A program made the translations under genes and the position numbers. Shown here piece by piece: positions 1 to 37,148 of a stretch of 37,148 nucleotides of DNA; positions within the stretch are counted from its first letter, which is position 1; each line of letters starts with the position of its first letter. The notes beneath the pieces are model-generated. The model searched no databases and was not told where the DNA came from. It saw only the letters and a program-made list of their open reading frames with translations. Location of the stretch: NCBI GenBank assembly GCA_018830125.1, contig JAHJSY010000001.1, positions 1 to 37,148 of the forward strand, read 5' to 3'. Source of the DNA: Patescibacteria group bacterium. Lineage in GTDB: Bacteria > Patescibacteriota > Minisyncoccia > Minisyncoccales > GWA2-38-27.

Positions 1-3
1 AAA

Positions 4-39
4 CAAAAAGTCCTTTGTGATTAAACAAAGGGCTTTTTG
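4..39 (-). terminator. Intrinsic terminator downstream of tRNA-like RNA 1
   Basis: Inverted repeat caaaaagtcctttg / caaagggctttttg with A/T tracts on both sides, directly after the RNA 3' end. Confidence 0.7.
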
Positions 40-42
40 TTG

Positions 43-115
43 TGGACCCGGCGGGAGTTGCACCCGCTTCGCTGGGTGTCAACACCAGCTTGTTAACTAA
101 ATACAATACGGGCCC
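43..115 (-). ncRNA. tRNA-like RNA 1 (73 nt, tRNA-Ala identity G3-U70/A73, non-canonical loops)
   Basis: Acceptor GGGCCCG/CGGGUCC-A; D stem UUGU/ACAA; GCUGG/CCAGC arm; T arm GCGGG-UGCAACU-CCCGC; TATAAT at 132-137 (minus). Confidence 0.75.
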
Positions 116-140
116 ACGGATCCACGCATTTATTATAAAA

Positions 141-218
141 CAAAAAAGAGCTTCTTAAAAGAAGATCTTTTTTGTGACACCCAGCTTGTAGGCTCGTATT
201 GTACGAACATACTAGTGT
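141..218 (-). ncRNA. Small RNA complementary to the 5' half of tRNA-like RNA 1, ending in a terminator hairpin (141-174)
   Basis: Consensus promoter upstream; 218-188 pairs with 117-82 (24 WC + 3 G-U); terminal hairpin caaaaaagagcttctt/aagaagatcttttttg. Confidence 0.65.
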
Positions 219-224
219 ACTTGA

Positions 225-252
225 ATTATAGCAAACCATACTCCTTTGTCAA
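225..252 (-). promoter_or_regulatory. sigma70 promoter TTGACA-16-TATAAT with extended -10 (TGn)
   Basis: Minus strand reads TTGACA AAGGAGTATGGTTTGC TATAAT. Confidence 0.75.
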
Positions 253-260
253 GAGAAGGA

Positions 261-289
261 TTGACATTGTGTTTGATTTTTGTTAAACT
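261..289 (+). promoter_or_regulatory. str operon promoter TTGACA-17-TAAACT
   Basis: ttgaca 261-266, tg-t-taaact 281-289; divergent from the promoter at 225-252. Confidence 0.7.
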
Positions 290-324
290 TCTTAGTAAGC
301 ATTTTATATGCTAACTTTTTAATT

Positions 325-738
325 ATGTCAACGATACATCAACTAGTAAAACATAAAAGAGTAAGCAAGAAAAAGAAAAGCAAAACACCTGCTTTGACTT
401 TTAGTTTCAATGTTTTAAAGAATAGACCGAAGAGATATAACTCTCCCTTTAAGAGGGGTGTTTGTCTTAGAGTTTTTACTGTTACTCCTAAAAAACCTAA
501 TTCTGCTTTGAGAAAAGTAGCTAGAGTTAGATTAACTAATGGAATGGAAGTATCGGCCTATATTCCTGGCGAAGGGCACAATCTTCAAGAGCATTCAGTT
601 ATTATGTTAAGAGGTGGAAGAGTAAGAGATTTACCAGGAGTAAGATATCATGTTGTTAGAGGAGTTTTAGATACGGGGGGGGTTGAAGGCAGAAAACAAG
701 GTAGAAGCAAATACGGAACTAAAAAAGCTAAGACATAA
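325..738 (+). CDS. rpsL: 30S ribosomal protein S12
   Basis: [40 protein letters not shown]; start moved to ATG 325 (MSTIHQLV). Confidence 0.99.
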
Positions 739-845
739 TGCAAATATACAAATGAAATGCAAATCTACAAAAATGCCAATAATACTAAATAATGCGAATT
801 CGCATTTTCGCATCATTGGCATAAGATTCGTAGATTAGCGTTATA
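735..845. repeat. Hairpin of degenerate ATGCRAAT / ATTCGYAT short repeats (family A)
   Basis: Tandem atgcaaat/atgccaat/atgcgaat units mirrored by attcgcat/attggcat/attcgtag; ends match 10895-11006. Confidence 0.7.
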
Positions 846-850
846 AATAT

Positions 851-1312
851 ATGAAAAGTTTTAAGAAACATCCAGTATCACCCGATCCATTATATAACAA
901 CGAAACAGTTTCCAAGTTTATTAATCAGATCATGAAAGAGGGTAAAAAAACAATAGCCAGAAAGATTGTTTATGGCGCCTTTGAGATTATGAAGGAAAAA
1001 ACAAAGAAAGATCCTTTGGATGTTTTTGAAATAGCTCTAGAGAACGCTTCACCTAGAATTGAGGTAAAATCAAAAAGAGTTGGAGGGGCCACTTATCAGG
1101 TTCCAATTGAAGTAAAAGGGAACAGAAAGATGGCTTTAGCAATGAGATGGATTCTTTTAGGAGCTAAAGCTAAAAAAGGAAAAGCAATGAGAGAAAAGTT
1201 GGCCGATGAGTTAATGGACGCTGCTAACGATACTGGTTGGGCTATTAAGAAGAAATCAGATACTCATCGCATGGCCGAAGCCAACCGAGCCTTCGCCCAC
1301 TTCGCTTGGTAA
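851..1312 (+). CDS. rpsG: 30S ribosomal protein S7
   Basis: [23 protein letters not shown]. Confidence 0.99.
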
Positions 1313-1323
1313 CTTAAAATATT

Positions 1324-3432
1324 ATGCCTAGAGAATATCCAATTGAAAAAACAAGAGATATTGGGATTATTGCCCATATTGATGCTGGAAAAACAACAGT
1401 TTCCGAGCGTGTTTTATTTTATACCGGAATTTCTCATAAGATTGGTGAGGTTCATGATGGAGGAGCTATTATGGATTGGATGGAACAAGAAAGAGAAAGA
1501 GGTATTACTATTACTTCTGCAGCCACAACTTGTTTTTGGACACCAAGTCAGTTTACTGGAGATAAAACTAAGAAATATAGGATTAATATTATTGATACTC
1601 CAGGTCATATTGACTTTACTGCTGAAGTCCAAAGATCTCTAAGGGTTTTAGACGGAGCAGTTGTTGTTTTTGACGGAGTGGCCGGCGTAGAACCACAATC
1701 AGAAACTGTTTGGCGCCAAGCCGATAAGTTTAAAGTCCCAAGAATTTGCTTTATTAATAAACTAGATAGAACTGGAGCTAGTTTTGAAAAGAGTTTTCAA
1801 TCAATATTAGATAAGCTTACGCCTAATGCTATTACTATGCAGTTGCCTATTGGTTTAGAACAAGAGCATAAAGGGGTTGTTGATTTATTAAAAATGAAAG
1901 CCATTATGTTTGATGGTGATTTCGGTCAAATTATCAGAGAAGAGGAAATTCCAGAAAATATGAAAAAAGATGCTAAGAAGTGGAGAGATAAAATGATTGA
2001 AAAGATCGTTGCTGAAGATGATTCAGCAATGGAGAAATATTTAGGCGGAGAAGAAGTTCCAATGGAAAAATTAAAAGAAGTTTTGAGAAAAGCGGTTATT
2101 GATTATAAACTGGTACCAGTATTTTGTGGCTCTGCTCTTAAGAATAAGGGGGTTCAACCAATGCTAGATGCTGTTTGTGATTATCTTCCAAGCCCGATTG
2201 ATATGCCAGCTATTAAAGGAATTAATCCAAAAACAGGAGAAGAAACCGAAGAAAGGAGAGCCGATGATAGCGAAAAGTTTTCAGCTTTAGCTTTTAAGGT
2301 TGCTACAGATCCTTTCGTTGGAGCTCTTACTTATTTCCGAGTTTATTCTGGAACCTTGATTTCTGGTTCTTATCTTTTGAACCCGAGAACAGGCGATAAA
2401 GAAAGAATTGGTCGTATTTTAAGAATGCATTCAGCTGAAAGAGAAGAGGTGAAAGAGGTTTACACTGGAGATATTGCTGCCACAGTCGGTCTTAAAAATA
2501 CTAGAACAGGAGATACTTTATGTGATGAAACAGCTTCAGTTATTCTTGAGCAAATTATTTTTCCAGAACCAGTTATTGGTATTAGAATTGAGCCACAATC
2601 AAAAGCCGATCAAGAAAAAATGGGCTTGGCTCTTAAAAGGTTATCAGAAGAAGATCCTACTTTTAGAATTAAGAGTGATATAGAAACAGGTGAAACTATT
2701 ATCTCAGGAATGGGCGAGCTTCATTTAGAGGTTCTAGTTGATAGAATGAAAAGAGAGTTTAAAGTAGAGGCCTCTGTTGGCCGTCCTCAAGTTGCCTATA
2801 AAGAAACTATTAAAGAAGAAGCCCAAGCAGAAGGTAAGTTTATTAAACAATCGGGTGGTCGAGGTCAGTATGGTCATGTAATGTTAAAAGTTAAACCCTT
2901 AGAGAGAGGTAAGGGTTTTGTTTTTAACGATGAAATTAAGGGAGGATCTATTCCTAAGGAATATATCCCAGCTGTTGAAAAAGGTATTAAAGAGGCGATG
3001 AGTAAAGGTGTTGTTGCTGGATATTTAATGATGGATATTGAAGTAACTCTCTATGATGGATCTTTTCACGAAGTTGACTCTTCTGAAAATGCTTTTAAAA
3101 TTGCTGGTTCTATGGCTTTCCAAGAAGCAGCTAAAAGAGCTAAGGCTGTTATATTAGAGCCAATTATGAAATTAGAAGTTATTATTCCGTCAGATTTCTT
3201 TGGAGATGTTATTGGAGATTTATCTTCTAGAAGAGGAAAAATTGGCCAAACAGACGATAGAAATAATTTAAAGATTATTGATGCTACCATCCCATTAGCT
3301 CAAATGTTTGGTTATGCTACAACATTGAGATCATTAACAGAAGGAAGAGGAAACTTTACTATGGAATTTGATAAGTATGAAGAAGTCCCCGGAAACATCG
3401 CCCAAGAAATCATAGAAGGCAAGCGAAGATAA
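1324..3432 (+). CDS. fusA: Elongation factor G
   Basis: [34 protein letters not shown]. Confidence 0.99.
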
Positions 3433-3437
3433 AAGTG

Positions 3438-3466
3438 TTGACAAGTTTAATTTAATTGGTTAAGAT
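3438..3466 (+). promoter_or_regulatory. Internal tuf promoter TTGACA-17-TAAGAT
   Basis: ttgaca 3438-3443, taagat 3461-3466. Confidence 0.6.
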
Positions 3467-3515
3467 ACTAGATATAATAAAAAAACAATTAATAACAAAT
3501 AATAATAATAAAATT

Positions 3516-4715
3516 ATGGCAGAAAAAGCAAAATTTGAAAGAGGGAAACCTCATGTAAATGTTGGTACTATTGGTCATGTTGATCATGGTAAAACTACTC
3601 TAACCGCAGCAATACTGCATGCTTTGGTTTTGAAAGGATTGATTTCAGCTGAGAAAGCTGTTGATCAAATTGATTCAGCTCCTGAAGAAAAAGCTAGGGG
3701 TCTTACAATTTCTGTTTCTCATTTAGAGTACGAATCAGAAAATAGACATTATGCCCACATTGATTGTCCAGGACATGCTGATTATATTAAAAATATGATT
3801 ACTGGAGCTGCTCAAATGGATGGGGCAATTTTAGTTGTATCAGGCCCTGACGGTCCCATGCCTCAAACAAGAGAACATATCTTACTTGCTAGACAAGTTG
3901 GTATTCCTTCAGTTATCGTTTTCTTAAACAAAACTGATCAAGTTGATGATTCAGAAATTCTTGAATTAGTAGAATCAGAAATTAGAGAATTATTAAACAA
4001 ATATGAATTCCCTGGGAATGAAACTCCAATTGTTAGAGGATCAGCTTTGAAGGCATTAGCGGCAACATCAGTTGACGACGAAGCTATTAAACCAATCTTA
4101 GAATTAGTTAAAGCATTAGATGAATTTATTCCAGAACCAGTTAGAGATATTGACAAGCCATTCTTAATGGCCGTTGAAGATGTTTTCTCAATTGAAGGAA
4201 GAGGAACTGTTGCTACTGGAAGAATTGAAAGAGGAGCTGTTAACGCCAACGAAGAAGTAGAAATAGTCGGTATTAAAGATACTACTAAAACAACTGCTGT
4301 TAGTGTTGAGATGTTTAACAAGATTCTTGATAGAGGTGAAGCTGGTGATAATGTTGGTATTCTTTTAAGAGGAACTAAGAAAGAAGATATTGAAAGAGGA
4401 CAAGTTTTAGCTAAACCATGTTCAATTACGCCGCATACTGAATTTGAGACTGAGATCTATGTTCTTACTAAAGAAGAAGGTGGAAGACACACACCATTTT
4501 TTAAGGGATATAAGCCACAGTTCTATATCAGAACTACCGATGTAACTGGAGATGTGGAATTACCAGAAGGAACAGAAATGGTTATGCCTGGTGACACAGT
4601 TACCTTAAAAGTTAAATTAATTGTTCCTGTTGCTTTAGAAGAAAAACAAAGATTTGCTATCAGAGAAGGAGGAAGAACAGTTGGTGCAGGAGTTGTAACA
4701 AAAATTATCAAGTAA
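3516..4715 (+). CDS. tuf: Elongation factor Tu
   Basis: [40 protein letters not shown]; start at ATG 3516 (MAEKAKFER). Confidence 0.99.
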
Positions 4716-4768
4716 ATAAGACAAGAACCAGCCCCGCTTAGCGGGGTTGATTCATTAAAAATAGAAAG

Positions 4769-5113
4769 ATGTCAACGAAGGTCATAAAGAAAGAAAAAGA
4801 ACCAGAGCTTAAGCAAAGATTAAGAATAAAGCTTAGGGCTTATGATTATAAGGTTATTGACAATAGTGCTAAGCAAATTGTTGATACGGTTTTGAGGCAT
4901 GGTGTTGAGGTTTTAGGGCCGGTGCCTTTACCTACGGAAATAAAAAAGTACACCGTCAATCGTTCATCTTTTGTTCATAAAGACGCTAGGGAACAATTTG
5001 AGATAAGAATTCACAAAAGATTGATTGATATCTTGAATCCTAACTCGAATGTTATAGACGCTTTAATGAATTTAACCCTTCCAGCGGGTGTTGACATTGA
5101 AATCAAGATGTAG
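4769..5113 (+). CDS. rpsJ: 30S ribosomal protein S10
   Basis: [32 protein letters not shown]. Confidence 0.98.
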
Positions 5114-5243
5114 TAGTATACGGGAATATATTATAATAATATATTTGCACTATATCTGTCCTTATTTATTAGGGGCGTATGATATGCAAATGCTTTAGTT
5201 TCTTTGACTGGGTGTTTGCCCAGTTTTATTTTAGAAAACAGAT

Positions 5244-5825
5244 ATGAGATTTATTTTAGGTAAAAAAATAGAGATGTCACAGATTTTTGATGAAAATGGC
5301 AAGATTATCCCAGTAACTTTAGTTGAGGCTGGACCTTGTTTTGTTACTGAAATAAAAGACTTAGCTGTTCAGATTGGCTTTGAGAAATTAAGAGATAAGA
5401 AAGTGAAGATGCCACAGAAAGATAGACCATATAGATATTTGAAAGAACAAGCAACTAAAAATGCTGAAGCATTTAAGCTTGGTTCTAAGATTAGCGTTTC
5501 TGTCTTCAAAGAAGGAGATAAGGTGGTTGTATCAGGAATTACCAAAGGAAAAGGATTCCAGGGTGGAGTAAAAAAACATGGATTTCATGGAAGAAATGCC
5601 TCTCATGGTACCAAGCATGAAGAAAGAACAATTGGTTCAATTGGATCAAGGTTCCCTCAAAGAGTTATTAAGGGAAGAAAGATGCCAGGAAGAATGGGAG
5701 CTGATAGAGTTTCTGTTAAAGGATTAAAAATAATAAAAATTGATTTAAAGAATAATATCTTGGCAGTTAAGGGAGCGATTCCAGGTCATCGTGGAACATT
5801 GTTAGAAATACGTACATTAAAATAA
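5244..5825 (+). CDS. rplC: 50S ribosomal protein L3
   Basis: IPVTLVEAGP, TKGKGFQGGVKKHGF, GRKMPGRMG. Confidence 0.98.
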   Translation: MRFILGKKIEMSQIFDENGKIIPVTLVEAGPCFVTEIKDLAVQIGFEKLRDKKVKMPQKDRPYRYLKEQATKNAEAFKLGSKISVSVFKEGDKVVVSGITKGKGFQGGVKKHGFHGRNASHGTKHEERTIGSIGSRFPQRVIKGRKMPGRMGADRVSVKGLKIIKIDLKNNILAVKGAIPGHRGTLLEIRTLK

Positions 5826-5871
5826 AAGAAAAAGGCGTCTTATTTGACGCCCTTCATTCCTTCGTAAAGAA

Positions 5872-6048
5872 CTATTCAGATTTTGTTTTTTCTACTGGAA
5901 ATGCCCAAGTAAAATGAGGGCCATGAGTAGAACACTTATGTTTTGAGATTGCTATCTCTTTCGCCTCATTGTAACAACTCGTTTCCGAAACCTCTATTAT
6001 GGTTCCACAGTGTTCGCAAACAAGATTCCAATCAGTCACTTCTTCCAT
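5872..6048 (-). CDS. Orphan 58-aa Cys/His-rich (possible zinc-binding) protein, not in the ORF track
   Basis: MEEVTDWNLVCEHCGTIIEVSETSCYNEAKEIAISKHKCSTHGPHFTWAFPVEKTKSE; own promoter TTGACA-17-TATAAT (6105-6133, minus) and terminator (5829-5854). Confidence 0.65.
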   Translation of the reverse strand: MEEVTDWNLVCEHCGTIIEVSETSCYNEAKEIAISKHKCSTHGPHFTWAFPVEKTKSE

Positions 6049-6164
6049 AAAATTTCCCCGTTAAAAAACAACAATCCGTTAAACTTACACAACCTAGAAC
6101 TTCCATTATAAACCAACCAAAGACCAATGTCAAATTAAGAAGTTTAGCCCCCGAAATTAAACGA

Positions 6165-6187
6165 TGTTAGACACCTGGTGTCTAACA
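6165..6187. repeat. REP-like palindrome tgttagacacc-t-ggtgtctaaca inside a larger imperfect hairpin (~6144-6205)
   Basis: Perfect 11-bp inverted repeat; core resembles the ggtgtcgaacac repeats. Confidence 0.7.
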
Positions 6188-6238
6188 CTTAGTTTCAGGA
6201 GCCAAGCTCCTTAAGAGCTTAAAAGGATTAAAACAAAT

Positions 6239-6868
6239 ATGAAAGTTAAGGTATATAATCAAAATAAGGAAGAATTGAAAGAGATTGAATTGCCGAAAGA
6301 GATATTTGAAGTAGAAGTTAATTCCGATTTGATTCATCAGGTGGTTTTGGGTCAGCAATCAAACAGAAGACAAGGAACAGCTCAAGCCAAGATGAGAGGC
6401 GAAGTTAGTGGTGGTGGGAAAAAACCTTGGCGTCAGAAAGGAACAGGAAGAGCTAGGCACGGTTCTACTCGTTCTCCTTTATGGAAGGGCGGTGGAATCA
6501 CTTTTGGTCCTAGATCAGATAGAAATTATAAAAAAACTATTCCTACTAAAATGAGAAGAAAAGCTTTAATTATGGTTTTGTCAGCTAAAGCCAAAGAGAG
6601 TATGGTCATAGTTGTTGACAAGCTTGATTTTAATAAACCAGAAACGAAACAAATGAAAAAGGTTTTAAACACATTGTTTTTGAAAGATGGTTCAGGGATA
6701 TTGGTCTTATCTAAAATGGATAAGAATTTAATATTATCAATCAGAAATATTCCTAAAACCATGTCAATTCAAGCAAAAGATTTGAATGTTTTAGATCTAT
6801 TGAATTATAAGTATGTTGTAGTGTCAGAAGCGGGAATTAAAAAGATTAAAGATGTATTTGCGAAATAA
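6239..6868 (+). CDS. rplD: 50S ribosomal protein L4
   Basis: RGEVSGGGKKPWRQKGTGRARHGS. Confidence 0.99.
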   Translation: MKVKVYNQNKEELKEIELPKEIFEVEVNSDLIHQVVLGQQSNRRQGTAQAKMRGEVSGGGKKPWRQKGTGRARHGSTRSPLWKGGGITFGPRSDRNYKKTIPTKMRRKALIMVLSAKAKESMVIVVDKLDFNKPETKQMKKVLNTLFLKDGSGILVLSKMDKNLILSIRNIPKTMSIQAKDLNVLDLLNYKYVVVSEAGIKKIKDVFAK

Positions 6869-6869
6869 T

Positions 6870-7295
6870 ATGGCATTGTTTGATATATTTAAAAATAGAA
6901 GGAAAGAGAAAGAGATTATTCCGGCTAAAGCCAAGAAAGTAAAAAAGAAACCGGTAGAGCAAAAACCGGAAGTTAAGAATGTTAAAAAGCCAGTTGCCAA
7001 GAAAAGAGAGATTAAGATGGCCTTTAAAGTTTTGGAATCTCCGCATGTAACAGAAAAAGCTTCAGAATTAGCTGAGAAAAACAAGTATTCTTTCAAGGTC
7101 TCTAAGAGATCGAATAAAACTGAGGTTAAGAAGGCAGTTGAAGAACTATATGGAGTAAGCGTTGTTAATGTTGCCATCATTAATATTCATAGAAAGAAAA
7201 AAAGAGTTGGCAGAACGATGGGCTTTAAGAATGGTTATAAAAAAGCTATTGTTGAAATTAAAAAAGGCCAATCAATAGAGGTAATGCCTCGCTAA
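6870..7295 (+). CDS. rplW: 50S ribosomal protein L23 with Lys-rich N-terminal extension
   Basis: PHVTEKA, NKTEVKKAVEELYGV, YKKAIV; start ATG 6870. Confidence 0.95.
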   Translation: MALFDIFKNRRKEKEIIPAKAKKVKKKPVEQKPEVKNVKKPVAKKREIKMAFKVLESPHVTEKASELAEKNKYSFKVSKRSNKTEVKKAVEELYGVSVVNVAIINIHRKKKRVGRTMGFKNGYKKAIVEIKKGQSIEVMPR

Positions 7296-7305
7296 AGCTT
7301 GCTGA

Positions 7306-7336
7306 GAATCTATTGAGGTTCAACCTCAATAGATTC
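7306..7336. repeat. REP-like palindrome gaatctattgaggt-tca-acctcaatagattc
   Basis: Perfect 14-bp inverted repeat with 3-nt loop. Confidence 0.75.
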
Positions 7337-7353
7337 AATAGATTTATAAAATT

Positions 7354-8154
7354 ATGAAGAAGATAAAGATACGAGCCAAGAAAATATTAAGTAAGAAAGA
7401 ACCTGAAAAAGGATTGCTTTTGACCTTGAAATCAAGAGCTGGCAGAGGAAGATCGGGAAGAATAACTGTTCGTCATCAAGGAGGCGGAGTTAAGAAAAGA
7501 TATAGGATTACTGATTTTGATCAAAATAGAAAAGATATTCCAGCTAAGGTTCTTGCCTTAGAATATGATCCCTATAGAACAGCTTTTATAATGTTATTAG
7601 AATATGAAAATGGGGAGAAGAGATATAGATTAGCTCCAGACAAGATTAAAGTTGGCGATACTGTTATTTGTTCTGAAAAAACAGAAATGAAAATAGGCAA
7701 CAGGATGAAAGTTAGCAATATTCCGGTTGGAACATTGATATATAATATTGAATTAGTTCCTGGAGAAGGAGGCAAAATGGTTAGATCGGCCGGAGGAACA
7801 GCTAAGGTCTTGGCTAATGAGGGAAAGTATACTAATCTAGAAATGCCGTCGGGAGAGGTTAGAAGAGTTTTTCAGGATTGTTATGCTTCAATAGGAATGG
7901 TTTCTCATCCAGAATGGAGGTATACTAATGTTGGGAAGGCTGGCAGCAAAAGAAGAAAAGGCATAAGGCCAAGGGTTAGAGGAACGGCTATGAATCCAGT
8001 TGATCATCCTCACGGAGGAGGAGAAGGACGTTCAGGAATTGGAATGAAACATCCAAAAACTCCTTGGGGCAAACCAGCTCTAGGTGTTAAGACTAGGAAT
8101 AAGAAAAAATGGACAAAGAAACTAATAATCCAAAGACGTAAAAAGAAAAATTAA
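7354..8154 (+). CDS. rplB: 50S ribosomal protein L2
   Basis: [38 protein letters not shown]. Confidence 0.99.
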
Positions 8155-8156
8155 TT

Positions 8157-8435
8157 ATGTCAAGAAGTGTTAAGAAAGGTCCTTATGTGGATCAAAAATT
8201 ATTGAAAAAGATCGAAAAGGCTGATCAAAATCAGGCGATAAAGACTTGGTCAAGATCTTGTACAATTATTCCAGAAATGATTGGCTATACTTTCGGAATT
8301 CATAATGGTAAAGACCATATTCCAGTAAAGATGACTGAGGAAATGGTTGGCCATAAGTTGGGTGAGTTTTCTCCAACAACTAAATTTGTTAGACATGGTG
8401 GAAAGATGCAAAAGGACATAGATAAAAAGAAATAA
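8157..8435 (+). CDS. rpsS: 30S ribosomal protein S19
   Basis: [29 protein letters not shown]. Confidence 0.99.
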
Positions 8436-8443
8436 AATAGATT

Positions 8444-8947
8444 ATGTTAGTAAGAAGTGAATTAAAATATTTAAGAATTGCACCAAGAAAGACCAGATTG
8501 GTTATAGCTCTGATTAATGGCAAGAAAGTTGAGGAAGCTCAGACTATTTTGAAGTTTGCAATTAAAAGAGGGGTTAATCCAATATTGAAACTTTTAAATA
8601 CTGCTATCGCCGATGCTAAGAATAATTTTCAGTTAGACCCAAGTAATTTATATATTTCAAAAATAAATATTGACGGCGGACCAATGTATAAAAGATGGAG
8701 AGCTAGATCAAGAGGGATGGCCGCTCCAATCCAAAAGAGAACTTCTCATATTACGATAGTTTTAGACGAATTAAAACCTGGCAAGAAGATTGAGAAAGTT
8801 GAGAAAGTTGAGACACCGATTATTAAGAAAGAAGAAGTCAAAACAGAAAAGCCGAAATTTAAACCAGTAGCTGAAAAGCATCCGCCAGTTGGCGGACCTA
8901 AAGAGGTTAGAGGATTGAAAAGGTTTTTTAGAAGAAAATCAATATAA
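8444..8947 (+). CDS. rplV: 50S ribosomal protein L22 with C-terminal extension
   Basis: RIAPRKTRLV, RARSRGMA, KRTSHITIV. Confidence 0.97.
   Translation: MLVRSELKYLRIAPRKTRLVIALINGKKVEEAQTILKFAIKRGVNPILKLLNTAIADAKNNFQLDPSNLYISKINIDGGPMYKRWRARSRGMAAPIQKRTSHITIVLDELKPGKKIEKVEKVETPIIKKEEVKTEKPKFKPVAEKHPPVGGPKEVRGLKRFFRRKSI
8881..8896. repeat. In-frame palindrome TCCGCCAGTTGGCGGA in rplV (PPVGG)
   Basis: One mismatch to the copies at 10424 and 30824. Confidence 0.8.
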
Positions 8948-8949
8948 AT

Positions 8950-9603
8950 ATGTCACATAAGGTTCATCCAAAAGCATATAGAATTAGAAGAATAGGCGAC
9001 TGGGATACTCGTGGTTTTTATAAATCTCATGCAGAATATCTGGAAGAGGATTTTAAGATTAGAGAATATATTGATAAAAAGCTTAAGAGTATTGGCATAG
9101 AGAAGATTGAGATAGAAAGATTTGCTACAAAGGTTAATATTATTATTTCTAGTGCTCGCCCAGGATTGATCATTGGAAGAGGCGGAGAAGGAGTAGAGTT
9201 ATTAAAAAAAGAATTAGAAGATAAAATTATTAAATCATTAAAGAAAAGTGATAAAAAGCAAGAATTAAGAATAGAAATTAGAGAAATAAAAGATCTTTGG
9301 ACTTCAGCTAGCTTAAGTGCTCAAGCAGTTGCTCAGCAAATTGAAAAGAGGATGCCTTACAGAAGAGTTTTGAAACAGTCATTAAGTAAGATTATGACCC
9401 ACAAAGATATTAAAGGAGCCAGAATAAAAATTGCCGGGAGATTAAATGGAGTGGAAATTGCCAGAAGAGAATGGGTTGGAGAAGGACAACTTCCTCGTCA
9501 AACAATTAGAGCTGATATTGATTATGCGCAGTTTGAAGCGAATTGTTCTTATGGGGTAATTGGAGTAAAGGTTTGGATTTATAAAGGAGAGAAGTTTGAT
9601 TAA
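8950..9603 (+). CDS. rpsC: 30S ribosomal protein S3
   Basis: MSHKVHP, ARPGLIIGRGG, IAGRLNGVEIAR, YGVIGVKVWIY. Confidence 0.99.
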   Translation: MSHKVHPKAYRIRRIGDWDTRGFYKSHAEYLEEDFKIREYIDKKLKSIGIEKIEIERFATKVNIIISSARPGLIIGRGGEGVELLKKELEDKIIKSLKKSDKKQELRIEIREIKDLWTSASLSAQAVAQQIEKRMPYRRVLKQSLSKIMTHKDIKGARIKIAGRLNGVEIARREWVGEGQLPRQTIRADIDYAQFEANCSYGVIGVKVWIYKGEKFD

Positions 9604-9608
9604 AAATT

Positions 9609-10016
9609 ATGTTACAGCCAAAGAAAACAAAACATAGAAAACAGTTTGTCGGAACAGGCAAGAAAGGAATTGATCAGAAATCAAATACCATTGCTTTCGG
9701 TAGTTACGGTTTAAAAGCGATTGCTGAAAAATGGGTTAATTCTCGTCAAATTGAAGCATCTAGAAAAGCTATTGTTAGATATTTAAGAAAGGGAGGCAAG
9801 CTTTGGATTAGAATTTTCCCCGATAAACCGATTAGCAGAAAAGGAACAGAAGTGCCGATGGGAGGCGGAAAAGGAGCAGTTGAGTTTTATGTTTTTCCAG
9901 TAAGACCAGGCAGAATTCTATTTGAGTTAGAAGGAATTCCAGAAAGTCAAGCTAGGGAGGCTTTTAAAAAAGCTGGAGACAAGTTGCCACTTAAAACAAA
10001 ATTCATTAAAAGATAA
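9609..10016 (+). CDS. rplP: 50S ribosomal protein L16
   Basis: MLQPKKTKHRK, LWIRIFPDKP, MGGGKG. Confidence 0.99.
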   Translation: MLQPKKTKHRKQFVGTGKKGIDQKSNTIAFGSYGLKAIAEKWVNSRQIEASRKAIVRYLRKGGKLWIRIFPDKPISRKGTEVPMGGGKGAVEFYVFPVRPGRILFELEGIPESQAREAFKKAGDKLPLKTKFIKR

Positions 10017-10017
10017 T

Positions 10018-10206
10018 ATGAAAGCTAAAGAATTAAAACAAAAGAATGAAAAAGAATTGCAAAAATTACTGCAAGAAGATAGAGAAAAATTAAGACAGCT
10101 TAAATTTGACTTATCGGCTGGAAAAGTTAAAAATGTTAGAGAAATACGTAAAATAAAGAAAGACATTGCCAGAATAATGACAATACTAAACATAAAAAAT
10201 AAGTAA
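10018..10206 (+). CDS. rpmC: 50S ribosomal protein L29
   Basis: MKAKELK, IRKIKKDIARIMT; position in operon. Confidence 0.96.
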   Translation: MKAKELKQKNEKELQKLLQEDREKLRQLKFDLSAGKVKNVREIRKIKKDIARIMTILNIKNK

Positions 10207-10216
10207 TTAATAGTGT

Positions 10217-10262
10217 TTGCATAAGTCGGACTTATGCAAGCCTGACATAAGTCCGACTTATG
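10217..10262. repeat. Inverted pair of REP-like palindromes cataagt-cgg-acttatg / cataagt-ccg-acttatg
   Basis: Two palindromes that are reverse complements of each other, between rpmC and rpsQ. Confidence 0.75.
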
Positions 10263-10280
10263 CAGGTTTATGCAAATAAT

Positions 10281-10526
10281 ATGCCAAAAAGACAATTAAA
10301 AGGAATAATAATATCAGATAAAATGCAGAAAACTTTGGTTGTTAGGGTTGAAAGAGTTAAGCAACATCCGAAGTATAAGAAAAGATATAAGGTGCATAAG
10401 AACTATAAAGTTCATTACGAGAATCCGCCAGCTGGCGGAGAATATAAGATTGGAGACAAGGTTGTGATAGAAGAGACAACGCCTATTAGCAAGGATAAAA
10501 AATGGAAACTAATTAAGAAAATATGA
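10281..10526 (+). CDS. rpsQ: 30S ribosomal protein S17
   Basis: [24 protein letters not shown]; start ATG 10281. Confidence 0.97.
10424..10439. repeat. In-frame palindrome TCCGCCAGCTGGCGGA in rpsQ (PPAGG)
   Basis: Perfect 16-bp palindrome, identical to 30824-30839. Confidence 0.85.
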
Positions 10527-10894
10527 TCCAACCAGAATCAACATTAAAAGTGGCGGATAATTCAGGAGCAAAGATGATTAAATGCATCAGGGTTTTAGGT
10601 GGTTCTGGGAAGAGATATGCTAGAATAGGTGATATTATTGTTGGTGCCGTTAAGACGGCTGAAGCGAGAAGGCCAGTTAAAAAACACGAAGTTGTTAAAG
10701 CAGTTATTATCAGACAAAGAAAAGAATTAAGAAGATCTGATGGTTCATATATTAGATTTGATGATAATGCCGTTGTTATCGTAGAAGCCACAGGTAAAAA
10801 CCCAAGAGGTGGAAGAATATTTGGCCCAGTTGCCAGAGAATTAAGAGAGAGGGGTTTTGATAAGATTATTAATTTAGCGTCAGATGTAGTCTGA
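10523..10894 (+). CDS. rplN: 50S ribosomal protein L14
   Basis: [28 protein letters not shown]. Confidence 0.99.
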
Positions 10895-11006
10895 TATAAT
10901 GCAAATATCATGCGAATGATATGCAAATGATGCGAATAATTTTTTTAAATAATAATTATTCTGAATATTCGTTGCATTTGCATATCATTCGTAGATTGGT
11001 ATTATA
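10895..11006. repeat. Family A ATGCRAAT-repeat hairpin
   Basis: tataatgcaaat ... attcgtagattggtattata; same ends as 735-845. Confidence 0.7.
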
Positions 11007-11011
11007 ACACT

Positions 11012-11317
11012 ATGAAGATTAAGAAAGGTGATCAAATTTTAGTAATATCAGGAAAGGATAAAGGCAGAAAAGGCAAGGTAATAGAAGCTCTCCCAAAGCA
11101 GGGTAAGATTGTTGTTGAAAATATTAACTTGAGAAAGAAACACAGTAAAGCTAAAAAATCTGGCGAAAAAGGTCAAATCATAGAATTACCAATTGCTTTT
11201 CAAGTTTCAGATGTGAAAATTGTTTGCCCTAAATGCGACAAGGCAGTCAGGGTTGGTTATAATATTGAAGGAAAGAAGAAATACAGAATATGTAAAAAAT
11301 GTAATCAAGAAATATGA
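11012..11317 (+). CDS. rplX: 50S ribosomal protein L24
   Basis: MKIKKGD..VISGKDKG. Confidence 0.98.
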   Translation: MKIKKGDQILVISGKDKGRKGKVIEALPKQGKIVVENINLRKKHSKAKKSGEKGQIIELPIAFQVSDVKIVCPKCDKAVRVGYNIEGKKKYRICKKCNQEI

Positions 11318-11868
11318 TCAACGTAAAAGAAAATTATAAAAAAGCAATACCGATTTTGAAAGAAAAGTTTGGCTATAAGAATGTTATGGCTCTTCCTAAG
11401 ATTGAGAAAGTGGTTGTTAATACTGGATTAGGGAGTTTGACCGTGAGTAAAACTGGTGGAGAGAGCAAAAAGATTTTTGAATCGGTCATTCAAGATTTAA
11501 GTATAATCTGCGGTCAAAAGGTTGTTTTAACGAAAGCCAGAAAATCAGTGGCTGTTTATAAAACAAGAGCTGGAATGCCGATTGGAGCCAAGGTAACCTT
11601 GCGAGGTCCAAAAATGAATGATTTTTTAAATAGAGTGATTAATATAGCTCTACCAAGATCTAGAGATTTTCAGGGTATTAATTCGAATTCTTTTGATCAA
11701 CACGGAAATTTAACTATACCGATAAAAGAACACATTATATTTCCCGAAATATCAGCCGAAAGTAGCAAGATTATTTTCGGGTTTGAAATTACTGTTGTCA
11801 CAACAGCTAAGAATAAAGAAGAGGGATTAGAATTACTAAGATTATTAGGCTTCCCAATTAAAAAATAA
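11314..11868 (+). CDS. rplE: 50S ribosomal protein L5
   Basis: [34 protein letters not shown]. Confidence 0.98.
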
Positions 11869-11873
11869 TTAAT

Positions 11874-12059
11874 ATGGCTAAAAAATCAGATATAGCAAAA
11901 GCAAATAGAAAACCCAAATACAGTTCTCGAAAAGAAAACCGTTGTTTCAAGTGTGGCCGAAGTCACGGATTTATGAGAGATTTTGGGCTATGCAGAATTT
12001 GTTTTAGAGAAATGGCCAATAAAGGTTTAATACCCGGAGTAAAAAAATCATCTTGGTAA
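11874..12059 (+). CDS. rpsN: 30S ribosomal protein S14 (61-aa zinc-binding type)
   Basis: RCFKCGR...GLCRICFRE...PGVKKSSW. Confidence 0.98.
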
Positions 12060-12067
12060 ATAACATT

Positions 12068-12448
12068 ATGACAGATCCAATAACAGACATGTTGAATAGA
12101 ATAAGAAATGCTCAAGCTGTTTCACATAAAACAGTGGTTATTCCTTATTCTAATATTAAATATTCAATTGCTAGAATACTGGAAAAGCAAGGGCTTGTTG
12201 GTGTTGTAGAAAAGAAAGGAAGAACCATTAAAAAAACTATTGACGTGACCTTAAAGTATCCTTCAGAGATATCGGGGTTAAAAAGAGTTTCAAAACCAGG
12301 ACAGAGGATATATGCTGGATCGAAAGAAATTAAAGGAACAAAAGGGAAATATGGATTAGTAATAGTTTCTACTCCTAAAGGTTTAATGACTGGTAAAGAA
12401 GCCAGAAGGAATAAAGTCGGAGGAGAAATAATTTGTGAGATTTGGTAA
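12068..12448 (+). CDS. rpsH: 30S ribosomal protein S8
   Basis: MTDPITDMLNRIRNA, RVSKPGQRIY, VSTPKGLMT. Confidence 0.98.
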   Translation: MTDPITDMLNRIRNAQAVSHKTVVIPYSNIKYSIARILEKQGLVGVVEKKGRTIKKTIDVTLKYPSEISGLKRVSKPGQRIYAGSKEIKGTKGKYGLVIVSTPKGLMTGKEARRNKVGGEIICEIW

Positions 12449-12452
12449 ATAT

Positions 12453-12998
12453 ATGTCAAGAATAGGAAAAAAACAAATTATAATACCGGAGGGCGTGATT
12501 GTTGAAATTGATGACAACAATAGGGTTTCGGTTAAGGGGTCTAAGGGCGAATTAGAAATATATATTAGGCCTGAAATTAAGGTTGAAAAAAAAGAAAATG
12601 AGATTGTTGTTGCTCCTGACAAAGAAACCAAGAGAACGAGTTCTCTGTGGGGATTAAGTAGAACCTTAGTTGCCAATATGATAGAAGGAGTTACCAATGG
12701 TTACGAAAAGAAATTAGAAATACAGGGCGTGGGATACAGAGCCAATATGGAAGGAGAAGATTTAGTTCTGCTTATGGGTTTTTCTCATCCTGTTAAGATG
12801 GAAAAAGTGGAAGGCATTAAGTTTGAAGTTCAGAAGAATATAATAACTGTTTCTGGAATTAATAAAGAATTAGTTGGTCAAATCGCTGCTAAAATTAGAA
12901 AAGTTCGTCCGCCAGAACCATATAAAGGAAAAGGAATAAGATATGTCGGCGAGTACGTCAGAAGAAAATCTGGCAAAAAAGCCGCAGGAACTGAATAA
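12453..12998 (+). CDS. rplF: 50S ribosomal protein L6
   Basis: [26 protein letters not shown]. Confidence 0.99.
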
Positions 12999-13003
12999 TA
13001 ATT

Positions 13004-13324
13004 ATGTTAGAGAAAAAAATTAAAAAATTAAGAAGGCATAGAAGAGTGAGAGCTAAAATCAATGGAACTGCTGAAGTGCCTCGTCTTTGCGTGTTTAGAT
13101 CTAATAAGCATATTTATGCTCAAGTGATTGATGATGAAAAGGGCAAGACCTTAGTAAATGCCAAAGGTGTTTTAGCTAAAGCGAATGAGGTTGGCAAGGA
13201 TATTGCCAAAAAAGCTATTGAGCAGAAAATAAGCAAAATTAGTTTTGATAGAGGCGGATATAAATATCACGGTAATGTTAAAGCTCTTGCCGATGGAGCT
13301 CGTGAAGGAGGATTAAAGTTTTAA
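13004..13324 (+). CDS. rplR: 50S ribosomal protein L18
   Basis: [25 protein letters not shown]. Confidence 0.98.
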
Positions 13325-13329
13325 ATATT

Positions 13330-13833
13330 ATGTTTGATAGAAAACAATCAAGAGGAAGAAAACCATTTGAGAAAAAAGATGAATTTGATTCAAAGCTTTT
13401 AGATTTAGCTAGAGTTATGAGAATGACTGGTGGTGGTCGTCGTTTTAGATTTAGAGCGGCTATAGTGGTTGGAGACAAGAAGGGAAGGATTGGGTTTGGG
13501 TTGGCTAAAGGAGCAGACGTTGCTCAAGCAGTAGAAAAAGCAACCAAAGCAGCCAAAAAGAATATTGTTCTTGTTCCGATTGTTAATGAAACGATCCCTC
13601 ATTTAGTTGAAGCCAAATTCGGAGCAGCTAGGATTATGCTTAAGCCACAGAGAAAAGGAAGAGGTCTAGTAGCCGGTGGAACGGTTAGAGTTATTTGCTC
13701 TTTAGCTGGGATCAGAAATATTTCCTCTAAAAAAATTGGCAAGACATCAAATAAAATTAATAATGCCAAAGCAACAATTAAAGCATTAAAGCAATTAAAA
13801 TATGCAACTACATCAACTGAAACCAACTCATAA
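13330..13833 (+). CDS. rpsE: 30S ribosomal protein S5
   Basis: GGRRFRFRAAIVVGD, GLVAGGTVR. Confidence 0.98.
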   Translation: MFDRKQSRGRKPFEKKDEFDSKLLDLARVMRMTGGGRRFRFRAAIVVGDKKGRIGFGLAKGADVAQAVEKATKAAKKNIVLVPIVNETIPHLVEAKFGAARIMLKPQRKGRGLVAGGTVRVICSLAGIRNISSKKIGKTSNKINNAKATIKALKQLKYATTSTETNS

Positions 13834-14215
13834 ATTAAAAAAGAGAAAACGTGTTGGTCGTGGAGGCAAGCGCGGGACTTATTCTGGACGTGGAATGAAA
13901 GGACAGAATTCAAGAGCCGGGACAAGATTTGCCCCTGTTATTCGTGAGCTGATTAAGAAATATCCTAAACTAAAGGGTTATAGAAACCAGAATAAAGAAA
14001 GTAAATACGCAATTGTTAATCTGGGTGATTTAGATAAGATATATAAAGAATCAGAAATCGTTAATCCAGAAACCTTGCTTAAAAAGGGATTAATTCGTAG
14101 AATGAAAGGGAGGTTGCCTAAGGTTAAGATTTTGGGTACGGGAAAATTAACTAAAAAAATAACTATTGAGAATTGTGAATTCTCAGAGAAGGCAAAAGAA
14201 AAGTATGCTAGATAA
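13802..14215 (+). CDS. rplO: 50S ribosomal protein L15
   Basis: RVGRGGKRGTYSGRGMKGQNSR, VKILGTG. Confidence 0.97.
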   Translation: MQLHQLKPTHKLKKRKRVGRGGKRGTYSGRGMKGQNSRAGTRFAPVIRELIKKYPKLKGYRNQNKESKYAIVNLGDLDKIYKESEIVNPETLLKKGLIRRMKGRLPKVKILGTGKLTKKITIENCEFSEKAKEKYAR

Positions 14216-15497
14216 ATTAGTTCAAGTATTTAAGATAAAGGACTTAAGAAAGAAAATACTTTTTGTCTTAATGGTTTTTGTTATTTTTAGGTTAATGGCC
14301 AGTATTCCAATGCCTGGTATTAATCCCGAGAATTTACAAGAGTTTTTTGCTAGATTTAAGATGTTGGGCTTCCTTAGTGTTTTGACTGGAGGAGCTTTAA
14401 GTAGGTTCTCTATTATAATGCTTGGGATCGGACCATATATTACGTCTGTTATTATATTACAACTTTTGACAATGATTTTTCCAGGACTGGAAAGATTATA
14501 TAAAGAAGAAGGAGAGGCAGGGAAAAAGAAGTTTAATCAATATGGAAGATTGTTAACTATTCCATTGGCCTTTTTACAGGGCTATACAATGTTGGCTTGG
14601 TTGCAACGTCCACCAACGCCAGTTATTTCTCCTCCACTGGACTTCTTTGGAACGATAACAGCCCTTTTGACTATTACTGCTGGAACGGTATTTCTAATGT
14701 GGCTGGGAGAGTTAATTACTGAAAAAGGAATTGGTAATGGCGTTTCTCTTTTGATTTTTGCTGGTATTGTTGCTAGTTTACCAATGAATGTTTTTCAAGC
14801 TTTTCAAGATGTTAGTGTTGATCCAGCTAAAATAACTGGTTATGTTTTATTCTTTCTCTTGTCTTTGGTTATTATTGCGGGAGTGGTCTTGATCACCGAG
14901 GGAAGAAGAAATGTTCCGATTTCTTATGCCAAGAGAGTTAGAGGGAATAAGATGTATGGGGGTGTTTCAACATATCTTCCAATGAATATTAATCCAGCTG
15001 GAGTAATCCCAATTATATTTGCCATGTCTATTTTATTACTGCCAGAAATGGTGGCTAACTTTTTAGGTGGAGCGGGTGGAATGGTTGGGTCTGCTGCTCA
15101 AAGTGTAGCTAGTTTCATGGCCAATGCTTGGGTAAGGGGTGGTCTTTATTTTATTTTTGTTGTTTTGTTTACCTATTTCTATACAGCGGTAACTTTTAAT
15201 CCTAAATCTATTTCAGAGAATCTTCAAAAGATGGGTGGTTTTGTTCCGGGGATTAGACCAGGAGAATCAACGGCTAAATTTATTAAATATATTTTAAATA
15301 GAGTTTTACTTATTGGTGCCTTATTTCTAGCATCTATTGCTGTTATGCCTTCTGTCGTTGGAGGAATAACTGGCGTTCAAAATGTCTTTGGATTTCTTAT
15401 TGGAGGAACCTCTGTTCTAATTGTCGTTTCGGTTGTCTTAGAAACAATGAAACAAGTCAATTCTCAACTAGAGATGCGTGACTACGACACTTTTTAG
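14205..15497 (+). CDS. secY: Preprotein translocase subunit SecY
   Basis: LGIGPYITS, GIGNGVSLLIFAGI, GVIPIIFA, FVPGIRPG; start ATG 14205. Confidence 0.99.
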   Translation: MLDKLVQVFKIKDLRKKILFVLMVFVIFRLMASIPMPGINPENLQEFFARFKMLGFLSVLTGGALSRFSIIMLGIGPYITSVIILQLLTMIFPGLERLYKEEGEAGKKKFNQYGRLLTIPLAFLQGYTMLAWLQRPPTPVISPPLDFFGTITALLTITAGTVFLMWLGELITEKGIGNGVSLLIFAGIVASLPMNVFQAFQDVSVDPAKITGYVLFFLLSLVIIAGVVLITEGRRNVPISYAKRVRGNKMYGGVSTYLPMNINPAGVIPIIFAMSILLLPEMVANFLGGAGGMVGSAAQSVASFMANAWVRGGLYFIFVVLFTYFYTAVTFNPKSISENLQKMGGFVPGIRPGESTAKFIKYILNRVLLIGALFLASIAVMPSVVGGITGVQNVFGFLIGGTSVLIVVSVVLETMKQVNSQLEMRDYDTF

Positions 15498-15501
15498 TAT
15501 T

Positions 15502-15633
15502 TAAAAATCATTAAAATAGTAATTCTGAAATAACAGCTGTTCAAATTTCTGCGGAAATTTGCCAGTTTCATTCTCAAGCTTCTGAGGAAGCTTTCCGAAA
15601 CGTATTTCTGAATCACCATTTTAACGATTTTTA
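15502..15633. mobile_element. MITE-like 132-bp element with 31-bp imperfect terminal inverted repeats and internal palindromes
   Basis: 15502-15532 vs reverse complement of 15603-15633 match 27/31; internal aaatttctgcggaaattt and aagcttctgaggaagctt. Confidence 0.5.
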
Positions 15634-15646
15634 TTTTGAGACTTAG

Positions 15647-15702
15647 AATGTTCTTCACTCGGTGTCGAACACCGCAGTGTTAGTCACCGAGTGTTGAACA
15701 TT
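15647..15702. repeat. REP-like hairpin family B, copy 1
   Basis: tcactcggtgtcgaacaccgcagtgttagtcaccgagtgttgaacatt identical to the copy after alaS. Confidence 0.85.
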
Positions 15703-15774
15703 CGATATCCAGAAATTCAATATTCAAAAACGGACATAAACTATTACACTATATAGTACGATAGTATGTGGAAT

Positions 15775-15810
15775 TATCAAAATATGAAGGTCCAACCTTC
15801 ATATTTGATA
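15775..15810. repeat. Palindrome aaatatgaaggt-cca-accttcatattt, copy 1
   Basis: Same sequence at 16062-16090. Confidence 0.85.
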
Positions 15811-15938
15811 CTTTACATAAAAAGCTACGATCGTGACGTTTAGTGTAATATGATGAGATAACATTTATATTGCGATCGCGATATATATTATTTTATTTTT
15901 AATTTCTTTTTATTTTTTTAATTTGGTATACTATAAAT

Positions 15939-16070
15939 ATGCGAAAAAAGTATAAAAAGAAAAAACATAGTTGCAAACTTTGTAAACCCCATAAAATGAA
16001 ATGGGCAAAACGTTGGAGCTCAAAAGATTTGAGTTTGCTTAAAGAATTTGAAAATAAGAATAAAATATGA
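15939..16070 (+). CDS. Small basic 43-aa protein with CxxCxxH motif, not in the ORF track
   Basis: MRKKYKKKKHSCKLCKPHKMKWAKRWSSKDLSLLKEFENKNKI; TATACT at 15927-15932 puts the ATG at about +1 (leaderless). Confidence 0.6.
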   Translation: MRKKYKKKKHSCKLCKPHKMKWAKRWSSKDLSLLKEFENKNKI

Positions 16071-16090
16071 AGGTCCAACCTTCATATTTT
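16062..16090. repeat. Palindrome aaaatatgaaggt-cca-accttcatatttt, copy 2
   Basis: Supplies the TGA stop of the small ORF. Confidence 0.85.
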
Positions 16091-16171
16091 GTTTGCTTTT
16101 GGGTTCTTGGCGTGATAATATAGATAAAAATATTAAAATAATTTGATAAAAATAAAAAACAATTAAAATAT

Positions 16172-16822
16172 ATGGCTATAAAAGTTATTATTCTTCTTGG
16201 TAAGTCTGGTTCTGGGAAAGGAACGCAGGCGGAATTATTACAAAAAAAGTTTAAGTTAGATTACATTGGAAGTGGCGATTTGCTAAGAGCAAGAACGAGA
16301 AAGAATGATTATACTGGTAAAAACCTTGATAAGGTTTTAACTGGTGGAAAGTTGGCTCCAACAGCGGTAATTCTTAAGCTTTGGCTTGACGAGGTGGAGA
16401 AACTAAAGAACAAGAAGAACCTAAATGGTTTTATTATGGATGGCAACCCAAGAAAGATTTTAGAGGCCTATTTAATAGATGATGCTCTTGATTGGTACGG
16501 ATGGGATCCAAAAGTGATCTTAGTTGATATCTCTGATAAAGAAGCAACTTGGCGTTTGACTAAAAGAAGAATTTGTAAGAAATGTAAAAACATTCTTCCT
16601 TTTATCGGCGAGTTTAGGAAAATGAAAAAGTGTCCAGATTGTGGAGGTCAATTAATGACTAGAAGTGATGATAGCATTTCGTCAGTTAAGAAAAGGTTGG
16701 ATTGGTTTAAAAAAGAGGTTCAGCCAATAATTAATTATTATAGAAAGTCTGATAGGTTGATTAAGGTCAATGGAGAGCAATCAATAGAGGGCGTTTATAA
16801 AGACATTTTAAAACATGTTTAA
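16172..16822 (+). CDS. adk: Adenylate kinase (zinc-lid type)
   Basis: GKSGSGKGTQA, SGDLLR, DGNPR, CKKC...CPDC lid, RSDD. Confidence 0.93.
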   Translation: MAIKVIILLGKSGSGKGTQAELLQKKFKLDYIGSGDLLRARTRKNDYTGKNLDKVLTGGKLAPTAVILKLWLDEVEKLKNKKNLNGFIMDGNPRKILEAYLIDDALDWYGWDPKVILVDISDKEATWRLTKRRICKKCKNILPFIGEFRKMKKCPDCGGQLMTRSDDSISSVKKRLDWFKKEVQPIINYYRKSDRLIKVNGEQSIEGVYKDILKHV

Positions 16823-17393
16823 TAAAATAGTATTTATCGTTGGAATGACTGGATCGGGGAAAAGTGCGGTTTCCGATGAATTAGTTAAAAAGGGTTTTGA
16901 GTTTGTAAGATTCGGCCAAATCACTTTAGATAAAGCAGCTGAAGAAGGGGACGTGAGCGAAGCTAATGAAAAAAAAATAAGAGAAAGAATTAGAGCTGAG
17001 CATGGAATGGCTGCTTTCGCTACTCTAAACATTCCCAAGTTTGACAAGCTGCTAGAAGAAGGGAACGTGGTTGGAGATGGACTATACAGCTGGAGCGAGT
17101 ATAAGGTGTTGAAAGAGAAGTATGGAGATAATATGTATGTCATTGCCATTTATGCTCCGCCGAAGGTAAGATACGAAAGATTAGAGGACAGAGCCATAGA
17201 GAACGATTCTAAGAATCGTTGGCGAGCCACAACCAAAGAAGAATCCAAGTCTCGAGATTATGCAGAAATAGAAAACATAGAGAAAGGAGGTCCTATCGCC
17301 ATGGCCGATTATACAATTATTAATACAGGAACATTAGAAGAATTAAAAAAAGAACTCAATAGAATTTTATCAGAAATTGATGATCAAGATTAA
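16815..17393 (+). CDS. P-loop nucleotide kinase, dephospho-CoA-kinase-like (archaeal UPF0200-like)
   Basis: GMTGSGKS, RIRAEHGMAA, DGLYSWSEY, RD..EIE....GGPIAMADY.I.N. Confidence 0.7.
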   Translation: MFNKIVFIVGMTGSGKSAVSDELVKKGFEFVRFGQITLDKAAEEGDVSEANEKKIRERIRAEHGMAAFATLNIPKFDKLLEEGNVVGDGLYSWSEYKVLKEKYGDNMYVIAIYAPPKVRYERLEDRAIENDSKNRWRATTKEESKSRDYAEIENIEKGGPIAMADYTIINTGTLEELKKELNRILSEIDDQD

Positions 17394-18129
17394 GACGGAA
17401 GAAGAAATTAAAATAATGGCTGAAGGAGGTAAGATTTTGGCTGGGATTATGAAAGAGATCATAGAAAAATCTAAGCCAGGTGTTACTACGAAGTATTTAG
17501 ACAAGGCCGCTGAAGACCTTGTTTTTAAGTATAGAGCCAAGCCATCTTTTAAGAATTTTAATAGCACTGGTTTCCCCGGCACTATTTGTGCTTCTATTAA
17601 TGAAGAGCTAGTTCATTGCGCTCCTTCAGATAGAGAATTAAAAGAAGGAGATATATTTTCTATAGACATTGGTATATTATATAAGGGATATCACTCTGAT
17701 ATGGCGGTTACTATTCCTATTGGAGAAGTTTCTCCAGAGGCCTTAAGATTAATCAGAGCTTGTAAGAAGGCCTTGAAAAGAGGGATTAAAAAAATAAGGC
17801 CAGGCCTTACTTTCGGTGATATTGGTAATACTATTCAAAGATATGTAGATGATCAGGGCTACGGAACAGTTAAAGAGCTTTGTGGACATGGAATTGGCAA
17901 AGAGCTTCATGAAGAACCACAAATAAATAATTATGGAAAAAGAAAATCAGGGCCCAAGATAACAGAAGGAATGGTTTTCTGTATTGAACCGATGATAACA
18001 ATAGGGGACTGGAATTTAAAAAAAACCAAAGATGGTTATGGTTTTCAAACAAAAGATGGCTCCCTATCAGCTCACTTTGAACATACTATAGCCGTAACCC
18101 CAAAAGGCATCAAAGTTTTAACGAAATAA
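17377..18129 (+). CDS. map: Methionine aminopeptidase type I
   Basis: CASINEELVH, DIG...GYHSD, GHGIG..LHEEP, IEPM, SAHFEHT. Confidence 0.98.
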   Translation: MMIKIKTEEEIKIMAEGGKILAGIMKEIIEKSKPGVTTKYLDKAAEDLVFKYRAKPSFKNFNSTGFPGTICASINEELVHCAPSDRELKEGDIFSIDIGILYKGYHSDMAVTIPIGEVSPEALRLIRACKKALKRGIKKIRPGLTFGDIGNTIQRYVDDQGYGTVKELCGHGIGKELHEEPQINNYGKRKSGPKITEGMVFCIEPMITIGDWNLKKTKDGYGFQTKDGSLSAHFEHTIAVTPKGIKVLTK

Positions 18130-18168
18130 AAAAAAGAGGCCAGATTTCCCGAGGGAAACCTGGTCCTT
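18128..18168 (-). terminator. Terminator of the minus-strand orphan gene
   Basis: aggccagatttccc/gggaaacctggtcct stem followed by a U tract on the minus strand. Confidence 0.65.
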
Positions 18169-18175
18169 ATTATAG

Positions 18176-18712
18176 TTACTTTGTTGATCCTTCTTCTGTT
18201 TTTCTTTCTGGCTCTGTTGTTTTTTTGCCGTCGGCATCTTTTGGTGATCTGCCGTGTGGTTTGGCTTGAACTGGTTTCGTTTCTTTCTTTTTGTAATAGT
18301 CTGCCGAAACAAGAATTTCCCCAGTAGCGGGTATCACACATTCCGGGAGGGGCTCTTCAATCGATTTGGAGAGCATTACAGACCTTATCTCTCCGGTAGC
18401 GTATTCGATTGTAGCAATTGCTCTGCCGTCTGTGCTGAACGCCTGGCCTCTCAAATGAGATATCTCTGGTCGTAAATCGGAAACATTCAATATTTTCCCT
18501 TTTCCTGCACCGTATATACTGGTGTAGAAAATCCACATTGTTGCAAATCCTGCCATACAAAGCAGAACGCATGAAATAATGCGGACATAAGGGGGAATTG
18601 GCTCTCCGCTTTCAAGAGGACGGGAGAAAAAAACTCCTGCCGCTACAAAAAACACAATTGCCGTTGTTAGTGAAGCCACTACAATTAACCACACCCTAAA
18701 GTTCTTTTTCAT
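18176..18712 (-). CDS. Orphan protein with two N-terminal TM helices
   Basis: 178-aa ORF, two hydrophobic segments, AAGGAG SD, TTGACA at 18786-18791 (minus), own terminator. Confidence 0.8.
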   Translation of the reverse strand: MKKNFRVWLIVVASLTTAIVFFVAAGVFFSRPLESGEPIPPYVRIISCVLLCMAGFATMWIFYTSIYGAGKGKILNVSDLRPEISHLRGQAFSTDGRAIATIEYATGEIRSVMLSKSIEEPLPECVIPATGEILVSADYYKKKETKPVQAKPHGRSPKDADGKKTTEPERKTEEGSTK

Positions 18713-18849
18713 GTTCGTACTCCTTAAAAAAAGTTGTCAAAGTAACCATTTACGATAGCTATATACTAGTATAGTATCAAAATCTTGTCAATGCTATTAA
18801 CATCCTTAACATTTACTTTTTGCTATAGATTGTTTACAATGAAGATAAT

Positions 18850-19527
18850 ATGGAAAAATTAATTGTTGCTAATTGGAAGATGAATCCGGGGACTTGGCAA
18901 GAAGCTGAAGAGCTTTTTGGTGCGGTAAAAAAGACAGGAGCTGTTATTTGCCCTCCGTTTATATATTTAAAAAGTTTGGCTCCTTATGAAAATCTTGGGG
19001 CTCAAGATTGTTTTTATAGAGAGAAGGGGCCTTATACTGGAGAAATTTCTGTGACCATGCTTAAAGATTTGGGATGTAAATATATTATAATTGGCCATTC
19101 AGAAAGAAGAAAGTATTTTAATGAAACAGATGAAGATATAAATAAGAAAGTTAAAACTGTTATAGAAGCTGGGCTCATTCCAATAGTTTGTGTTGGAGAA
19201 ACAGAAGAAGAAAGAGAGAATAATAAAACGGAAGAAATCTTAGAAAAAGAAATAAGAGATGGTTTAGATGGAATTGATTATTCTAAGATAGTTATTGCCT
19301 ATGAGCCAATTTGGGCTATTGGAACAGGTAACGCTTGTGATATAGAAGAAGCCGAGAGAATGAAAGAAGTAATTCAAAAAATGACTTCTAAAAATATTAA
19401 GATAATATATGGCGGAAGTGCTAACGCTGACAATGCCGATGGTTATTTAAATCAAGCTAACTTTGATGGCCTCCTCGTCGGCGGTGCTTCCCTAAAACCA
19501 GATGAATTCAAAAGAATTACGGAATAA
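18850..19527 (+). CDS. tpiA: Triosephosphate isomerase
   Basis: ANWKMN, GHSERR, AYEPIWAIGTG, YGGS, LVGGASL. Confidence 0.98.
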   Translation: MEKLIVANWKMNPGTWQEAEELFGAVKKTGAVICPPFIYLKSLAPYENLGAQDCFYREKGPYTGEISVTMLKDLGCKYIIIGHSERRKYFNETDEDINKKVKTVIEAGLIPIVCVGETEEERENNKTEEILEKEIRDGLDGIDYSKIVIAYEPIWAIGTGNACDIEEAERMKEVIQKMTSKNIKIIYGGSANADNADGYLNQANFDGLLVGGASLKPDEFKRITE

Positions 19528-21169
19528 GTTTTTAAAGTATTTTGAAGAAAGAGGGCATAAAATTGTGCCTTCTAGTTCTTTGATCCCGAAAGATAGCACT
19601 GTTTTATTAACAACAGCTGGAATGCAACAGTTTGTGCCTTATCTTTCTGGAGACCATGATGCTCTTAAGGAACTTGGCTCCTTGCATTTGGCTTCAGCCC
19701 AGAAGTGCTTTAGGGCTGTTGATATTGATGAAGTTGGAGATGATACTCATCATACTTTTTTTGAGATGCTTGGAAATTGGTCTATTGGCGTTAATGATAA
19801 AGGAGAATATTTTAAAGAAGGAGCTATTAAGTTTGCTCTTGGTTTTTTTGTTGACGAGCTTGGTTTGGATAAAGAGGAATTACATATAACGATATTTAAG
19901 GGAGATAAAGATATTCCCAAAGATGAAGAAGCAAAAAGAATATGGTTAGAAAATGGTATTTCAGAAGATAAGATTCAGGAAATGGGAATGGAAGATAACT
20001 TTTGGGGGCCAACTGCTCAAACGGGACCTTGTGGGCCTTCATCGGAAATCTACTATAATGGTGTTGAAATATGGAACTTAGTTTTCATGGAGTATAATAA
20101 AAAAGTTAATGGAAGCTTTGAAAAATTAGCTCAAACCAATATAGATACGGGTATTGGCTTTGAGAGATTGCTTTCTCTACTTAATGGTGTTGACTCTGCT
20201 TATGAAACAGACTTGTTTAAATCGGTTATCGAAAAGATTGAATCCAAAGATATAAAAACTTCAAGAATAATAGCCGACCATATTAGAGGAGCTTGTTTTC
20301 TAATTGCTGATGGAATTATTCCAAGCAATACAGAAAAAGGATATATTTTAAGAAGAATTTTAAGAAGAGCTATCAGATTTGGGAAATCAGTCGATTTAAT
20401 CGATGTCGCTAAGGTGGTTATTAATGAGTATAAAGATATATATCCTGAATTAGAAAATAATAACATTTTAGATGTTATTAGGGAAGAACAAGAAAAGTTT
20501 GGAAAAACTTTAGAAAATGGTCTTAAGCAATTTGAAAAATTAGATAAAATAACAGGGGACGATGCTTTTAATCTTTATCAAAGTTATGGATTCCCTTTTG
20601 AGCTTACGCAGGAATTAGCTGAAGAAAAGGGGATAGACGTTGATGAAAATGCTTTTAAAAATGCTTTTGAGAAACATCAGGAGCTTTCTCGGAAAGGAAT
20701 GGAGCAGAAATTTAAAGGAGGATTGGCTGATACTTCAGAGCAAACAACAAAATATCATACAGCCACCCACCTACTTTTATCGGCTTTAAGAGAGGTTTTA
20801 GATAAAGATGTTTCACAGAAGGGAAGCAATATTACGGCTGAAAGAATAAGGTTTGATTTTAATCATGATGCTAAGCTGACCGAGGAAGAAGTTAAGCGGA
20901 TTGAAGATTTAGTTAATGAGAGGATAAAAGATGATTTGGAAGTAAAGTTTGAAGAGATGCCTCTGGATCAGGCAAGAAGCGATGGGGCAGTTGGTGTTTT
21001 TGGAGAGAAATACGGAGATGTAGTTAAGGTTTACACTATCAATTCTTTCTCAAAAGAAATTTGTGGTGGTCCTCATGTTAAAAGAACTTCAGAATTAGGC
21101 CATTTCAAAATTACCAAACAAAAATCCCCCGGAGCCGGCATACGTCGCATCCGTGCAATTTTAGAATAA
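19502..21169 (+). CDS. alaS: Alanine--tRNA ligase, short form (555 aa, no C-Ala domain)
   Basis: TTAGMQQF, HHTFFEMLGNW, IDTGIGFER, HTATH...CGGPHV editing motifs, ends at GIRRIRA. Confidence 0.97.
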   Translation: MNSKELRNKFLKYFEERGHKIVPSSSLIPKDSTVLLTTAGMQQFVPYLSGDHDALKELGSLHLASAQKCFRAVDIDEVGDDTHHTFFEMLGNWSIGVNDKGEYFKEGAIKFALGFFVDELGLDKEELHITIFKGDKDIPKDEEAKRIWLENGISEDKIQEMGMEDNFWGPTAQTGPCGPSSEIYYNGVEIWNLVFMEYNKKVNGSFEKLAQTNIDTGIGFERLLSLLNGVDSAYETDLFKSVIEKIESKDIKTSRIIADHIRGACFLIADGIIPSNTEKGYILRRILRRAIRFGKSVDLIDVAKVVINEYKDIYPELENNNILDVIREEQEKFGKTLENGLKQFEKLDKITGDDAFNLYQSYGFPFELTQELAEEKGIDVDENAFKNAFEKHQELSRKGMEQKFKGGLADTSEQTTKYHTATHLLLSALREVLDKDVSQKGSNITAERIRFDFNHDAKLTEEEVKRIEDLVNERIKDDLEVKFEEMPLDQARSDGAVGVFGEKYGDVVKVYTINSFSKEICGGPHVKRTSELGHFKITKQKSPGAGIRRIRAILE

Positions 21170-21178
21170 TGCTAAAGA

Positions 21179-21234
21179 AATGTTAATCACTCGGTGTCGA
21201 ACACCGCAGTGTTAGTCACCGAGTGTTGAACATT
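21179..21234. repeat. REP-like hairpin family B, copy 2
   Basis: Identical core to 15655-15702. Confidence 0.85.
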
Positions 21235-21256
21235 TCTGTGAAAATGTATAAATATT

Positions 21257-21436
21257 ATGAAAAAAGATTCGAAAATTAAAAAAAATGTAGAAATAGTTCA
21301 AGAGATGCAGGATGAGATATTTAGAAAAATGTCTGCAAGTAGGAAAATAGAGCTTGGTTCTGGAATGTGGAGATTAGCAAAATCTTTAACAAATAACGAT
21401 GTTTTATGGAAGAAAAAGATCCAGGGCAAGTATTAA
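21257..21436 (+). CDS. Small putative antitoxin (MenA1/Rv0078B-like), 59 aa, not in the ORF track
   Basis: MKKDSKIKKNVEIVQEMQDEIFRKMSASRKIELGSGMWRLAK...; overlaps the start of the nucleotidyltransferase. Confidence 0.6.
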   Translation: MKKDSKIKKNVEIVQEMQDEIFRKMSASRKIELGSGMWRLAKSLTNNDVLWKKKIQGKY

Positions 21437-21984
21437 TTGAAGTCACAGACATTCTTCATGAATTAAATATCCCATATATTATTACTGGCGGGATGGCTGT
21501 TTTAATTTGGGGAAGACCTAGATTTACAGCGGATGTTGATATAATAGTTGAGTTGGATTATGGGAATGTTGATAATTTAACAAAAGCCCTGTTAATGCTC
21601 GGTGAAGCAAGTTATATCGACAAAGGTATGATAAAGGAAGCTTTGGAAAGCGAAGGAGAGTTTAATTTTATTCATGGGGATTCGGGTATCAAGGTAGATT
21701 TTTGGATTTTGAAGAAAAATGATCCTTTTGACTCAAGCAGAATTAAAAGAAAGGTAGTTAAAAGTATTGCCAATAAAAAAATTTATTTCTCTTCCGCTGA
21801 AGATTTAATTTTAAGTAAATTGGATTGGTATCAACAGAGTCAGTCAACTCGTCACTTAGAAGATATCGAATCAGTTTTACATGTTTCTGGAAAAAAACTG
21901 GATATGGACTATTTAAATAAATGGACAAAGAAATTAGGATTTTCAGAGGATTTTAATAAAATCTTAAACTCCAAAAAATATTAA
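21406..21984 (+). CDS. Nucleotidyltransferase, MenT/AbiEii-like putative toxin
   Basis: ITGGMAV..WGRPRFTADVD, KVDF, EDLILSKL, RHLEDI. Confidence 0.8.
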   Translation: MEEKDPGQVLIEVTDILHELNIPYIITGGMAVLIWGRPRFTADVDIIVELDYGNVDNLTKALLMLGEASYIDKGMIKEALESEGEFNFIHGDSGIKVDFWILKKNDPFDSSRIKRKVVKSIANKKIYFSSAEDLILSKLDWYQQSQSTRHLEDIESVLHVSGKKLDMDYLNKWTKKLGFSEDFNKILNSKKY

Positions 21985-22009
21985 GCTTGGTAAAACTTCT
22001 TCTATGGGG

Positions 22010-22070
22010 TATAATATATTAATGAGAGATTTTTTTTGGGGAAAAAGGGAGAAACCCTTTCTTGTTTTAG
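22010..22070 (+). repeat. Copy 1 of the ftsA-like gene promoter and 5' end
   Basis: tataatatattaATG then MRDFFWGKREKPFLVL. Confidence 0.9.
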
Positions 22071-22114
22071 TAATATTGAGTTGACTAGCCAATATAATTT
22101 TATATAATTAAAAT

Positions 22115-22417
22115 ATGACAGACACTAAACAAATTGTTAAAAATTTAAAAAAATATAAGCCAGAAAAAATTATTCTTTTTGGTAGTCATGCTTGGGGGAA
22201 ACCAAATGCATCAAGTGATGTAGATATTTTGGTTATTAAAAATTCTAAACTACCTAAACGTTTTAGAACAACTCAGGCAGAAAAATTCTTAAGTAAATTT
22301 CCTCATCCAACAGATGTTATAGTTTATACTCCACAAGAAATAGAAGAAAGGATAAAAATGGGAGATTTTTTTATTAATTTAATCTTAGAAAAAGGGCAAG
22401 TTTTATATGAAAAATAA
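22115..22417 (+). CDS. Minimal nucleotidyltransferase (MNT) antitoxin
   Basis: IILFGSHAWG.P...SDVDILV, G.VLYE; own promoter TTGACT-16-TATAAT. Confidence 0.9.
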   Translation: MTDTKQIVKNLKKYKPEKIILFGSHAWGKPNASSDVDILVIKNSKLPKRFRTTQAEKFLSKFPHPTDVIVYTPQEIEERIKMGDFFINLILEKGQVLYEK

Positions 22418-22537
22418 TCATGTGCAACTCGTTATCCTGGAGATATTGAAAAATATTCATGGGAAGAAGTAAAACAAGCATTAAAAGCAGTAGATGATGC
22501 AAGGGATAAAATTCTAAAAATTTGCAAAATTTTTTGA
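22407..22537 (+). pseudogene. Internally deleted, frameshifted HEPN toxin remnant
   Basis: ATG 22407 (MKNNHV) overlaps the MNT stop; another frame gives TRYPGDIEKYSWEEVKQALKAVDDARDKI, typical of a HEPN C-terminus. Confidence 0.7.
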
Positions 22538-22584
22538 AGTAGGTTTTTTAACAAGAAAACCTTTGTTAAATTTCTTCTACGGGG

Positions 22585-22647
22585 TATAATATACTAATGA
22601 GAGAATTATTTTGGAAAAAAGGGGGAAAGCCCTTTCTGGTTTTGGAT
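22585..22647 (+). repeat. Copy 2 (diverged) of the ftsA-like gene promoter and 5' end
   Basis: tataatatactaATG then MRELFWKKGGKPFLVLD. Confidence 0.85.
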
Positions 22648-22674
22648 AGAAAATAAAAAAGTATTAAGATATAA

Positions 22675-23112
22675 ATGGCTTATCAAATTGACCAATCGGG
22701 TAAAGTTGAAGACACAAATAAATTAACCATTGTTGCTTTAGCCAATGGCAGAGTTAAGAGTTTAAAAATTAGTGCTGTAGAAAAACAAAAACTAATTAAA
22801 ATAATGCGCATACATGATTATCCTAAAAAGACATTTATTTATAAAATTTTTGCTAGCTTAATATTTTTGTTACTAAAAAATGAAAGAATAGAAGGAATTA
22901 TAATCGATAATGAATACCCAGGACACCAAGCAATAATTAAAGATGTTTTACAACGTCTCTTCAAAAAGAAAAATAAACAGGCACCTGAAATAATGTTTGC
23001 TGAAATAGGTAAGAAAAGTATTGCTCACAAGGTGGCATTAGAAGTATTTAGAGGAAAAAGAAAGCCAGATATTATAATAGGGGCAGATGATGTGATAAAA
23101 CTTTTATACTAA
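22675..23112 (+). CDS. DUF3800-like (RNase H-like fold) protein
   Basis: N-terminal YQIDQSGK resembling the YxDESG motif; IIIDNEY acidic motif; convergent structured RNA downstream. Confidence 0.55.
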   Translation: MAYQIDQSGKVEDTNKLTIVALANGRVKSLKISAVEKQKLIKIMRIHDYPKKTFIYKIFASLIFLLLKNERIEGIIIDNEYPGHQAIIKDVLQRLFKKKNKQAPEIMFAEIGKKSIAHKVALEVFRGKRKPDIIIGADDVIKLLY

Positions 23113-23201
23113 AAAAGCGAGCAAGAGCTCCTGCTCCAGGCAGGAGAATCCTTAGCTCAGACCGCCAGTTACGAACGGTGGTCACTAAGGCAATGTTCGC
23201 T
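23111..23201 (-). ncRNA. Structured multi-stem ncRNA convergent with the DUF3800-like gene
   Basis: Stems agcgagca/tgttcgct, ctcctgc/gcaggag, ccttag/ctaagg, gaccgcc/ggtggtc; minus promoter TTGACA-16-TATACT (23208-23235); U tract at 23111-23116. Confidence 0.65.
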
Positions 23202-23283
23202 ACTTTAAGTATAGCATAACCAGAAACCCTGTCAAGTCTTTAAAATGTTTTGTTTTATCTCTTATAAATGATATAATATATTA

Positions 23284-24045
23284 ATGAGAGATTTTTTTTG
23301 GGGAAAAAGGGAGAAACCCTTTCTGGTTTTGGATGTTGAAGATGATTCAATAAAGAGTTTGATTTTGAGAAAAGATAAAAATAAGCTAGTTCTTTTAGGA
23401 AATGCTTTGGAAAGATACGGTGAGAATGATTTGAAAGAGAAAATCTTAAAAGCGATTGAAGGATCATATAATAACTACATATTTTTTTCTAATAAGCAAG
23501 AAAGAAATAAATATACTTGGCAGAATATTCCTGTTTTACTTGGCTTACCCTCAAGTGTGTTGAAAGCAAGGGTTATTTCATGCAATTTTAATCGTAATAA
23601 CCGTTCAAAAATATCCAAGAAAGAAGAAGTAGAGATTTTAAAAAAAGCTCTTAGGATGGTTAAGAGCAAGATCGGGAATGAGTTTGTTAGGGATTTTGGT
23701 ATTTTGCCCGAAGATATTAGATACACAAATTTTAAGATTTTAGAGACAGATATTAATGGTTACTTGGTTTCCAATCTTTTTGGTTTCGAGGGGCAAAATT
23801 TAAACCTCAAAGTTTTAGCAACCTTTATTCCTCAAAACGATCTTATCAATATTAAATCAACGCTTGATAGTTTAGGGATTAAAGTTTCTAAAATAATGCA
23901 TATAGCAGAGGCCCTGTCAGAATCAGGTGATAAGGTTATTTATCCAAAAGATTTAAAAAATATTAAAAATTTATCAAGAAAGTTGGAGAATTCATCATAT
24001 ACTCCAACTCTATTGATGTCATACTATGCAAAAGAAATTCTTTGA
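23284..24045 (+). CDS. Degenerate FtsA/PilM-like (actin-fold N-terminal, SHS2) protein
   Basis: FLVLDVEDDSIK start, INGYLVSNL.GF.G..L.L.V..TFIP pattern; short, C-terminal ATPase motifs absent. Confidence 0.55.
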   Translation: MRDFFWGKREKPFLVLDVEDDSIKSLILRKDKNKLVLLGNALERYGENDLKEKILKAIEGSYNNYIFFSNKQERNKYTWQNIPVLLGLPSSVLKARVISCNFNRNNRSKISKKEEVEILKKALRMVKSKIGNEFVRDFGILPEDIRYTNFKILETDINGYLVSNLFGFEGQNLNLKVLATFIPQNDLINIKSTLDSLGIKVSKIMHIAEALSESGDKVIYPKDLKNIKNLSRKLENSSYTPTLLMSYYAKEIL

Positions 24046-25288
24046 TATTATACCACCAAAGGAGGAAGTGACCGAGTCACTTTTAACCGAAAAAAGTGAC
24101 TCGGTCACTTTGGAGCCAGTGGCGGTTGTTAAGGAGAAAAGGCACTCCCGTTTTCCAAAAGCATTGATCGGCGTAGTAACTATCGCAGTTTTAGCTTTAA
24201 TCGTAGTTTTCTTTTTGCCTAATGATGTTGAAATTAAAGTTTGGCCGGTAATGAGAGACGTAGCTTTCACAGAAACAGTCATTATTGATTTAAATACCGC
24301 AGAAGTTGATTTAGAAAATAATATTATTCCTGGTCAAATTGTTAATAGTGAAAAAACTGGATCTCAAGAGTTTAGTTCTACTGGGACAGCAATCAAAGAA
24401 TCAAAAGCCGAAGGAACAATCACGGTCTATAATGCCTATTCTTCGTCTTCTCGGTCGTTAGTTGTTTCGCGTTTTGTTTCGGCAGACGGAAAACTATTTT
24501 GGTCAACAAGGAAAATAACTATCCCAGGATATCATTATGAAGGAGGCAAGCTTATTCCTGGCGAAAAAGAAGTTGAAGTTATAGCAGCCGAGGCGGGTCC
24601 AGAATATAATATTTCAGCAACCACTTTTGCCTTACCAGCTTTAGCCGGAACAGCTTTGTATACCACTATCTATGCTAAATCATTCTCTCCGATGATGGGA
24701 GGATATGAGGGAAAAGTTGGCCAGGTTACTCAAGACGATTTAGACAATGCTGAAAATATCCTAGCAGAAAAGCTAAAATCAGAAAACGCAGATCAATTGA
24801 CAAAATCTTTAGAAGAAGATTTTATGCTACCAAGCGAAACAATAATTAATGACATTTCAAATATTAAAAGTTCTCAATTGGTTGGGGCTAAGGTTGATTC
24901 GTTTAATCTTGAAGCGGGAATAAAATCAACTGGCCTGGCTTTTAGAAAATCGGATATAGATGATTTTGTTTTGGCGAACATTAATTTGAATATTAAGCAG
25001 GATCACGTAATCAAAGAAGGAACTTTGGAAATAGAGTATGTTTTAGAAGAAGTAGATTTAGAAACCGGACAAATGATTATTCGATTAGAGGTTAGCGCTA
25101 AAAGCCATGCGGATATTGATTTGGAAACTTTAAAGAAGGCCATTATAGGTAAATCATTCAAGGAGACAGAAATATTCTTAAATAGTTTGCCAGAAATAGA
25201 TAGAATTGAGTTAAATACGGGTTTATCACTAAAGAAAACAATCCCAGAGGACATGAGTAAAGTAGAAGTGTTGTTGGGACTTGACTAA
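24026..25288 (+). CDS. Membrane-anchored protein with baseplate J-like domain (conserved Parcubacteria family)
   Basis: Single TM, KAEGTITVYN, V.AAEAGPEYNI, M.GG...V..VTQDD. Confidence 0.6.
   Translation: MQKKFFDIIPPKEEVTESLLTEKSDSVTLEPVAVVKEKRHSRFPKALIGVVTIAVLALIVVFFLPNDVEIKVWPVMRDVAFTETVIIDLNTAEVDLENNIIPGQIVNSEKTGSQEFSSTGTAIKESKAEGTITVYNAYSSSSRSLVVSRFVSADGKLFWSTRKITIPGYHYEGGKLIPGEKEVEVIAAEAGPEYNISATTFALPALAGTALYTTIYAKSFSPMMGGYEGKVGQVTQDDLDNAENILAEKLKSENADQLTKSLEEDFMLPSETIINDISNIKSSQLVGAKVDSFNLEAGIKSTGLAFRKSDIDDFVLANINLNIKQDHVIKEGTLEIEYVLEEVDLETGQMIIRLEVSAKSHADIDLETLKKAIIGKSFKETEIFLNSLPEIDRIELNTGLSLKKTIPEDMSKVEVLLGLD
24066..24111. repeat. Inverted pair of REP-like palindromes inside the CDS
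   Basis: aagtgac-cga-gtcactt and aagtgac-tcg-gtcactt. Confidence 0.8.
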
Positions 25289-25321
25289 ATTATTAGATTT
25301 TGTTAAACTTATTAATCATAA

Positions 25322-25546
25322 ATGGATAATCAAAATAAAAATATATTAAGAAAACAGGGCACTGTTCTGGAGGCCTTACCGAGTACTCATTTCAAAATAG
25401 AATTGGAAGATGGGAAAGTTGTTATTGCTCATCTTGCCGGCAAAATGAGAATGTTTCGCATTAAGATTTTACCAGGAGACAATGTAACAGTTGAAATGAG
25501 TCCTTATGATGAAACCCGAGGTAGGATAGTGTATAGAGGAAGGTAA
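25322..25546 (+). CDS. infA: Translation initiation factor IF-1
   Basis: [29 protein letters not shown]. Confidence 0.98.
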
Positions 25547-25612
25547 AACCTGACACCAATACACTAATAATTCACCAATGTCACTAATATCCGTATATTG
25601 GTATCGTGTATT

Positions 25613-25729
25613 ATGAAAGTAAGATCATCGGTTAAGAAAATTTGCAGAGATTGTAAAATCGTCCGAAGAAAGGGACGAGTTTATGTCATTTGTAAAAAGA
25701 ATCCAAGACATAAACAGCGCCAAGGATAA
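25613..25729 (+). CDS. rpmJ: 50S ribosomal protein L36, not in the ORF track
   Basis: [38 protein letters not shown]. Confidence 0.98.
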
Positions 25730-25733
25730 ACTT

Positions 25734-26123
25734 ATGCCAAGAATAGTCGGAGTAAACATTCCACAAGATAAAAAAATAGATATTGCCTTAACCTATATTT
25801 TCGGGATAGGTTCTTCTTTGAGTAAAAAGGTTTTGAAAGAATCTGGAATTAATCCTAAAACCAAAGCTTCTGAATTGACGCCAGAGGATCTTAATAAGCT
25901 CAAAGAAATTATTGAGAAGAAATATAGAATTGAAGGCGACCTTAGAAAAGATTTGATGATTAACATTAGAAGATTAAAGGATGTCGGTTCTTGGAGGGGA
26001 AGTCGTCATAGTAAAAAATTGCCAGTAAGAGGTCAAAGAACCAAAACCAACAATAGAACTGTTCGTGGTAATATTAGAAAAACTGTTGGTTCTGGAAGAA
26101 AGGCAGCTCCTGGTCCTAAATAA
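25734..26123 (+). CDS. rpsM: 30S ribosomal protein S13
   Basis: MPRIVGVNIP, ALTYIFGIG, LPVRGQRTKTN; start ATG 25734. Confidence 0.99.
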   Translation: MPRIVGVNIPQDKKIDIALTYIFGIGSSLSKKVLKESGINPKTKASELTPEDLNKLKEIIEKKYRIEGDLRKDLMINIRRLKDVGSWRGSRHSKKLPVRGQRTKTNNRTVRGNIRKTVGSGRKAAPGPK

Positions 26124-26128
26124 TAATT

Positions 26129-26578
26129 ATGGGTAAAAAACGTATTATTCAAAAAACTGAAGAAGAGTTGATAAAGGAAAGAGAAAAGGTTGAAGCTGGC
26201 GTCAAAGATGTAAAAACCAAAGCCGTATCTGGAACAAGAGAGGGTCGTATTTATATTTCATCTTCATATAATAATACGATAATTACTTTAACAGACGAGA
26301 AGGGAAATAAATTAACTGCTGCTAGTGCTGGGTCAATTGGATTTAAGGGGGCTAAAAAGGCTACTCCCTTTGCTGCTTCAAAGGTGGCTGAAGGAGTTTC
26401 TTTAACAGCCAAAAAATTAAGAATAGAAAGAGTAGCTATACTTGTTAAGGGAATTGGTTCTGGAAGGGATTCAGCTATTAGATCTTTAGCTGGTCATGGT
26501 TTAGAGATTATATCAGTGGAGGATGTTACGCCGGTTCCTCACAATGGTTGTCGTCCGCGTAAGGTAAGAAGGGTATAA
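26129..26578 (+). CDS. rpsK: 30S ribosomal protein S11
   Basis: SYNNTII, GFKGAKKATPFAA, DVTPVPHNGCRP. Confidence 0.99.
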   Translation: MGKKRIIQKTEEELIKEREKVEAGVKDVKTKAVSGTREGRIYISSSYNNTIITLTDEKGNKLTAASAGSIGFKGAKKATPFAASKVAEGVSLTAKKLRIERVAILVKGIGSGRDSAIRSLAGHGLEIISVEDVTPVPHNGCRPRKVRRV

Positions 26579-26582
26579 TATT

Positions 26583-27215
26583 ATGATGAAAGATAAGAAA
26601 TGTAAAATTTGCAGAAGATTAAGTATAAAGCTTTTTTTGAAAGGTGAACGTTGTTTATCGCCTAAATGCGCCATGATTAAAAGGCCTTATTCTCCAGGGC
26701 AAAAATCCAAGAAAAGAAGAGGTAATGTTTCTGAGTATGGCAAAGAATTAAAAGAAAAACAAAAATTGAAAAATTGGTATAATTTAAGCGAAAAACAATT
26801 TAGAAATTATGTAAAAGATATTCTTGAAAAAGGATCTAAAGTTGAAAATGCCGGAGATGCTCTTTTGAGAAGATTAGAAGGTCGTTTTGATAATGTAGTT
26901 TTTCAAATAGGCTTTGCCGTTTCAAGACCGAAAGCAAGACAAATTATCAGTCATGGATTTTTCCTACTTAACGGAAGAAAAGTTAATATACCATCTTGCC
27001 AGCTTAAAAAAGGAGACAAGATAAGCTTACAGGCGGAAGCACGCAAAAAGATAAGTTTTCAAAATCTTTCAACGCTTTTGAAAAAGCATAAAGCTCCTTC
27101 GTGGATTAAATTAGATGCTGATAAATTAGAAGCAGAAATAATTGGTGAGCCAAACTTAGAAGAAATGACTCCGCCAGCTGAAATTTCATCAATTTTCGAA
27201 TTTTATAGTAAATAA
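26583..27215 (+). CDS. rpsD: 30S ribosomal protein S4
   Basis: CKICRR..KLFLKGERC, LKEKQK, LEGRFDNVV, EFYS. Confidence 0.98.
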   Translation: MMKDKKCKICRRLSIKLFLKGERCLSPKCAMIKRPYSPGQKSKKRRGNVSEYGKELKEKQKLKNWYNLSEKQFRNYVKDILEKGSKVENAGDALLRRLEGRFDNVVFQIGFAVSRPKARQIISHGFFLLNGRKVNIPSCQLKKGDKISLQAEARKKISFQNLSTLLKKHKAPSWIKLDADKLEAEIIGEPNLEEMTPPAEISSIFEFYSK

Positions 27216-27237
27216 TAAAATAAATTAAATAAAAATT

Positions 27238-27972
27238 ATGATTTTATTGCCAAAAGCTCCCAAGATCGTTAATAAAGAGAATAATCAGGCTCAATTTGAA
27301 ATTGAGAGCCTTTATCCTGGTTATGGTATAACTATTGGTAATTCTCTAAGAAGAGTTTTGCTTTCCTCGTTAGAAGGATCAGCTATTACTCAAGTAAAAA
27401 TAAAAGGAGTTCAGCATGAATTCTCAACGATAGCAGGGGTTTTGGAAGATGTGGTTACTATCATAATGAACTTAAAGAATTTAAGATTTAAAAATTATTC
27501 AGATGAGTCACAGAAAGCGACTTTAAAAATAAAAGGAGAAAAAAAGGTAAAAGGTTCTGATTTCAAAGTTCCTTCTCAGTTGGAATTGATTAATAAAGAT
27601 CTTCATATTGCTACTTTGACTAGCAGTAAGACAGAATTAGAAATGGAAATTCAGATTGAAAAGGGTGTTGGTTATGAACCTGTTGAAAGAAGAAAACAAC
27701 AAAGCAAATTAGAAATTGGAATTATTCCAATCGATGCTATATTTACCCCAGTTAAGAGAGTGAATTACAAGGTGGAAAATATGAGAGTAGGAGAAAGAAC
27801 TGATTTTGATAGATTAACTTTGAATATTGAGACAGACGGAATAGTCAGCCCAGAAGAAGCATTTTATCAAGCATCAGATATTTTGGTAAAGCATTTCTCT
27901 TTACTGGTTGATGAATTTAAACCAGAGGATAAAAAAGAAATAAAAAAACAAGTTAAGAAAATAAAGAAGTAA
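27238..27972 (+). CDS. rpoA: RNA polymerase alpha subunit (NTD only)
   Basis: GYGITIGNSLRRVLLSSL, HEFSTI.GV.ED, IDAIFTPV, RVGERTDFD. Confidence 0.98.
   Translation: MILLPKAPKIVNKENNQAQFEIESLYPGYGITIGNSLRRVLLSSLEGSAITQVKIKGVQHEFSTIAGVLEDVVTIIMNLKNLRFKNYSDESQKATLKIKGEKKVKGSDFKVPSQLELINKDLHIATLTSSKTELEMEIQIEKGVGYEPVERRKQQSKLEIGIIPIDAIFTPVKRVNYKVENMRVGERTDFDRLTLNIETDGIVSPEEAFYQASDILVKHFSLLVDEFKPEDKKEIKKQVKKIKK

Positions 27973-37148: not shown

What the first reader, a model, noticed from the sequence alone, without database searches (positions are those of the whole stretch)
43..252. Second, sequence-unrelated tRNA-Ala mimic / antisense sRNA pair upstream of rpsL (locus 1)
Seen in sequence (minus strand): a 73-nt cloverleaf (115->43) has acceptor GGGCCCG/CGGGUCC-A, again G3-U70 and A73, and T arm GCGGG-UGCAACU-CCCGC. 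Its D loop lacks GG and the anticodon loop is non-canonical (GUUGACA). It has a TATAAT box and a terminator. Upstream, a perfect TTGACA-16-TATAAT promoter starts an RNA at about 218. Its nt 218-188 pair with 117-82 (24 WC, 3 G-U, 2 mismatches, one internal loop over the D loop). Nt 185-175 are also a perfect 11-nt complement of 81-71. A hairpin terminator at 141-174 separates the two RNAs. At both loci the paired target spans 36 nt, from just before G1 to the anticodon-arm loop. Inference: two diverged copies with their own cognate partners point to a family of modules, not a one-off.
Basis: partly seen in the sequence, partly recalled or inferred. Interest (0 to 1): 0.9.

Follow-up and report, generated by a model that had tools for sequence, protein, structure and literature searches.

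The report
tRNA-Ala mimic with matching antisense RNA
Upstream of rpsL sit two small RNA genes, an alanine-tRNA look-alike with no fixed anticodon and a strongly promoted small RNA that co-evolves to base-pair with it; this undescribed module recurs across many Patescibacteria genomes.

Summary
It is not a one-off. I found 27 homologous loci in 18 related genomes, and a narrow pattern scan found about 70 further distinct modules, nearly all in Patescibacteria MAGs.

Covariation supports the cloverleaf (97.9% of cells paired, 13 of 21 pairs changed on both sides, G3-U70 in 18 of 18). It also supports pairing between the small RNA and the anticodon loop plus 3' stem strand of the tRNA-like RNA (99.2% paired, 9 of 11 pairs changed on both sides). 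G-U outnumbers A-C 75 to 12 in the paired segments, so selection acts on RNA of this strand.

The loop triplet varies (UGA, UAG, UGG, UAC, UGU and others). No Rfam family reaches threshold, and the genome has its own tmRNA and ordinary tRNAs. No protein neighbour is conserved. Modules lie mostly antisense between housekeeping genes, at one to three copies per genome, each with its own pairing "address".

Best reading: an RNA-only pair in which the small RNA unfolds or sequesters an AlaRS-recognisable tRNA mimic. This may be an RNA toxin-antitoxin-like module. Function is inferred, not shown, and no RNA data were available.

The parts
225..252 (-). Promoter of the small RNA: TTGACA (252-247), 16-nt spacer with TG, TATAAT (230-225)
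   Evidence: 12 of 12 matches. The same TTGACA-16/17-(TG)nTATAAT lies at -129..-151 from G1 in 24 of 26 homologous loci.
134..218 (-). Small RNA ('anti-tRNA'), about 85 nt. The start at 218 is inferred from the -10 box. Segment a is 218-206, segment b is 203-188 (within its own hairpin), segment c is 185-175. The terminator hairpin is 174-141, followed by a U run.
   Evidence: Segment c against 81-71: 99.2% paired, 9 of 11 pairs changed on both sides. Segment b against 102-117: 90.5% paired. Cognate specificity of segments a and c.
132..137 (-). -10-like box TATAAT for the tRNA-like gene, with no -35 match. It places the start at G125.
   Evidence: Read. A TAnAAT-like box stands at the same place across alignment A2. 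It is not listed by the scan, which needs a -35.
116..125 (-). Leader GUGGAUCCGU. Its first 8 nt are complementary to the 3' end (nt 67-74) of the tRNA-like RNA, giving an alternative fold-back helix.
   Evidence: 7 pairs are 98.8% paired in 23 sequences, but only 1 pair changes on both sides. RNAfold gives the leader helix -36.9 kcal/mol against -28.6 for the cloverleaf. 71 of 87 loci from the public scan have the leader motif.
42..115 (-). tRNA-Ala-like RNA, 73 nt plus C74. It has G3-U70, A73, U8, A14, a G19-C56-type elbow with G55, a 5-bp anticodon stem (26-30/40-44) and a 9-nt loop UGUUGACAC. CCA is not encoded.
   Evidence: ARAGORN. Cloverleaf covariation 97.9% paired, 13 of 21 pairs changed on both sides, G3-U70 in 18 of 18. 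Model R1 scores it at 96 bits, against 49 bits or less for the genome's ordinary tRNAs.
3..39 (-). Intrinsic terminator of the tRNA-like gene. It is bidirectional in form: A run, hairpin 31-12, U run.
   Evidence: 19 of 26 homologous loci have a terminator-like site within 70 nt downstream.
31601..31671 (+). Second, sequence-unrelated tRNA-Ala-like RNA (locus 2). Acceptor GGGGGUG/CACCUCC with G3-U70 and A73, and a long anticodon arm.
   Evidence: Rfam tmRNA model matches the ends only, 29.3 bits against a cut-off of 47. Not matched by R1. Homologs found only in G002 and G003.
31699..31800 (+). Locus 2 partner: promoter TTGACA...TATACT, then a small RNA. Its nt 31731-31777 are contiguously antisense to 31595-31636, which covers the leader, acceptor 5' strand, D region, anticodon 5' strand and loop.
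   Evidence: duplex -61.3 kcal/mol. In G002 and G003 the anticodon arm sequence is different, yet the partner stays complementary (read by eye).

Best explanation
This is an autonomous, RNA-only two-gene module.

Gene 1 (window 218-134, minus strand) runs from a consensus sigma-70 promoter and makes an approximately 85-nt small RNA that ends at an intrinsic terminator.

Gene 2 (125-42) runs from a -10-only promoter. It makes a precursor whose 10-nt leader can fold back onto the 3' end. Its body is an L-shaped paralog of the clade's tRNA-Ala. It keeps the full AlaRS identity set (G3-U70, A73, G2-C71) and a G51-C63 T stem, but has no fixed anticodon.

The small RNA is complementary to the tRNA-like RNA from nt -2 to 44, in three segments. 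I infer that pairing starts at the single-stranded anticodon loop (segment c) and then invades the anticodon stem, D stem and acceptor stem (segments a and b). The freed 3' strand would be captured by the leader. The tRNA shape would then be lost, and with it whatever the alanine-accepting form does.

Shown: both genes, their signals, the cloverleaf and the intermolecular complementarity are conserved and covary. Each copy has its own pairing address.

Inferred: alanylation by AlaRS, antagonism by the small RNA, and separate transcripts.

Most likely role (inference, about 0.3 on its own): a toxin-antitoxin-like or addiction/defence module with hok/sok-like logic. The stable tRNA mimic would be harmful when free, for example by putting alanine at Ser, Leu, Pro, Val or Thr codons, or by tying up AlaRS or EF-Tu. 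The abundant small RNA would keep it silent.
For: Cloverleaf under selection:
- 97.9% of cells paired, 13 of 21 pairs changed on both sides, slid controls 36-53%.
- G3-U70 in 18 of 18 distinct sequences, while the neighbouring pairs 5-68 and 6-67 vary with compensation.
- A73 is invariant. G51-C63 in 17 of 18.
- The acceptor stem is the same as in the clade's canonical tRNA-Ala(UGC), which scores only 53-60 bits with R1 against 76-96 bits for family members.

Intermolecular pairing:
- Segment c: 99.2% paired, 9 of 11 pairs changed on both sides, including loop nt 35-37, which have no partner inside the tRNA-like RNA.
- Segment b: 90.5% paired.
- Cognate against non-cognate duplex energy: segment a -14.3 against -6.1, segment c -20.4 against -9.3 kcal/mol, with the cognate ranked first in 13 of 23 and 18 of 23.
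- In 70 further modules, segment c gives -21.1 against -11.2, cognate ranked first in 47 of 70.
- G-U 75 against A-C 12 cells in the paired segments, so the selected molecule is RNA of this strand.

Signals:
- Consensus promoter in 24 of 26 loci.
- Terminator between the genes in 25 of 26 loci.

No fixed anticodon: loop hexamers are UUGACA 23, UUAGCA 14, UUGGUA 10, UUACCA 5, plus others.

The two exceptions fit the model:
- L028 has no upstream partner but carries a contiguous antisense partner downstream.
- L023 has no partner that I could find, and has a T-stem mismatch.

Autonomous and patchy:
- No conserved protein neighbour. 30 of 42 nearest ORFs are on the opposite strand. Sites lie within the str and atp operons and elsewhere.
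- 1-3 copies per genome.
- 13 of 61 relatives, 7 of 151 in the order sample and 2 of 151 in the phylum sample carry it.

Plausibility of harm: the anticodon plays no part in AlaRS charging, and 36 of 60 tRNA-Ala anticodon variants slowed yeast growth (abstract of 10.1101/2022.11.23.517754).
Against: - No expression data, so the two separate RNAs, their ends and their half-lives are unobserved.
- RNAcofold gives only -1 to -4 kcal/mol net gain for the folded RNAs. The large duplex energies ignore intramolecular structure, and the full three-segment complex is pseudoknot-like and was not modelled.
- Position 37 is a pyrimidine, the 31-39 pair is a mismatch, the loop is effectively 9 nt, and G55 replaces the universal U55. 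A poor decoder is therefore likely, which weakens the mistranslation version of toxicity.
- The leader helix is conserved but has almost no covariation.
- The tRNA-like promoter is only a -10 box.
- Toxicity, lability of the small RNA and alanylation are all untested.
- Housekeeping use of Ala-tRNA is possible. A FemAB gene is present in the genome, although it is nearly universal (57 of 61) and so does not track the module.
- Related genomes are not independent, so the shuffle statistics overstate significance.
Confidence: 0.5

Rival explanations
1. Regulated housekeeping tRNA-like RNA. The mimic is a non-proteinogenic alanine carrier, or an AlaRS-titrating regulator, used for example by tRNA-dependent transferases. 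The small RNA tunes its level. No toxicity or selfishness is involved.
For: The D loop lacks G18G19, as in the Staphylococcus non-proteinogenic tRNA-Gly species (passages of PMC4052509). The AlaRS identity set is conserved. A FemAB-family gene is present in the genome.
Against: FemAB is in 57 of 61 relatives, but the module is in only 13 of 61, and G030 has three modules and no FemAB match. The T stem keeps G51-C63 (17 of 18), not the weak EF-Tu pairs described for the non-proteinogenic species. A patchy, multi-copy distribution with diversified pairing addresses and variable insertion sites is unusual for a housekeeping factor.
Confidence: 0.2
2. The roles are reversed. The small RNA is the effector with other targets, and the tRNA-like RNA is its sponge or decoy.
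For: The small RNA has the stronger promoter. tRNA-derived sponges of small RNAs are known in enterobacteria (recalled, not searched here).
Against: A sponge would not need invariant G3-U70 and A73, a covarying cloverleaf or a conserved elbow. I found no other sense site in the genome for segments a, b or c with one mismatch or fewer, apart from one antisense chance site and one site for segment a.
Confidence: 0.12
3. One cis-acting unit. The upstream RNA is a leader or attenuator of the tRNA-like gene. Read-through transcripts fold into a long hairpin that blocks tRNA folding, so the complementarity acts in cis.
For: The MFE fold of the whole 260 nt pairs segment c with 81-71 in cis. The tRNA-like gene has only a -10 box.
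Against: A strong terminator lies between the genes in 25 of 26 loci. A conserved -10 box places the start exactly at the conserved leader G. In locus 2 and in L028 the partner lies downstream of the tRNA-like gene with its own promoter, so pairing there must be in trans or after the tRNA-like RNA is made.
Confidence: 0.1
4. No function: a decaying tRNA-Ala pseudogene or att-site remnant, next to a chance or DNA-level inverted repeat.
For: Rfam's tRNA model does not reach threshold. The module lies at a contig end.
Against: Covariation in all four stems and in the intermolecular helices. G-U 75 against A-C 12. Conservation across orders and in a distant class. An identical sequence in contigs of three studies. 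A complete cloverleaf rather than a 3' fragment.
Confidence: 0.03

Closest known systems
tRNA-Ala (canonical, UGC/GGC) of the same clade
   Same: Same acceptor stem GGGCCYG/CRGGUCC-A with G3-U70 and A73. Four-arm cloverleaf, U8, A14, G19-C56-type elbow.
   Different: No fixed anticodon. 9-nt loop, or a mismatch-closed 7-nt loop. Pyrimidine at position 37, G55 in most members, no G18, and a short variable region. Scores below Rfam's tRNA threshold. Has a dedicated complementary small RNA.
tmRNA tRNA-like domain (RF00023)
   Same: Alanine identity, a D loop without GG, and the only Rfam model with a notable sub-threshold match (25.2 bits).
   Different: No mRNA-like domain, tag reading frame or pseudoknots: 324 model positions are skipped. 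It has a normal anticodon arm. The genome has its own tmRNA on C30.
hok/sok-type (type I) and RNA-toxin (type VIII) toxin-antitoxin systems
   Same: Two adjacent small genes. The antisense RNA has a strong constitutive promoter and the other RNA a weaker one. The precursor has a 5'-3' fold-back, pairing would start at a loop, copies carry diversified cognate specificity, and the distribution is patchy and multi-copy. The hok/sok features are recalled, not read here.
   Different: There is no toxin peptide: no conserved reading frame in either RNA when I read the homologs. The putative toxin is a tRNA mimic. The two genes lie on the same strand rather than overlapping. Toxicity is untested.
Non-proteinogenic tRNA-Gly of Staphylococcus
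   Same: An extra tRNA isoacceptor-like species lacking G18G19, thought to be diverted from translation (PMC4052509 passages).
   Different: Those keep a glycine anticodon, have weak EF-Tu T-stem pairs and have no antisense partner. Here G51-C63 is kept.
Engineered or natural mistranslating tRNA-Ala anticodon variants
   Same: G3-U70 identity with a non-alanine triplet in the loop. Such variants misincorporate alanine and often slow growth (abstract of 10.1101/2022.11.23.517754).
   Different: Those have otherwise canonical anticodon loops. Here the loop geometry is non-canonical, and decoding is unproven.

Membership tests
Elongator tRNA (Rfam RF00005) | Reaches the family's curated score | tested here: not met
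   No match at gathering score in the window. In the E-value search the tRNA match was outscored by the 25.2-bit tmRNA match of the same clan.
Elongator tRNA (Rfam RF00005) | Four-arm cloverleaf kept by compensatory change | tested here: met
   97.9% paired, 13 of 21 pairs changed on both sides.
Elongator tRNA (Rfam RF00005) | 7-nt anticodon loop with U33 and purine 37, and an anticodon conserved among orthologs | tested here: not met
   A Y31-C39 mismatch closes the loop, position 37 is C or U, and the triplet varies: UGA, UGG, UAG, UAA, UAC, UGU, CGA.
AlaRS substrate (alanine identity set) | G3-U70 wobble pair, A73, G2-C71 | tested here: met
   G3-U70 in 18 of 18 and G2-C71 in 18 of 18. A at position 73 is invariant. 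That these define alanine identity is established knowledge (abstract).
AlaRS substrate (alanine identity set) | Is actually alanylated | not testable with these tools
   Needs an in vitro charging assay.
tmRNA (RF00023) | mRNA-like domain with tag frame and pseudoknots; curated score | tested here: not met
   25.2 bits against 47. 324 model positions are absent. ARAGORN finds the genome's tmRNA elsewhere.
Y RNA/YrlA, 6S RNA, T-box | Match to the Rfam model | tested here: not met
   None is listed among the 20 matches at E up to 10 for window 1-400.
RNA antisense toxin-antitoxin (type I / type VIII-like) | Adjacent genes for an RNA and a cognate base-pairing RNA, with specificity per copy | tested here: met
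RNA antisense toxin-antitoxin (type I / type VIII-like) | One partner is toxic when unpaired; the antitoxin RNA is labile | not testable with these tools
   Needs expression in a laboratory host and RNA half-life measurements.
Non-proteinogenic tRNA (Staphylococcus tRNA-Gly type) | Loss of G18G19 | tested here: met
   The D loop is AUUUAGUUA. Most members have A or U at position 18.
Non-proteinogenic tRNA (Staphylococcus tRNA-Gly type) | Weak EF-Tu T-stem pairs (A49-U65, A51-U63) | tested here: not met
   G49-C65 in 16 of 18 and G51-C63 in 17 of 18. The criterion comes from PMC4052509 passages.

The most novel reading that the evidence does not exclude
An RNA-only toxin-antitoxin or abortive-defence module whose toxin is a chargeable tRNA-Ala mimic. 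When the short-lived antisense RNA runs out, the stable mimic refolds, is processed and alanylated. It then poisons translation, either by putting alanine at codons matching its arbitrary loop triplet or by blocking AlaRS, EF-Tu or ribosomes. The anticodon arm doubles as a freely evolving address that keeps each copy loyal to its own antitoxin.
Probability: 0.3. Interest if true: 0.95.

Novelty: categorically new. Interest (0 to 1): 0.86.

Why it matters
Patescibacteria (CPR) have genomes of about 0.6 Mb, yet many keep one to three copies of this 250-bp module. It has consensus promoters and no protein partner. It would be the first natural case I know of where an aminoacyl-tRNA-synthetase-recognisable tRNA mimic has a dedicated, co-evolving antisense RNA.

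If the mimic is charged, the module bears on several questions:
- how cells contain mistranslating tRNAs;
- RNA-only addiction or defence systems;
- natural strand-displacement RNA switches with programmable addresses.

It also matters for annotation. ARAGORN calls these genes tRNA-Ser, tRNA-Pro or tRNA-Leu, which would distort tRNA inventories and genetic-code inferences for CPR genomes.

My six literature searches found no description of it. Subscription journals and supplementary files were not searchable.

Tried and rejected
Known RNA families. The Rfam gathering search gave 0 matches in 37 kb. At E up to 10, only sub-threshold matches appeared: tmRNA ends at 25.2 bits, tymovirus tRNA-like element at 20.4 bits, rteR at 25.7 bits. 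I rejected all of them.

att-site or pseudogene reading. blastn-short of window 1-330 against the genome found no tRNA or tmRNA match. Rejected.

Stop-codon mimic in the loop. The first 26 loops read U-R-R (UGA, UAG, UGG, UAA). The wider set adds UAC, UGU, CGA and others. Rejected.

Link to FemAB. It is present in 57 of 61 relatives, so it does not discriminate. LPG_synthase_C was not found in the genome. Acetyltransf_6 matches the same FemAB gene.

Conserved protein neighbour. None was found. I sent only 10 of the 42 nearest ORFs to Pfam.

Conserved small reading frame in the small RNA. An AUG-led 25-codon frame exists in the window copy but is not kept in the homologs. This was read by eye, with no formal test.

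Expression. No RNA holder was listed. Contigs laid from four DNA runs show identical sequence over the module in X1 (1-700), X2 (1-483) and X3 (22-490). No joint skips the module. This says nothing about expression.

Net binding energy. RNAcofold gives only -0.8 to -3.8 kcal/mol, so thermodynamics alone does not establish binding.

Viral contigs. All 49 matches to the 25-nt pattern are a different element, so there is no evidence that the module is phage-borne.

Locus 2 relatives. Only 2 of 60 other genomes matched, too few for a covariation count.

Supplementary files were not consulted.
Full report
WHAT IS THERE

The window is contig C8 of a 617,556-base, 55-contig genome. Public hits to the same element are almost all Patescibacteria/Parcubacteria MAGs.

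On the minus strand, ARAGORN calls a 74-nt "tRNA-Ser(tga)" at 42..115. Its features are:
- acceptor GGGCCCG/CGGGUCC with G3-U70, then A73 and C74, with CCA not encoded;
- T arm GCGGG-UGCAACU-CCCGC;
- D loop AUUUAGUUA, without GG;
- anticodon loop GUUGACA closed by a U-C mismatch. With the G26-C44 pair this amounts to a 5-bp stem and a 9-nt loop.

The signals around it are as follows:
- A TATAAT box at 137-132 places the start at G125. This is the first base of a 10-nt leader, GUGGAUCCGU.
- A terminator follows at 31..12.
- Upstream, TTGACA-16-TATAAT (252..225, 12 of 12 matches, with TG) would start an RNA near 218.
- That RNA ends at a hairpin at 174-141 plus a U run.

The whole 260 nt folds with z = -6.5.

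NOT A KNOWN RNA

- Rfam at gathering score finds nothing in the 37-kb window.
- With E-values, the tmRNA model matches only the acceptor and T arm, at 25.2 bits against a cut-off of 47, with 324 model positions skipped. No 6S, Y RNA/YrlA or T-box match is listed.
- The genome has its own tmRNA (C30), a normal long-arm tRNA-Ser(tga) (C38) and tRNA-Ala(ggc) (C13).
- No other copy of the locus exists in the genome, and no blastn match to any tRNA or tmRNA gene.
- A second tRNA-Ala-like RNA, unrelated in sequence, lies at 31601-31671(+).

A FAMILY

Where it occurs:
- BLAST in 61 relatives (G000 included) gave matches in 21. In 13 of those (G000 included) the match covers the tRNA-like RNA. The other 8 match only 24-44 nt of terminator-like sequence.
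- I built covariance model R1 from 19 members. In the window's own genome it scores the window copy at 96 bits and ordinary tRNAs at 49 bits or less. It does not match locus 2.
- In a 151-genome sample of the order, members (76-96 bits) occur in 7 genomes. The next hits (53-60 bits) are canonical tRNA-Ala(UGC) with the same acceptor stem.
- In a 151-genome sample of the phylum, only G000 and one distant genome, G226, have it. G226 carries the complete module.

In all I read 27 loci from 18 genomes. Seven genomes hold two or three copies.

A 25-letter pattern for the G55-type T arm plus the acceptor 3' strand matched 93 stretches of the species-representative genome collection. Nearly all are titled Parcubacteria, Paceibacterota, Nealsonbacteria, Staskawiczbacteria, Uhrbacteria and similar. 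A few carry other labels, which I did not verify. Of these matches:
- 87 have a full acceptor stem;
- 71 have the leader motif;
- 70 are distinct modules with at least 150 nt of upstream sequence.

THE CLOVERLEAF IS SELECTED

On alignment A1 (19 rows, 18 distinct), 97.9% of cells pair and 13 of 21 pairs change on both sides. With the 3' partners slid by 1-3 columns, only 36-53% pair.
- G3-U70 is present in 18 of 18, although the neighbouring pairs 5-68 and 6-67 vary with compensation.
- G51-C63 is present in 17 of 18.
- A73 is invariant.
- The two members with U55 (L002, L006) have G18G19, while most G55 members have A or U at position 18. This suggests an 18:55 tertiary pair, but it rests on few events.

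THE SMALL RNA CO-EVOLVES WITH ITS NEIGHBOUR

I aligned 23 whole modules as A2. From the 26 loci I left out L023 and L028, which lack an upstream partner, and L025, which has a 20-nt insertion.

Pairing of the small RNA with the tRNA-like RNA:
- Segment c pairs with loop nt 34-38 plus the 3' strand of the anticodon stem in 99.2% of cells. 9 of 11 pairs change on both sides (68 cells), and slid controls give 27-42%. Three of those pairs involve loop nucleotides that have no partner within the tRNA-like RNA.
- Segment b pairs with nt -2 to 14 in 90.5% of cells, with many G-U pairs.

Cognate against non-cognate duplex energies (kcal/mol):
- whole RNA: -39.5 against -30.2;
- segment a: -14.3 against -6.1, cognate ranked first in 13 of 23;
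- segment c: -20.4 against -9.3, cognate ranked first in 18 of 23;
- segment c in the 70 further modules: -21.1 against -11.2, cognate ranked first in 47 of 70 and within the top three in 63 of 70.

In the paired segments, G-U cells number 75 against 12 A-C cells. The complementarity is therefore kept at the RNA level on this strand, not as a DNA palindrome.

Within the window, cognate pairs score -40.3 and -53.9, and cross pairs -19.7 and -24.2.

VARIANTS THAT TEACH

- The small RNA's segment order a-b-c is a circular permutation of a plain antisense order, c-a-b.
- L028 has no upstream partner. It carries a downstream, own-promoter partner in plain antisense order, with a -53.7 kcal/mol duplex. 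Locus 2 of the window is arranged the same way (-61.3 kcal/mol, covering leader to loop).
- In the two locus-2 homologs (G002, G003), the anticodon arm is different in sequence, yet the partner stays complementary.
- L023 has no partner that I could find, and has a T-stem mismatch.

THE LEADER

The first 7 leader bases pair with nt 68-74 in 98.8% of cells, but only one pair changes on both sides. RNAfold prefers this fold-back (-36.9 kcal/mol) to the cloverleaf (-28.6) for the unprocessed precursor. I treat it as a conserved possibility, not a proven helix.

NO ANTICODON AND NO PROTEIN PARTNER

The loop triplet in ARAGORN's register varies: UGA, UGG, UAG and UAA in the first set, and also UAC, UGU, CGA and others in the wider set. 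Position 37 is a pyrimidine.

Nearest ORFs share no family beyond local synteny. Modules lie in these settings:
- between an M50-peptidase gene and rpsL (G002; by synteny G000, where the contig ends at the module);
- between rpsG and fusA (three genomes);
- between atpA and atpG;
- beside HlyD, DprA, RNase Y and reverse-transcriptase genes.

30 of 42 nearest ORFs are on the opposite strand. FemAB is nearly universal (57 of 61) and does not track the module.

HOW IT MOST LIKELY WORKS

Shown: two conserved genes, a selected L-shaped tRNA-Ala paralog with the alanine identity set, and a cognate complementary RNA.

Inferred: AlaRS charges the processed mimic. [quoted passage not shown]

Also inferred: the small RNA binds first at the open loop, then displaces the stems. 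The leader would then capture the freed 3' strand, abolishing the tRNA shape.

The overall logic has several parts:
- an abundant antisense RNA and a weakly promoted structured RNA;
- a 5'-3' fold-back in the precursor;
- private pairing addresses per copy;
- patchy, multi-copy, operon-invading distribution.

This logic resembles hok/sok-type addiction modules (hok/sok features recalled). It suggests an RNA-only toxin-antitoxin-like role. In yeast, 36 of 60 tRNA-Ala anticodon variants slowed growth, which makes harm plausible.

Against it:
- the loop geometry suggests poor decoding;
- RNAcofold predicts only -1 to -4 kcal/mol net gain;
- nothing about expression, charging or toxicity is known, and no RNA run was listed.

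Identical DNA over the module is present in contigs of three groundwater studies, one of which may be the source of the window.

NOVELTY

Six literature searches found no description. What I read or saw:
- passages of PMC4052509;
- the abstract of 10.1101/2022.11.23.517754;
- search listings only for the other papers.

VERDICT

This is a widespread, apparently undescribed RNA-RNA module of Patescibacteria. Its function remains open.

Noticed in passing
IMG/VR loci L171-L219 (for example L176:835-859): 49 viral contigs carry a different conserved element. It has a promoter-like TTGAC-N-TATAAT, then about 40 nt, then ...CUGGAC, a G55-type T arm and CAGGUCCACCA with encoded CCA. No 5' acceptor strand lies at tRNA distance. 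It resembles a tmRNA 3' end or a tRNA 3' half (attP copy, two-piece tmRNA or guide-like RNA).
   Followed up: partly
window 31408-31553 (+): Within the locus-2 spacer there is a third promoter-like site (TTGACA at about 31408) and an 18-codon reading frame (31497-31553) behind a strong GGAG ribosome-binding site. Rfam 'freshwater-2' matches weakly at 31427-31498 (23.1 bits against 49.9).
   Followed up: no
window 225-289: The small-RNA promoter (252-225, minus) and a promoter-like site for rpsL (261-289, plus, TTGACA-17-TAAACT) lie back to back, 8 bp apart. The two may compete or be co-regulated.
   Followed up: no
G000 contigs C6, C28, C36 (genome, not window): ARAGORN lists three tRNA-Ile(tat) genes and no tRNA-Met, tRNA-Trp, tRNA-Tyr or tRNA-Ala(UGC) among 34 tRNAs. 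This may reflect incomplete assembly of tRNA genes or unusual anticodon calls. I did not examine it.
   Followed up: no
L025:535-628: One family member (G005) carries a GC-rich insertion of about 20 nt, a hairpin, between the T arm and the acceptor 3' strand, together with a C5-A68 mismatch. It may be a decaying or variant copy.
   Followed up: no
L006:3-1367: In G049 the module lies convergent with a reverse-transcriptase (RVT_1) gene. This is the only such case among the 10 neighbour proteins I scanned.
   Followed up: no
window 739-850: The rpsL-rpsG spacer holds repeated 'aatgcaaat'-like words and a palindromic terminator-like site at 788-817 on the minus strand.
   Followed up: no
G000:C43:17366-17676: The only other perfect site for the 11-mer target of segment c lies antisense inside a coding sequence whose N-terminus looked PIN-domain-like to me by eye (no family search was run). 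I judged it a chance match.
   Followed up: partly

Follow-up and report, generated by a model that had tools for sequence, protein, structure and literature searches.

How did three small gene modules come to be stacked between alaS and an FtsA/PilM-family gene, each followed by a copy of the promoter and first codons of the latter? The modules lie in a 37,148-nucleotide stretch of DNA (the window) from a metagenome-type assembly of an ultra-small groundwater bacterium of the candidate phyla radiation (CPR) type (genome G000; 617,556 bases, 55 contigs). Together with the repeat copies they form a 2.08-kb insertion placed precisely between the alaS stop codon and the FtsA/PilM-family gene, here called the target gene. 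The left conserved flank, alaS (19502-21169, + strand), encodes 555 aa (Pfam tRNA-synt_2c, E 3e-122). The right conserved flank, the target gene (23284-24045, + strand), encodes a probable short-form FtsA/PilM-family actin-fold protein of 253 aa. This protein on its own had no Pfam match. A profile built from 14 orthologues matched FtsA (3wt0, E 1e-12) and PilM (3jc8), and 11 of the 14 members matched PF14450. The protein reads FLVLDVEDDS at the position where other genera read FLVLDIGTE, in the region of the phosphate-1 motif DxGT. The alaS/target-gene junction, otherwise invariant, sits within the ribosomal-protein superoperon.

The array is an insertion, as the initial annotation had supposed. 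In the closest relative, which is of the same genus and has a 96% identical target protein, the site is empty: the alaS stop codon is followed by 38 nt and then the ATG. The insert replaces 3 nt of this empty site. Across 19 loci from relatives, alaS lies directly upstream of the target gene in 18, and the spacers measure 24-45 nt in 11 loci, 87-190 nt in four and 238-343 nt in four, the last group including the one locus without alaS. A second copy of the target-gene 5′ end was found in none of the 18 relatives' loci tested. The annotation's insertion hotspot finds no support in this outcome, which had been named beforehand as the refuting one. Three modules have accumulated in the insert in this lineage specifically: a nucleotidyltransferase pair, an MNT antitoxin whose HEPN toxin is deleted, and a gene of predicted RNase H fold with a structured RNA.

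A repeat search returned one family of three 86-nt copies at 21983-22068, 22558-22643 (83% identical to the first) and 23245-23330 (84%). These are direct copies of the promoter, the ATG and the first 17-23 codons of the target gene, extending over 21984-22090, 22559-22650 and 23246-23350. A query of 23245-23345 against the whole 617,556-base genome hit these three places alone (E 5e-48, 6e-24 and 5e-18), and the next-best matches were at most 38 nt long with E values of at least 0.002. A chance origin is thus excluded, and the three annotated copies are real, as both searches give exactly these three. R3 (23246-23350, + strand) is the resident promoter and 5′ end of the intact target gene. 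R1 (21984-22090, + strand) is a relic of the target promoter and about 23 first codons, made of a REPIN-type promoter half followed by a block identical to R3. The first and third copies share a 59-nt stretch at 98% identity (22010-22068 and 23272-23330), 53 nt of it identical, from TATAAT on. R2 (22541-22650, + strand, counted with its palindrome) starts with the centre and right arm of a REPIN-like promoter palindrome (22541-22584), followed by TATAAT, ATG and 17 codons of a divergent target-gene allele. The annotation had ended the relics too early. R1 extends to about 22088-22090, its alignment containing a 2-nt insertion and a 1-nt gap, and matches the relative's gene up to 22086; its distal part has diverged, and the 2-nt insertion there yields stop codons. 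R2 ends at 22649-22650, and its frame runs two codons beyond the 17 allele codons before a stop. A terminator-like hairpin (AAAGGG..CCCTTT) within the repeat was set aside: in our judgement it arises incidentally from the Lys and Phe/Leu codons, since equivalent A-run/T-run pairs occur in other genera.

Repeats of this kind raise the question of an assembly artefact, in which the shared repeat would have led the assembler to string alternative cassettes from co-existing strains into a single contig. The metagenome-type assembly in 55 contigs and the identical 53-nt block would allow it: Logan contigs (k=31) of four runs break inside the R1/R3 block and cannot phase it, so the order of the array across this block rests on the original assembly. 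A Logan piece covering 23183-23482 runs from cassette C through R3 into the gene, and at k=31 it does not phase the block either. Among these contigs no joint of a repeat-to-repeat deletion or of a circle was listed, a negative that carries no weight in contig data. The depths in the likely source run, however, are equal (alaS 110, cassette A 110, B 121, C 109, target gene 102) and are not fractions adding up. The R1-end-to-B and R2-end-to-C junctions are unique sequence inside single Logan contigs (22033-22585 and 22561-23301) and are present, with 100% identity, in a run of a different study; R2 and R3 have no 31-mer in common. Because all pieces stand at the same depth (102-121), the strain-chimeric misassembly feared in the annotation is very improbable.

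The two relics differ from the resident copy in both halves. In promoter type R3 agrees with the empty-site relative, and the relics are foreign: by hand count on the alignment, the upstream 26 nt of R3 are 85% identical to the relative's empty site, but 50% to R1 and 58% to R2, and R1 and R2 are 81% alike. The motif ttcttcta(t/c)gggg lies upstream in copies 1 and 2, and this and the relic peptides were confirmed in the sequence as first described. In the coding half, the distal part of R1 encodes D-I-E, the majority state among orthologues, whereas the resident gene has D-V-E. The eight nucleotide differences between R2 and R3 are confined to codons 3-11 and spare the invariant FLVLD codons; by our own arithmetic, uniform placement would give (25/51)^8, about 0.003. 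Six codons of R2 are changed, one synonymously, two conservatively (D/E, F/L) and three non-conservatively (G/K, R/G, E/G), so that the earlier description of the changes as synonymous or conservative holds for half of them and was overstated. Four of the five amino-acid changes are states present among the 16 database proteins compared or in the close relative's gene. As its differences avoid the FLVLD codons and most of its amino-acid changes occur in orthologues, R2 reads as a natural allele. Thus R1 and R2 look, from their sequence, like dead relics of target-gene alleles other than the resident one and not like fresh local duplicates, and the promoter-half and coding states support the proposal that such cut-off copies resemble alleles of other lineages.

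These differences bear directly on the possibility that the target was duplicated in situ, by two overlapping illegitimate joints (or a staggered break) per cassette, with the spare copies drifting afterwards. Such duplication has a parallel in another genome (G358), where the order is murG, an ABC pair, a repeat, an A-type module, a repeat and gltX, with three locus-specific copies of the murG end plus spacer. The repeats there are nearly identical (2 mismatches in 36 nt, 5 in 44 nt) and cover precisely the end of a gene, the spacer and the start of a gene, which is what selection to keep the flanks intact would demand. Direct repeats of 11-13 nt at the edges of other G000-specific insertions also agree with it. 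At the present locus, the promoter type of R1 and R2 is absent from R3 and from the empty-site relative. The two copies would then need to be older than the divergence from a relative without any trace of the array, and yet still have a 33-nt element in perfect consensus form. Drift would not spare the conserved codons, as the changes in R2 do. We regard duplication in situ as improbable here.

Cassette A (21257-21984, + strand) is a TA-like two-gene module in which A1 (21257-21436, 59 aa) overlaps A2 (21406-21984, 192 aa). Of the MenAT-like pair first annotated, the nucleotidyltransferase and its small upstream partner stand, but the family is DUF6036, just above the cut-off (24.0 bits vs 23.6), with AbiEii below it (PF08843, E 0.004, 17.4 bits against a cut-off of 22.5; PADLOC AbiEii, E 0.006). 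A1 is also matched at 8 of the 12 loci matched by A2, in unrelated gene contexts. Cassette A has no relic copy on its left side; B is flanked by R1 and R2, and C by R2 and R3. Cassette B (22081-22417, + strand) brings its own promoter, TTGACT-16-TATAAT (22081-22108; 11/12 as a match to consensus), the −35 box of which lies inside the end of R1, and encodes an MNT-type nucleotidyltransferase of 100 aa (22115-22417). The MNT gene is intact (PF01909, E 2e-10; MntA model, E 4e-7 but below that model's cut-off). The HEPN toxin is reduced to its last 37 codons (22424-22537, + strand), with about 290 nt of the gene missing. A Pfam search of these 37 residues gave no match, and they were identified by tblastn to the partner gene of MNT homologues at two loci (L066, E 5e-8; L075, E 1e-6). 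The MNT-HEPN (type VII) pair is therefore incomplete, and the label of an MNT-HEPN remnant was apt.

The cassette C gene (22675-23112, + strand; 145 aa) has no Pfam or NCBIfam family, and homologues occur at L073 and L079. Its Atlas model predicts an RNase H-like fold, the nearest being unnamed families and DUF3800, and the annotated DUF3800 likeness is retained as a structural lead. The RNA reported with it is a conserved, three-stem structured element beside the gene (23116-23201), with fold z-scores of −4.36 on the + strand and −2.0 on the − strand. Its 45-nt core is nearly invariant, and two stems are changed in sequence yet kept in two other genomes. On the − strand there are signals for a promoter (23235-23208) and a terminator (23136-23119), with the same layout at L073. 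Rfam gave no match at the gathering score in the whole window, and 21100-23400 had only chance-level matches at E ≤ 10, so that the element lies outside all Rfam 15 families. In the promoter scan, R1 (TTGGTA-17-TATAAT) and R2 each agree with the consensus at 10 of 12 positions. Judged from such matches, both relics are probably still active as promoters and may contribute to the expression of cassettes B and C.

The upstream halves of R1 and R2 are arms of a GTAG-tagged, REPIN-like palindrome (the P element) with about 10 occurrences in this genome. A 13-nt motif of the arm occurs seven times exactly and 13 times with at most one mismatch. In R2, 33 nt (22561-22593) are 100% identical to elements in another genus, and 30-33 nt are identical across other genera. 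A second palindrome, H1 (21176-21237), follows directly after the alaS stop codon. It is REP-like and imperfect, with 29-nt arms and a 4-nt loop, and is missing from the relative's empty site. Elsewhere the genome has 12 further copies of it at ≥89% identity, spread over 10 other contigs and the window itself (15647-15702), as well as more diverged ones. The genome has seven matches to the Y1 transposase family (PF01797), all above cut-off. H1 and P thus resemble REP/REPIN elements with their RAYT genes (PMC3116915, PMC3337134) in having GTAG-tagged dispersed palindromes together with Y1 genes. The repeat as a whole does not: here the arm doubles as a sigma-70-type −35 box and spacer, and the duplicated coding part lies outside the element.

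Could a Y1 (HUH) transposase have mobilised hairpin-bounded cassettes as single strands, carrying flanking target sequence along by imprecise end recognition? Seven such genes in a 617-kb genome, the H1 palindrome bounding cassette A and the REPIN-like arms in R1 and R2 would agree with this. So would contig C48 of the same genome, where an NYN cassette sits between two copies of a pilin-gene promoter plus about 8 codons, with a Y1 transposase gene directly upstream of the duplicated promoter. On the other side, IS200/IS605-type transposition is not known to yield target duplications, and the 52-69 nt of target-gene coding sequence in the repeat belong to no dispersed element. Cassettes B and C are without hairpins on both sides, and none of the Y1 genes is on this contig. 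This route has little probability. The local-repeat loci on C48 and C49 are not syntenic with relatives, and no empty sites are readable there. An array in a further genome (G070), with 84-nt repeats between MNT-HEPN, NYN and A-type cassettes, was ruled out as the same phenomenon, since its repeat is a dispersed repeat of that genome.

The main rival of stepwise recombination is a CIME-like tandem accretion of integrative elements (Pavlovic 2004 and Bellanger 2011, as cited in PMC5704250). The cassettes would be rumps of elements that integrated in the target 5′ end with an attP carrying a replacement promoter and 5′ end, and the integrase genes would since have been lost, or would act in trans from other sites. 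Small modules without integration genes, parted by direct repeats that hold the end of a target gene, are the textbook signature as section 2.3 of PMC5704250 presents it, and TA-type cargo is common to both and often outlasts decay. The relics are also foreign in type, as attP-derived copies would be. One tyrosine (PF00589) and two serine (PF00239) recombinases are encoded in the genome. The accretion model, however, wants the gene-proximal copy to be element-derived and the distal one native, and at this locus the copy that resembles the empty-site relative is R3, not R1. A single core site would be expected, yet the two relics end about 16 nt apart. Three cassettes come with just three copies, none of them beside alaS, so that the leftmost unit lacks a left repeat, and no further R-like (attP-like) copy was found elsewhere in the 617,556-base genome. 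The examined stretch of the window has no integrase or transposase gene, as first noted, all PF00589, PF00239 and PF01797 matches being on other contigs. The single tyrosine recombinase (315 aa, contig C50) stands among housekeeping genes and looks like a putative Xer-like protein. A tRNA-type att site is absent as well, a tRNA scan of the window having given a single tRNA at 42-115. In a DNA pattern scan for the coding core of the repeat (71 stretches in genome_contigs, 4 in viral_contigs), the close relative's own locus was the sole true match; the others were chance matches of 19-39 nt, and none was a mobile element. Compared with the CIMEs of that section, the target is a promoter and 5′ end, the units are 0.6-0.9 kb, the repeat ends are unequal and the gene-proximal copy is native, with no cognate integrase found. 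Accretion is rather unlikely, in our view.

Islands at ssrA of Dehalococcoides reportedly bear integrases and lie at the 3′ end of the gene. They are comparable in that a small-genome bacterium stacks horizontally acquired modules at the end of a conserved single-copy gene; they are of kilobase scale at a tmRNA gene, and site-specific mobilisation is reported for them (PMC3146451). The array had also been likened to an integron. It does consist of small, mostly single-function cassettes in the same direction, each followed by a repeat of roughly 90-110 nt, but intI, attI and attC are lacking (the sole PF00589 match is the one on C50). The repeat units are the neighbouring gene's native promoter and coding start, and a general repeat search gave no palindrome spanning them. 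Integron cassettes are mostly promoterless and expressed from a common promoter; judged by consensus matches, cassette B has its own promoter and R1 and R2 carry further ones. The relics look like scars of DNA exchange with related strains and not like a new kind of integron.

We tentatively favour stepwise recombination with diverged relatives. In successive events, incoming DNA from such relatives would have carried a cassette at the alaS/target junction. One end would have entered by homologous recombination in a conserved essential flank, and the other by an illegitimate joint within the first 50-70 nt of the target gene. The survivors would be products that kept alaS and the complete promoter and gene; each event would leave a cut-off copy because only these survive. 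Later gene conversion between R1 and R3 would have made the 53 nt identical. The homology of R1 and R2 ends at different points of the target gene (near +69 and +52/53), as expected of illegitimate joints and not of one fixed crossover site. Measured against the relative, synonymous divergence jumps about four-fold from one side of the insert to the other: codons with synonymous differences number 26/250 in the 5′ part of alaS, 66/306 in its 3′ part and 14/254 in the target gene, the 3′ 55% of alaS being about twice as diverged at synonymous sites as the 5′ part. We infer this route and its direction, in which the newest cassette could be on the left or on the right; the relics would either have come in with the cassettes or be former resident alleles displaced by the incoming DNA.

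The process would be homology-facilitated illegitimate recombination or, equivalently, short-homology Campbell-type recombination at a junction copy. De Vries and Wackernagel are said to have described the former in 2002, during natural transformation. The likeness lies in one homologous anchor and one illegitimate joint, which fits the divergence jump and the variable relic ends. In classical cases recipient DNA is replaced or deleted. To our knowledge, stacked relics of an essential gene's start from repeated events at one junction have not been described. In the literature on Patescibacteria mobile elements and on RAYT/REPIN in CPR, we found no description of such arrays. The scars at the tight junctions of G358 and C48 are similar to those of R1 and R2.

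Several observations count against stepwise recombination. The target gene is 762 nt long, and both joints lie in its first 70 nt; by our own arithmetic, joints spread uniformly along it would do so with a probability of about (70/762)^2 = 0.008. Such clustering may point to a site preference or to longer fragments being selected against. Cassette A has no left relic and needs a separate arrival event. Junction duplication is not the rule in the lineage: among 31 one-sided insertions of at least 300 nt (one of them spurious) in G000 against the relative's whole genome, this is the only one with internal flank copies. Weaker constraint may account for some of the higher divergence in the alaS 3′ part, and identity to the relative along the region is a mosaic anyway (72-100%). 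No donor genome with a single cassette before an R1- or R2-type allele was found in scans of metagenome, genome and viral collections; the metagenome scan with the target protein gave one locus, 99.99% identical to the relative's empty site, and no cassette-bearing donor.

CPR genomes are tiny and tightly packed, and the route by which they gain defence and TA genes is poorly understood. We know of few recognisable mobile elements described from these bacteria. The present locus is a clean, datable example, in which three modules were accepted with both flanking genes intact and the scars record the alleles involved. If the array is merely made of decayed integrative elements, a known process would be extended to a 5′-end target in a new phylum. 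It is also conceivable, though doubtful, that the junction copies with their REPIN-type promoter arm, which is identical across genera, serve natural populations of these bacteria as portable recombination sites for swapping and stacking small defence or TA cassettes without a dedicated integrase. Each stacked cassette would then gain a strong leaderless-type promoter, and the array would work as an integron whose recombination and promoter are supplied by the host. If the same scars recur in a strain series, they would give a direct reading of gene flow and recombination mechanics in uncultured lineages, and would also show that promoter-bearing REPIN-like elements help to build expression units.

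The array lies on contig C8 of a genome of 617,556 bases in 55 contigs, within a ribosomal-protein superoperon in which tpiA, alaS and two genes specific to the lineage are interposed. From the alaS stop codon (21167-21169) to the ATG (23284) of a 253-aa gene, here the target gene (23284-24045), there are 2,114 nt, which hold in order H1, cassette A, R1, cassette B, R2, cassette C and R3. H1 is a 62-nt imperfect palindrome. Cassette A is a two-gene nucleotidyltransferase module. Cassette B encodes an MNT nucleotidyltransferase that has a promoter of its own and retains the final 37 codons of the HEPN partner gene, and cassette C combines a 145-aa gene with a G+C-rich structured element behind it. 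R3 serves the target gene as functional promoter and 5′ end, and R1 and R2 are cut-off relic copies of this stretch. A repeat search found an 86-nt repeat in three copies (21983-22068, 22558-22643 and 23245-23330). R1 and R3 have 59 nt in common at 98% identity, and R2 is 83% identical to each of them. With R3 as query, a whole-genome search returned three places only (E-values 5e-48, 6e-24 and 5e-18), the remaining matches being at most 38 nt with E-values of at least 0.002; there is no fourth such copy in the genome, and the three promoter and 5′-end copies seen in the initial annotation are confirmed. R1 truly ends at about 22088, past the limit of the repeat search and with two small indels in the extension, and can be aligned to the gene of a relative up to 22086; R2 ends at 22649/50. 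The relics thus span -38 to about +69 (R1) and -38 to +52 (R2) relative to the ATG.

Upstream, in the 26 nt 5′ of TATAAT (hand counts from the alignment labeled A2), R1 and R2 are 81% identical to each other and 50% and 58% identical to R3, respectively; R3 is 85% identical to the empty site of a same-genus relative (G002). In the coding part, R2 differs from R3 at eight positions, all within codons 3-11, leaving the invariant FLVLD codons untouched. Under uniform placement this pattern has a chance of about 0.003 by our own arithmetic. Four of the five amino-acid changes in R2 are states present among 16 database orthologues of 45-100% identity or in the gene of the close relative. The distal part of R1 reads D-I-E, as in most orthologues, where the resident gene reads D-V-E, and it contains a TTTTAG also found in a second same-genus relative. 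Judged from these alignments, R1 and R2 appear to be other alleles of the target gene and not fresh duplicates, and the earlier proposal that the array carries foreign 5′ ends stands. Duplication of the target in situ, which would make the relics copies of the resident gene, has correspondingly low odds. R1 matches R3 perfectly over its central 53 nt despite divergence on both sides, a pattern characteristic of gene conversion or of a recent crossover involving these two copies.

The initial annotation also raised the possibility of a strain-chimeric misassembly. This was examined in Logan contigs (k = 31). Depths are equal across the pieces in the probable source run (alaS side, 110; 21205-22039, 110; 22033-22585, 121; 22561-23301, 109; 23295 onward, 102), which argues against a chimera of strains carrying alternative cassettes. 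All of these pieces recur, 100% identical, in a run of another study, and the joints between the R1 end and B and between the R2 end and C lie inside single Logan contigs. The Logan contigs break within the 53-nt block common to R1 and R3, so it is the original assembly that places the parts as A-R1-B ... C-R3-gene and not as A-R-gene with a separate circle of B-R2-C. Misassembly is improbable.

In G002, whose target protein is 96% identical, the alaS stop is followed by 38 nt and then the ATG, with no insert; the spacer can be aligned to R3 in its upstream portion. The G002 locus recurs with 99.99% identity in an independent metagenome contig. The gene alaS stands directly upstream of the target gene in 18 of 19 relatives' loci, with spacers of 24-45 nt in 11 of the 19, 87-190 nt in four and 238-343 nt in four. 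When the 3 kb upstream of the gene was searched in 18 relatives' loci, with the window as the positive control, none contained the gene's 5′ region a second time, a single 13-nt chance match aside; the relatives were one representative genome per species, and the absence holds for those searched. Among the loci searched, duplicated 5′ ends were present only in the window. The insert is lineage-specific, and the parts of the earlier interpretation that made the locus an insertion hotspot and the array integron-like do not hold, even though its foreign 5′ ends do.

Divergence from the relative changes along the region. Codons with a synonymous difference number 26/250 in the first 250 codons of alaS, 66/306 in its last 306 and 14/254 in the target gene, and the insert sits at a boundary of tracts with different histories. 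The wider region is a mosaic of 72-100% identity to the relative. The mosaic is strong at 14400-15300 versus 16100-19300, where identities of 97-100% for the rps/rpl genes and mid-secY contrast with 72-89% for adk, map and tpiA; this suggests frequent recombination tracts. A 178-aa ORF on the minus strand between map and tpiA (18176-18712) is 47% identical to its counterpart, with neighbors at 82-95%.

Cassette A matches the DUF6036 nucleotidyltransferase family just above threshold and AbiEii below it. Its protein A2 is matched in 12 other genomes, eight of which also match A1, in unrelated contexts. In cassette B, the MNT antitoxin-type enzyme has a match to PADLOC PDC-S09 and weak ones to MntA and HalB. 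The gene of its HEPN partner has lost about 290 nt, which leaves a predicted orphan antitoxin. The protein of cassette C belongs to no family by sequence. In the Atlas it is modeled with an RNase H-like fold, for which unnamed archaeal/CPR clusters are the closest matches (TM 0.80-0.82); the match to DUF3800 (TM 0.72) is below the bar of the structure search. The element after C (23116-23201) has a three-stem fold (z = -4.36) and matches L073:1489-1600 and a further locus (L079), beside a gene of RNase H fold. A 45-nt core is nearly invariant in the two other genomes, and two stems differ in sequence with pairing kept. The G-U pairs favor the plus strand, that of the cassette C gene; a promoter (11/12) and an intrinsic terminator lie on the minus strand, a layout also read in L073. 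The element belongs to no Rfam family.

In R1 and R2 the upstream half consists of the right arm of a REPIN-like palindrome of about 80 nt (CCCCGTAGAGAAAATTTGAC ... GTCAAATTTCTTCTACGGGG), and R2 also holds its central mini-hairpin, from 22541. A 13-nt arm motif occurs seven times exactly in the genome and 13 times with at most one mismatch. Other genera share stretches of 30-33 nt at 100% identity, and there they stand before tRNA genes and before ATGs 6-7 nt past TATAAT. The palindrome, tagged with GTAG, was seen on contig C36 (position 54638), at about ten further places and at loci L080-L099, with a half element at 22541-22584 of the window. Its arms double as -35 box and spacer before TATAAT, often with an ATG 6-7 nt on, a leaderless-looking layout. 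H1 is a separate dispersed intergenic imperfect palindrome of 56-62 nt, located at 15647-15702 and 21179-21234 and on contigs C3, C20, C27, C31, C34, C41, C47, C54 and C55. Twelve other copies are 89-100% identical, diverged copies are also present, and H1 is often paired. Seven matches to Y1 (IS200-like/RAYT-like) transposases, all above the Pfam cut-off, were found in the 617-kb genome. RAYTs are described as typically single-copy in one published account (PMC5581495). Mobilization of the cassettes by such a transposase is improbable; the matches are on contigs C52, C36, C55, C1, C48, C47 and C30, none of them the contig of the window. The window has no recombinase gene, in agreement with the initial annotation, which had seen neither integrase nor transposase; elsewhere the genome has one tyrosine recombinase (C50) and two serine recombinases (C24 and C17).

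Comparison with the whole genome of the relative (27 contigs, 407 kb) gave 31 one-sided insertions of at least 300 nt, 19 in this genome and 12 in the relative, one of the 31 being spurious. Internal flank copies occur in the insert of the window only, and the edges of the others overlap by 0-26 nt. Two insertions specific to this genome (C41:2475-2848 and C45:420-2042) have 11-13-nt direct target repeats at their edges and a AAATCAAG motif nearby. Similar scars exist at other loci. On contig C48 (6825-9200), a Y1 transposase gene is followed by a pilin promoter with about 8 codons ending in a stop, an NYN-domain cassette, and a second promoter with the intact gene, which is type IV pilin-like with a Laminin_G_3 domain. 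Another genome (G358, four contigs; contig 2, 3254-8348) has murG, an ABC-transporter pair, repeat, an A-type nucleotidyltransferase module, repeat and gltX in this order. Each of the three locus-specific repeats there joins the 3′-terminal 27-38 nt of murG, which include a -35 box, to the spacer and the ATGAA of gltX; the -35 box of the downstream gene lies inside the last murG codons and is duplicated at each insertion. A third genome (G156) has a 76-nt gene start twice, 1.8 kb apart, around an MNT homologue, with the second copy at a contig end. The junction duplication is thus recurrent but rare (1/31 insertions in the pairwise comparison). An array in G070 was rejected as the same phenomenon: its repeats are a dispersed element, and it is therefore a different case.

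Neither Pfam nor NCBIfam has a match for the target protein. A profile built from 14 orthologues matched FtsA structures (3wt0, E-value 1e-12) and PilM, and PF14450 is found in 11 of the 14, so the original label of ftsA-like is correct at the family level. In other genera the protein is about 370-430 aa long and carries FLVLDIGTE as its N-terminal motif. The genus of the window has a shortened form of 225-253 aa that reads FLVLDVEDDS; the DxGT motif is lost, and the short form may lack nucleotide binding. The overlapping 420-aa gene that follows (24026-25288) belongs to no family, and a tblastn search matched it to nothing in other genera.

Natural transformation occurs in Patescibacteria, and homology-facilitated illegitimate recombination combines one homologous anchor with one illegitimate joint. 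Our tentative reading, at somewhat under even odds, is that the array arose by stepwise recombination of this kind with DNA of diverged relatives. We propose it because of five features taken jointly: relics of foreign alleles, differing relic ends, the jump in divergence, no left copy for cassette A, and no further R-like copy in the genome as an attP candidate. One end of the incoming DNA would have recombined homologously in a conserved flank, the other would have joined illegitimately within the first 50-70 nt of the target gene, and selection would have kept only products with an intact alaS and an intact promoter and gene. If the leftmost unit is the newest, the anchor would be in alaS and the relics delivered by donors; if the rightmost, the anchor would be in the target gene and the relics would be former resident alleles. 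The main rival is the accretion of decayed site-specific elements, a process described for CIMEs (PMC5704250). It is the less likely of the two, being weakened by the native type of the gene-proximal copy and by the unequal relic ends. [quoted passage not shown] Particular to this case are a 5′ end with its promoter as the target, very small units, a CPR-type genome and the involvement of a REPIN-like promoter element.
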